Source: Tetramitus jugosus (Eukaryota; Protista; Heterolobosea). Taken from it: a stretch of DNA of 64,000 nt. The position numbers and the translations under genes are program-made. Of this stretch, positions 1 to 64,000 are shown piece after piece; the stretch's first letter is position 1, and each line of letters starts with the position of its first letter. The stretch is taken from NCBI GenBank assembly GCA_937625935.1, contig OW569385.1, positions 248,001 to 312,000 of the forward strand, read 5' to 3'. Below the pieces are notes generated by a model. That model was not told where the DNA came from and searched no databases. It was given only the letters and a program-made list of their open reading frames with translations.

Positions 1-214
1 TAACCGCCTCAATCCAGCTCGTGACTACCGTTATGTCTCCCTCTCCGAATAATACAAGAGCTGTCATTGTATTGGCCGCCAACTAATGGCGGGATAATCA
101 ATCAACAAAATCATTGAACCAACAACAAAAAATTCAATTTTCACACTCAAAAAACAACAACTCGTGGATACAAACAAACAACCCACCCATCCATCAGATA
201 GAATCATACCAACA

Positions 215-3200
215 ATGGGCAAGAATAAAGCCTCCTATGACGACGAAGATGATGATTTCTCTCTCGCAAAATACATGTCAGCTCCAACAACAACAACAAC
301 AACAAATTTGAACAATACAAGTGATCACATGAAGGATGAAAATGATGATGATGATTTTCCAGAATCGAAACCATTGAGCGATAATGAAAAAGTGAATATT
401 ATGAGACAACAAATGGGATTACAACCCATTGATTCTTCAGTGCAGCAACAACAATCACAACAACAGGGAGAACATCAGTACACGCAACAAGAGATTCGAT
501 CACTTCAAGAGACTCAAAATCTATTCCAGTCTTCTCTGTTTCGCATTGCTGTATGTGTACTCCACAACGATATTATTTTCAAGACTTGATTTTTTTTGTG
601 TGTGTTTTTGTGTGAAAAATGGAAAGAGAGAGAAGATTGCTAATTCAACTCTTTGTTCTCATTTTAGTTTACAGAAGTGTTGAAACAAGTGGGTATTCAA
701 TGGGAGAAGAACAAGAGCATTGAAATTGCATTGCACATGCTCAAGATGACATTGGATTCGATTGACAACAACAACAACAAGAAGGTTGTTGCTGGTGATG
801 ATTTGAATTTTGAACAAGTGTTGGACCAGATGACAACATTATCCACTACCAAATTTGATGATTTGAAAACCGTCTTGTCCAAACAGTCTCTCTCCAGTAA
901 ATCATTGCTCGTTGCACCAGAGAGATTGGACATTATTGGTAGTTACTTGTTGAGATCAGTGGCCAAACCAAATGAACATGTCGATGTAGCATTGACGATA
1001 CCACCAAAGCTATTGAAGAAGAGTGATATCTCCAATCACAAGTATTATGCAATTCGAGCTGCTTATTTATTAATGATTGCAAAGTATTTGTCCAGTGTGC
1101 CCATGTTTGAAAATGTGCAGATTCAGGCATTCAAGGACGACTGTTTGAAACCAATCTTGGTCATTACACCCAAGAGAGATGAGAAATTGGCGCCAAAATT
1201 CACAAAAACCAAATTCAAGATTCGTCTCTTTGTGGCACTGCCTGCACATGTGTTTGGTGATGATGAGACTCAATTGGGCATTGACAAGTCCAATATTAAA
1301 AAGTCAAAGGCGAGTGCAACTCCATACTACAATCACGGTATTTTGGAGGACAAGTACTTTAAGGCTCACTTGGAGACCATTCACGAGTACATGATAGATT
1401 GTACATCGCTTGTTGAATCATCCATTTTGTTAAAGGTGTGGTCCAAGCAACGTGGAATCTATTATTCCTATGATGGTGTCAATGGTTTCCTGTTGACTAT
1501 GCTGCTTGTCTATTTAATGAGTCGAAATCAAATTAACAAGCACATGAGTTCCTTCCAAATGATGAAACAATTGATGCAATGGATTGTGTCTCATGACCTG
1601 TCGAAAAAGGGTGTCTCTTTCTCTCAGGACAGCAAGGCATCCAAGGAACCAATCAAATCATTTGGTCAAGTGTTTGATTGTGTGTTGCTCGATGAAGAAA
1701 ATCGATTCAATATTTTCCATCGTGTTTCCAAGTCTGCATGGCACGAATTACAGCACGAAGCAAGATTGACACTTCAATACTTTGATGATGATCAAAAGGT
1801 TGAGGCCATTCAGGCTCTATTCCTCACAAAGCACAATATATGGCACAAGTACGATGCTCATGTGTGCATTTCCAAGGTGAATAGCATTAAGAAGGTTGAT
1901 ACCTCTGATCACTCTCGGGGCATTGCGATCAGAAAATCAATCATGCATTATCTGACATTGGCATTTGGTGAACGTATTCAATATTTGCGATTGGTGGACA
2001 ATGAAACAATTCAAAGCTCAGTAGTTAAGAAGGGACAAGTATTGAACCCAAAGGACAACATTATCATTGGATTGATGCTTAACAAGCAATGGGATGAGAC
2101 GATTGTTGTTGGCCCAAGTCCAACTCTGAAGAAGGAAGCCGAGGCATTTAAGGATTTATGGGGTGAAATGTTCGAAGTGAAAACACTAGGAAATGGTAAA
2201 ACTGTGTTGGCAGCCGAGTTTGATTTGTCAGACAAGCCAAAACTTTCAATCTTTGAAGAGATTGCCAAATTTATTCTGCACGCGCACATGAAGGTTCAAA
2301 AGTCGCGAGTTAGCTTGCTTGCATTGGAATCGTTTGGTGGAATGATCGCAAACACAACTGATCAAATAATTATCAAGAGAAAGATTGTAGAAGCATTTGA
2401 ACGCGTGAAGGAATCATTGACTGAAGCAGATATCAATTTATCTATCAAGGATGTTTCTTTTGCGTCACCAGAGCCGTTGAATTTATCTCTCAAGGAAAAC
2501 CTTGTGAATGAAACGATTCGTAGTGTCGAGCAGAGAACTTTCAAATTCAAGTATCCAGAAGAGGACGATGTTCCTTCAAGTCTGAGCGAGCACTCTGTGT
2601 TTGTGACACCGATTAGACTAATCATGGAGTTTTTCGATAATTCAAATTGGCCTGATAACGTAACAGCTTTACAGAGGTTGAAGCAATTGATCTATATCAA
2701 ATTGAGCGAATTGTTGCAATCTGTGAGATTATTAAGTGTTCCAAACTTGAATTGGATCGATATTTTGTGTCAAGGATATGCATTTAGAGTGATCATTTGT
2801 CTTCCAAAGGAAATTCAAGTGTATAAATCGACTGGCAACGCAATTGATCCAAAATTAATTGCAATGGAAAAAGCTCTCATTCATATTCCACAACACTATA
2901 AGCATATTTCGATATTTACGAACAAATTCGCTGCTTACGCTGGTGCTGTTCAGTTGGCCAAACGTTGGGTGAATGCTCATTTGTTTAGTGACTACATCGA
3001 AGAACAACTCATTGAGCTTCTCGTAGCTTATGTGTTCGCGTCACCTTATCCGTATGAGGCTCCTCAAACACCAATCTGCGGTTTCATCCGATTTATCTCT
3101 CTGCTCAGAACACATGCATGGAACAATACGCCACTGTGTGTCAATTTTGTGTTGGAGGATGACGCAAAAGCCAAAGAAGAAGGCTCTTTCGCTGAAGCTG

Positions 3201-4048
3201 TTCGAGAAGAATATAATGCTTTACCAACAAAGCCTGCCATGTACGTTGTGTCATCACACAGCAAACAATTGAAGAATATTTTCTCAAAGGGACTCGATGC
3301 GATGATCGTAAATCGATTGGTGCTCTGCGCCAGGAACAGCGAACAGCAAATTATCAAGATGTTTACCGATCAACTTGAATTCGAGGATGAAAGTGAATCA
3401 TCTACATTCTTTGAGCCAAACTTGGACGTGTATGATGTGATTGTCCATATTAACCAAGCATTTATCACAGACAATAACGAACTTGTGAATGAAAAGGAGT
3501 ACAGGGAGCAAATGAACATTAAGAAGCAAAAATCAGAGAATATCACTCTTGGCGAATTATCGATTGGATTTGATCCAATCTCCATGTATGTTAACGATCT
3601 GCGAAAGAGACTGGAAGATGTGGGTCTTATTTTCAGAAATTCTGCAAGAAATGACATCATTGCCATCGTATGGAATCCAACTGCGTTCTTGCCGAGCTCC
3701 TTCAACATGACCAAGACAACGGGCATGTTCCCACTGGAACACACACAATGCACAAAGGTTATACCCAATGTGTTTGAACTGTTGCACGATATCAAGAATT
3801 TGGGCAAGGGATTAATTGAAAAAGTTGAGATGGTCAGCAAGTCTCAAAAGCTTCCAAAGCTCTCCATTTCCTTCGAGTCTCAACAAACCAACGAAGTTAG
3901 TGTGACACCTGCGCAACAAACAACAGAATCAGAAGACACAACAAGCGAACAAGTGCCGTCTGAGGAGGAAAACAAGTCAACAAAAGGCAAGAAGAGAAAG
4001 GCATCCCAAGAACCAAAGACCAAAAAGTCAAAGAAGTCAAAGAAATAA
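215..4048 (+). CDS. NOL6: Nucleolar protein 6 / Utp22 (Nrap family), U3 snoRNP component; 2 exons
   Basis: ATG at 215. Phase-0 intron 551-667 (GTATGT...GCTAAT...TTTTAG) joins LFRIA to FTEVLKQV. Nrap-like motifs: IIGSYLL, LLKVWSKQR, NWPD..A, AKRWVNAHLFS, IGFDPI..Y. Lys-rich C-terminal tail. Confidence 0.9.
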
Positions 4049-4424
4049 AATAACTTCAACCATGACCACGAATACAACTGATTGAGCTTGATTGATGAAC
4101 ACGCAAGCTCCTCTGAGAAGGATTTCTCATGAAAAATAAAGGAATCTTCAACCCCAGCCGAAAGGCAATTTCACAATTCTTTGAACATCGAACACAAACC
4201 AATCTAGAGATTGTACGCAATTGTATCATATCGGAAATGTTATGAGCACCGCATTTCCTTTGGCGCAATGATTTGAGCCTCTCGCACTTTCCTCAATATT
4301 TCGCTTCGGAGACTAACGACAGGAATTCATAAGAAGCTGATTGACATTTTTCACAACCACCAACAGAAAGCAAAAGCAAACAAACAAACCCAACATATTT
4401 TTACACATATATTCTGAAGACAGA

Positions 4425-5531
4425 ATGACAAGCAAACTATTCACTCCAATTCAAGTCGGTAGATTGGCCCTCAAGCACAGAGTAGCCCTCGCTCCTCTGA
4501 CAAGATCAAGAGCCACCATGGAAGGCAATGAAGCCAACCCAAAGCTCGCACCACTGTACTATGGGCAGAGAGCATCCGAGCCAGGAACTCTCATTATCAC
4601 TGAAGGCACTCAAGTCAGTCAACAAGGTGGTGGTTATCTGAGAACACCTGGAATTCACACTGCTGAACAGACGAGTGCATGGAAGAATGTCGTATCGGCT
4701 GTACATGACAAACAATCACTGATTGCTGCTCAATTGTGGCACGTTGGTCGCTTGAGTCACTCTTCTTTCCAAGCAAACAATGAATTGCCAGTTGCTCCTT
4801 CTGCCATTGCCTCCACTGCAACTGCAATGACCAAGAATTTTGAATTTGTACCATATGAGACACCCATAGAGCTAACTATTGCTGGAATTCAGGAAATTGT
4901 AGGTGATTTTGTGAAGGGAGCAAAGAATGCAAAGGATGCTGGTTTCGATGCCATTGAAATTCATGGTGCCAATGGTTACTTGGTCGATCAATTTATTCAG
5001 GATGGAACAAACAAGAGAGAGGACAAGTATGGTGGATCCATTCACAACAGAATACGTTTCTTGTTTGAGATTTTGGATGGTGTACAGGCTCATTATTCAT
5101 TGGATCAGATTGGTGTTCGATTGGCTCCTTGGGGCAACTTTGGAGGTATCAGTGACTCTGATGCATACACTACATTTACTACGCTGGCAAAGGAATTGAA
5201 CAAGAATTACAAGGATCTTGCTTACTTGCACATTGTTGAGCCAGGTACAGGAGATGGATCAGATGGCAAGTTTGAAGCACAACAAGCATCCAAGGCAATT
5301 CGACCAGTGTACAAGGGAGTGATGATGTCAGCCAATGGTTACAATGGTGAGAGTGCAAAGAGAGCAGTAGAGGAAGGAAGGACTGATATGGTTGCATTTG
5401 GCCGATCATTCTTGGCCAATCCAGATCTCCCAAAGAGATTAAAGAATGGTCTACCGTTGAACGAACCAAAGTATGACCTCTTCTACACGGGAGAAGAAAA
5501 GGGTTATGTTGACTATCCATTCCACGAGTAA
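4425..5531 (+). CDS. Old yellow enzyme / NADH:flavin oxidoreductase (NemA-like alkene reductase)
   Basis: LFTPI.VG.L.LKHRVALAPLTRSR, QLWHVGR, active-site EIHGANGYLVDQF, FGRSFLANPDLP. First ATG at 4425. Confidence 0.93.
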   Translation: MTSKLFTPIQVGRLALKHRVALAPLTRSRATMEGNEANPKLAPLYYGQRASEPGTLIITEGTQVSQQGGGYLRTPGIHTAEQTSAWKNVVSAVHDKQSLIAAQLWHVGRLSHSSFQANNELPVAPSAIASTATAMTKNFEFVPYETPIELTIAGIQEIVGDFVKGAKNAKDAGFDAIEIHGANGYLVDQFIQDGTNKREDKYGGSIHNRIRFLFEILDGVQAHYSLDQIGVRLAPWGNFGGISDSDAYTTFTTLAKELNKNYKDLAYLHIVEPGTGDGSDGKFEAQQASKAIRPVYKGVMMSANGYNGESAKRAVEEGRTDMVAFGRSFLANPDLPKRLKNGLPLNEPKYDLFYTGEEKGYVDYPFHE

Positions 5532-6074
5532 AAATGTTCATTATGCACATGCAAAAGAATCGCCAAAATTGTAAATCGAACCTGAATTCAAGTTCAATGG
5601 GTGTCAAATCCCACATCGAAATCGGGGAATGAATGAAAAAACACTGATGATAAAAACACCCACAGAAAACCAACTGAGCTCAATTCAACAACAACAAGCA
5701 ACAATATTACTGATTATTTCGTCGTAACTGCCTCACAGTTCAGAGTCACAAAGTGGCTCGTGGGATTACGCTCTATTCCGAGTTGTGGTCCCATTTTCAT
5801 TCCAATAACAGAAGAATTTTTCTGAGACTCACAGCTTGCTTCTGCGAACAGTTGATGGCATAAAGAAGTGTCAGATCATGTGACGAACATGCATTGTATA
5901 AAGGTGGAACTCAGCAAGAATGATCTGATCGATTCTTGTACTGCATATCATCAAAGTGAATGAGATCCAGGTACAGCAACCAAGCACCCTCTGTAATTAC
6001 CTCGAATATAGACCAAGTTGCCATTGGATCTGTTGCTGGTTCTCTTTTATTGTACTGATAAAGTATTGATCCTG

Positions 6075-6935
6075 TCACTCGCCATCCATGCCATAAAGAG
6101 CTATCGAACTGGACTCGCAAAAATCGATCACCTTCTTTTTAAAGGCATTGTCTCTTCGGCTACGATACCAACGAAGTGTGTGAATACCCTTCAAGAAAAG
6201 GAATCCTTTCTCTGTGATGGACTCTTGATTACAACCATCCAGTGTAAGACTCTGGATGCCAGTCAAATACTGAAATGCATTGTCTGTGATGCCCGTACAA
6301 TAACTCATATTAAGTGTGTGAATACCAACCAAATTAATAAAAGCATTATCGGTGATATGTTTGCAATCAGCTATAGAGAGTGTGTGAATGCCAGCTAAAT
6401 AAGTGAAGGCATTGTTTGTAATTTTCTCACAACCACTCATGTAGAGCGTGTGAATGCCAGACAAGTAAGAAAATGTCTTGTCTGTAATTTGTTTGCAACT
6501 ACCGATGTGGAGCGTATGAATGCCAGCCAGATGAACAAACGCATTGTCTGTGATTTGTATGCAGCCAACCATAGAGAGCGTATGGATACCAGTCAAGTGA
6601 GCAAAAGCACTGTCCGTAATCCGCTTGCAACCACCCATAGAGAGCGTGTGAATGCCTTCCAAATATTGAAAATGCTCATCCACCACATTCTGATGCAGGG
6701 TCAAGTAAACGTTAAACAGTGTTCCTTTTCCTAATCGAAACCAGTGTTCAATTTCTTTCTCTTCCAAACCTCGTTTTAGTCTTCTCCTCTTGTTGGACAT
6801 GAGCCATCGATTAAATTTAAATTGATTGATTCCTTTGCAAGTGTAACTCAATTGCAACCATTCTCGAGTGTCACAAAACTCAATGACTTTTGACCAGGTA
6901 TCCGGGCAAAGATCAGAACAAATTTCAGTGATCAT
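6075..6935 (-). CDS. F-box-like protein with 22-aa cysteine-containing leucine-rich repeats
   Basis: N-terminal F-box-like segment DLCPDTWSKVIEFC...LSYTCK. Seven full and one partial LxGIHTLxxxxCxxITDxAFxx repeats. First ATG at 6935. Confidence 0.8.
   Translation of the reverse strand: MITEICSDLCPDTWSKVIEFCDTREWLQLSYTCKGINQFKFNRWLMSNKRRRLKRGLEEKEIEHWFRLGKGTLFNVYLTLHQNVVDEHFQYLEGIHTLSMGGCKRITDSAFAHLTGIHTLSMVGCIQITDNAFVHLAGIHTLHIGSCKQITDKTFSYLSGIHTLYMSGCEKITNNAFTYLAGIHTLSIADCKHITDNAFINLVGIHTLNMSYCTGITDNAFQYLTGIQSLTLDGCNQESITEKGFLFLKGIHTLRWYRSRRDNAFKKKVIDFCESSSIALYGMDGE
6170..6662 (-). repeat. Coding tandem repeat, about 66-bp unit (LRR array)
   Basis: GTGTGAATGCC/GTGTGAATACC-type cores recur about every 66 bp on the + strand, matching the GIHTL repeats. 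Confidence 0.85.
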
Positions 6936-7200
6936 GGAGGGCACTTTGGCGATAATTGTGGTTCCAAACAAAAATGTTCCATTGGGCGCAATCCCTCAAG
7001 TTCCACAAAACCATAATAAAACCGGACCATTACATCCTTGCCATCTCTTTTGTTGCATCTCAGGCCATGAGTGCTAAGCAACCACTACAGCAATTTTCCT
7101 TATTCACTGTCAAGAAAAATCCCGCGAGGGGTGGTTACTGTTTTGTGCTTTGAAACTCGGTCACCTTTCTGGTGAAATAACTCAATTTCACTTTCTGGGT

Positions 7201-7320
7201 GTCTACGTTCATACAATGGTGGAACCACCTCTTCCCATTTCGAATAGAGAAGTTAAGCACCATCTGGCTGAGTTAGTATTGAGATAGGAGACTACTCGAG
7301 AACCCTCAGTAATGTAGGCT
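7201..7320 (+). rRNA. 5S ribosomal RNA gene (solitary copy)
   Basis: GTCTAC...CATAC start, GAAGTTAAGC (box A region), GTTAGTA, GGAGAC...GAA, 3' GTAGGC pairing with the 5' end (helix I), ATGGTG/CACCAT helix II. About 120 nt, followed by TTTT. Confidence 0.93.
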
Positions 7321-7323
7321 TTT
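7320..7323 (+). terminator. RNA polymerase III oligo-T terminator of the 5S gene
   Basis: TTTT immediately after GTAGGC. Confidence 0.7.
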
Positions 7324-7386
7324 GCTTTGGTTTTAGGGAACTATGAACTTTATCAATTTGTTTACAAAACGCCAGTTGTTTGGCAT

Positions 7387-8526
7387 TCAGTGGATTCTTG
7401 GTGCATGAGCAATATCGGGCAAGCCGGCATAAACCATGAGTTCAAAGCCACACATGTCTGTCCCTCTGAGGAATTTGAAGAAGCCTTGCATGCCCCACCT
7501 GGTGCCCCAACCTATTCACATTGAAAAACACCATGTTAGACGACAAAATAACAAGCAACATATGCCACACGACTACGATTACATACTGTTCGCAACCAAC
7601 CAATAAGGTAAACCAGATTCACTATCCACACCATAACCAATCACTCTCACAGCATGAACGCCCATATAACCGCCAGAAACATGTCTGTACACACCAGAAC
7701 TATAGCTCATAAAATCACCAAACACATTGAACAGAGCATCAACGGGACCATTGGTCACCAACTCCTTTTGAATTACTTCAGCTCTGTGAGCTGCCTTGTC
7801 CAAATAGTTTCCAATATGCGAGTACTTGCTCACCTTGAATCTGAGTTGATCCATCTTCCATTCCTTACCGTAGCATGTCACATTCTTTGGACATGTACCA
7901 CCTGTTCCGGTTTGTCCCGACGTATAAGGCAAACACTCATCAGGAACAATACCGTACTTTTCCAACTCTAAATACACGAGTTGAGATGGACCACCACTGC
8001 AATGGAATGTCAGAGAACTACAACTTACCAAGTCCTGAGCAGACAAAAGCACATTAATCGTACCGTTGGAATGAATACAGAAACGATCAGACAAAATACC
8101 AGAGGAAGCAAAGCTATAGCAACTACCACAGTTGCCTTGATCACGAATTGGATGAATGCACTGTGGCCATTGAACTCTTGAGTCAAACTCTGAGGGAAGG
8201 CCATTGGAATTTCCAATCACTGGAACTGACGGAATCACTCCGCTTTCTCTCTGTAGTTGCTGTTCGCGCCGTTGTTTTTGGAGGGATTCCCAAAGAGCAA
8301 CAGGCATATCAGTCTTGTGCATAAACAAACGATCTCTTGCTTGCTGGGCACTCCAACGAGCAAATGGAGATTGATCAACAGTCTCAACTGCCTTCCATCC
8401 ATGCTTTGGGTTACTATTGATGAAATCGAGCATGGATTGGTCAATGACCTGGGCAAAAACGATTGATGCAGTGCATAGCACAAAAAATCCAAGCAGTAGG
8501 CACAAGGTCAGGTATGAATGTCTCAT
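7387..8526 (-). CDS. Cathepsin B-like papain-family (C1A) cysteine protease, secreted/lysosomal; 2 exons
   Basis: Signal peptide, [22 protein letters not shown] (catalytic Cys), HAVRVIGYG. Intron 7586-7512 (GTATGT...AATAG) restores [19 protein letters not shown]; stop at 7387. Confidence 0.92.
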
Positions 8527-8820
8527 TTTTTTGATGCAGATGTTTTTTTTTTTCTCTGCGACTCATATTGGAACAGGGGAGGAGAAATCAAGGTTGCATC
8601 ATCATGAAAAATACGTATTTTATTTGTTGCCACTGAATTGCATCACAGAAACCTCAAGTTAAAGATCACAAGTTGTGCTGGAGGTTATCAAATTGCTTGC
8701 TCACGTCTCGAAGTTATCAAATTGGATGTGAAAATGCGCGTGACCGTAGATGGTGGATTCCGGAAAAAAGCTAAAGAATAGTTCGACAATTTGTTCGAAC
8801 TGTCAGGTTCAAACAACAAG

Positions 8821-9402
8821 ATGCTGCGACAACGATATCACTTGCTTTTCCACACGTTCACGAATCATGTGTGCCCTACTGATGCCAGACACAGCATTCT
8901 CGCGTTCTCTTCTTTGTTCAACAACATTCAGAAACGTCATGTCAACTGGTGGAGATCACCAACGGAAGACACAATCCCCAAAGAGACTGTTGATGCCTTC
9001 TACTCGGCCATGGAGAAGACAAGCTTCCATTTTCACAAGATCTGCCCGTATATCAAATTCGGCCGTCCAGGTATTTACAAGCTCACGAACAACAAGAATG
9101 GAATGATCTATGTGGGCATGAGTGTGAACATGTACTTTAGAATCAAGCAACATGTGAAAGACGGATTCAATTACAAGTATGCTGAGCTAAAGACGAATCA
9201 AGGAAGGTTCAGTCTGGTGAGCAAGGGTATTGCAGAGAGTGATTTTGATTTTCGGTTCGATGTTCTGGAAGTGGTTCCTCGGAAGGGCAACTTGTGGGAC
9301 GATAGAGAACTAAAGAAGATACTGAAAGCCAGAGAAACATATTACATTGAAAAACTACGGCCCTATGAAAGAGAGATTGGATACAATGTCGTCAAACAGT
9401 AA
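8821..9402 (+). CDS. GIY-YIG endonuclease (I-TevI/homing-endonuclease-like catalytic domain)
   Basis: PGIYKLTNNKNGMIYVGMS..MYFRIKQH, F.FDVLEVV, catalytic RETYYI and C-terminal GYNV. Confidence 0.85.
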   Translation: MLRQRYHLLFHTFTNHVCPTDARHSILAFSSLFNNIQKRHVNWWRSPTEDTIPKETVDAFYSAMEKTSFHFHKICPYIKFGRPGIYKLTNNKNGMIYVGMSVNMYFRIKQHVKDGFNYKYAELKTNQGRFSLVSKGIAESDFDFRFDVLEVVPRKGNLWDDRELKKILKARETYYIEKLRPYEREIGYNVVKQ

Positions 9403-9517
9403 AATCACGTGGTGCATTTCCCAAAAAGAACTTAAAGTTCGCTCTTGTGTTGGAAAATTGAGTACCTCACCTGAACCAAAACACGAAAAAAACTAACTCA
9501 CAAACACCTGCAGTGAC

Positions 9518-11089
9518 ATGTTGTTTCCATTAGTTATTGAAAATATTGAAGATATTCGTGCTTGCATTGGCAATGACACTGATTTTGTCATCAAAGAGAA
9601 AGGTCCGTTCATCTATGTGAATTACAAGAGAATGACAACTTCCACATTTCCTGAACTCTTCAAGACAACAGGCAATCTGGTTGATTCCTCACAGTACACT
9701 CAGAAGGAATGGAACTATAGAAAGATGAGAAGAGAAATGAGAGGACTCGTGTTGGACAAGGCCTCTGGTGGCATTGTTGCTCGTAGCATGCACAAATTTT
9801 TCAATATCAACGAGAGAGAGGAGAGCTCAGCCGCGTTCATTCAGAAAATGATTTCAGAGAATCCTGAGATGCAAGTTACAGTGCTTGAAAAGTTGGATGG
9901 ATCGTTGACAAGTGCGTTGCTAGTTCCTGTCGAAGCTCCTACAACTGATGATGAAGAACAATCTCACAAGGATCGCTTGTATCAATTGCGTTTCAGATCA
10001 AAGATGGGATATGAAAATGATCACACGGACAGTTTGGAGGAGTTTCTAGGTATTGAAAAGCTATTACACACGATTCGGTATCGATGGAATGAATCAACAT
10101 CAAAGTATGATATGATACAGTTGGATGAGTCGGTAGAATTTCCAGTAGAGGTGAGAAATCTATTTGACTTCTGTACCGAATGGATTGGAAATGGATATAC
10201 TTGCCTATTTGAATTCTTCTCTCACGAGAATAGAGTCGTTGTGGACTATGATGAGCCTTATTTGAGCTTGTTAGCAATTCGAGACACTAGAAGTGGTGTT
10301 TACATACCACATGATCAAATGGTGGAAACAGCTCAAAAGTATGGCATTCCTCATGTGAGATCTGTTCCTTGTGACGAATTTTCAAAGAATAGAGATACCA
10401 TGATTAGTGATCTACTCGAGTATTGCTACAAGCAGGAACGAATTGAGGGATATGTTGTTAGATTGACAGATAGGTCGAATCCAACTTGGACTGAAATGTA
10501 CAAGACAAAAACAAAGTGGTATTCAGATATTCACCGAGTTAGAGAGCTTATAGCACTGAACAACATGTCAGAACATTATGTTTGGGCATTAGTGATAGAT
10601 AATTGTGTTGATGACGCATTGCCTACACTCAGAAGTGAGGAAGACAAGGAAAAACTGATGAAGTTCAGTGACACATTATCAAAATTGATCACATCTGCTG
10701 CTGATGAGATGGAAAAGGAAATCAAAAATGCAAGAGAGCAATCAAAACTCGATGATGAACTCAAAGACACATCCTTTGACATGAAGATATTTGCCAAGTA
10801 TGTCGCACAAGTTGAAAAGAGGAGAGGTTCTTCCTTTGCCAAGTGCATGTTCAGAATCCACAAGGACATGCTTTACTCACCTGACGCTTCTGTAGAAGAC
10901 TTGGTTTGTAAGATTCTAAAGGACAAGGCACAGAAATCGATACCGGATTGTCAGTCATTCCTTGGTCAAAAGATTCAGTTTTATGCTGAAGACGACAAGA
11001 AGAAGACAAGAGTTGGTTATGTTTCGAGACGTAGACAAAGACAACAACAATCTGAATCAGCCCAGACAACACAAGAGCAGACACAATAA
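9518..11089 (+). CDS. ATP-dependent RNA ligase, T4 Rnl1 family
   Basis: REMRGLV, HKFFNINE, motif I EKLDGS, RSKMG, TCLFEFFSHENRVVVDY, LLAIRD, motif IV EGYVV, motif V YKTKTKWY..IH, all collinear with T4 Rnl1. Confidence 0.88.
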   Translation: MLFPLVIENIEDIRACIGNDTDFVIKEKGPFIYVNYKRMTTSTFPELFKTTGNLVDSSQYTQKEWNYRKMRREMRGLVLDKASGGIVARSMHKFFNINEREESSAAFIQKMISENPEMQVTVLEKLDGSLTSALLVPVEAPTTDDEEQSHKDRLYQLRFRSKMGYENDHTDSLEEFLGIEKLLHTIRYRWNESTSKYDMIQLDESVEFPVEVRNLFDFCTEWIGNGYTCLFEFFSHENRVVVDYDEPYLSLLAIRDTRSGVYIPHDQMVETAQKYGIPHVRSVPCDEFSKNRDTMISDLLEYCYKQERIEGYVVRLTDRSNPTWTEMYKTKTKWYSDIHRVRELIALNNMSEHYVWALVIDNCVDDALPTLRSEEDKEKLMKFSDTLSKLITSAADEMEKEIKNAREQSKLDDELKDTSFDMKIFAKYVAQVEKRRGSSFAKCMFRIHKDMLYSPDASVEDLVCKILKDKAQKSIPDCQSFLGQKIQFYAEDDKKKTRVGYVSRRRQRQQQSESAQTTQEQTQ

Positions 11090-11308
11090 AAGGGTTCAGA
11101 ACACACACGCTCTTCAAGTCTTGGTGACACTTCCAATTTTTTTGTTTTTTGAAGACAGGTCGATTTTTTGCTGGAATTCTTGAAAATTCTGGAACTCAAC
11201 CATGGAGGACCTTTTTGCTTGACCAAAAAATTGACCTTGCATACACAAAACCAAAACAGCAACTCAAATCTCGCATAACACCCAGATACAAAGAACACCT
11301 CCAACGCA

Positions 11309-14300
11309 ATGTCTCTCCTTGCCTCATCCAATACAACAAATATTCCCAACAATAAGAAACGTAAGGAACCATCATCATCCAACCACCATCAGCAGCAAGA
11401 CAATAGTAGCAAGAGAGTCAAGAGAAGCATTAATGGTAACTCATCACCACTTCATCATTCTAGGCATCAACACCACGATTCACAAGATGAACTCAACTTT
11501 AGTAGTACCATGGATGACTATGACAACAAGGGAGATGAAGAAATGAGTCTAAGTCAATACAGTAGTAGTACAACAGGAGGAGGACATGACAACGACAACA
11601 ATGTGTCTCAAGGCGGTGGAGACTACTCACAATCTCAATCTCAGCCATCAGAGTCTGTTCATCATGATGAATCATTTATCCAGTCTCAGCCCATCATTAG
11701 TCAAACTCAGCCCACTACTACTACTGCTTTGAATACAAAAAATCCACCAAAGTCATCCACCAATCACCACCAGAATGGATCATCTACTTCCCATACTAAC
11801 AACAACAACAACAACAACAATAAGAAAAAGAGTAGTAGTAGTAGCAACAGTAGCAATGGACATCATCAATCTAGGAAGGCACCTACTGTGTCCTCATTGG
11901 ATTTTGACGACGACACTGCAGAAGAGACGAAAACAACAACTGATCATGAAATGGACTTTGCATCTCAAGATGATGCACCTCCCGTTGTAACCAAGAATCA
12001 AAAAACCAACAACAACAACAACAAACAAAATGGTCGCAGCCATTCCTCCACATCCAACAACAAGCAATCCAATGGATCTCTCACAGCTCAACAACAAGAA
12101 AGACGACAAATCATTAAACAAAAAGAGTTGAAGGCTGAAAAATTGGCAGAGGAAGAACGCGAACGATTGTTGAGAACTCAGATGGGTGATGAGGCACTCA
12201 ACAGAGAATTGTATGATCATTTTAATGCTCTCCAAGCAGTTGCTTCACAACACAAGATTAGTCTCAAACTACCAGAGTTAGTCGTCGTAGGTATGCAATC
12301 TGATGGAAAGAGTTCGTTTGTTGAAGCATTGCTAGGATTTCAGTTCAATCATGTGGACACGAACATTGGAACGAGAAGACCATTGATGCTACAGATGCAT
12401 CACGATCCATCACGCACCAAGCCATACTGTGTATTCCAAAATGAGCAGCAACAGCAAAATGGTGGTGGAAGTTCCAATCAACAACAACAACAAGCTATTC
12501 ACATGGATAAACCAACACCTGTTCACATGTTGGAGCACGAAATTAGAAGAAGAACAGAACAAGTGTGCGGTGAGAAGGGTGTGAGTCCAGTTCCTATTTG
12601 TCTTCATGTCTATTACAAGTATTGTGCCAATCTTGTGATTATTGATACACCTGGATTCAGAAAGGGTGATTCAGATGAATTGAGTGCAAAAATTGAGAAG
12701 ATGGTGATGAATTTGTTGAAGCCACAAGAACGTATTATTGTTTGCTTGGAACAGAGCACGGTCGAGTGGTGCAACACTCAAGTGAGACCCATGATTCAAA
12801 GAGTGGATCCCAACTTTTCAAGAACCGTGTTTGTCTGCACAAAGTTCAACAATAGAAACAATCAGTTCAGAGACAAGGAAGAAGTGGACAAGTTTCTTTC
12901 AACGGATGGTGAAGTGAACAACCCAAAGAGTGTATTCTTTATTTCTCTACCATCAGGTCACAATGCAAGAGATTTGAGTGAAGAAGAGTTCAAGAACAAA
13001 ATCTTGGAAGTATATTTGCAAGATTATAGACACTTGTCCAACATTGGATTCAATCAAGAAAAGTACAAATCTCAGCTCGGATTCTATAATTTGAGAAGAT
13101 ACTTGGAATTGATGTTGAATGAAAAGTACAAGGCAGCACTCATTCCAGTCCTTGAAAGAATCGATCATCAAATCAAGAAGAGACAATCGTTGGTTGATAT
13201 CAAGAATCAAGAACTGATAGAAGCACAGAATGTGGATGTGGAACAAAAGGCAAACCAATTGCTGACAAACTTTGTCAATCTAGTAGTTAAGTGTCTCAAT
13301 GGCACAAACATGTTCCCTACTAGTAAGAATGGGCAAACATTGGAGGAAGAAAGAGAAAAGGCTGCTGTTCCATGGCCAAATTATTCCTTGGACTTTAAGA
13401 TTCGTAACTCACAATACAAATTGTATGGTGGTGCCCAACTAGAAAGACTGTTAGCCGAGTTTGAAGTTGTTGCACATTCACAAGAGTTCCCTGCGACATC
13501 TGATGATGAAGTAGCTGTCACAATTGGATTGAATTCGATACATACAATGCCAGACTATGATCGAGGAGCTAGTGAATTGGCTCAGAAGAAATCAAAGATT
13601 GTATTCCAACCACTAATTGATGTATTGCTCGCTAGAAGCAGATCTATTATGAGAAGTATGATAGTGATGGTTTGTGGTCACCTATTCCACGATAACAAAC
13701 AATTTAAGAGAGTGCTGCAGGAGATGAGGAATGCATCTGACCAATTCTTTGACATTGTCATTAATGACGCAAAGGAAAAGTGTGAACTTGAATTTGATAC
13801 ATTCACACGAGTGATGGATTGGGAGTTGATGGGCTTTGGCACCTCTAAACAAGCACATGAGTATGATTTGTTGAATCCAACAAAGGAAGACACCATTAAG
13901 AGAGTTCAGAACTTGACAGATGATACCGTAGCAGAAAAGATGCTCCTCTTTACAAATGATAGAAGCAGAGAACTAACAGAGGAGAGGTGTAGAAAGATTA
14001 AGGAGGCTGCCGCAAGACTCTTTGGTGGTGTGAGAGTCTTATTTGTGAAATACGTCCGAGCCAAGTACTTGTCATTCTTCCTTCAACCAATCTTCAACAA
14101 ACTCGAAGATCATTGTAGAACATACTTCCACAAGCTAGGCGCAAATAGAGTAATAGAACTGGCTGATGGTCCTAATCCTGCACTCATCCAACAAACAATT
14201 CAGCAGAACAAGACTGCAATTGAGAGTTTGGTGGAACAAAGAGAGAAGTCGCTAAAGTTGTACAACAAGTTCAAAACCGCTAGTGGCAAGTCATCCAACA

Positions 14301-14314
14301 GGGAAGCATTGTGA
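11309..14314 (+). CDS. Dynamin-related GTPase, DRP5/ARC5/Dictyostelium Dlp-like clade
   Basis: PELVVVGMQSDGKSS, GTRRPL, IIDTPG, TKFN, and the DRP5-clade signature LYGGAQLERLLAEFE. Long low-complexity N-terminus. Confidence 0.85.
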   Translation: MSLLASSNTTNIPNNKKRKEPSSSNHHQQQDNSSKRVKRSINGNSSPLHHSRHQHHDSQDELNFSSTMDDYDNKGDEEMSLSQYSSSTTGGGHDNDNNVSQGGGDYSQSQSQPSESVHHDESFIQSQPIISQTQPTTTTALNTKNPPKSSTNHHQNGSSTSHTNNNNNNNNKKKSSSSSNSSNGHHQSRKAPTVSSLDFDDDTAEETKTTTDHEMDFASQDDAPPVVTKNQKTNNNNNKQNGRSHSSTSNNKQSNGSLTAQQQERRQIIKQKELKAEKLAEEERERLLRTQMGDEALNRELYDHFNALQAVASQHKISLKLPELVVVGMQSDGKSSFVEALLGFQFNHVDTNIGTRRPLMLQMHHDPSRTKPYCVFQNEQQQQNGGGSSNQQQQQAIHMDKPTPVHMLEHEIRRRTEQVCGEKGVSPVPICLHVYYKYCANLVIIDTPGFRKGDSDELSAKIEKMVMNLLKPQERIIVCLEQSTVEWCNTQVRPMIQRVDPNFSRTVFVCTKFNNRNNQFRDKEEVDKFLSTDGEVNNPKSVFFISLPSGHNARDLSEEEFKNKILEVYLQDYRHLSNIGFNQEKYKSQLGFYNLRRYLELMLNEKYKAALIPVLERIDHQIKKRQSLVDIKNQELIEAQNVDVEQKANQLLTNFVNLVVKCLNGTNMFPTSKNGQTLEEEREKAAVPWPNYSLDFKIRNSQYKLYGGAQLERLLAEFEVVAHSQEFPATSDDEVAVTIGLNSIHTMPDYDRGASELAQKKSKIVFQPLIDVLLARSRSIMRSMIVMVCGHLFHDNKQFKRVLQEMRNASDQFFDIVINDAKEKCELEFDTFTRVMDWELMGFGTSKQAHEYDLLNPTKEDTIKRVQNLTDDTVAEKMLLFTNDRSRELTEERCRKIKEAAARLFGGVRVLFVKYVRAKYLSFFLQPIFNKLEDHCRTYFHKLGANRVIELADGPNPALIQQTIQQNKTAIESLVEQREKSLKLYNKFKTASGKSSNREAL

Positions 14315-14343
14315 ATAAATAATTCAAAAACTTTACATTCCTT

Positions 14344-15462
14344 TTACTTCATTGTTTTTGGAACGACGCAGCTCTCGGATATTGGTCTGATGAATATTTC
14401 GTCTGCGGTCGATGTGCTCTGCTCTCCTTGTTCAAAAGTGTAAGATGATGCGATAGCGAGCAATGAACCATCATTGTTAAACGACAGGGAAGCAATCGAT
14501 GAAGGATACTTGGGGTATTGAACAATTCGTTTCTTGTTCAAGGGATCCCAGACATTCACAACACCGTCACCACCGCCCGTAGCAAATGTTCCATACCTTG
14601 GATGGAATGCAATGGCATTGACTGGATACAGTGTTTCAACTCCATTAACATTGCTCCTGTGACACTTGAAAGCATACTTTTTCCTTTGCGCCTCCTCCGA
14701 TGGATCAATATACTCTACAGCTACACGTCCTTCGATGCTCGACAATACGTAACCCTGACTATCAGGATGACATCGAATGCATCTCGTTTGATACTTTAGT
14801 GCACTCATCCGATGTTGTAACAACTTAAACTCTTGTTTCTTGATTAAATCGGGATTTCTCTGCACACTAGACACATCAGACAGCCCGTCTGTTGCATTGC
14901 GTACCGTATGTGCCAAATTATAGATGAATATTTGTCGTTCGTTCGTACCGACCACTAATTTCGTTCCATCTGGCGTAACATCCATCGAAAACACCTTCTT
15001 TGTTAAACAGGTCGATGCGAGACAAACACCGGGAACTCTAGTGTCCCACAGCTTGATGCATTCATCCCAACTTCCAGACAAAACCAAGTGAGGCATATTG
15101 GGCACAGCGACTACGCACCGCACTGGCTTATCATGAGATCCAATCTCTTGTTGTTGTTCCGATTGATTGACAGAGAAACGAGTCACCTTACAGTCGAGTC
15201 CACCAGCAAACAATGAATTCCCATCACTAGAGAAGCAAATATCGAGCAATGCACCAGGACTACTTCCGTCTTGAGAACTGTGTTGCATGGAGCTAACAAG
15301 TGTGTTGCTGTGTACGTCATATAATCGAGCATATGTGTCCCATGAACTCACAGCCAACAGAGATTTGTCAGTGGGTGAGAATTGAATACGTGTAATACCG
15401 TCAGTAGGTGGTTGATTGAGCTTAAAACTATTGCTGCTGTTGTTGGTGATCGTTTGGGACAT
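14344..15462 (-). CDS. BUB3: Mitotic checkpoint WD40 protein Bub3
   Basis: PPTDGIT, LKYQTRCIR, SSIEGRVAVEY, KKYAFKCHR, YPVNAIAFHP.YGTFATGG.DG, LAIASSY. Confidence 0.95.
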   Translation of the reverse strand: MSQTITNNSSNSFKLNQPPTDGITRIQFSPTDKSLLAVSSWDTYARLYDVHSNTLVSSMQHSSQDGSSPGALLDICFSSDGNSLFAGGLDCKVTRFSVNQSEQQQEIGSHDKPVRCVVAVPNMPHLVLSGSWDECIKLWDTRVPGVCLASTCLTKKVFSMDVTPDGTKLVVGTNERQIFIYNLAHTVRNATDGLSDVSSVQRNPDLIKKQEFKLLQHRMSALKYQTRCIRCHPDSQGYVLSSIEGRVAVEYIDPSEEAQRKKYAFKCHRSNVNGVETLYPVNAIAFHPRYGTFATGGGDGVVNVWDPLNKKRIVQYPKYPSSIASLSFNNDGSLLAIASSYTFEQGEQSTSTADEIFIRPISESCVVPKTMK

Positions 15463-15474
15463 TTGTTTCTTGAT

Positions 15475-15507
15475 TTTTGGCGCGAAAAATTGAAAAAGGC
15501 GCCAATT
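15475..15507. promoter_or_regulatory. E2F-like sites in the 58-bp bidirectional promoter between BUB3 and the PLP enzyme
   Basis: Near-palindromic TTTTGGCGCGAAAA (15475-15488) plus GGCGCCAA. Confidence 0.45.
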
Positions 15508-15520
15508 CTCAATTCAAAAC

Positions 15521-16969
15521 ATGATCAATAACAATCGCGGCAGTGGTGATGAGGAAAGCTTTGCATTGAATCCAGTGCTCAAATGGTCAGCCATTGGAAT
15601 TACAGTTGCAGCGACTGCTTTTTGGTTGCAAAAAAAGTGCAGATCTTGCTCATCCAAACCTTGTGCAACGACGAACATGAAAGGCCGTAACGACACTGAG
15701 CTTTCTTCTGCTTGTGCCATTCATAAGAAGCTTCCACGTCACTTGATCAACCAAAGTGTGAACAATGTGCCTACTCCTGCATTGTTGATCGACATGGACA
15801 TTCTGGAGGACAACATGACCAAGATGAACGATTCCATGAAACCATTTGCTTCTTCTCAAGTGAAAATTAGACCACATTACAAAGCTAACAAGTGCCCTGA
15901 CCTGGTCAAAGTGCAATCAAGGATTCATGGCAGTTTAATGTCTGGTGTTTGTTGTCAAAAGTTGAGTGAAGCAGAATCCATTTTCATGGGACAGCAGACT
16001 GGTGAGCTCGGTACAAGAGATATTCTCATAACAAACGAAGTGGTGGAGAAAATGAAGCTTGAAAGAATTGTTAATGCTGCATTCAGGAATTCGAAACTCA
16101 AGATATCACTGGTTGTCGATAATGAGTCAGTTGTGAGACAATTGGCTCACATTTGCAAGGAAAAGACCATGCAGGCTGATGGCCAATTCAAGATATCGCT
16201 GATTATAGAGTACAATGTGGGTCAAAATCGCTGTGGTGTCAATTCTATTGAAGAGTTGATTCATTTGGCTACAGTGATCACCAAGGATGATTCATGTGCC
16301 CCATTCTTGCACTTTGCTGGAATTCAATGCTACCAGGGCTGGAATCAACATATTCGCTCATTCAGTGATCGAAAGCAAGCTGTCGAAAAGGTGAATAATA
16401 TGGCAAGCGATGCTAAGAATGCTCTTCAAGAATCTGGTCTCGTTTCTTCCGATTTCATAGTGACTGGTGGAGGTACTGGTTCGTACTTGTTTGAAGCAGG
16501 CTCCAACGTGTTCACAGAAGTTCAACCTGGCTCCTATGTATTCATGGATGCCGATTACAACAAGAATCTCATGGAGAGCGATAGAACAGTAGAAGATGAA
16601 CCGGATTCAACATTCCGCCAAAGCTTGTTCGTCCTAACAACGGTCATGAGTAAGGCTGTGTCAAACGAAAGAGCTGTTGTTGATGCTGGAATGAAGGCTG
16701 TTTCCTTAGACAGTGGTGTTCCATTGCTCAATGATCGCGAGCAACGAAAACTGGCCGAGTACAGACCTGGTGGCGACGAACATGGCATCATCGTGCCGAC
16801 AAACGAGACGGACAAGTCGGCTATTGCCGCTCTATCTGTCGGAGATAAACTAAGGCTCATCCCAGGTCATTGTGATCCCACTGTGAATATGCATGACTGG
16901 TTCATTTGTGTACGAGGTGATCGAGTCGTTGACGTGTGGCCAATCGAAGGCCGTTCCTGTGGATTGTGA
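15521..16969 (+). CDS. Fold-type III PLP enzyme, DSD1 / D-threonine aldolase / 3-hydroxy-D-aspartate aldolase family
   Basis: TPALLID, RPHYK (PLP lysine), GQNRCGV, TGGGTGS, EVQPGSYVFMD, VDAGMKAVSLDSG.P, DEHG, metal-binding PGHCDPTVNMHD. N-terminal hydrophobic segment. Confidence 0.85.
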   Translation: MINNNRGSGDEESFALNPVLKWSAIGITVAATAFWLQKKCRSCSSKPCATTNMKGRNDTELSSACAIHKKLPRHLINQSVNNVPTPALLIDMDILEDNMTKMNDSMKPFASSQVKIRPHYKANKCPDLVKVQSRIHGSLMSGVCCQKLSEAESIFMGQQTGELGTRDILITNEVVEKMKLERIVNAAFRNSKLKISLVVDNESVVRQLAHICKEKTMQADGQFKISLIIEYNVGQNRCGVNSIEELIHLATVITKDDSCAPFLHFAGIQCYQGWNQHIRSFSDRKQAVEKVNNMASDAKNALQESGLVSSDFIVTGGGTGSYLFEAGSNVFTEVQPGSYVFMDADYNKNLMESDRTVEDEPDSTFRQSLFVLTTVMSKAVSNERAVVDAGMKAVSLDSGVPLLNDREQRKLAEYRPGGDEHGIIVPTNETDKSAIAALSVGDKLRLIPGHCDPTVNMHDWFICVRGDRVVDVWPIEGRSCGL

Positions 16970-17164
16970 GCTGTAAACCCTATCAACGGATTGGGTGTCT
17001 GTGATTGTTCCGATCCCTGACGTTCAGCTGAATTTGTTGCCGACGAATAGAAAATTTTCATTGTAAAGGGACGAGTACCATGCTTGTTCTTGTGTGCGCA
17101 GCAACACAACTTTCATCAAACATCCAAAACAAACCAAATCAAAAAACATCCTCAAATTCCCATA

Positions 17165-18190
17165 ATGAGAGCAATCATCCTTGTTACCCTCATGCTGTTG
17201 GCTATTGCAGCCTTCGCCACTGCTCTTCGCTCAAACAAGAAGCTTAGAGTCAGACCAGAGAGCTTGCCACACAGTGATAGATCCATTAGACCTGACTGGG
17301 CAAGACCAACTCCAACCTTCCCAACCAGACCTGTCGTCTACTCTGACATTGTTGGACCAGCATGGACTAGACCAAGCCCAACCATTCCAAGAAGAAAGAA
17401 TATTCCTTTCAGTGACAGGTGGGAGAAGCCTGACTGGACTAGACCATCTCCAACTTTCCCAACCAGACCAATCATGTTCTCTGACAAATTTGCTCCAGAT
17501 TGGACCAGACCAAGCCCAACTATTCCAAGAAGAAAGTATACTCCATTCAGTGACATTGTTGGACCAGCATGGACATGGACAAAGCCATCTAGACCTATTC
17601 TGTACTCTGACAGATTTGTTCCACAATGGACCAGACCAAGCCCAACCATTCCAAGAAGAAAGAACATTCCATTCAGCGACAGGTGGGAGAAGCCTGACTG
17701 GACTAGACCATCTCCAACTTTCCCTCATCCAAAGAATGTGTACTACTCTGACGCTATTCCAAGAGAGTGGCTAAGACCTCTTCCAATTCAACCAGTTAGA
17801 AATGTTGAGTTGTCTGATATTGTTGCTCCACGAGGAGGACGATACCCAAAGCACATCATGTTCTCTGATGAAGAAGGTGAAGAGTATGATGAAGAAGACT
17901 GGGGAGTCAATGGAAACATTGGTAGTGGTGGCAACTGGAACTTGGGTGGCTCCTACAGCAACAATGGATTCACTGGTAATGCTAACGTTGGCAACAATGG
18001 TCAATGGGGTGTTGGTGGATCCTACACTAACAATGGATGGACTGGTGGTGTCAATGCTGGCAACAATGGTCAATGGGGTGCCAATGTCGGCTACTCCGGA
18101 CAAGTTGGCGGTGGAACACTGAATGCTGGTGGCCAAGTCTCCAACGGTGGAAACTGGGGAGTCGGTGTCAACTACAACTTGAAGTTCTAA
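17165..18190 (+). CDS. Secreted multi-repeat peptide precursor (nine Pro/Arg/Trp-rich xSD-delimited modules plus a Gly/Asn/Trp-rich C-terminal domain); function unknown
   Basis: ATG at 17165, signal peptide MRAIILVTLMLLAIAAFATA, ten (H/Y/F/L)SD sites, acidic spacer EEGEEYDEED, 96-aa Gly-rich tail. AATAAA about 20 bp after the stop. Confidence 0.85.
   Translation: MRAIILVTLMLLAIAAFATALRSNKKLRVRPESLPHSDRSIRPDWARPTPTFPTRPVVYSDIVGPAWTRPSPTIPRRKNIPFSDRWEKPDWTRPSPTFPTRPIMFSDKFAPDWTRPSPTIPRRKYTPFSDIVGPAWTWTKPSRPILYSDRFVPQWTRPSPTIPRRKNIPFSDRWEKPDWTRPSPTFPHPKNVYYSDAIPREWLRPLPIQPVRNVELSDIVAPRGGRYPKHIMFSDEEGEEYDEEDWGVNGNIGSGGNWNLGGSYSNNGFTGNANVGNNGQWGVGGSYTNNGWTGGVNAGNNGQWGANVGYSGQVGGGTLNAGGQVSNGGNWGVGVNYNLKF
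17279..17869 (+). repeat. Coding tandem repeat array, 51-72 bp units
   Basis: Recurrent TGGAC(T/C)AGACCA cores. The block at about 17364-17460 is nearly identical to about 17628-17724 (264-bp offset). Confidence 0.9.
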
Positions 18191-18279
18191 ATGTTTTTGT
18201 CCCTGATTAATAAACTCTAGTTTGAACCCTGGCATCGATACAAATGCATAAATTGTTTGTTATGTCGATCGAGGGGGAA

Positions 18280-20982
18280 TTAATTTATTCTGTTGAAGAT
18301 AATGTAATCAAAGGGAATGAGAGCAGAGGTTTGCTCAAGCTTCAAACTGGCCATCAAGGATTCACTGGAGCCCGACAAATCTCCCATCATCTTTTGAACC
18401 ATACCAAGATGGTACCATGCCTCATAGGATGATGGATCAACCTGGACTGCTGTTTGTAAGAAACTTCTCGCTAGCATACACTTGGTTTGATCTTGGGTGT
18501 GGAGAACAACACCTAATCGGACCAAGGCTTGTAGATGATTAGCATTACAAACAAGTGCACTTTCATATCTCTTGGTCGCACTCTCAATATCGCCCGTGTC
18601 TTCTCTGTACCTTCCCTCATGGAAGCAAATATCTGCACAAAGCAACTGAATTTGTTTCACATAGTTTGCATCCACATTCATCACAAAGTGATGTGCGTTG
18701 CTCACAAATGCCTCAAAGGCATCAGAATATGCATTGGCTTCACCTCCATTCTGCTGAGGGATTGGAACTGTGGTGAGCTCTGCGCTAGATTCGAGAATGA
18801 TATTGCCAATCAATTCTTTGGCTTCTAAGATTTTGTTGAGCGCGTCTGGCAAATTATTGCTGTCCAGCTCGAACCTTCTATAGGCATCTGATATGAATAA
18901 ATAGTACTTGGCAATCTTCAATGCTCTGCTCTTGAGCTTCAAGTAGAGGCCATCAGACACAGATGGATTCGATCGACCATCTCCACTCGCTTCCTGGCCA
19001 ATGTTCAATCGAATGTTTTCACATCTTCTATATGAATTCAAGAACTTGAGCAACTTTTCATAAACCTTCTTTGCCTTCTCCTCTCCACTGACAATCTCAT
19101 GAAGTCTAGCACTAATGAGAGTGAGCTTGATATTCTTTGGGTGTTCAAGCAGACCAATTTTTGCAGTTTTCAACGCTTGAACATAATCCTTCTCACATGT
19201 GAACAATAGTGCAAGCAATATCCATGATGATACAAATCGGCTGTGCAAAGAAAGTGACTTTCGCACAAAGGAATATGCCTTTTGTGTGTCTCTTGACTCT
19301 GCATAGTGAAGTGCGAGGTGATAGCACAACAAGTAGTCCTCTGAATCAAATTCATACGCACGCTTCAAGGACTCCACCGCCTTTTCTTCATAGTGACGTC
19401 TTTCAGTTCTAGAGTTTGATTCCTTGGCTAGCTTGTTATACACCAGACCCAACACATGGTAGCTCTTTCCAGAGAAGAATCCCTGAATATCGACAGCTTG
19501 CTTTGCGTGTTCCAGAGCCAGTTTGGTTTTTCCTGGAAGGTGTTGTACGCAAATCTTTGCAATCAACAAGTGACTGTTGGCATCAGAAGGATCAATAGAG
19601 ATAATCTCTTCTAGAACCTTAATGGCTCTATAGTACTTTTTTGCCTTGATCAACACAAGAGCAAACTGATTCCAAAAGTGAACATCTTCATTGTAGCGAG
19701 ACAATCCTCTCTCCAAAATGCTCATCAAACTATAATACTTTTTGTGCTCGCTCAACAGCATCGTAATGTTGTCATAGAGCTGAGACATGGTATTGTTGTT
19801 CATGTCATTGCCCTTGACACCGACACTTACACTTGTAATCTTGTAATTGAATCGAGAGGTAGGACTCGTGAGTCTCTCCAAACTGAGCAAGCTCAACAAG
19901 GCTTCCTCGACCCAATTTTGAGCCACAATATACACATCGTTCTCACTGGATGCAGCAGGTGCATTCTTTTGTGCCAGTCTTGTCGCTGTTCTCGATCGCA
20001 CCATTCTTGGTAGTGGTTGCTCCAATCGCTTCATATCATTCACTTGTTGTGATGCATTGAATTGTAGGCCCTCAGGCGCATCTACACTCTTGTTGTAATA
20101 CAAGTGATCAGTCATATACCTGGCAAGAATGTTTCCGAGCAACAATAGAGCTCTCTCCTTGGCTTGTCTCTGAACAGGGATCACCGGTCCAACATCACCA
20201 TCAGGCAAAAAAAACTTTCTCAAGAATTGAACAGCCTTCACAATCTCGCCACGCTTCACGTACGTGACAGGCAATTGGATCATGGCATGTTGAACACGAA
20301 ACAGTGCCAACGCATCAAACATTTCAAACAATCTTCTGTGCGTCCACAACAGGAAACACACTCTCTCCAGTTGAGCCACAGCCTGATCCACTCTCTCATT
20401 CGCTCTCTTGTAATTCTCCTGCTCCAACACAATGTTCGATCTCAACATTTGAGCCTGGAAATAAATGGAAGCATAAAGCGGAGAATAATGAATATTGGAA
20501 CCATCCTCTGCAATGTACCCAAGTTTCTCCGGTTCAAACGGCTCCATAATCTGAATAGATTGATCCAATTGATTGAGAGCCTCATTGAGTTCACCTCGTT
20601 CGACATGTGACTCTGCAATAAAAAACTGAATAATTGGATTGTTTTGATTGACCAGTGGATTGTTGTTCATGGCACTCTGAATCAACTGTTTCATCTCATC
20701 CATCTTACCTTCCTCTCTCTTTTGTTCAATGAGCAATAGTTCACTAATGTGTGAGAGACCGAGTTGTTGCTTGGATGAGTGAGCATGTTGGGAAAAGTTG
20801 GACCATTGTTCAGTGGTACGATCTCTCAAGACGTTACTATACAGTGCATCAATTTGTTTTTGTTTCTTGGTCAGTGGAGTGGCTGAGATGGTTCCTGATG
20901 ACGATGATTGCATGAAAGAGGTGGACAGTGTGGATGAAGAGGGTGAGGAGATGGGAGTGTGATGATGCAGTGGAGATGCCAT
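18280..20982 (-). CDS. TTC7: TPR protein, TTC7/Ypp1-like (PI4-kinase complex scaffold)
   Basis: EEALLSLL, LYDNITMLL, FWNQFALVL, YHLALHYAESR...A, SWILLALLF, C-terminal EAWYHLG...SLKLEQTSALIPF. Probable ATG at 20982. Confidence 0.7.
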   Translation of the reverse strand: MASPLHHHTPISSPSSSTLSTSFMQSSSSGTISATPLTKKQKQIDALYSNVLRDRTTEQWSNFSQHAHSSKQQLGLSHISELLLIEQKREEGKMDEMKQLIQSAMNNNPLVNQNNPIIQFFIAESHVERGELNEALNQLDQSIQIMEPFEPEKLGYIAEDGSNIHYSPLYASIYFQAQMLRSNIVLEQENYKRANERVDQAVAQLERVCFLLWTHRRLFEMFDALALFRVQHAMIQLPVTYVKRGEIVKAVQFLRKFFLPDGDVGPVIPVQRQAKERALLLLGNILARYMTDHLYYNKSVDAPEGLQFNASQQVNDMKRLEQPLPRMVRSRTATRLAQKNAPAASSENDVYIVAQNWVEEALLSLLSLERLTSPTSRFNYKITSVSVGVKGNDMNNNTMSQLYDNITMLLSEHKKYYSLMSILERGLSRYNEDVHFWNQFALVLIKAKKYYRAIKVLEEIISIDPSDANSHLLIAKICVQHLPGKTKLALEHAKQAVDIQGFFSGKSYHVLGLVYNKLAKESNSRTERRHYEEKAVESLKRAYEFDSEDYLLCYHLALHYAESRDTQKAYSFVRKSLSLHSRFVSSWILLALLFTCEKDYVQALKTAKIGLLEHPKNIKLTLISARLHEIVSGEEKAKKVYEKLLKFLNSYRRCENIRLNIGQEASGDGRSNPSVSDGLYLKLKSRALKIAKYYLFISDAYRRFELDSNNLPDALNKILEAKELIGNIILESSAELTTVPIPQQNGGEANAYSDAFEAFVSNAHHFVMNVDANYVKQIQLLCADICFHEGRYREDTGDIESATKRYESALVCNANHLQALVRLGVVLHTQDQTKCMLARSFLQTAVQVDPSSYEAWYHLGMVQKMMGDLSGSSESLMASLKLEQTSALIPFDYIIFNRIN

Positions 20983-21143
20983 TGTTGTTGTTGTTGTTGA
21001 GCTGAGTGCTAATGAACGATGATGACTATCACGAACTCCACAAGATTGTCTTTTTTGCTTTTTTTCCTTTGCTTTATTTCTCCGATATCGGTGTTTTTTG
21101 CTCTTCCCGCCATTTTGATCAACAAAAGAAGAACAAACAAAAC

Positions 21144-21713
21144 ATGTCATGCACCAGACGCTTCGTCGCAGAAGATCTCTTCAAGTTCAACAATGTCAAT
21201 CTAGATTATTACACTGAGACATACAACCTTCCATTCTACTTTCAATACTTGGCATACTGGCCAGAATACTTTCTCTGTATGACTCATTCAATCGATGCAA
21301 GCAGACCAGGCACAATGATGGGTTATGTGATGGGTAAGGCCGAGGGCGATCTATGGAACAAGGACAAGCCAAATCCAAAGAAATGGCACGGTCATGTCAC
21401 TGCATTGACCGTTGCACCAGAGTATAGAAGATTGGGTGTTGCTAAAAAGCTAATGGACTATCTGGAGGAGGTGAGTGACTTTATACATAAGGGATATTTT
21501 GTAGATTTGTTTGTGAGGTGCAGCAATAGTGTTGCGATTGGCATGTATGAAAAGTTTGGATACAAGGTGTACCGAACAGTATTGGGGTACTATTCGGGTG
21601 AAGAGAATGGATATGATATGAGAAAGGCGATATTGTCTCGAGATCCAAAGAAGGAATCAGAGAAACCATTGCCAAAACCGATCCAACCATATCAATTGGA
21701 TGAGACGCTATGA
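21144..21713 (+). CDS. NAA20: NatB N-terminal acetyltransferase catalytic subunit
   Basis: DLFKFNNVNLD..TETY...FY.QYL..WPE, GYVMGKAEG, WHGHVTALTVAPEYRRLG, FVDLFVR.SN..AI.MY, YDMRKA. Confidence 0.95.
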   Translation: MSCTRRFVAEDLFKFNNVNLDYYTETYNLPFYFQYLAYWPEYFLCMTHSIDASRPGTMMGYVMGKAEGDLWNKDKPNPKKWHGHVTALTVAPEYRRLGVAKKLMDYLEEVSDFIHKGYFVDLFVRCSNSVAIGMYEKFGYKVYRTVLGYYSGEENGYDMRKAILSRDPKKESEKPLPKPIQPYQLDETL

Positions 21714-22174
21714 ATTTTTGTGATCACTGTGTGGTTAGTTGTTCTCTCGTTTGGTTTATATAAATATTTGAATGGCGGTTAACAAGAGATGTTCATGTTG
21801 TTCTTCACCTCAAATCTTCTTTATTACGCAGCGGTTTTCCAATACACATCCATGCTATGATCACCCCATACGGTTATGCGGTAAAAACAAGCAAGAAAGG
21901 CCTTCAAATCATGGGTGATCATACCTCGATTGTTGTGTTGGTTGTCGATATTCATTAATGAAGGTCCACTGAATTTTGTATCGGTTTTTGCGATGGGGTC
22001 TCCATGAAAGGGTCAGGTTATTAGTATTTGAATACAACGGTCCTGCATTTCTTAACCAGAAAAAATTGCCACAAACTTTCCGATTGTGACGAGGATTTGC
22101 TTTGGAACACCAATGACATGAATAATACACTGAATTTACTGCTTAATACCACACCGACTTGCACTGCTTGTTTA

Positions 22175-23806
22175 TCATTTGTACATCATTGAATCCTCCA
22201 AGTATCGTTCGTTAATAAACTCGGATAACAAGCCTGTTGCTTGAATACTGGGACTCGTGATGGCTGGTTTTGGTTTTGGTTTCGGTTTTCGCGGCGTAAC
22301 TAGCAACCTCTCAATGATTGGATCAAAGAAACACATGTGATTTCCCTTGTCTAGATAATAGTTTGAACTCACTTCGTTTCTCGCACCAATCTCCGACTCC
22401 TGGTCATAGTACGATAGAGGACCAATGTGTCCAATGATTGGTAAATGGTACAAGCATAGCAAATTGTATGCGAAATTATGAGTATGATAGGGAGAAACTA
22501 AGATGCCTTGTGCTGCGCATAGAGCGACAACGTTCTCACTTAGTAGGCCAAGGCCATAGGTGAACAGTTCCATCGAATTCGTCAGAGAATAAGCCTTCAT
22601 TGCCTTTTCGAGCACTTGATTGATACTTTGATTGGAAGAGCTTTGGTTATAGTACAATGGAAGAGCAGCATCCTCTGCGCCCTTGTAAACCGTTGAATAA
22701 GATCCCATGAATTTCATTCGATTAGGCAATGGAACATCCAAACAACTAGACATTTGATCCAACACCAAGACAATGTGACCCAGTGCTGTTCCGATCGTAT
22801 CCTTATCATTCTTGCTCATCTTGATAATCGTCTGTGCAACATCTTTGTTCGACACAGCATTGACTAATTCACTCATCGACTTTGCCATCATCGACTGCGA
22901 TAAATCTCTCGCTCCATCTCTTCTTTGTAGTTTTCCTGACGCCGATGTGACACTACTGTCCTTCTTTGGTGGACTCTTTGAGTGTCGTGACTGACTACTC
23001 TGCCTCACTAGATTAGACTTTGGAATGACAACAGCGATCCAAGTATCGCTATTGAGAATATACATTCGATAGACGCCATGATTCAGATCCGTTAGTGTAC
23101 CAATAGGTGAAACATCACCATTGTCCTCACCATTACCAATGGGACGCAACATGACAGGTATCGCTCCCAAGATATGCAAACAAACATCTCTTCGAATATT
23201 ATACAAATCGTCAAACTTCACCGACTGTATGTCATGAACAATGGATGATTTTCTCCTCTTTTCATTGATTGATTTCAAGACTCGGATCGCTTCTTTCAAC
23301 TGTTGATCCGTCTGTACATTTTCTTGACCAATCTCAGCATTCATATCCCTCTGTTTCCTATTCTCTTCTTGTACGCGCGCAATTTGATACTTCAAATCTT
23401 GAATGGCCTCTCTTTGCTTCTTTAATCGAATGGCTCTCTGAGTCGGATGAGTCAAACTCTGAATCTTCTTTTGTTCAACAACTGATGACTCTTCTCCTTT
23501 ATCTTTCGACAATAACGCATCATTCACTTCATTTTTATTCTCAGTTCTGTTGCTATAGTACATGGTTTGATATTCGTGACACAATGTTTCCTTCTTTACA
23601 GCCAAATCTCGCTTCAATTTTCGAATGAGTTCCAATTTTCGAGATACGGCATCATTGACACAACTCTCACAAACATATGTCTGATTATTACTGTTGTTGG
23701 TTGATTTGACAATTTGAGAGGAACAAGATTTGCACTCACTGGAAGCAAGTGGTGATATGTAGTGATTGGGTAAGGGATGATATTGAATCACACCACTTTG
23801 TTGCAT
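22175..23806 (-). CDS. Atg14/UVRAG (Vps38)-like subunit of the class III PI3K complex
   Basis: N-terminal CxxC...CxxC, long coiled coil, [32 protein letters not shown]. Confidence 0.7.
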
Positions 23807-24014
23807 CGTCGTTGTTGTTGTTGTTGTTTACTATGGATCAATGTCAATTCTGATTCAGTTCTCTCTTGTGTGTTTGATGTGTTTTTTTGCGAGCCGAAAA
23901 TTTTTCTGCTGCAGAAAAGAACAAAGCCCAGAAATTGAACTTGGGTTCGCCTCAAAAAAGAATTTTTTTTGCTTGTTTGCTTTGTTGACTCGAGTGTGCT
24001 TTCTGAGTGTGATC

Positions 24015-26861
24015 ATGCATCGAATTACCATTGTTGAAAGATCAAGGAGTAGTGCACTACAGTTTTCCATACAGTCACTTCATTCCGTGCAGAATCAGTC
24101 ATTCTTCTGCACCAAGAATAGCAACTCGGGTGCCATGTCAAGAATCCACACTTGCATACCACGAAACCATCACGTGCATCATGTGGTTAAAAGTGCCCAC
24201 GAGATCACGCACCACAACAGCATTGCTCAAGCAGGAAAAATACCTTGTTCAATCACAAAGCGGCACCCAAAATTTCCACTCCGCTTTTCCAGTCGGCAAT
24301 ACCATCAAAATTGCGACCACCACACCAACAAAATCAACACAACAGAAACAACCATCAACAACAACAACAAAATGTCGTCATCATCAAGCAGTAAAATGCC
24401 AACATGGTACAAGCCAAATGGCACACCAACAGGCATCAAAATTTTCAATAGCTTAACACATGAAAAGGATGAATTTATTCCTATTGATCCACAGGGAAGA
24501 CACATTACATGGTATACTTGTGGACCTACTGTTTATGACTATTCTCACATGGGTCACGCCAGGTATGTTTTTTTGTTGAAATTCACGTTGTTTTTTTTTG
24601 GATGTGAAAGCTTTTTCACCATGATTGTATGCATGCATATTCACCACTTCTGTTTTGCTCTACAGATCATATGTTGGATTTGATATTTTGAGACGTATCA
24701 TGGAAGATTACTTTAGATATGATGTGAGCTATGTTGTGAACGTGACTGATATTGATGACAAGATTATCAAGAAGGCAAATCGTATTGCCTTGGTCAACAC
24801 TGTTGAAAATACGCGCAAAGCTCTTGCCAAGAATGCTAATGAGACATTGAACTCTATTGTTCAACAATATGATCAAATCTTGATTGCAGATCTCGAAGCA
24901 AGAGACAAGAAGCTTCAATTGACAATGAGACAAATTTATGAAATGAGAGTCAATTTGGTTCAACAAGGTAAGGAGAAGAAATTACTAAGTCCATTTTTTG
25001 TTGTTGATGTTGTTTGTCAGTTGTAAGCTAAACAAACCATTTTTTTTGTGTGGAAACAAAATCCAATATAGCAAAGGAAGCTGGAGTGGACAATGTGGAA
25101 GATCAACCTGATTTTGTCGGAGTGGCTAGACACTATGAGAGATTGTTCTGGAAGGATTTGAAAGATCTGCAATGTAAGGCACCAAGCATCATTGTTCGTG
25201 TCACTGAATTCGTCCCAGAAATTGTTCAATTCATTCAACAAATTATCGACAATGGATTTGCTTATGAGTCCGAAGGATCAGTCTATTTTGATGTGGAGGC
25301 ATTCAAGAGATCAAAGGGTGAGGATGGAAAGGTGGCAGCCAAAAACGCAAATGAAGAACATTTGTATAACTTTGTCTACGGTAAGTTGGAACCATGGTCA
25401 GTTGAAGACTCTGAAAAGTTGAGAGAGGGAGAAGGAGAGTCACAAACCGACACTGAAAAGAAGATTACAAAGAAGTCTGCAAGAGATTTTGCCTTGTGGA
25501 AGAAATCTGTGTCTGGTGAACCAAGCTGGCACAGTCAATGGAGTGAGGGAAGACCTGGATGGCACATTGAGTGCAGTGCTATGGCTTCTTATGCCTTCCA
25601 AAACGCTTCAAACATTGATATTCACTGTGGTGGTGTCGATTTGAGATTCCCTCATCACGATAATGAATTGGCCCAATCTGAGGCTCACTTCTGCTGCAAG
25701 CAATGGGTCAACTATTTCATGCACACTGGTCACTTGTCTATCGAAGGATTGACCATGTCTAAATCAAAGAAGAACTTTTTGACAATTGCTGATGAATTGC
25801 AACACAGATACAATGCCCGTCAAATTAGAATGCTCTTCTTGTTGCACAAGTATAACGACCCTATGGACTACTCTGTAGAAACCATGAGAACTGCAATTAG
25901 CACTGAACGTGTGTTTGTAGATTTCTTTGCCAATGTCAAGTACGCACTCAGACAGGAATCAAACACAGATATTGAACGTTGGACAAAGGACGAATTTGAC
26001 TTGAATACTCTTTTGCATGAAAAAAAGAGAGAAGTCCACGCCGCTTTGTGTGACTCATTCAACACTCCAGCAGTCATGAAGAGCTTGATTAAATTGAAGG
26101 ATGCAACAAATGTTTACCTCCAATCATTCAATGTCGCAGATAAGACCAGAACTCCAAATGTTCCATTGTTGGGCCAAATTGTCTCATATGTGACTGATAT
26201 TTTCAGAGTGTTTGGTTTGATTGATGCTGACTCTATTGGATTCTCTGTCGGTTCCGAATCTGGATCGAACTTTGAGGAACAAGTGACTCCATTGTTGAAT
26301 GCGTTTGCTGAATTCAGAGATGATGTGAGATCCATAACTCGTGAAGCATCCTCCAACAAGGAAATGGAAAAGGCTGAAGTCACAAAGAAGATTTTGAAGA
26401 AGTGTGATCAAGTTCGTGATGACGTGCTGCCTCAATTGGGTGTTCGTTTGGAAGACAGAGCCGACATTGGTAAGGCTGTGTGGAAGTTGGAAGATGCCAA
26501 GACCCTCATGCTCGAGAGACAAAGAAAGATTGAAGAAGAGCAAGAGAAGATTCAAACCAAGCTCAGTCAATTGATGGAACACGCACAGAAAGCACGTGCA
26601 GCCTACGAAAAGGCTCTCAAGGAACCATCCACCATCTTCAAGACTCCTGAAAACTTGGAACTATACAGTGCATGGGACGAGAAGGGAATACCAACTGCTC
26701 TCAAGGATGGCACTCCTCTACTCAAGAGTAAGGCAAAGAGTTTGTCAAAGGAATACTCTGCCCAAGAAAAGATTTACAACAACAGAGTCAAATTGGAAGA
26801 GGACATGAAAGCCAGGGAAGGTGCTGTCCAAAAATTCAAGAACCAAAACAACATGCAATAA
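24015..26861 (+). CDS. CARS1: Cysteinyl-tRNA synthetase (cytosolic type, possible N-terminal targeting extension); 3 exons
   Basis: [17 protein letters not shown]|SY with introns 24563-24665 and 24968-25071 (both frame-consistent), [39 protein letters not shown]. Start uncertain (24015, 24135 or 24372). Confidence 0.95.
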
Positions 26862-26935
26862 TAGCTGACAATAGTGCGCATTCATTTCTCTTGTCGGCCA
26901 AATTTTGTCCATGCAAAAAGCAACCAACAAACAAA

Positions 26936-27463
26936 ATGCTCTCACTTGCAAAGAGAAGATATCCATTGTTTCGTTCTCAACATGGATTGTTGTCTGCTGT
27001 ATCACCACAATCTAGTTTTCTAGGATCCGCACATCATAACCGATCCTTTTCATCCATTGTGCACACTTGCCAACAACAAGCAACGACGCTCTCTCATTCG
27101 CAATATGTGTCTGCTGTTGAATCAACGATCGAAAACATATCCCAACGATTGGAAGATATGGCTGATGATGGTGAATTGAGTGGTTTTGAGGAATTGAGTG
27201 GCGAGGTTGATATCTCAGTGAGTGAAGGTGTTTTGAGCGTTGTTTGCGGCGATGAAGGAACATTTATCATTAGCAGACAGACACCAACGCAGCAATTATG
27301 GCTGAGCTCACCCATCAGTGGACCATGGCACTACACATTCGATCAAGACAAGGGAGATTGGAGGTGCACAAAGGGAGATATGCCATTCTTTGATCGAATG
27401 GACAAAGAACTGACAGACATGCTTAATATTGAGGTAAAATTTGACAGAAATCTGAAAAAATAA
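26936..27463 (+). CDS. FXN: Frataxin, mitochondrial
   Basis: Arg/Ser-rich presequence, EGVLSV, GTFIISRQTPTQQLWLSSPISGP.HY. Confidence 0.92.
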   Translation: MLSLAKRRYPLFRSQHGLLSAVSPQSSFLGSAHHNRSFSSIVHTCQQQATTLSHSQYVSAVESTIENISQRLEDMADDGELSGFEELSGEVDISVSEGVLSVVCGDEGTFIISRQTPTQQLWLSSPISGPWHYTFDQDKGDWRCTKGDMPFFDRMDKELTDMLNIEVKFDRNLKK

Positions 27464-27485
27464 ATTGGACTCTGGTAGTCTATGA

Positions 27486-28079
<594 letters not shown>

Positions 28080-28284
28080 AATGTTTCAAATCTTCTCGCT
28101 TGTAATATCAATCAAGAATTGCTGTAAAACTAAAACATCTTTGCTCACTTCCTACTCCCACAAGTTTGAATGTGCTTGATCTTGTCTGAGAAGAAAAGAT
28201 TGAAAAAAATGAGAGTGAAGCATGAAAACATAGACGTTTATTCCTATATGTATCACAGCGACTTTTAAAAGAGTAACAACGAAT

Positions 28285-28614
28285 TTAGAACAATCCACCG
28301 AATGCATCATCATCTTCTTCTTCGGATTCAGACTCAGGTTCGACCTTCTTTTCTTCAGCCTTAGCAGCTGGAGCACCGCTGGAAGCAACAGCTGGAGCAC
28401 CACCAACCTTGGACAACTTTTGAACCAAAGCGTTCAAGCTGTCTTGGGTTAGGACTCTAGCGAAAACCTTAGCGAATGAAGCATCGACCTTAACGCCAGC
28501 GGCGGTAGCCAAAGCATTGATGTTTTCAGCGGTCAAATCCTTTTGGGAGTCCTTCAAGAGGAGAGCGGCATAAGCGCAAGCTTGGGTAGACTTTTGTGAT
28601 TCAGTGAGAGCCAT
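28285..28614 (-). CDS. RPLP1: 60S acidic ribosomal protein P1
   Basis: ACAYAALLL.D, AAGVKV...FAKVF, Ala-rich hinge, ESEEEDDDAFGGLF tail. ATG at 28614. Confidence 0.92.
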   Translation of the reverse strand: MALTESQKSTQACAYAALLLKDSQKDLTAENINALATAAGVKVDASFAKVFARVLTQDSLNALVQKLSKVGGAPAVASSGAPAAKAEEKKVEPESESEEEDDDAFGGLF

Positions 28615-29058
28615 TGTGGATATAGTTGATGTTATGACTTGTGATTGTGTTTTTAATTTTTTTGAATTTTTCGGTTTTTTCGCATAGTCAACCTTGAGAT
28701 TCAACGAGATTACAAACCAGAATGCACCTTTGATCAAAAATTGGCACTCACGAGCAAGAGTGTTTTTACGTGAACGCAAATGTGATGGGTCTTTGGGCTA
28801 GATTCTTTATCTTATTTGAGTGAGTGGAATAACACTTTTTCTTCTTCCGTCCACTGTCTGATCAATTTTTTGAAATGCACAAAAGCTGATTTCCAATCGT
28901 CATGCATGGAATTGACAATGTGACATAAGCGATCCGTATGGTTCAAGTTGTTTGGTTCAGTGCACATCAATCGCAATTGGCAAGGATGTTCAGTTCGATC
29001 GGAGAAATTCGGGCAATCTACGGTAATGTGCATGTTTTCATGGCAAGAACACAATAAA

Positions 29059-31512
29059 ATGAGCGATTTCGAGGTAAGATCCAATCTGTGATGTTGTATA
29101 GTTTAATAATGTTATTTGAGATCTAACGTATCTCTTCCAAACAGGATGATTTTGAGGATGACTTTGAAGAGTACATTTCGGATAGCGAACAAGAGACAAA
29201 GGCTCCCTCATCTTCTGTTGAGACTAAGTCTGATAGTTCTTCCATTCAACGTTTTCAACAAGCTCAATTTTTGAGCAATAAAGGTCAAACGGCCAATGAA
29301 TCAAGTGTAGTCAAGGAGATGATGAGGGCAATGAGCGAAGAGAATAACTCGTTAAAGAGTGCATCACATAGGGAGGATGAAGCTGCCATTAATTCGACAA
29401 ATATATCTGATAACAATTTTATTCAATCCAAGGCAATTAAGGTTGAGAAACCGTTGACCAAGGAAGAATTGAAGAGAATTGAGTTGGCAAGAAAAAGGGC
29501 TGAAAGGTCAAGAGTAAGTAGTTGAGTGATACACAGTACATTTATGTAAGAACAAGATTATTGATGTTTATTTGATAGGAGTTGCTACGGATTGTGGATT
29601 TAGATTTAACTAGGTATATCGAGTATGTTGATATGCCTCCAAAGTCTGACGCACAGCTGTACCAATTATCATTTGGTGTCAATAGCACGCACTCTCACAC
29701 TTCTGTACAATGCCCTCCTTTGAATGATTTCCAAGAGGGCTCAACAATGACTGAACGGCCCATTAGAGCTCACAAGAATACTCAAGCACCGGACGATCTT
29801 GGCTTTTCTGTTTCAAGAAAGACTGGAAGTGATAGGTTTCGGGTAAATCCCGTGACATTATCCAAGTTCTTAAAGAAATCATCAAATGTAATTGGTCGAT
29901 TACTTGCTGAGGAGAGAATAACTGTTCAATCATCAGCAGAGAAGAAATCTGTTTGGAAGTTTAGTGATACTTTTTCATCTTTTTTCCATCCTGGCCTGTG
30001 CATGGGCAGATCCACAAAAGGTTTGAAACATTCCTACTTCATTTTCATCTATATTTATGTCACTCACACAGCACAGATATTGTCTTTTTGTCTTTCAATG
30101 AGATTGGAGTGGCTTACACTCCTACTCAAAAGAGTGATGCTTTGGTAAAGGATAAGGGACTTATTTGTGTGTGGAGTGTCGTATCACTGACTTACCCATC
30201 AAAGATATTAATCTGTGAGTCAGAGATATCATGCTTATCTTTTGTGCCTCATTGTCCATATTTGATTCTAGCAGGGACAATTGATGGCACTGTTCAACTG
30301 TGGGATTTAAGAGAAGGCGAGAGCAAGCACAAAGAAGTAACAAGGTCGGTAGAAGGAAAACCTCCTGTCAAGATAATATTACGGAATCCAACGTATTCGA
30401 GCGATTGGATGCTAAATCAGAATCACTACTCGGCTGTTCAGCAGATTATACCCTTGGGATATAACAAGTCTGCAAATCGAAATTCAGACGCAGATCAATA
30501 TCAGATTACGAGTATAGACAGGGAGGGTACACTTATTTATTGGTCGATTGTGAGCATGACCCAAGAGGTGACCTCGGAAACTGATTTTGGATTATCCATT
30601 GGAGGAGGTAGAGTGAAGTTAGTCAGTGGAGGTCAGTCCAATATTTTTAATCGGGAACTGAATCGAGTCAAAGTTGCTAGTGCTGAGGAGTATCATTTTG
30701 GGATTAATAATACATTCTTTGAAAATGAGATAGAGGAGAAAGAGACAGCTACACAATACAAGCCTTCTCCTTTATGCTTGGCTATCGAGTCAGAGCCGAG
30801 GAATTCATCTAATTTTATTGTTGGACTTGAGAATGGATCGATCAGACGAGAGAGTCGTTTTCCTCGTAATATGATTCCAAAGACGTATTATCTACGAAAG
30901 AAACACGTGACTGATATTCGAGTTGAAGATTACGGATACATATCAAATAATTCAATCAGTTGTACATGTATTAACTACTCGATTTATCTGCCACAATATT
31001 TTATCGCATCATTTAGTGATGGTTCGTTGTCTGTGTACCAAGAGGGTTATCCAGATCCAATATATCGTCTGCACTACTTTACATTTAAGAGAATTCAAAC
31101 GGTACGATGGAGTCCATATGTTCCATCTCAATTCTATGTTCTAGTAGAGAGTGGAGAGTTATTTTTGTTTGATTTGATGAAGTCTGGAGATGATAAAATA
31201 GTATTATCACATAATATTTCAATAGTACTTCGCAGTGCTCAAACAAATTCTGAAATTACCTTAAAACCATCTTCCCACCTTGTATTCCCACAGTTTGAAG
31301 TACAAAATCGGTTAGTGAGTATTTTATCAGGACGAGATAATGATCAAAAAAGGACAACTTTTCCATGTGTAGTGGCGGTGGGGTATAGTAATGGTCGTGT
31401 TGATCTTCATAAATTGAGTACGATGAATCGGACAGACGTAACAGACATTAACCAACAGGCCTTAGATTTAAAGAGGACATTGGAGTCCTTGATTGCATGG
31501 AATGTTGAATAA
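29059..31512 (+). CDS. DYNC2I1: Dynein-2 intermediate chain WDR60/FAP163-like; 4 exons
   Basis: Frame-consistent introns 29074-29144, 29514-29578 and 30021-30076 give MSDFEDDFEDDFEEY, RSRELLRIVDLD, LICVWS...P.KIL.CES, AGTIDGTVQLWDLRE, PTYSSD. Confidence 0.8.
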
Positions 31513-31550
31513 ACTTATCTATATCTTCTAATTTAACCTCGTTGATGATT

Positions 31551-34500
31551 TCATACAATTCTCTTTCCATGTTCGTCGTATTGAACCTTTCGCATACAAA
31601 AACCGTCATCTTCTTCCTCACTTTCGCTGTCCTGCGGTGATGGGTTGTCATTTGCTGCCTGTGGACGCTCTTCCTGCAGTTCAACAGCTTCCTCCAACAA
31701 TATTTTATCCACCTGATAGAGTAGTTGCGACAACAGTGTTTGATCTGTGAAAGACGACCAAAATTTTTTGTACTCAGACAGCACATAGTCTCTTGATTCT
31801 GTGTCTTCTATAACGAACTGCTTTTGGAATGCATTTGTCCAACTGCTTATACCATTACTCGCAACTATCCGCTCACTTTCGTGAACTGCCCATTTTTGCA
31901 TGAAAGAGTCATCATCAGGCTCGACTCCATCTTCATCAGACGATATGTCATCCTCAAAGTCTTCATCTATATCGTATCTATCTTCGTCTTCATCTTCGTT
32001 TTCATCTTCGTTTTCATCTTCGTCATCATCAATTTCATCTTCTCCATTATTCTTAGGGTAGATGTGATGACTTTGCTTAATCGTTTCCATGTACTCATCA
32101 AGTTTTGTTGAGGAGAAGAAGAGCTTCACCACCAGTTCTCTTCTCTTATTTTCACTTGAAGAGAATTTTCTCTTCTCCTGTGTAAGTTTTAGGATCTTAC
32201 AAAATGAGATACAGGCACGAACAAATCGATTCAGACTTTTAAATAGAGTCACAAACTGATGAGGTTCTAAGTTTTCGAAAAATGGATCAGTTCTATATCG
32301 CAAACACTCGTTCAGTTTCACCTTTAGTGCTTCAATTATTTCCAAGCACGCGTTCATTGACGATGTTGTACTATTGTCTATATCAGTAAAATTGTCCAAA
32401 GAGACAACAAACAGGTGAAGTCGAAAAGATACATACATTTTGTTGATACCAAGGCGGAACGAGCTACATGGAATGGCTTGAATGACTATTTGGAGAATAT
32501 GCTTCATGTTATCCACAGAGCTTTGGAAATGTTTGAATGGAAATCTCTTGTTGACATGGTTGGCTACAGTTGGGCTTGTTTGTATCGCCCTGACGTGCAC
32601 AGGCAGTAGAACTGTCAATAACTTTGGAAATGTTGATTCATTAAGCATTCGATACCTCAAGTGTTCTCTGCGCTGTAATGATATCAATTTTTCTGACTTC
32701 ACTGTTCCGTTCAATGCAAGCACCAAGTCATTCATTGCAATTGTTAAATCGTAGAAGTATAACAGACAGTCTTGCGCTTTCATTCCAATCATTGGCATCA
32801 ATAACTGCAACTGAAGGACGTAGTTTTGCATCTTTTTGGTAATTGTTTGTTGTAACTCTCCAGCCATTGTGGGGATTGTATCAATAAGTTCAGAGTGATA
32901 TCTCTCTTTAACAAGCATATCAAATGGGTACGATCGTAGAACGATTGAATTAGAAATCATATAGCAAGCCATAGCGGTAGATGAATCAGATATTCCTCTA
33001 TGCGCAGGATAGATTGTGCACATTATATATCGATACAGGTAGCCGACTATTATTTGTTGCTGGGTTTCATTTGCGAGAGTAAAGAGGCATTGCGAAATCA
33101 AATGAGACAAGTGATATTCCTGACATTTGCAGAATTGATCCAGAAGATGCTCGAGTATTGCTTGTAGTCTATCGTGGTGGGTATCCAAAGTGTTGGAGGT
33201 GGTGATAGCACTCCAGTTCTTCACTAATCTTTCGAATAGAGGAGTAGTTTGCTTGCATAGATGGATAACGCGAGAGATGATATGGTAAAAGAAGCTGAAA
33301 ACGGGAATACGGGTTAGTTAGGAATAAGTATTACGAACGAGTGAATGCTCACATACCACAGTGTAACGAAGATATAGTCTTGATCTTCTGCATGCTTTTT
33401 TGACTTGTCTTCATTAGGAGTAGACACCTGAGCGCGAGATTCCACGAGTCTCTCAATCAGGGAGGTACTTTGGAACAACATAAGCTTAACGGATTCTCCT
33501 ATTATATCCATCATTTCAGCCGCAGTTCCCTCATATCTAGTAGAGTGAGAGAAAGCACCAAATATGTGACGATGGAAATGTGACTTATTCTTGATAAGGT
33601 CAATGGCATTGGTTCTGGCAATTCCCTTCTCCTTCTTAATAGAGTTTACAATAACAACATCATCATTACTATGTTGCACATTAAAAGATGCTAAAGAGGA
33701 CCATAGCAAGCTTAAAGTAGTAATTCGTAATTTGGTCTCATTAAGTTCAATAGCACTTCTCTGTTGAACATCTGTTTCCGGTTTGTCCGAAAATAACTTT
33801 AACATGAATGCAGATATTGTTTTGAAAGATACTTGATATCTAATGAGAACACCTTTCACGACATTCTTCGTTTGCTCGTTTAACTTTGATGAAATACACA
33901 GGCTGTGGACTCTATCTCTAAAGCAAAGTAGAGTTTTTATCAGGTGGTCTAATAACTTCTCTTCCTCCGTATTCATTGATCGATTGAGATTCTGAGTGTA
34001 TGTGATCATAGACTGAGTTAAGCTTGTGGATATCATTAGAGCCATCAACATATTGGGAAGAGAATTTTGCTTGATTTGATATCCACATTTATACACGTCC
34101 AATGTTGTCTGTAGGGAATGTGTCAGTCAGAGAAGAGAATGGATGTAACAGGGGTAGAATACATTCTTGACATACAGTCGAGGGCCGTGTTCGTTGCAAA
34201 ATTTGGACATACGAGCTCATTAGTTGATAGTAGACTTGTAGAGACAATAATGTCATACTCCCTGATGGATTGTTCACTTTCAAAAAGTGCTGCGGATAGG
34301 GTTAGACAATACTGTGGAGAAAACAAGATGAAGTGGATACTTACAGTCGTGCTTGAATCGAATTCAAAAGAAATTTCATTTTTTCCTTGTTTCTTTGAAA
34401 TTATTCCAACATGATTCATGAGTGGTTCTATGTAATGATCGAATAGATGCTCGAGGGAGTCGTTATCTATCAACTCCATGTTTAATTGAACTAGATCCAA

Positions 34501-36342
34501 TAAGTAAATTGTTTTGTGATCTATTTCAGTTGATTGGAATGTTTGCAGCACCCATTCTAGAACTGTCGTAAATTCATCCTTATACTCTGCTCTAAAATGA
34601 TCTGAACCACAGCCAATGACATACAAGATATGACTGGCAGCTATTAGACCCATTTGTGTTTGCAATTCATGAGCACTAAATAATTGCTTACGCAAAAACA
34701 TCATAAGGTTTGGCAATATTTTAGCCTGATAAGCAATGCATCTACATAACACGAAGCAGAGTGAGTGAATTGAACGGACTGAAATCTTTTTGGCTCTCAT
34801 CAATCCATCTTCTATCATTCCAGAGAATTCAGATAATATTTTACACGGAGATGAGATGTCATCAAGAATAACCTGCTCGTCGGATGCTAAACTCACTAAT
34901 ATATCTCCTGATACACAGGCATCGCTGCTATAACCGATATCATTCGAAGATACTATTTCGACTGTTTGCAAAGAAGCCAATAGAGATGAAATCATATGAG
35001 CTCGTTTGTCCCTATACAGCTTGAATACTAGTATGCATATAGAGTGACACCATGGCTCTTCCTCTTCTTTGAATACATTCTTCTGATGTAAAAAATAAGT
35101 TGCCATAGCAAATACAGAATTTGATAGAATGCGAGAATTGCTCAGTGAGTGATAATCACTAGCTATTGCCTCCTGGATGTTCGACAGTGTTAACAGCTGA
35201 ACAGGCTTCGACTGATAGGTTTGTCTGAGAATACTAAAAACAACTCTTCTGTCTCTTTGATGTGTATGCAGCAACACCAATATAACTAAAATATCAAATC
35301 TAGACAGCGGAATGATGCTAGGTTTCTTAATAGAGTTGATAAAATTCTTAACAGCAATTGGATTGACGCTGAACGTCGTAATGAGCACCTCCGCACATAT
35401 CAAGGAACAAATATGAGCAGGCAGAGTTCGACACACCTGTCGAATTGAATCAACTATTCGTGGGGCGGATTCTCTTGTTATTGTCTTTAGTAATGTCCGA
35501 ATTAACACCACAACATCTTCCTCTTCAACATAATCAAGGGAAGATATTGTTATGGAGCCAATTTTTTTCTTTTGCTCGTTTGTTAGATTAGGTAGTTCGT
35601 ACAACACACCAACAACACTTGTACACAATGTTCGATCAGTCATCATACATTGTGACAACTGCTCTATAATAGATTCTGCTTCATTAAACGTCTCACCACA
35701 AATATCAGGTATTCTCTCAATAATCGGCTTCTTATCATCCAACACATCCAGCAGTTGCACATAATGTTGCGTAATTTTCGGATGTGGTTCCAATTCACTC
35801 AAAAATTTAAGAATTTGCAGTGTTTGTTCTCTGCATCGATTCTCATTCACGCCCATATTCATCTTTTCTTGCAACAACGCTACTCTCCGTATCAATTGAA
35901 TCGCAATTTCAACCATTGTTTCACTCTGTTTATCAAAATCAAAATCATTCTCTGCATTCCACAAACCATCATCATCATCATTCTCTAAATCTCCAAATTC
36001 ATCATCATCATCCAAGCATATCACATCTTCTTCTTCTTCTTCTTCGTTATCAGTCATCAAAACATCTCCTTCATCATCATCGTCGTCAATGATCATAGGA
36101 TCATTTATACTTGATGACTTTTTCATACGCTTTGATACCTCTTGTTTCGTTGTCATTGGCCTCTTTGATCGTTGTTTTTGTCTCACCTGAAAAACCAATG
36201 ATGAATTGGTGGATGATGAGGAACCATCATGATGATGATTATGCACACATGACATTAAATAATCAAAGTCAAGCTCGTCTACTTGTTGCAAATAGTCCCA
36301 CTTGTTGGTGGAAGAGCTGTCGTCCATTTGCTGTTTGACCAT
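31551..36342 (-). CDS. FANCD2: FANCD2-like DNA crosslink repair protein; multi-exon
   Basis: IIERIPDICGE, VVVLIRTLL, and FLRKQLFS...MGLIAA, which matches FANCD2 IRKQLSS (ubiquitinated Lys). Frame-consistent introns 34344-34290, 34175-34109, 33356-33295 and possibly in-frame 32436-32371. Confidence 0.65.
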
Positions 36343-36457
36343 TTTTTCTTGAATTTTCACACTTCGATCCGATGCTGGAACTAATGATTTTTTGGCGGGC
36401 TAGAAAAAATTTGCCGGTCGGTTACAGAGAGTTGTTCCGAATCTAAAAATCAAGGAA

Positions 36458-37897
36458 ATGAAAGATATAGTTGATAGGTGTGAAAGTTTAGAGCTATCGG
36501 ATACAGAGAGTGAAGACAGCTCAGAAGAGACCTCTACTGTAACTACCAGCACCTCTTCATCTAGTGACACTTCTGTGCAAGATGAAGAATCGATTTCAGA
36601 ATCGGAGAGTGAAGTAGAAGAGGACGAGGAAGAAGAGAAGGAAGAAGTAGAGGCAAACAAGGAAAGAATCAAAGAAGAAGAGGTAAAGAAAGATGTGGAG
36701 AGAGTCAGGAGTGAAGCAGATACCGCTTGTTCTTCAGATGATAGCACACCTCGAAAAGTTGTTTCATCTGAAGTAGAAGTCGACCGAAAGAGCATCAAGG
36801 AAATTGCCTTGTCCGAAAACGCGAACGAATTGAGCTCGGATAGAGCTCAAGAACACGAAAAACTTGAGACTCCAAAAAAGTTAGATATTGATAATTCGTG
36901 TATGAAGAAGAAAAAGGTTACATTCAAATCACCTCAGAAAATAGAATTCGAAAAGGATGAAGAAGAATATGAGAGTGAAGATTCAGAGAGTTCCTCATCA
37001 GAAGAAAGTGAATCGGATGATTCAGAGAGAGATAGTTCATTTTCAAAGAAAACAAGATACACCTCGGATGTGCTTTACAAATTGGACAATTTCGAGAACA
37101 CAGGTAAAGAAGAGAGTCGCACAAAAAGAGATAGAAGCGAATCAGACTTTGATATCATTTATAGGAGAATAACCCAACAACTTAGCAATTTTAAAGTTGA
37201 TCTGAACAACAATTTGAAAAAGAACAGAACGATTCAAGGTGAGTTGAGAAGGATTCAGACAAATTTTGACTCATTACTGTTAGCTAGGCAGGATAAATCT
37301 CCAAGAGAAAAGGAGCCGATAAAGACTACGAAGGTTCCTCCCTTAGATCTCCCAAAAACAAAAGAAACCAAAAATGTTCCTGATCGATCAGGAAAAGGAG
37401 CAGATAGGAGTAGCCCTGCACTAGAATCCCCAGTGGCACAGAAGAAAACCGTAAAGAGAGAAGTTCCAAAGACTGAAACTAGAAAGTCCAAAGAAAAGAG
37501 AATATCTGTCACTGATGGTATCGACCTTCGTACAGTTTCGACTCTCTATGGCTCTTGGGTGAAAGAGGAGGATCTTCTAGCTGATATGAAGATTCAGATT
37601 GACTCTCTATCAAAGGGAGCAATTCTTACCCAAGATAGAACAAAGGATGAGTGGAATTATGACACAGTACTCAGAACAAGAGCTGATGAGCTCGTGCTTT
37701 CTCGTACCTCTGGCCAAAACTTTGAGATGGTAACACTATCAGTGACCAAGAAGAGTAATGGATATTCAGTTACGGGAAGGGTGAAGATACGTCCCAATGA
37801 CAAGAAGGATTCCCCAATGAATACTAAGGAATCATTCGTCATCTCCAGTTATGTGATCGATAGTCAACTGGAAAGTACACTGGAAGACCTGTGTTGA
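36458..37897 (+). CDS. Hypothetical Glu/Ser/Lys-rich low-complexity protein
   Basis: 479-codon ATG-initiated ORF with no recognised domain; the last ~130 aa look folded. Confidence 0.65.
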   Translation: MKDIVDRCESLELSDTESEDSSEETSTVTTSTSSSSDTSVQDEESISESESEVEEDEEEEKEEVEANKERIKEEEVKKDVERVRSEADTACSSDDSTPRKVVSSEVEVDRKSIKEIALSENANELSSDRAQEHEKLETPKKLDIDNSCMKKKKVTFKSPQKIEFEKDEEEYESEDSESSSSEESESDDSERDSSFSKKTRYTSDVLYKLDNFENTGKEESRTKRDRSESDFDIIYRRITQQLSNFKVDLNNNLKKNRTIQGELRRIQTNFDSLLLARQDKSPREKEPIKTTKVPPLDLPKTKETKNVPDRSGKGADRSSPALESPVAQKKTVKREVPKTETRKSKEKRISVTDGIDLRTVSTLYGSWVKEEDLLADMKIQIDSLSKGAILTQDRTKDEWNYDTVLRTRADELVLSRTSGQNFEMVTLSVTKKSNGYSVTGRVKIRPNDKKDSPMNTKESFVISSYVIDSQLESTLEDLC

Positions 37898-37988
37898 CAT
37901 GAACAATTTTAACAAAAAGAATGCTCAGTAGGAAACTTTAATGTTTGATTATTTACAGTTGTGAGAGCTTTTTAAATTGTATTTACTT

Positions 37989-40289
37989 TCATGAAAAGGT
38001 GGTAATATTACCTGGCATTTGTTCCATTCTTGTCAAGCTGCTGCGTCCTCTTTCTGTCATGAAGTCCTTCCACCTGACAGCGAACACCTTGTATTCACTC
38101 AACGGCTTGTATCGATAGCCTCCGAATAGCAGAATCTTTGTCTTAGGGCAGGCAGGATTCTCGCTATAGTCCTTGAGAGTGATACATGCAGAACTATCTG
38201 CTGCGTAAGATTGCTCAGAGTTCAACTTTCTCCACTTGAGTGTCACCAGATCGAGCACATTGACTTCTGAACTGACATCCCATACAATGCCACCACCGAC
38301 AACAAACAAGTGAGCGCCGACACGGCAACTCACAGGGAAAGTTCCTGATCTTGGTACGTGATCAATACAGTCGGTCATGTCAATATTGGTCCAGACACTT
38401 GTCTTGACATCAAATATAAACAATTCTCTATAGTACTCTTTCCACTTCTTATCTGCTCCATTCTGGTACCAGTATCCACCTCCATAAATGACCAACTTGT
38501 TGTTGACTTCATGCATGGTGAATCCGAGACGTGCAGTAAATGGACAAGATTTTTGATTTGGCTTTGTTTTCACTGGAACTTGTCTCCAGGTGTAATCTTC
38601 GACGTCCAGTGCCCAAATCTCATCTGTTGGTGTCATGTGTTGTCCAATGCCACCTCCGACGACATACATCTCCTTTCGGCCATGAGGACCAGTGACAAGA
38701 GCGGCTTGATGATTGGTTCGAGCAGTGGGTTGCTCTGCGTCGGGTGCGAATTCAATCTGCGCCCATTCCTTTGTCTCCAGATCATACACGTACAAATTGT
38801 TTGTCACAACAGTGTTCTCTCCCTCTGTTCCACCAAAGAGGAACAATTTCTTGTTGTCGACACAGACGCAGGAGTGCTTTCCGAATTGCATCGGTTTACC
38901 AGTCAATGAACTCGTTCTGGTGTGATTGTTTGCTCTGAATGTAGGTGTGTTTGGTGTGAGTGGAGTAGTTGGTCCGTTGCCATTTCCGTTGGCACCATTG
39001 CTCATCCAATGATTTCCAACACTGGCATTGAACAGTGCGGCATTGGTGTTTGGTGTCAATGGACTGGTTGGGAACGCAAATTGATTTGCAATTGTGCTTG
39101 GTGTCAATGGAGATGAAGGCGTACGGATTCTGACCTGGCAGAAGTGAGCTCTGTTAGTGTCAAACTCGTGTAACACATCAGAGTCCTCCACTTCATTGAC
39201 TACAGCGTCTCCCACGACAGCTGCATTCTGAGGAGCAGCGCCATTCTGAGCAGCAGCGTTGTTCGCATTCTTGAATCCACCAATCATCACAAAACTGGAC
39301 TCGTCGGGTGTTGTACAAGTAATGGTGTGTCTGTGACGAGCGTGAGGATTGTAGTGACCCATGCGAGTCGAATGCTCCTGTGCCAATCTCATTCTCTTCT
39401 CGAATCCTCTATCGTGACCAAACAGTGTTTGATTGGCCAAGTCTGATGCACCACTGCCGTTGCCGCTGCTGCCGCTTCCAGTGCCACCGAGTCCCATAGA
39501 GAGCATTGGCTTCCATGCCATTCTCAGTTTTCTCTTGAGTGAAGTAGTAGGTGTGGTTGGTGATAGTTCACTGTTGCCACTGCCACCACCGATAATGGGA
39601 GTCGTAGGAGTGAGTGGCGTATTCGAAGTACCCACACTTGTCGTTGTAATCGGTGCTTGGTATAATCTGTTATTAATAGCCAAAGTCGGGGAATTAGCAG
39701 CGCCGACAGATGAGAAGGAGGAAGCAGAGCAGGGTGGAGTCAATGGAGAAGTAGGAGTGGCCACTGGGAAACGAGTATTGAAAATGTGAGGAGGCATCTT
39801 GTTTGTTCCTGCTTCACAACTCTTCTTGACCAACACCTTCTCCATAAAGTAGTCGCGACAATTGAGCTTTTGCTTGACAAATGATTCGCGCTCAGGATTC
39901 TGTTCAAACATGCACACTGTGGGGTCCAGTATCTGTGGATTGCGGCCTCTCTTTTGGAATGTCAAGTTCCACCACAAATATTCATCCTTGGACAGTTCGT
40001 GGAACCGTTTGTTCACTCTTTCAATGCACAACACAATTTCTCTGCGTCGCATGTACTGAAAAATGTTCAATAGGACTTCATCTGGCAGGACATGAAAGTT
40101 TTCAAAGTGAATAGGATCCAGTGGCATCATCATTGAGTCATTGTCTTGATCAACCACACCAAAATCAAAGGATGACATGTTGTTCATGATGGTGTTTGGA
40201 GAGAGAGGACCAACGTTGCCGTTGCCGTCAGCATTTTGGTCCATATTGCCAGACAAGGTTCTCAGGTGCTTGTAAATGGAGTTCCACAT
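37989..40289 (-). CDS. F-box/kelch-repeat protein
   Basis: F-box FHVLPDEVLLNIFQYM...VNKRFHELSKDEYLW; kelch blades (LFLFGG, MYVVGG, LVIYGG, LFVVGG, ILLFGG); many S/T-P motifs. Confidence 0.85.
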   Translation of the reverse strand: MWNSIYKHLRTLSGNMDQNADGNGNVGPLSPNTIMNNMSSFDFGVVDQDNDSMMMPLDPIHFENFHVLPDEVLLNIFQYMRRREIVLCIERVNKRFHELSKDEYLWWNLTFQKRGRNPQILDPTVCMFEQNPERESFVKQKLNCRDYFMEKVLVKKSCEAGTNKMPPHIFNTRFPVATPTSPLTPPCSASSFSSVGAANSPTLAINNRLYQAPITTTSVGTSNTPLTPTTPIIGGGSGNSELSPTTPTTSLKRKLRMAWKPMLSMGLGGTGSGSSGNGSGASDLANQTLFGHDRGFEKRMRLAQEHSTRMGHYNPHARHRHTITCTTPDESSFVMIGGFKNANNAAAQNGAAPQNAAVVGDAVVNEVEDSDVLHEFDTNRAHFCQVRIRTPSSPLTPSTIANQFAFPTSPLTPNTNAALFNASVGNHWMSNGANGNGNGPTTPLTPNTPTFRANNHTRTSSLTGKPMQFGKHSCVCVDNKKLFLFGGTEGENTVVTNNLYVYDLETKEWAQIEFAPDAEQPTARTNHQAALVTGPHGRKEMYVVGGGIGQHMTPTDEIWALDVEDYTWRQVPVKTKPNQKSCPFTARLGFTMHEVNNKLVIYGGGYWYQNGADKKWKEYYRELFIFDVKTSVWTNIDMTDCIDHVPRSGTFPVSCRVGAHLFVVGGGIVWDVSSEVNVLDLVTLKWRKLNSEQSYAADSSACITLKDYSENPACPKTKILLFGGYRYKPLSEYKVFAVRWKDFMTERGRSSLTRMEQMPGNITTFS

Positions 40290-40913
40290 GATATATGTTG
40301 TTGGTTATGGTATGTATGTTAGTTGGTTTGTTGTTTGTTGTTTTTCGCTCGTTTTTTTTTTCTTCGTGTGGGAGGAAGCTTTGGAAGAAGAGTTTTTCCT
40401 GTGAAGTTAGTTGCTGGTTGTTGGAAGTATGGATGTGGTGATTTTTGAAGCTGCTTCTGGGAAGTTTGCGAGAATGTGCGATTCAAAAAAACGATTGGGA
40501 CAAATGTCGTGTTTCAGTACGAAGCAGTTGCGAGAGTTGTGTGCTTGTTGTTGCTGTTGGTGGTTGTTATGGTTTTGAGTGGACTCCGAGAGAGTTTGAA
40601 GTTGGTGTTTGTTGTTGGGGGCAACGGGACACAAAATGTTCTTCTCAAAGCTGCGAGAGGGACTGCAGAGATGCAATGCAATGCTGTCCAAAGGGATCAA
40701 ACTGATTCGAATATTGATTACAAGAATCATTCAAAGGGCGGATCACGGCTGCAAAGATTCAGGTGGAATTCCCCGTTTATTCTCAGCCGCACATTTTCGT
40801 CCATCGCAGAAATGGTTCTTGACATCGTCCATCAAATTGACGGTCGAAGTTTTGACATATTTGTGACGCAACCAAGTTGTTACAAGTACTGTTCAGAACG
40901 ATACAACTCGTCC

Positions 40914-42170
40914 TTAATTGACACCGTCGATGGAAGGTTGAGGTGCTTTGAAAATGCTGTCTCGCAGAACAATTGACTTCCAAATAAACACGCAATGGAT
41001 AATGAGCCAATCAAAGAAAAAGTTTCCAAAGAGAGCCAAAGGTAATCTCCAAAGCATTTGAAGAACTTGCTTCTTGGGTGAAATATAGGGTATCAAGTCC
41101 ATACCTATCAAGACCACATAGAGAGCACTAATCGCCACAACATACGCCGCTAGAACTATGTATACGATATAAGAGGCCATTCTTCCAATCTTATTCGCGT
41201 AGTGTCCTCTTCCTGTGGTACAACCAATGATTACGCGACTAATGAGCTTTGCAGGATAGAAGATAATCAAACCAACAAATATCATTGCAAAAGTGACTGC
41301 ATAATTGGTCAACAGAGTGTTGTTGCATCCCTTGTAGATGAAATGGTTCGGAAAAGCGCACCACAAATCTTTCAGCTCCTTCAAGTGACACTTGTGACGC
41401 TCCTTGTTTCTGTCCTCATGGTTCCATCGATGAGCTGAGCAATACGAAAAACAAACATAAAATTGAGAGGTTTGCGTAAACCGTACTTCGTCCTCAATGC
41501 TCGAAAAGTTGTAATTTACAGGATCTTGATAATGAAACACTGCACCTCGTGGATAATAGCCTCGACTCGAATCATACACTGCATATCGATTCTGTTGACA
41601 AAAAGTGTGATTTGTCGAGTGTGAATGACTTGCATATGTAAGTTCACAGCTCAACAGTGCTTCAAATGCCAAATGACAATGATTCCTCCTCGTCCAAATC
41701 AATAAGAATGTAAAATAACAGTTCACGACCGTCACAGCCACAAACGCCATCAATATGACCAATTTCTGTACAAACGACAGCTCTACAAACTCTCCATCGT
41801 CCAACAATGCACTCTGAAACAAATAATTCGTTTTTCGATTCTTCTGATGTGCTCGATGAAAGAACAAGAAGAAAAACAAGTGACCAGAGTACAGTTTCAC
41901 AACCAATCGTTTCACTTTGTTCCAGTGTGATATTATCTGTGGTGCATTCGTGCTTGATTCTTCGGTACTGCCTTGCCGATCAGCATTGCCACGTGAGGAC
42001 AAAGAAGAAGAAGATAATAAATGCCTCGTCTCCTCCTCCTCAAAGTAATTATCTCTGATGAGATATCGAGAGGAGGGAGTTGTAGTCGTATTGTTGTTGG
42101 CCAAAAATTCAGTTGAGTCACTATCAATCATCACGTTTGACTCTGGTGAGTTCACCGATGATAGTGACAT
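40914..42170 (-). CDS. Hypothetical multi-pass membrane protein with a Cys-containing loop
   Basis: About four hydrophobic segments (KLVILMAFVAVTVVNCYFTFLLIW, YAVTFAMIFVGLIIFY, YIVYIVLAAYVVAISALYVVL, ALFGNFFFDWLII). A possible in-frame intron lies near 41815-41890. Confidence 0.6.
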   Translation of the reverse strand: MSLSSVNSPESNVMIDSDSTEFLANNNTTTTPSSRYLIRDNYFEEEETRHLLSSSSLSSRGNADRQGSTEESSTNAPQIISHWNKVKRLVVKLYSGHLFFFLFFHRAHQKNRKTNYLFQSALLDDGEFVELSFVQKLVILMAFVAVTVVNCYFTFLLIWTRRNHCHLAFEALLSCELTYASHSHSTNHTFCQQNRYAVYDSSRGYYPRGAVFHYQDPVNYNFSSIEDEVRFTQTSQFYVCFSYCSAHRWNHEDRNKERHKCHLKELKDLWCAFPNHFIYKGCNNTLLTNYAVTFAMIFVGLIIFYPAKLISRVIIGCTTGRGHYANKIGRMASYIVYIVLAAYVVAISALYVVLIGMDLIPYISPKKQVLQMLWRLPLALFGNFFFDWLIIHCVFIWKSIVLRDSIFKAPQPSIDGVN

Positions 42171-42317
42171 GTTGTGTGTTCCTCAATCTTTTGTTTTTCG
42201 GTCGATGAGTTGACACCTAATGAGCTTCCGTTTGCAGCAAGGAATTTCGCGCAAGAACCCCTGTCTAAGATTTTCGCCATAGTACGTCGAATCACACGGT
42301 AAATTTCGGACATTTAT

Positions 42318-43298
42318 TTACAGAGAAGAGAAGTGGGATAGGTTGTGTCGATGGAGGAGAGAACTAGGTATGACACTCTCCTGAGGCTCTTGAATCAACT
42401 CCTTCGATACAGGCACGTCCTTGAGCCAAATGGGGACGTTCTTTCGACTTCTGAGCAAGTACTCCTTGAACATCTTGCTCGAACCAAGGTTCGCCAGGTG
42501 CTTAACTTTCTCCTCGTCCTTTTGTTGTTCTATTATCTCTTCGTTCACTTTTGTGTTCTCCATTTCGAACCATTTCCTGGATGAAACATACCACCGTCGT
42601 CCATATTGGAGAGTGGGAGCACTTTTCATTTTCCTCTGAACATTCTCTTCGTCGTCTGAACTCTCTTTCAACCATTCAGAGTCATATTCAGATAAGAGTT
42701 CAGATGGGAAATCTTTGGACTCCCTAACTTGATCCAATGGATGCAGTATGTTGTACAGTGGCATTATTGTGTTCTCCCGCTCCTCTGACCTTAGTGAAGT
42801 TAAGAGTTTTTGTACAATCGGTACCTCTCCTTCAATAGGCTGAGTTAGAATAATTGGACCGTCATTTATCAGCCGAGATGACCGAGCTACATTTTCCTCA
42901 AAGTTTCTTCTACTGTTTCTCTGCTCCCTTACAATGTTCTGCTGGCCATTGTCATCAAGTGTCTTAGTGGTACTTGCGGTCGTTTTAGACTCCCTATTAA
43001 TCACTTGAGATAGAATATCAACTTTCAATGAACTCGTTTTTTCCTCTATTTCCTTTGCATGTTGTTTGTTCAATCGACTGACACTCTTCAGCTTCGTCGG
43101 ACTGTCTCTAACTTTGTGATTTATGAATCTCCAGTTCTGTGTGTGATTTCCCGTAGGATGTAGAGTCAACACTCTCTGTTTCTCACTTTTTACTTGACCA
43201 AACGAAGAGAAACTGTGGTTGTATGCGGCAGAAAAGTCTCCCAGCATACTATCTTTAGAAGGGTCATAATCTATTGTTTTTCGAACATTTGATCTCAT
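42318..43298 (-). CDS. Hypothetical protein, tentatively FAM47-like (C-terminal motifs)
   Basis: YGRRWYVSSRKW and SSKMFKEYL.....P.WL resemble the FAM47 C-terminal YGAWY...W / AFKEF....G.R.P motifs as I recall them. 5' end uncertain. Confidence 0.45.
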   Translation of the reverse strand: MRSNVRKTIDYDPSKDSMLGDFSAAYNHSFSSFGQVKSEKQRVLTLHPTGNHTQNWRFINHKVRDSPTKLKSVSRLNKQHAKEIEEKTSSLKVDILSQVINRESKTTASTTKTLDDNGQQNIVREQRNSRRNFEENVARSSRLINDGPIILTQPIEGEVPIVQKLLTSLRSEERENTIMPLYNILHPLDQVRESKDFPSELLSEYDSEWLKESSDDEENVQRKMKSAPTLQYGRRWYVSSRKWFEMENTKVNEEIIEQQKDEEKVKHLANLGSSKMFKEYLLRSRKNVPIWLKDVPVSKELIQEPQESVIPSSLLHRHNLSHFSSL

Positions 43299-43943
43299 CC
43301 TCTCTGCGTAAAACCACTTCTCTCAACGCCATCCCACCGGTTTTTCCGTAGTTTTGGTATCGGAGAATAAGTCTCTTCCGAGGGATTCCAAACAGCCTAG
43401 CTCCAGTTCAAGATGAGAACTTCCTGTCATGAAAGGACAAGGACATGGAGAAAGTTCGCACTGGGAACTATGTAAAGACCATCTTGCTTGGGAACCCTTC
43501 TGACGAACACTGTAAAGTTCACTCGCAACGCTTCGGATAGCAGTCCTTTTCTTCAAACGTAGACAGATGAAGGTCAAGATATGATAGCTGATGATTGCGC
43601 AAGTTCACTCCCTCCAACACCCACCTTCTGTGTTCACAAAGGCCATAGTTGGCGTAGGATGTGGTCTAAACATGAGTCCGTGCGGCGCCCTCGGCTACAA
43701 AACGGCGTGACGGGCGACGTTTTTCGAGCTTCAGTTTCGGCAACCTGGAAACGTCTCTGCGGCATCGAAAATACCTTTGATAAGCAAAAAACTCACCACT
43801 GGTCTCTCTCCAAAACTCAACACTGGCCACCGTACACACACAGCTGCCGTTAACATATATAAAACCTCCACACACGTAAAAGCTGGCAACAAGCTTCACT
43901 TCCACAACAAAAGAAACAAGCATATACACACAATCATACAATC

Positions 43944-44192
43944 ATGAACCATAACAACAACAACTGTAACCATCACCACCACCACCACAATAGTCAACAA
44001 ACCACGAGTCATCACGTGGGTTGGATGCACTATGTAAAGCCAGTTGGTGATTCGCCGTCTTCTTCCAGCTCATCATCATCGTCCATGACGTCTGTTCAGT
44101 TGAATTATGGACCAACGAGTGAGCAAGACACGAATTTTTATCAATCTCAAAAATCATGGGACTTGGAGATGAACAAGCTGAGACAGTATTGA
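43944..44192 (+). CDS. Small His/Asn/Ser-rich protein (82 aa), unknown
   Basis: ATG in an A-rich context, TATATAAAA at 43856-43864, and host-typical poly-N/H/S composition. Confidence 0.5.
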   Translation: MNHNNNNCNHHHHHHNSQQTTSHHVGWMHYVKPVGDSPSSSSSSSSSMTSVQLNYGPTSEQDTNFYQSQKSWDLEMNKLRQY

Positions 44193-44520
44193 GTCAACCA
44201 GTTTGGTGTGTTGGAGTCTCTTGAAGCTTCTTCAAATTGCAAATTGGGAGAACGATAGAAGAGAGAAACATATTGTATTTAAATCATCATCAGAAGGGTC
44301 ATTGAGACAAATGACAGTTGTACATAAGATCACTTGTTGTTAATTATTATCAGTTTATGAAGAAAAGAATAAAGCTTGGCTTCCCACAACAGCACCCATT
44401 GTATTATTTCTCCTACAATTGTCCAAAATTCCGGTTCGGTTCTTGCGTTTGGTGGAACGGCTCAATTTTTCTCGTGTGGTTTTGTGTCAAAGCTCTTTGA
44501 TCAAAAAACGAACCAAACAA

Positions 44521-46091
44521 ATGAACTCACGATCAAATTTCACAAAACGTTGTCTCTTATTATTATTTGCTCTTTTCTTGTTGCTCCTTTGTGTGGCCAC
44601 TGTTTCACTCGCACAAAAGGACAACACTGATGAAAATGACAATGATTTTTGGTCGACTGTCAATGTCGTTACTGAACAATTACCACCACAATCACCAAGC
44701 CAATCACCAAGTTCACCGCTCATTGATGACGTTAATAAGCTCAACGATATTGTTGTGGAAGTGAAGAAGAAACCAGTCAAATCACCACCAAAAGCTGCTT
44801 CTGACTTTGAAGGTACGTTTTTTTTTTCTCATTTCGCATTGCATTCACAGATCATCATCATCGTTCACAACTAAGCTTGCTTGTTTTGATTATTTTAGAG
44901 TTTGATGAACAAGAAGATGAGTCGACTATTTTATCACAATCGAGCAGTAGTACTCATGGTAGCAGTAGTAGCAGCAGTGACATGAACACTCCACCACCAA
45001 CAGCACCCACTGCCATTATGGATGATTATCATGCAATCATGTCAGAACAAGAAAAGCGGTACAGTGAAGAGAAGAAAAAGAGGGAGAGTGAACCGATCCG
45101 TGTCTTCTCCTTTCCACAGCAAGACCATTTTTATTTTGAATTTGCGTGCATGGGTGTTTTGACATTGTTTTTCATTAATTTCATTGTTGGTAGAACGAGA
45201 AACAATCGATTGCTATCATTGTGGGCCAAGAATCATGTTACTCTCTTTTCGGATCAATTCTCCAACATTAATCGTCATATTCTTCAAAAGGAGAATCCAG
45301 GATTGCCGTTCAATGCAAATTCATTGACCGAGTATTACATGTACTGTACTGGAAGACAGAATATTGATCAGGGATGCATGGTTACGATCGATTTGAAGAA
45401 GAGACATGATTTGTTGTACTTGCTGATGGGATTGATCACGAGCAAGGTTGATTCGAGTGACGCAGTGACTTTGGATATTGCGTTGACTGATTTGGAACCG
45501 TGTGTATTTGCGCTTGTGTCTAAGCACTTGGAATCAACGTTCGAATCAGAGTGCAAGGACATTAGTCATCTCTGTAGCAAGTATTATATTTCAAAGGATT
45601 CCGAGAAATTCCCTGCCGGTAAAGTCGTGTTCACTGATTCGACTGAACTCAAGGACTTGAGCAATAGAGTCATGAGTGAAATAATGGCACAATTGAAAAA
45701 GTATGAAGACTTGTTGGAAGCCCTATATTTCAGTTATGACAACAATTCGATCTATCCGGAGCATAACAAGAATTTGCGTGTCATTCTCAAATTGCCAACC
45801 TCTGAAGATCAAATGGAGCGATTGAATGAGTTGACAAGTGTGATATTTAACATTGTTGACATGTTGCCAAAGCTTAAGCTCGAAAACAAGCAAAGAGAAG
45901 CCAACTTGTCTGCACGAAGAAAGTTCAAGGAAGAGCAAGCGAAACGTATCGAGAAACTAAAGCAAGAAAAGTTGGAGAAGCTCAAAAAGGAGAAGGAACA
46001 ACAAGAGAAGACCACCGTTCAAGAGCTACGAAAGAGAAGCACCAAAGGCAAGGATGGAAAGAAACCAAAGGTCAATCTAGTCTACTCGTAA
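44521..46091 (+). CDS. CCDC47: CCDC47 / PAT complex subunit (DUF1682); 2 exons
   Basis: Signal peptide, acidic lumenal region, one TM followed by NFIVGRTRN..L...W, YCTGR, LKKRHDL, basic coiled-coil tail. Intron 44813-44898 is frame-consistent. Confidence 0.85.
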
Positions 46092-46197
46092 AATGTGTAT
46101 CTCTGAACCAGTGTAACAAACTTCCTTTGTTTTTTCGCGCTTTTGTACTTTTCTCCGCATTTCTGTGTGAATTGAAAAAAACAAAACTTGAAGAAGA

Positions 46198-48351
46198 ATG
46201 ATGAGAAATGGCATTTGGAGGCGAGGACTGTCATCGACGTCGAGCAGGCATTGTGCCACCACAACCACCACCACCGTTAAACCAATGATTCTAAATCACA
46301 ACCGTCATCACTCATCCATTTCTCTCCCTCTAACTCTTAGTAGCTCCATTCACACACCAAGCTCACTCATTCAACCACCAAACCTTCATTATAACAACAA
46401 ACATATCATCAACAATTTTAATAATAATAATAATAATAATAGTAGTTTGTATCGTCATCCATCATCATCATCATCATCATTGAAATCAAGAAGAGAATAC
46501 AGTGTCAAAGCTTCGCAAAAAGATCCAAACACACTCAAGAAAAAATTGGACATGACACCATATCCTGTTGAACTCACCAGAAATTTTTGCATTATCGCTC
46601 ATATCGATCACGGTAAATCTACACTGGCCGATCGACTCTTGGAGATGACTGGTACGATTTCTCATGTCAACAACACTCAATACCTAGATAAGCTTCAAGT
46701 CGAAAAGGAGAGAGGTATTACGGTCAAGGCACAAACGTGTGCCATGTTTTATGAACATTCGGATGGTAAGAGATACTTGTTGAATTTGATTGATACGCCA
46801 GGACATGTCGATTTCAATTACGAAGTGAGTAGAAGTATGGCTGCGTGTGATTGTGCACTATTGTTGGTGGATAGTGGTCAGGGAATTGAAGCACAAACAT
46901 TGGCCAATTATTACTTGGCCATGGAATCCAATTTGACAATTATTCCGATTGTGACAAAGATTGATCAACAAACAGCTCTGCCAGAGTTGATTGTGAAGGA
47001 GTTGGTGGATGTGTTGGGCGTGGAGGAATCAGAGGTTATCAAGTTGTCTGCCAAGTCAGGCATTGGGTGTGATATGGTGTTGCCAGCGATTGTGGAACGA
47101 TGTCCCTCTCCAAAAGCACTCATCAAGAATGATTTGAAGGCTCTATTGTTTGATTCGTGGTTCGATATGCATTTTGGTGTGATTTCTCTCATTTATTTGG
47201 CTGCTGGATCATTGAGAGTTGGTGATTATATTGTTTCCAATTATTCAAAGAAGCAGTATGAGGTACAAACTGTGGGCATTATGCATCCTGAGCAAACACC
47301 AGCCAATGGGTTGTTTGCGGGACAGGTCGGTTATGTCATTTGTGGTATGAAGACAACAAAGGAGGCCAATATTGGTGATACGTTCTACGCCAAGGACAAA
47401 CCTGTGGAGCCGCTGCCTGGATTTAAGAAGGCAAAACCCATGGTGTTTGCAGGCATTTATCCTGTTGATAATGAAGATTATCCAAAGCTGAGAGACTCAA
47501 TTGAGAAATTATTGTTGACTGATTCGAGTATCACTCAGCAAAAGGAGTCTAGTGCTGCTCTTGGTTCTGGCTTCCGTTGTGGTTTTCTGGGATTGTTGCA
47601 CATGGACGTGTTCAAGCAGCGTCTGGATGATGAATTCGGTGCTCAGGTGATTATTACGACACCTACTGTGACATACAAGGTTCAAATGGAGAATGCAGAG
47701 GAGCCACTATTCTTTGACAATCCAAACCAGTTCCCAGAGTCTCACGTGCAACAATTTTTTGAACCAATCGTCGAAGCGACGATTACGACACCTCATGAAT
47801 ACATGAATACCATTATTAACTTGTGTCAGGAAAAGCGAGGTGTTCAAATCTCCATCTCCCACATGTCCAATGATCGTATCAGCCTGGTGTACAAGCTTCC
47901 ATTGAACGAAATTATTCAAGACTTTTTCGACAAGTTGAAGAGTATTTCGCAAGGTTATGCCACACTGGACTATGAGGAAAAGGGATTTGAAGCTGCTGAT
48001 ATTGTCAAGATGGCTATCATGTTGAACAAGGAACCTGTGGATGCATTAACGTTTATTGTCCACAAATCCAAGGCCGTGAGAAGAGCCAGAGAAATCACCG
48101 CCAAACTCAAGGACGTTCTATCGAGGCAATTGTTTGAAATCTCAATCCAAGCCTGTGTTGGTGCCAAGGTTATTGCCAGTGAAAAGCTTCAGGCCTTCCG
48201 TAAGAACGTGACGGCAAAGTGCTACGGAGGAGACATTACGCGGAAACGTAAGCTCTTGGACAAACAAAAGGAAGGTAAGAAGAAAATGAAACAACTGGGT
48301 CAAGTCAACGTACCACACGAAGCCTTTGTCGATGTATTCAAAGGAGGCTAA
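46198..48351 (+). CDS. GUF1: Mitochondrial translation factor GUF1 (LepA/EF-4)
   Basis: Presequence, [67 protein letters not shown]. Confidence 0.96.
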
Positions 48352-48422
48352 ACCAAAAAGCTAAAACATGAATTCACCCTTCAAACCCAAGTTTCACACA
48401 AACAACAAACACAAAAAAAAAC

Positions 48423-49559
48423 ATGCAAAGATTCACAAAAGCTCTTGTTGCAACAAGAGCTACAACCTTACGACGCATCACAACCACTCCCCCATCATTA
48501 TCATTATCATCGTCATTTCTTCATCGTTACTTTTCCACCACTCACTTGACTCCATTCCATCATCACCAACTTGATTTTTTCACTCAATCTCACCACTCGC
48601 TCAACAACACTCACATCAATGATGAAGATGAACAATCAAAGAAAATCACTTCTCTCGAACGACAAATGGACCTCTATTTTGAGCAGAGAGACTTTGAGAG
48701 AGCCATTCAAGTCGCACAGGAACTCATCTCACTCGATGAACAAAATTATGAGTGGTACATGGACCTAGGAACGGCTTATCAACAGTTGGGTCAACCTCAA
48801 CAGGCCATTCGCGCCATTGAGCGGTCTTTTCAAATTTCTCCGAAATTATCAAGTGCACCAGGAGAGGATGCAACGAGGTATGGTACGTTGGGAGAGTGTT
48901 ATGCAGCTCTACAGCAGTACGATCTAGCTCTTCAAAACATGAATCAGTGCATTTCGATGCTAGGAGAAAACGCGGGGTATCAGGTATTTCTCCGACGAGC
49001 GGAGATTTATTCACATTTGGGCGGGAAGAACAAGGAGAAGCATGAGGACATGTTAAGGGCCATGAGCATTGATCCAGAGAAGGAGGACACTCACAGAGAC
49101 TTCATGTGGCACCTTCACATGTTCTCCCAGTTCCATAACTTGCTTCAAACGATGAACACCAAGGAAAATGCAAGAAAAACACTGTATCACTTGGATGAGT
49201 GCTTGTTGTTGAACAAGGATGGGTCGTTTTCGCTGTATTTGACAAGATCAGGTATCAATATGGCTCAAGGTGAGTTTGATAAGGCTGCCAAGGACCTGGA
49301 CAAGCTCAGTCAATATTTGACAAGTGCTTATGCGTCGTCTGATTATCAGCAGGACCAGAGTGCGCTAGATAGAGTGTATAGTCGGTTGTTGGTTGCACGG
49401 ACGCAGTTGAATTTGGCTCAACATCGATACAGTGAAGCCAATGAATCGTTGAGTCAATTATTCAGTCAATCAAAGTTTTATTCTCTGTTGTCAGAGGAAG
49501 AAATGGAAACGTTGCAACGGATGAAGGCTGATATCGAAAGGAATTTGTCTCAACAGTAA
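48423..49559 (+). CDS. TPR-repeat protein, probably mitochondrial
   Basis: Presequence-like MQRFTKALVATRATTLRR...RYFS; TPR helices (WYMDLGTAYQQLGQPQQAI, LGECYAALQQYDLAL). Confidence 0.75.
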   Translation: MQRFTKALVATRATTLRRITTTPPSLSLSSSFLHRYFSTTHLTPFHHHQLDFFTQSHHSLNNTHINDEDEQSKKITSLERQMDLYFEQRDFERAIQVAQELISLDEQNYEWYMDLGTAYQQLGQPQQAIRAIERSFQISPKLSSAPGEDATRYGTLGECYAALQQYDLALQNMNQCISMLGENAGYQVFLRRAEIYSHLGGKNKEKHEDMLRAMSIDPEKEDTHRDFMWHLHMFSQFHNLLQTMNTKENARKTLYHLDECLLLNKDGSFSLYLTRSGINMAQGEFDKAAKDLDKLSQYLTSAYASSDYQQDQSALDRVYSRLLVARTQLNLAQHRYSEANESLSQLFSQSKFYSLLSEEEMETLQRMKADIERNLSQQ

Positions 49560-49637
49560 AGCACATTAATTAAATTTTTGACTTTGCCTGTTTGGAGATT
49601 TGTAAGATGGAAATGAGAACTGTTTAATACAATCGAA

Positions 49638-50156
49638 TCACTTGGATTGAGTGTCTGCCGACTGTGTTTTTGGTATGGTGTCCTTCTTTATCGACTTTTG
49701 TTCTCCCTTGTTTCCAGGCAACGTCTCTGGCAAGGTACCACCAGTTTTCTTCTCAGATTCCTGCACCTTTTCTTTCACATCCTTGCTGAGCTCTTCTTTT
49801 GCCTCTTCGGTGAGTTCTTCCTTGGACAGTTCCTTTTCACCTACCTTGAACTTCTTTGCCTCAGGTTCAATTGCTCCTTTGAGTTCGTCCTTTTCTTCCA
49901 ACTTCTTCTCCTGTAAAACTGCTTCAGATTTTGCAAGCTCTTCCTTCTTATTGTTATCTGATGACGAGGAAGGCTCTGCAAGCTCTTCTTTCTCCTTGAG
50001 CGATCCTTCTCCCTTCTTCATCTCGGCCAACTTTCTCTTACCCAAGTTGTCAGTATCACCAGAGGTCTTGAGTTGCTCCTTGTTGATATCTGGAGTGCTC
50101 ATATTGGTCTTGGTTTCTGCGACCATGTCCTTAGGCTGTTGGTTTGTTTCGACCAT
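49638..50156 (-). CDS. Lys/Glu-rich hydrophilic disordered protein (172 aa)
   Basis: ATG-initiated; repeated KEEL motifs; TATAAAA on the minus strand at 50276-50270. Confidence 0.7.
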   Translation of the reverse strand: MVETNQQPKDMVAETKTNMSTPDINKEQLKTSGDTDNLGKRKLAEMKKGEGSLKEKEELAEPSSSSDNNKKEELAKSEAVLQEKKLEEKDELKGAIEPEAKKFKVGEKELSKEELTEEAKEELSKDVKEKVQESEKKTGGTLPETLPGNKGEQKSIKKDTIPKTQSADTQSK

Positions 50157-50730
50157 TGTTTCTCAGAGGGTTGAAAATTAATTAAGAGAGAGTTTAAGTT
50201 ACAAGTTGTGTTGTTGCTTTGTTTTTGAAAAAAGAAAGTTAATGTCACACAGTTTCATGGGTGCCTTTCTTTTATAGACCAGCAGGAGATGGAGCACCTG
50301 AAATTGTGGAATATTCCTCCGTGTCACCTGATCAGAGCTGCTTTGGTGTGATTAATAAGCACTCAGAGCTTTTGCGGGCAGATCTGGTCGAGAATTTTCT
50401 TGATGCGATCAATAAGCTGAAAATATGTTGTGACAAACTGGTTATGTTTTTTTTAGCTTTTGTTTACGATACTTTGTTCCTTGATCGCATGCGGGGATAG
50501 TCCGAATGGGAGGATCCTCTCTTTTGGTGAAGAAGATTTGCCCATAATGACAGCTCTCCGATTGCCAGTCTTCATGTTGAACAGTCCGACATGATGGAGA
50601 GGCAAAAAGGTTCTCTTTCTTTTTGATTCAAGTCACCGTTATTGTGGTTGGCTTGCAGATTTAAGAGGTATGAACGCATCTATTTCTCTTGGTATGTGCG
50701 TGTTTTCAGCATCACACACCATCCAAGAAC

Positions 50731-53700
50731 TTACTTTGTTTTTGTTGACCTCAAATACTTATCATTGTAAATGGTCAGTACATCGGGTCTCTCGGATGGA
50801 TTGTACGTTAAACATTTGCGTATAAAGTCCTTACACTCCTCGGAGATGACAGGCTTGGGTGGGAAGACAATTGTTCTGGCATTGATAATCGTCTTTTCGC
50901 TCAAAATCTTCTGCTGGGACAAATCATTACCAAATGGCTTCTTTCCGAAGAGCATCTGGTAGAGAACGACACCAGCGGACCAAACATCAACCTTGGGGGA
51001 GATTTTTGGTGTGTTGCCTTGCTCAAAACACTCTGGTGGCAAGTACCAGTAGGTACCTGCACCTTGCGAGGTCAGCTCAATCGATTCCTCTTCTTCCATA
51101 ATTTTTGAAAGTCCAAAATCTGTGATTTTGATCTGACCATCCATGAACAATATATTGGCCGGTTTCAAGTCAAAGTGGATAATCTTGTTCTTTTGTTGAT
51201 TCAAGTAAGCTAATCCACTGAATACTTGGGCGATAATATTCTTTGCCTCCTTTTCTGGTATCTTTTGGTGCTTCTTGATGTAGAGATCCAAATCATATCC
51301 ATCACAGAATTCTAAAACAGTCACAAAAGTGTTATTGTCCAAAATGAATGTGTCAAACATTTGAATGAGACGCGGATGTTTCACACTCTTATGAATTTGA
51401 CATTCTCGCAGCACGTGCTTGATGTAATTCTCTTTTCGATTCTCTTTCCAATTTGCGTTGATTTGATGAATTTTGCAGGCGACTATTCTGCACTCAATCA
51501 GGTCATATGCCTTGTAGACTTCACTGAATCCACCTCGTCCTAACAATTTCATTAGGAAGTATCGCTTTTGGATCAGTGTAGGATTCTTAAAGCGAGATCG
51601 CTCTTGATCTCTAATCCGTTTAATCTCTCTGATTTGAATACTCTTTGAAATCAATAGTTTCTCACGTTCGGCTGTGATAATCGTCTCGTCCTTCTTGATC
51701 TGATTCAATCGCAATTTCAATATCTCTTCCTGTTCGTTAATGTCGTTGATTAGAATGTCGTTTTGCGAAATGGAACTGATTGATGAGGTACTGCTGGATG
51801 GCGCGGAGGGTGCTGGCATGAGTGCTTGCAGAGCAGAGGTCGATGCCGATGCAACAGAGGAGGAGGAGGAGGTACTGCTCTGTTGTGATTCGCTTGAACC
51901 CTTCTTGACATTGGCTCTCTGTTTCTGGAGTTGCTTCTTCATCTTCTCCAGTCGTTCCTTTTCTGCAGTGACTTGTGCTTGACGACGCTCCAAGTCGATA
52001 AACATCTCTCCATCTTGCCAAACCTCGAACGCGTCTCCAATCGTTTTCTGATATGTGATCGTTCCGATTCGAATCGAGTTCTGGTTCATTCTATCCTTAT
52101 CGTCCTTTCGCTCTTGTTCGGCAAGTTTTGTCAGCACTTCAATCAAACTGTTGCAGTACCTTTCTGTGCGCGTCGTGTCCAATACTTTTTGCTCTTCAAT
52201 CAATTGAACAAACTTTTGATCATAATCCTTGATCTTCTTCTCGCATGAGACAATCTTCTTGTCCTTCTCTTCAATCTGCTTGTACAGTTGTTGAATCAAA
52301 TCTCGTTGTTGTTGATCACTTGCAGAGACAACCTTTTTTCCAATGTTACTCGCACTGCCAGTATTGCTCGTCTCGGTGGTACCGTTCATTGTACCATTCG
52401 TATTGCCATTCATCTTGTTGACTTGGGCAGCGCCTGATGTAGCGCCCACATCGCTCAACATGGCAGAATTCGTCAAAGAGGTTGATATTGGTTCACTCTT
52501 TACACCCATTGATTCAATCGGTGATTCTTGAACAGTTCCAAACATGGACGCTCCAGGTTGAACAGATGATGTGGGCGTTCGAGGTGTCGGTGGTTGCGTT
52601 TGCAGCTTAGGAACAGGCTGCACGCTCACATAATCATGGATTGTTTTTTGTTTCTTGAGTGCTGGCTCTTCATTCGTGTTATTGTTGTTACTGTTGTTGT
52701 TCGAGCTCGGAAGTGCATGCTGATGACTGGCAGCAGCAGGAGCAGGAGCAACACCAGAATGCACAATAGAAGACGCATGATCATCATACTCTACTGCGTG
52801 AACAGGTGACATGTAGCCCAAGTTGTCCATGAGATCAGATGCACTGGACATGGAGGGAATATTGATGGGCTTTCGGCTCAATCGAGTGTACCGATTCTTG
52901 ACTTGATCCTTGGTACGACCAAGCTCGGACCACTTGATCAACTTGTCCCAATCCACATTCTTCTTCTTGTCGTCATAAAACTTTGTGACGCCCACGAGAA
53001 TTTTCTGGTCTTCATCAGGTGAGAATCGACCTCGTTTCCGACTCGATGACAACATTGATGCAGATTGCTTATTGGTATTGGATGCACTCAATAAATGGTC
53101 TCTGCTGCTTCCACCGCCATCTCCACCACGGCCAATAGCCACAACACCACCAATTGCTGTTGCACTTCCAACAAGCATACCACTGATACCATAGGGATAG
53201 TCTCCTGCATCAGATGAATTCGAATCAGGGTTGTTGTTATTCGTTGGATGAAGTGCCAATTGTTTGTGACTTCCGTTGCTACTGCTTCCACTCGTGTTGT
53301 TGTTGTGTTCAAATAAAATTTGTTGATGTTGTTGTAGCTGTAGTTGTAATTGTTGCTGCGATGATTGATGTGGTTGCAATGGTGGTTGTTGTTGATGATG
53401 TTGCGGTGAAGGGTACTGGGGATAGTGATAAGGACTGTTGTTGCCACTGTACTGCTGTGGTTGTTGCTGTTGATGATGATGTTGCAGGTGATGCAGTGGA
53501 TGACTGCTACTGCTACTCAATCCTCCCAGTAATGGACTGCCCATAGAACTACTCGTCGTTGTCGTCGCCAAATTTGCATTATTCTGATTCGGTGATGTTT
53601 GATGAATGGGTGAAATGGGAGGTGTTTGTTGTGGATACGGAGAATGATGCAAGGATGATTGTTGTTGTTGAATAGGATGCTGATGATGGGAGTGATGATG

Positions 53701-54024
53701 ATGATGAGATTGAGGAGATGAAGCATGTCCTAGCGTACTGTTCAGTGATAGGTTGGAGGTACTGTAGGATGGACTCGTGGCGATAGTCGGAGAAGCGTTT
53801 GCACTTGGATTGTTGTTGTTGGTGTTGTTATTGGAAGATGGAGTAGGAGTAGTGGTGGAAGGTGGAGGTGGAGTGGATGAGGAGGTAGTGGTGGAAGGAG
53901 GATTATTGTTGTTATTCGCTGATGATGATGTTGTTGCATGCATCACACTGAGTGATGTAGGTGGAGTCACAGCTGACACGTATGCACCACTGGGACTGGT
54001 AGAACTTGGAAAAGTGTGTGGCAT
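50731..54024 (-). CDS. TLK: Tousled-like kinase with an N-terminal Myb/SANT-like domain
   Basis: EVWQDG, LLGRGGFSEVYKAYDL, VACKIHQ...W...RK.NY.KH, IIHFDLKPANIL, ELTSQGAGTYWYLPPECF, KISPKVDVWS. Probable ATG at 54024. Confidence 0.92.
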   Translation of the reverse strand: MPHTFPSSTSPSGAYVSAVTPPTSLSVMHATTSSSANNNNNPPSTTTSSSTPPPPSTTTPTPSSNNNTNNNNPSANASPTIATSPSYSTSNLSLNSTLGHASSPQSHHHHHSHHQHPIQQQQSSLHHSPYPQQTPPISPIHQTSPNQNNANLATTTTSSSMGSPLLGGLSSSSSHPLHHLQHHHQQQQPQQYSGNNSPYHYPQYPSPQHHQQQPPLQPHQSSQQQLQLQLQQHQQILFEHNNNTSGSSSNGSHKQLALHPTNNNNPDSNSSDAGDYPYGISGMLVGSATAIGGVVAIGRGGDGGGSSRDHLLSASNTNKQSASMLSSSRKRGRFSPDEDQKILVGVTKFYDDKKKNVDWDKLIKWSELGRTKDQVKNRYTRLSRKPINIPSMSSASDLMDNLGYMSPVHAVEYDDHASSIVHSGVAPAPAAASHQHALPSSNNNSNNNNTNEEPALKKQKTIHDYVSVQPVPKLQTQPPTPRTPTSSVQPGASMFGTVQESPIESMGVKSEPISTSLTNSAMLSDVGATSGAAQVNKMNGNTNGTMNGTTETSNTGSASNIGKKVVSASDQQQRDLIQQLYKQIEEKDKKIVSCEKKIKDYDQKFVQLIEEQKVLDTTRTERYCNSLIEVLTKLAEQERKDDKDRMNQNSIRIGTITYQKTIGDAFEVWQDGEMFIDLERRQAQVTAEKERLEKMKKQLQKQRANVKKGSSESQQSSTSSSSSVASASTSALQALMPAPSAPSSSTSSISSISQNDILINDINEQEEILKLRLNQIKKDETIITAEREKLLISKSIQIREIKRIRDQERSRFKNPTLIQKRYFLMKLLGRGGFSEVYKAYDLIECRIVACKIHQINANWKENRKENYIKHVLRECQIHKSVKHPRLIQMFDTFILDNNTFVTVLEFCDGYDLDLYIKKHQKIPEKEAKNIIAQVFSGLAYLNQQKNKIIHFDLKPANILFMDGQIKITDFGLSKIMEEEESIELTSQGAGTYWYLPPECFEQGNTPKISPKVDVWSAGVVLYQMLFGKKPFGNDLSQQKILSEKTIINARTIVFPPKPVISEECKDFIRKCLTYNPSERPDVLTIYNDKYLRSTKTK

Positions 54025-54817
54025 GTTTTGTGTGTGAGTATGTGTGTGTTTTGTTTGGCTCTCTCTCTTTTTCAAGTAGTAGTTGAAGGGAACTTTTGTT
54101 GATGTTCTTCAATCGCAACGATCTTAATAGTCGTCGATTTCACGTGATTCTGGAGTGATGTTGTTGTTGTTGTTGAATAGTAGGTACCAAATGAAGGTAA
54201 TATAGCTATACTACTAGTACTTGATTGATATTGATGTTGTGTTGAGCTCAAAATTTGATGATGATGATTTGACTGAGCTCAAACGTACGTTCGTTTTTTT
54301 GCACAGCAGAGTGCACAAAAAAAGCAGAATGACAGACAGACTCGTTCTCTCTCAGAAGACCAAGTATCACACAATGATGATGGAGGGACCAAAAGAGTGA
54401 AAGTGACCCACGATTTTTTTTTGAATGCACAAGTCTCTCTGGGGGATGCGTGTTTTTTTTGATTTTTTCACAGGCAGTGGGACTTGGAGGAAATGTCAAT
54501 GAGTGTAATGTTCGTTGGTTGTTCGACCAAGAATTTGCACAAATGCTTTCAAAGAAGAGTAGTGTGGTGACTGTTGGTGTTTTTGGTTGCTGTTGAGTGG
54601 TGTGCAGGCCGCGGTGATGTGTGTGCCGTGAATCGTGTCGTGTTTCGTCGTATGTGTGTAGGGGAAGTATGATTGTGCGACCTTTGATGCAGTTCGTCTC
54701 CCTTTCGGAAGTGAACGCATAAGCGATTGGCGCGAATAGGAAAAAGGTTCAACTAGTTTATGGATTGTAATAAAAGCGCGAAAAATTTGTCCGGATTCTC
54801 TGTTTGGGAAACTGCGA

Positions 54818-56761
54818 TCAGGCGGGTTCGATCGCTCTGCCAAGAGACTTGACTACTTTGGCCAGATGATCTGCATCACTGACACTAAAGTTACATCCTG
54901 AGGAAGTGGTCTTGAGTGCATGAATGCATTGATCTGATGTCTCACAGAGCACCAGATCGATCCACTCCAGAACTTCTTGACGCAGAGTTTCGTTGAGGTA
55001 GGACGATCCGAGCTCCAACACATACTTGACAATGGAATTGTAAATGTAGGATGCTGGGTAGTAGTTTTGTATCCAGAGAAGTATCAATGGCAGCATTGAC
55101 TTGTCATCTGATGTCGATATTTGCTGTGTGACTTGGTCATTGAAATTATCTAGCATTGCCCGTATCGCAACAGATAGACATTCACTAATAAAATTGCGTT
55201 CTCCTCTAATGCAACCAAGTATTAGATCAATTGAGTACTGAGTGTCCTTTAAGCTCTCCAGATAGTTGTAGATATAATATTCTCTTTCACTCTCTCGGAA
55301 TGCTATTCTTTTCTCTGCTTTCTCTAAACGTCTCAACACTTGCTGCCGTAGTTGGTCGTCTGATTGTCCAAAGAGACGATTATTCCTAGAGTCCAGGTAC
55401 AATCCCTCAATTGACGTTTCTCCTCGATGTGTCCTATGTTGATGCACGACAAAGGCAAACCAATGATTGCCAGCTCCCAGGCAGAACGCATGATTCATAT
55501 TCGTGCCCTTCTTCGCTTTTTGAAATCGATCGAATATTTTCTGTACACTTACGATTTGAGAGCTCGTTAAGATTGCATTCCGAAGCGAACGGATAGATAA
55601 ATCAGGAATGGATGTAAATCTATGCCGTCCAATGACTGGTATTTGCATGTTCTCCTGGTCTAACACATATTTCATGTATTCTCTCTCAAATAATCCGAGT
55701 TGAATATTCTTGGGACACCATGGATAGTGTTGCTTTGGTTTTGAGAGTGCATAGTTTGTTATCAATTGCTGCATCCGAATAAAGAAGAACCAAAAACTCG
55801 TCCGATTAAACATGTGATCCAAAGGACACATATTCTCATTCCACATGCTCTCGGTATCTGTATGAACACGGGACATAGTATTCGTGGTTGTGATACTGGT
55901 ACTACTAGAAGTCATAGTAGTTGCGTCCTCTGTTTGGTTCATAACTGTCGTAGTCGCTGTTGTCGTGCACGTTGTAATGCTTGTTGTCATTTTAGTTATT
56001 GACGTGGTTTCACTTCCCAGTCTCCCATTTGACCAATAATGATCAAAAGCTCTCAGACCTTGTATTGCATTGAATAGAGCGTGATATCCACAGACAGCAG
56101 ATGTTCTTTGTCGAACAACTTTGATTTGATAGATGTGTGTTGATCCAACAACCACTCCACTAGAATCAACAGAATCAGGTACCACGAGCTCTGATAACAC
56201 TTTTGAGTCATTCACATGATTTTGGTTCAAGTACTTCTCGTGTATGCACTCTTTTAACAGAACCACTCGATTCACATCTCCAATTTTATCATTCTTACCA
56301 TCGACAGATGAATAGTCAAACATTGTTTTTAAATAGTCAGGCTTCGGCGTCAATGGAGAATGATAAACTAACAAGGAAGATTCCATTGCTTGTGGTTCGG
56401 TTTCATCTTTGCCCAATATTTTCACAATATTTTCTTCTTCTGATTGATCTCCATTATGATCATCATCCAATTTCTCGCTCTTGATTGTCAGTTGAGAAAA
56501 AGCAGAAATCGTAGTTTGTGTTTCTGCTTTTTCCCCAGACATCGGAGTATCTATCGCCCCGAAAGAAAAATGGAGTCTGCTTGCTTCACTGGAAGCGAAT
56601 GAATCTACATGTGACACCATATTTAAGAACAGTTGTTGACAAAATGCACTCGTGCTGTGCGATGACTTTTCATTCTCTCCGCGGTGACCTGCACTCTCGG
56701 TGTCCGGCTTCCGAGTGTTATTGCTTTCGGTGTCGGTTGCGAATAGTATTCGGGGATTCAT
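54818..56761 (-). CDS. Uncharacterised protein with papain-fold/Josephin-like peptidase motifs
   Basis: RQRTSAVCGYHALFN, NHWFAFVV and LYLDSRN in Cys-His-Asp order. Start uncertain. Confidence 0.55.
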   Translation of the reverse strand: MNPRILFATDTESNNTRKPDTESAGHRGENEKSSHSTSAFCQQLFLNMVSHVDSFASSEASRLHFSFGAIDTPMSGEKAETQTTISAFSQLTIKSEKLDDDHNGDQSEEENIVKILGKDETEPQAMESSLLVYHSPLTPKPDYLKTMFDYSSVDGKNDKIGDVNRVVLLKECIHEKYLNQNHVNDSKVLSELVVPDSVDSSGVVVGSTHIYQIKVVRQRTSAVCGYHALFNAIQGLRAFDHYWSNGRLGSETTSITKMTTSITTCTTTATTTVMNQTEDATTMTSSSTSITTTNTMSRVHTDTESMWNENMCPLDHMFNRTSFWFFFIRMQQLITNYALSKPKQHYPWCPKNIQLGLFEREYMKYVLDQENMQIPVIGRHRFTSIPDLSIRSLRNAILTSSQIVSVQKIFDRFQKAKKGTNMNHAFCLGAGNHWFAFVVHQHRTHRGETSIEGLYLDSRNNRLFGQSDDQLRQQVLRRLEKAEKRIAFRESEREYYIYNYLESLKDTQYSIDLILGCIRGERNFISECLSVAIRAMLDNFNDQVTQQISTSDDKSMLPLILLWIQNYYPASYIYNSIVKYVLELGSSYLNETLRQEVLEWIDLVLCETSDQCIHALKTTSSGCNFSVSDADHLAKVVKSLGRAIEPA

Positions 56762-57043
56762 ACTTGCTGTGTGTAAACCCAATGTGTCGTCTCTTTGGTC
56801 TACTTCGCTTGGAAATGCTTTTTTCAATTGAATTCACTGTTTTTATCGCGCTCGGAGTTTTGATCTGTGTGAAATGGAAACGGAATTCTGGTGGCTCAAC
56901 AATCTGTTGTTTATTGTATGTTATTGTTGAAGGAAAAGTGCTTGTGTTTTGTCCATGTGGTGACTGAGTGAGGAATAATCAATTGCGACAAGTTCGTTCA
57001 AGACAATGCCCAAGTCTTTATCCCCAAAAATAAAAATAGTCTG

Positions 57044-58033
57044 CTACTTGCACTGTGGGGTGTACAAGCTTTCTGGGAGTTCAGGAATGTAGTACAAGCC
57101 AGGCCCTGGAATACCGTTATCTTTGGCTTTAAATCTCTCATCCGAAGTTGCAAATGGGACAATATTGGGTTTGGTAGTTTGGAAGGAGCTGCGAGGATCA
57201 ATGAAATCTGTAGTGGAAACCTGTCGTTGGCCTGAAAGGGACAGTCTGGGGCTCGTAGATTTGAATGCAGATGAAGGAACATTGTTGGTCTTAAATGAGG
57301 AGATATTGATATCATAAGTGGTGCTAGGTGGTGCATTAGGTTTTGGGTCCTCGAATCGCTTGCTAGTTCCTCCAAAAGGGCTCGTAGAGCGGACATTAGA
57401 AGAACCAAATGATGAATGTGCAGTATAAGGTCCAGGGGTTTCGTTTGGTTTCTCAGCAAATCGCTTCGAGGTAAACTTCATTGAGGTTCCTGATATACCA
57501 GTTCTTCTATCATTAGTTGGCGATGATACATCTATCTGGTATCTGGTTGGAGGAGGAGACGAAGAAGTGACCTTGTCAGGAAATCGCTTGGTAGTAGATC
57601 TGAAAGCAGAGCTAGGTGAACTTGGAGCCTTGAATGAGCTTGAATTTGGGCTGTACACTGTGCTCGGAGGAGATTCTGACTTTGGATATGTGAACCTGGG
57701 GGATGTGGATGCAAAACTAGGAGATCTTGTTTGCCATGAACGCTTCGGAGTCACGTTAGTCATCTTTGACAAATCCAATTGAGCTGGTCTTCTATCTACA
57801 GTGTTAGGAGTCTTCTTGGGAGAAGGTGAGTTGCGAGCCGGCTTTGACTTTGAAGGAGCAGGTGTAATACTGCCTCTAGATGGAGGCATTTCTTTGCTCT
57901 TACTGTGCATTGGAGGTAAGTTTGTTTCTTCCGATAGGGTTTCTTCAGAACCAAAACTCAAATTCGCTCCTTCGCTATGACTGTGGACAACACTTTCGAA
58001 ACTCATGTCTGACAAATGCATCTCCGTACTCAT
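57044..58033 (-). CDS. SHIPPO/STPG (PGP-x-Y) repeat axonemal protein (ODF3-like)
   Basis: Repeats of F.S...RF followed by PPxxxY, TPGPY or PGPGLY. Confidence 0.65.
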   Translation of the reverse strand: MSTEMHLSDMSFESVVHSHSEGANLSFGSEETLSEETNLPPMHSKSKEMPPSRGSITPAPSKSKPARNSPSPKKTPNTVDRRPAQLDLSKMTNVTPKRSWQTRSPSFASTSPRFTYPKSESPPSTVYSPNSSSFKAPSSPSSAFRSTTKRFPDKVTSSSPPPTRYQIDVSSPTNDRRTGISGTSMKFTSKRFAEKPNETPGPYTAHSSFGSSNVRSTSPFGGTSKRFEDPKPNAPPSTTYDINISSFKTNNVPSSAFKSTSPRLSLSGQRQVSTTDFIDPRSSFQTTKPNIVPFATSDERFKAKDNGIPGPGLYYIPELPESLYTPQCK

Positions 58034-58382
58034 GTTAATTCACAACTAGCTATGTTACAAGTAAATTACAGCTCTATTAATCTGTTAGTTTGTTTGTTTG
58101 CTTGATTGCTTTCCTAAACCAGGGTTTCTAGGTCTCTCTCCACTCTCTAAACCCAAAGCGAGCAATCACAACACTTCAACGCTTTACAACACCGAACGTT
58201 CAAACAGCAATAAAATAATCCGACAAACTACGACTGGCAGAATTCGTGTCACGCCCAAACACACTTATGGAAGTTGATGTTTCCTGATTGGAGCTCTCCA
58301 AAAGAAGCACCATACTCTCAGCAACAATAAACCAACAAGAACTTTCCCATAAAAAAATTACTTTTCACTGCATGTCATTTAT

Positions 58383-59045
58383 TCAAAATTCATCAGGTTC
58401 TCCATAAAAGAACGATCCGAATGCACCTCGCTTCTTCTTTGGCTTTGGTGGCGCATGAACAATCATAACATTTCCCGCTTGTGGTGATGGCATTGTACTG
58501 GTCATGGTGGTCGTGTAGGCCATTGCTGGCATCGTTGGTGGTGGTTGGTAAGCAGATGGTGGCATCGTAGGCCTATTCATGTACACGACATGAGTCACTT
58601 GTGGTTGCTGTTGTTGTAGAGGTGCTTGCACATAATATTGTTGTTGTTGTTGTTGTTGCGGAGGTATCATCATTTGCTGTTGCTGTTGTTGTTGTGGATA
58701 ATACATGGGTTGTTGATACTGTGGATAAGGTGGAAATTGCTGTTGTTGTTGTTGGGGATAGAAGTATGGAGGTGGTTGATGATTTACATTGGCTTGTGAT
58801 TGTTGTGGTTGATAGGGTTGCTGATTGTTATAGTACACGGGTTGTTGTTGTTGTTGTTGTTGAACTTGAGGATAGATGTATTGTTGTTGCTGTTGTTGTT
58901 GTTGTTGCATAGGTGGAGATGGTTGTGGTTGGGATGTGGTGGTTGTTGTGGTTGTAGTTGTGGAAGAGGACGACGATGATGGAATCTGGACATAGGTACC
59001 ACCTGTGCTTTTGGTTGGTTGCTGACTTGTTGGTTGTTGTCTCAT
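58383..59045 (-). CDS. Gln/Pro/Tyr-rich low-complexity protein
   Basis: ATG at 59045; poly-Q with YPQ/PPY motifs; basic C-terminus KPKKKRGAFGSFF. Confidence 0.6.
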   Translation of the reverse strand: MRQQPTSQQPTKSTGGTYVQIPSSSSSSTTTTTTTTTSQPQPSPPMQQQQQQQQQYIYPQVQQQQQQQPVYYNNQQPYQPQQSQANVNHQPPPYFYPQQQQQQFPPYPQYQQPMYYPQQQQQQQMMIPPQQQQQQQYYVQAPLQQQQPQVTHVVYMNRPTMPPSAYQPPPTMPAMAYTTTMTSTMPSPQAGNVMIVHAPPKPKKKRGAFGSFFYGEPDEF

Positions 59046-59220
59046 ATTGGAGCGCCAGGTGCCTACTTGTGTTCTTTTTTTTGTTTGTTGTGGTTTGTGG
59101 ATGTGGAACAGATGGATTTTCCGAAGGTGGCTTTTAGAAATGACTTGCGACATCCAATACCAAAGTGGAATGTTTGATGCAATATCGGACATTGGCAATG
59201 TTTGTTTATTTTGAAGGAAT

Positions 59221-60674
59221 TTAATCTTTGTCAGTCTCAAACGTGTCTCCCTTGTAATCACCCCGTTCAGTCAAGTCATAAGAGTGACCGACTTGGCAAT
59301 TTGTCAGACTAATCTTTGGTCCAATCGTTGCATTGGCACAGACAATCGAGTTCTTAATCGTACATCCAGCACCAATTGTCACATGATCCATAATCACAGA
59401 TTCAATCAGTTTCACATTCTTACCAATCTTACAATGATTACCCACATTGCAACGCTTCAGTGTTGTCTGTTGGTCCTTCTCGTACTCTACACCTACACCA
59501 ACTGCACAATCGCTTCCGACAATAACGTGACTCTCCTTCTTGAGATGATCGGTTTGAATTTTGAATGGCGGTACTTCACCCTCTGCCACACTCCTGTTCA
59601 CTTCCAAATAAGACACCAAGGATTGACATCGCTTCACAAATATTCCTGGTGTCACATTCTTGGCTTGAGCAGGCGAAGAAGGTACAATATATGCAAAACA
59701 GGGGATCAAATCATTAGGATTGTATGATGAATGACTCATTTCGTATGCTGGCTTCTGTGCGCTCTCAATCTGAGATTGTGGAATTCCTGCAATGATATTC
59801 TCAGAATCTCTCTTCTTATTCATTCGCTGACTCATCACCAAATAAGGCACCAATTGGTGCTTGAGAGAAGAAATGGTTTCCTTTGCAACAAGCACATCAA
59901 CAACCCACTTGGAAAAGATATATAGATGACCATCTTGCAAATTCTGACTGAACGTAACATTAGGGAATCGATGTAAAAATGATTGACTCAACTCAACGTC
60001 ATCAGTCAAGTAATGACTGCTTGGAAAGTATGCAATTCGGTGCGGTTCTTTGATCGAATTCAAATTCGAAGCATCATAGTTTGAAACACCAATATATTCA
60101 ACAAGTGCCATCGGATCAGCGGTATTCACTGGTGCTTGTTTCAATAGCATTGTGACTGCTGGACTGTGTTGTCTGTGAATATTAACAAGCTTTAAAATAG
60201 GGACATCTGTAATCAAATCCACACTCATGACAAGAAAATCGCTCTGCAACAGAAAAAATGAAGAATTGTCAGTTATATTACTCTCTCAATCAATCATATG
60301 ATTGACGATACAATTGAATTCTGTCACTTCTGTGGTTGTTGTTGATGACAATGATAAATGCTTACCTGAATGTGATCACGTATCGAACGAAGAGCATCAG
60401 CAGAATCGGTACCATCATTCACAACTTCAATCTGTATCTTGATGCCTGGGTGTTGTTGATGATACACTTCATTCAAGTAGTTGGAAACGGATGGAGCAAC
60501 TTTTTTGTTCAAAACAACAATTACTTGCTTAAAACCAGATGTTTCCAAATATCGCAACGAATAGTAAATCAATGGTCGATTGGCAACTGGCAAAAGAGCT
60601 TTTGGGTAGTCATCTGTGAGAGGATATAGTCTTTCACCTTCACCACCAGCTAATAATACTGCTTGTAGTTCCAT
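59221..60674 (-). CDS. EIF2B3: Translation initiation factor eIF2B gamma subunit; 2 exons
   Basis: QAVLLAGG.G.RLYPL...PKALLPVANRPLI. Intron 60365-60244 joins IQ to SDFLVMS. Also L.DGHLYIF..WV and a C-terminal left-handed beta-helix. Confidence 0.88.
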
Positions 60675-61250
60675 GTTGTTGATTTTGTTGATGGTGATTG
60701 TGTTGATTGTTGAATGGAGATTTGTGAAAAAGCTTTTTCGTCGTGGAAATGGAGATTGATGCTCTTGTGTTTTCCTGTGCGTGCTGGAGATGCCATTTTT
60801 TCTCTGCGCGCCTTCATTTACAAGATTGATCGCTGCTGTTTTCGAGTGAAGCAGCGGGTTGACTTTTATTTCGCGCTCTTTTTTTCACTGGCCCGTCGAA
60901 TTTTGCTCGTTCTGTAGTTTCTCTCCATTCTCTCATTTCGTTTCCCTGCAGCAAAAACGGATCACTGTTGTTTGTCCATCAACCTACAACACACATTGCC
61001 TCCATCGTTCACAAGTGGCACACACACACTACACAAAGGTTCAATCTTCCCTTGTTCACTCCCGAAACATATCCATCCACCCACACAAGCGATTGCTTCA
61101 CAATCAGTCTCTCCCAACAATCCTATCGATTATTTTGACTGAGAGAAAAACGGTCAAAAAAAACCAAAACACCACCAAAGAAGAGCACGTTCATCAAAAA
61201 GATCATCAAAGCTCTCGCGCATACGACGCACAAACTGACAAAAAACAACA

Positions 61251-62238
61251 ATGCCCATGCAGCCATCCCAAAAAACATCAAACGATGACTCATTGAGACA
61301 AACCATTTCATCTGACCAAGAGGAAGAAACCTATCCATTCGAAGAAGAAGAAGACGAAGAAGACGTTTCATGGATCTCTTGGTTCTGTAGCTTAAAAGGA
61401 AACGAATTTTTTTGTGAAGTAGATGAAGACTATATTCAAGATGAGTTCAATCTGTGTGGATTGTCAAGCATGGTTCCATTTTATGAATATGCTCTTGATA
61501 TGATATTGGATTTGGAGTCTCCAATGGGTATGTCTTTTTTGTGTGTGTGTGCGTGTGTGTGTGAATAACAATGTCACATGTGAAATGTTGTTTTTTGAAT
61601 TTTGACGAAGTCAGAGAAATATTGACCATTATTTCTTTTTTGCCTTTGTAGATGAAGACATGACTGAAGAACAACAACAAATGGTGGAATCGGCTGCTGA
61701 TACACTGTACGGATTGATTCACTCTCGATTTATTTTAACAAACAGAGGACTCATGCTAATGGAATCCAAATTCAATTTGGTTCACTTTGGACGGTGTCCA
61801 AGAGTGTTGTGTCAGGGTCAAGCAGTGTTGCCTGTTGGTCAATCAGATATCCCTCGAGAAGGATCAGTCAAAGTATATTGTCCGAAATGCAATGATATAT
61901 ATTATCCACGATCCAGTAGACACAGAGGCATTGACGGTGCCTATTGGGGCACCACTTTCCCACATTTGTTCTTGATTACATATCCTGAGTTCAGGCCTTC
62001 TTCGCAGAGAGTTCAACAAATTTATGTTCCAAGAGTGTACGGTTTCAAAGTACACGGGTTGAGCCGTGGTGTCCATGGTGCTGCTTCGGGATCAACACAA
62101 GCAATAACTAATACTGCCCATAACGCTGCTACTACAAACACTAATAATGATAACAAGAATAATAATTCAAGTCACCCCTTAAACAACGAAAAGAAGAGAG
62201 AGGAAGATGCACAGATTATGCAGAGCGATATCCTCTAA
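61251..62238 (+). CDS. CSNK2B: Casein kinase II regulatory (beta) subunit; 2 exons
   Basis: SWISWFC...[20 protein letters not shown], intron 61528-61651, [17 protein letters not shown]...CPKC zinc ribbon, [11 protein letters not shown]. Confidence 0.96.
61540..61563 (+). repeat. (TG)n microsatellite in the CK2beta intron
   Basis: tgtgtgtgtgtgcgtgtgtgtgtg. Confidence 0.8.
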
Positions 62239-62340
62239 GTCAACAAATTTTGTACAATCAAATAATTCATTGGTTTAATAATGTATCCTGTGAGATTGCC
62301 ATTATTTTTATGATTTGTTTTTGAGATGATTGTAGGAATG

Positions 62341-64000
62341 TTATGAAGTACTCCGCCATGAAGGTTGAATGCGATGTTGCACGCGCCGTATATCAAAGTT
62401 GAACTGCTTTGTTGCGTTGTCTGGACCTTCTTTCTTCAGTTCCTTGACTCTGTTTTGTTGGGAAGTTGTGGGCTGCAAAACTCGCGAAAAATCTCGTTCT
62501 GCTTCCACCCGAACCTGATTTGACATTCTCCTGATTCTCTCCTCTCGCTCCATTTGTGCTTGAAACTTCCTATTTCGAAGAAAGTTCATTCGCTGCATGT
62601 ATTCCTCTTCTCTCTGTCTCAGTCTTTCGATTTCACCAGGTGAGGCTGGCCTCTGTTGCTTATTTTCCATTTCCTGTATCATTTGTTCTCTTTCAAGTCT
62701 ATGCTTCTCCTCTCTTTGGTTCCTTAATTCTTCTAACACAATTCGAGCTTCCTCTCTTCGCTTTCTGACTTCATTCTCCTTCCTCCGTTGTTCCTCTTCT
62801 CTCTTAGCCTTTTCTTCCTCTTCCAACTCAAGAACCTGTTGTTCTTTTGTTTCTTTCCAGGCTTCTAGCTTTCTCTTTGTGGCTTCTCGTTGTTTCCTTT
62901 CCATTATTTGTTTCTTCTCCTCGTACTCTTGAAGTTTCCTAATCTTCTCTTCCTCTGATACTTCGAAGGATTCAATCTTTTGTTTCTCTCTTGTTTCTCT
63001 CCATTTCTTGATTGCTTCTCTCTTTCGTTCCTGCAATAGAAGTAACTTTTCGTAGAATTCTTCATGCTCTTGCACCGTGACATAGTCTTTGTCTGGTATC
63101 TGTTGAGATGCTAGAGTAAATAATTGTTCCTTGTTTCCTCTCACTTTGGCTCGTATCCGAAGGAATTGAGCGTGATCCCTCTCATCCCATCCTCCATTCA
63201 TACCTCCACTCTCAACCAGAAATGTTTCAAAGTCATTCACTTGACTCGGAACAGATTCTTCTTTTAATTTCTTCCTGTTCATTACGTCAATCTTATGCAT
63301 CTGATACGGGTTATCTAATATTGATTTAGGTTCTTCCTTGTTCTGTTCTTGTTCCCACGCTTTCATCTTTTCTTCGAATTGAACCAAGTCTCTGCCTAAC
63401 AGCTTCTCTTCTACATTTAAAAGTTCATACTTTTCCTTTTCTTCCTGCTTGAATTGCATGATATTCGAGTCTATTTTCTCCATTAACACCCGTACTGTAC
63501 TCAACAGTTTATCAAATCTTCTTTGATTCACTTCCAGGTGCTCTGGTTTATTCGACATAGAACTGGTCAGTTGTTTTCTTGTCTCGGCTTCTGATATACT
63601 TTCCATCAACCTTTTCATTTCTAACTTCAGATCCTCCAAACACTGTTTGATTCGTTGTTCTGTTGAATTGATTATCATTAAAATTACATGGTCCATGATT
63701 CACTCGCACAACAGATACATACTCTCTTTTGTTTCGGTCAATTTCACTATCTGATCGCTCTTACGACAATCCGTGATATCATTCCTCAGCTCTATCATTC
63801 GTGGATGATTCAATAACGTATCGATATCTCTTTGGAATAGCACAGCTCTAACAATACAACAGTGTCATTTAAATGAACACACCACATGTGAACACGGGAG
63901 ATTCCTTACTTGTTTTTCAGCCCAGAATGAGTTTCCTTCCATTTTAGTATCTCAGTTTTCTGAGTTTGTTTCCGAATAGCTACTTGCTCTGCTGTTTCGA
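62341..64000 (-). CDS. CCDC112: CCDC112-like coiled-coil (centriolar satellite/cilia) protein, 5'-truncated by the window edge
   Basis: GG.NGGWDERDH..FL motif, long coiled coil, R..QPT, terminal HR..PSWR. Intron 63722-63660, with further exon(s) upstream. Confidence 0.65.

Follow-up and report, generated by a model that had tools for sequence, protein, structure and literature searches.

What does Tetramitus jugosus make from a secreted protein that is largely built of short, similar modules, each closed by the same Ser-Asp motif? This heterolobosean soil amoeboflagellate phagocytoses bacteria, fungi and protists and forms cysts (PMC11106597), and the gene in question lies within a 64,000-nucleotide stretch of its DNA, positions 248001-312000 of contig C42, which was analysed at full length and is called the window here. 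A sequence-only reading had ended the gene at 17899, which is too short. Translation of the window showed that the reading frame continues to 18190 (17165-18190, forward strand, 341 aa, stop codon at 18188-18190), adding a 96-aa Gly/Asn/Trp-rich domain, while the modules listed by that reading were reproduced exactly by translating 17165-17899. The product, with a computed mass of 36.1 kDa minus the signal peptide, runs from a signal peptide through nine cationic Pro/Arg/Trp modules and an acidic linker into the terminal domain. Overlapping open reading frames in other frames were rejected as shadows of the repeat. With moderate confidence, we regard the protein as the precursor of an antibacterial peptide cocktail, which would be cleaved at its acidic joints and shortened in steps of two residues, probably inside digestive vacuoles.

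The first 20 aa (17165-17224, this and all following parts on the forward strand) form a likely signal peptide, as had been proposed, with a hydrophobic core, A-x-A at positions 18-20, a basic residue at position 2 and a helix predicted by AlphaFold. The 11-residue Kyte-Doolittle mean is approximately 3.0 over aa 3-15, no hydrophobic segment follows further on, and the full-length homologues all carry a similar signal-like N-terminus. A basic pro-piece (17225-17278) closes with the first joint, His-Ser-Asp. Modules 1 to 4, each of 21 aa and followed by its Ser-Asp joint, occupy 17279-17347 (net charge +3), 17348-17416 (+4), 17417-17485 (+2) and 17486-17554 (+4). They are succeeded, again with their joints, by module 5 (17555-17611; 17 aa, +2), module 6 (17612-17680; 21 aa, +5), module 7 (17681-17752; 22 aa, +2), module 8 (17753-17818; 20 aa, +1), in which the Leu before Ser-Asp is Phe in other strains, and module 9 (17819-17869; 15 aa, +3). 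A long acidic linker (17870-17899), present at the same place in homologues, precedes the terminal domain (17900-18190), a predicted eight-stranded sheet whose last residue, Phe, is directly followed by the stop codon.

Counted without Ser-Asp, the modules comprise 15-22 aa with net charges of +1 to +5 and two to five Pro each (approximately 24% Pro overall), and Trp is present; retention of Ser-Asp would lower each charge by one. For module 2, the calculated mass is 2402.37 Da without and 2604.43 Da with Ser-Asp. Asn occurs within four of the nine modules and internal Asp within four, Arg-Arg-Lys is found only inside modules 2, 4 and 6, and the N-termini vary (Arg, Lys, Ile, Ala, Leu, Phe and others), with no conserved Gly. 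AlphaFold left aa 22-241 unstructured (pLDDT <50), on a shallow alignment of six sequences.

The boundary motif (H/Y/F/L)-Ser-Asp was confirmed at 10 of 10 boundaries, as was a hydrophobic second residue after Asp in 8 of 9 modules. When aa 21-245 were shuffled 100,000 times, the motif occurred at most four times, compared with the 10 occurrences observed. This test overstates the case, because a two-module unit (period 138 nt, 3.2 copies) was recently duplicated in tandem to give modules 1-7, so that the ten sites are not independent. The joint Ser, however, is encoded by TCT as well as by AGT/AGC, and the use of both codon types points to selection on the residue. Read from the sequences, the mixed Ser codons together with the retention of the joint in distant homologues are better evidence than the shuffle count.

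The gene is intronless and transcribed. The stretch was found in 20 public runs, six of them recorded as RNA, and contigs of three RNA runs from three studies (two soil metatranscriptomes and an oligo-dT library) span the gene with no intron-like joint across it. Lack of transcription had been named as grounds for abandoning the sequence-only reading; instead, the RNA contigs cover the gene. In the oligo-dT run (X13), the contig starts at 17121, 44 bases 5' of the ATG, and its loose end is what we take to be a template-switch-type adaptor, so that 17121-17164 is the 5' UTR with a probable transcript start near 17121. At the other end, the RNA contigs terminate at 18197-18222, close to an AATAAA at 18209-18214, giving a short 3' UTR (18191-18222). 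Strain variation was also visible. A G>C exchange at 17812 in four of four runs replaces Leu by Phe before the ninth joint and preserves the motif, and contigs of the two soil RNA runs skip 129 bases in frame (17569-17699), which may reflect a strain with two fewer modules or an artefact of repeat assembly.

Contigs from the RNA runs, unlike those from the DNA run, were far deeper over the gene than over its neighbours, although such depth cannot rank genes and is a hint only. Depth bears on a different explanation, namely that the protein stays uncut and serves as a structural or adhesive secreted component of the cyst wall, surface coat or extrusome matrix, with glycosylated Ser/Thr-Pro repeats and a Gly-rich sheet that polymerises. 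Wall proteins do contain Ser/Thr-Pro-rich disordered repeats and Gly/Asn-rich sheets, and deep RNA contigs would suit an abundant protein, as far as so poor a measure goes. Tetramitus also makes cysts (PMC11106597). We nevertheless consider a structural protein quite unlikely, since it leaves unexplained both the invariant joint, which grows by dipeptides, and the free swapping of unrelated cationic modules between identical spacers.

A search of the T. jugosus CCAP 1588/3C genome (paTetJugo1.1; 26,350,207 bases, 56 contigs) revealed four paralogues. Two form a tandem pair on one contig (G000:C43:73168-75404; L011:5165-5836 and 6608-7405) and share the plan of the window protein: they contain four to five SD/AD joints, and their Gly-rich terminal domain closes with Arg-Phe. 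The other two constitute a second subfamily (L012:3740-4726, forward strand, on C4; L013:3763-5025, reverse strand, on C43), in which a signal peptide is followed by a four-Cys unit (C-x3-C-x9-C-x3-C), by numerous beta-hairpin repeats set apart by acidic spacers and by the same terminal domain in shortened form. The four-Cys unit resembles alpha-hairpinin, and this subfamily gave Porin_4 and Defensin_2 matches, both sub-threshold. Beyond the genome, approximately 20 database homologues were obtained from metagenomes, sequencing-run assemblies and one fragmented assembly (GCA_037189345.1), which contains both subfamilies. None is convincingly bacterial, and the weakest two (P0017 and P0018) look spurious. 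The genes flanking the homologues are eukaryotic, two of them 65-66% identical to their T. jugosus counterparts, which makes other heteroloboseans the likely hosts, the distant P0005, P0006 and P0016 aside. No Naegleria-named match was among the homologues, which does not show absence from that genus. A metagenome scan with the terminal domain returned only one copy, 100% identical. A genome-wide DNA pattern of three spaced (F/Y)-S-D codons recovered the precursor gene (5 hits) and 11 others against 12 in the control; at this chance-level background, no other precursors were revealed by the pattern.

The homologues differ in which units they string together. In P0003, a single chain has hairpin units as well as Pro-rich units and the terminal domain, and P0012 additionally carries a cationic helix. 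P0005, P0006 and P0016 combine the Gly-rich domain, Pro-rich units and cationic amphipathic helices between Asp/Glu spacers, and P0005 and P0006 possess a six-Cys unit as well. The cationic helices of the homologues reach net charges of up to +14 and hydrophobic moments of up to 0.98, and the Pro-rich units of P0005/P0006 share a core with modules 1 and 3 of the window protein. As a side observation, P0005/P0006/P0019 (L031, L032) and P0016 (L035) are long precursors comprising 10-12 modules of four antimicrobial-like types, from samples with GC contents of 51% and 34%. That unrelated cationic units swap freely between like spacers speaks more strongly for a processed effector cocktail than any other observation.

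The joints themselves obey a common grammar, which was evaluated in 12 proteins; all of these sequences are related, so p-values overstate their independence. Runs of small and acidic residues are preceded by a hydrophobic residue in 56 of 69 cases against a background of 21%, and the joint takes the form hydrophobic-([Ser/Ala]-[Asp/Glu])n-x-hydrophobic with lengths of two, four, six or eight residues. Homologous joints are extended in whole small-acidic dipeptides (e.g., SD-AE-AE), the length is even in 15 of 16 longer runs, and two homologues of 90% identity are distinguished by one inserted dipeptide in a joint. Asp is present in all 55 joints and closes the first dipeptide in 53 of them, while among the later dipeptides Asp is the second residue in just 9 of 28 and Glu in most. 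The joint as a whole ends in Glu in 12 of 50 homologous cases. Directly after the joint, Arg or Lys is the first residue in 19 of 41 modules (6.3 expected), and the second residue is hydrophobic in 33 of 50 across the family. The dipeptide runs can equally be read in the other phase, as Asp-Ala and Glu-Ala, and a cut between Ser and Asp would match the spacer phase of yeast alpha-factor and apidaecin. The sequence-only reading stood to lose by a loss of the Ser-Asp sites among relatives, and SD/AD joints are kept in paralogues and homologues alike. With the joints retained there and the gene transcribed, its idea of a secreted multi-peptide precursor with a conserved, putative processing joint has gained ground.

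With regards to the cutting enzyme, release directed by Asp had been suggested, and legumain/AEP (C13) genes were named as something to look for. The genome does contain two legumain-type C13 genes, plus one GPI8-like gene, and both legumains keep the catalytic His-Gly and Cys motifs at the sequence level. Asp is favoured at the first dipeptide, in line with the suggestion; Asp cleavage alone is insufficient, because joints that are lengthened by dipeptides and end in Glu call for dipeptide-wise trimming in addition. Cathepsin C strips N-terminal dipeptides until the first residue is basic or Pro adjoins the bond (PMC10470614). Four cathepsin C loci were found, each with the catalytic Cys motif (G000:C28, C39, C15 and C5; L061-L064), and this small expansion could include a specialised precursor-trimming enzyme. 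Modules opened by Arg or Lys fit such trimming, because basic N-termini stop cathepsin C (PMC10470614), yet a test of the full stop rule was weak, with an immediate stop in 56% of modules compared with 45% of shuffles. Legumain, in turn, has Asn as its preferred site; cleavage after Asp requires low pH and is rare in vivo (4 of 116 non-Asn cuts; PMC10862022). The Asn residues in four window modules speak against legumain, barring a shift in the enzyme. An Asp/Glu-specific S46 dipeptidyl peptidase was absent from the genome search, which detected its controls, while the search for an astacin-type enzyme cutting before Asp gave no match and left its control undetected too. A papain-family protease with a trace of a cathepsin B propeptide is encoded at 7579-8526 of the window (reverse strand), approximately 9 kb from the precursor gene, and nothing ties the two together.

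The simplest model from these sequences would be a cut that requires the first Asp, after which the leftover dipeptides are removed. Whether legumain makes this cut after the first Asp, with cathepsin C then trimming the leftover Ala-Glu or Ser-Glu, we rate as about evenly balanced. A cut before Asp or before Ser by a papain-, pepsin- or subtilisin-type enzyme appears slightly less probable than that, and some other way of cutting at the joint is improbable. Phe is the last residue of the terminal domain before the stop codon, and P0005 has a spacer after the corresponding Phe, a hint that the aromatic residue may form the C-terminus of mature modules.

The presence of two legumains also invites the idea that a legumain ligase cyclises each module head-to-tail, which would make the product a protist cyclic RiPP. 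All window modules end in Asp, then x-hydrophobic, and Asp followed by x-hydrophobic fits plant AEP preferences. Plant AEP precursors (PawS1, cyclotides, vicilin-buried peptides) likewise hold repeated cores in a secreted precursor, as do fungal Kex2-processed repeats. The AEP-type core end, Asx with a hydrophobic residue two positions on, is shared by 8 of 9 window modules and by 33 of 50 across the family, provided that the cut falls after Asp, and the AEP gene belonging to such a system has its counterpart in the T. jugosus legumains. AEP-processed cyclic cores, however, have a conserved N-terminal Gly and a Cys knot, both absent from the T. jugosus modules with their variable N-termini. 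Where a joint ends in Glu or is extended by dipeptides, moreover, the next module could not be ligated cleanly at Asp; joints of the same kind also border helices and a 9-kDa sheet, and no tailoring enzyme is adjacent. Cyclisation of the modules is unlikely, and a cyclic RiPP as the explanation of the whole locus is very improbable; this alternative of the sequence-only reading found no support. In the fungal Kex2 repeats/dikaritins, the joints are Lys-Arg or Arg-Arg and a DUF3328 gene is a neighbour, neither of which was seen at the T. jugosus locus.

Beside the precursor gene, we found no modifying or tailoring enzyme and no DUF3328. It is flanked by genes for a D-serine dehydratase-like protein and a TPR protein. 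The former, a PLP enzyme, is encoded at 15521-16969 of the window (forward strand), and its gene adjoins the precursor gene upstream in the same orientation; a functional link was rejected, as the homologue contigs have different neighbours. Elsewhere in the window, a GIY-YIG nuclease gene adjoins one for a T4 Rnl1-type RNA ligase (8821-11089, forward strand).

The terminal domain differs markedly in composition, with 31 Gly, 21 Asn, 6 Trp and zero acidic residues among its 96 aa. AlphaFold predicted a single-layer sheet of eight antiparallel strands (pLDDT 74) with alternating faces, one mostly of Trp, Val, Leu, Tyr, Phe and Ala and the other of Gly, Asn, Ser, Thr and Gln. The terminal Phe is almost invariant across the family, and the last strand carries hydrophobic residues at -3, -5, -7 and -9 ahead of the Phe at -1. 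Phe at -1 with alternating hydrophobic residues is the C-terminal pattern of bacterial outer-membrane proteins, and since any amphipathic strand ending in Phe would match it, this is a lead only. A relationship to porins, VDAC or other barrels was rejected: overlays were obtained only on slices, at Foldseek E values of 0.11 or worse and a best Z of 9.2 among near ties, which is generic for a beta-meander and says nothing on function. No significant match to Pfam or the PDB came from sequence or profile searches with the whole protein, its modules or the terminal domain as query; language-model features placed attacin and gloverin clusters as weak leads (0.85-0.86, under the reliable range of 0.9).

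The domain could be the sole effector, with the Pro-rich repeats being an expanded degradable propeptide or chaperone. All family members have kept it, while their modules differ freely in number and sequence. Still, the Pro-rich core recurs in the distant P0005/P0006 at a site remote from the Gly-rich domain, and nine copies cost more than a spacer requires, so that we regard this explanation as a far-fetched one. The Gly-rich domain of P0005 is placed first and its terminal Phe leads directly into a spacer, which marks it as a free-standing module.

In the favoured model of a processed antibacterial cocktail, the acidic joints would mask the cationic modules during transit. An endoprotease would then cut the joint, either upon secretion or in the acidic setting of a lysosome or food vacuole, and an exopeptidase would remove the remaining dipeptides. 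By analogy with the insect peptides, the freed linear Pro/Arg peptides would probably act inside bacteria, while the Gly-rich sheet, like the attacins, would probably act on the outer membrane. The likely role is the killing of ingested prey or pathogens. Against the cocktail stand the modest net charges and the missing sequence match to any known antimicrobial peptide.

Modest charges would also suit a precursor that is processed into peptides with a different role, either directed at fungi, competing protists or predators or signalling between cells in the manner of neuropeptides or pheromones. The grammar of acidic spacers and aminopeptidase trimming is that of cnidarian neuropeptides, whose precursors place acidic or Ser/Thr spacers before multiple peptides (PMC7523074), and the diet of Tetramitus includes fungi and protists (PMC11106597). 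Cnidarian preprohormones, however, have an amidation Gly, basic C-terminal sites and very short peptides; the T. jugosus precursor has neither such sites nor such peptides, its modules being long, variable and without the amidation Gly. The family's mix of Pro-rich, strongly cationic helical, Cys-rich and amphipathic sheet units also suits an effector cocktail better than a single receptor ligand. We therefore consider a role other than antibacterial unlikely, and the antibacterial cocktail was compared with known antimicrobial precursors.

The insect apidaecin, drosocin and buletin precursors share with the T. jugosus protein a signal peptide (here deduced from hydrophobicity) and repeated cationic Pro/Arg units, and apidaecin-type precursors share the dipeptide trimming of spacers, which is presumed for T. 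jugosus. The honeybee apidaecin precursor also gives nine peptides (PMC9233930). Peptides of the apidaecin/drosocin type kill non-lytically, with the ribosome or DnaK as target. Drosocin is O-glycosylated at a Thr next to Pro, and the same could hold for the T. jugosus modules. In contrast to the basic furin or dibasic sites of apidaecin and drosocin precursors, the T. jugosus joints are acidic (10 of 10 hydrophobic-Ser-Asp), and its modules contain Trp, are less cationic and come from a discoban amoeba. Neither Pfam nor the PDB gave a match supporting this similarity, with short peptides being hard to detect and PDB chains <20 aa excluded.

[quoted passage not shown] The order of a Pro-rich part and then a Gly-rich domain recurs in T. 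jugosus, but the R-X-(R/K)-R furin site is replaced by an acidic linker at that place, nine Pro-rich units stand against one, and the domain is Asn/Trp-rich and nearly uncharged. None of the 20 aligned family members matched the Attacin_C or Attacin_N Pfam profiles at E values up to 10. By its sequence, the T. jugosus precursor would resemble the apidaecin and attacin/diptericin precursors in working, but it is not a member of either, having no furin sites and no detectable homology.

Closer in phylogeny, Naegleria fowleri processes multi-peptide naegleriapore precursors of the saposin type (PMC11542183), so the earlier statement that no such system is known in this kind of protist was too strong, although these are saposins. 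Naegleriapore B, likewise from Heterolobosea, and Dictyostelium AplE/AplK are amoebal antibacterial precursors yielding several effectors, an activity that is proposed here. The naegleriapore/amoebapore proteins (SAPLIP) are disulphide-bonded six-Cys saposins, whereas the T. jugosus precursor has no Cys or saposin domain. Multi-peptide antibacterial precursors are already known from amoebae, but only of the saposin type. In the literature, incompletely covered, neither this precursor family nor Pro-rich antimicrobial precursors in amoebae were found described.

A bolder and rather doubtful proposal is a heterolobosean modular antimicrobial system that exchanges Pro-rich peptides, cationic helices, Cys hairpins and an attacin-like sheet among secreted precursors with a common acidic-dipeptide processing code, and in which the sheet, ending in an outer-membrane-protein-like beta-signal, jams the bacterial Bam machinery or gets inserted by it. 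If true, 'animal-type' linear antimicrobial peptides and polypeptide precursors would exist in Discoba, via deep ancestry or full convergence.

Apart from lysozymes and saposin-type pore formers, little is known of how phagotrophic protists kill the bacteria that they ingest. If confirmed, the antibacterial cocktail would be a second effector class in a lineage far from animals, offering exact masses to seek and short peptides that can be synthesised. It would also place the Pro-rich and Gly-rich design of insect immunity in a soil amoeba, under a different processing code, and would provide unexplored templates for peptide antibiotics as well as a motif for mining precursors from protist genomes.
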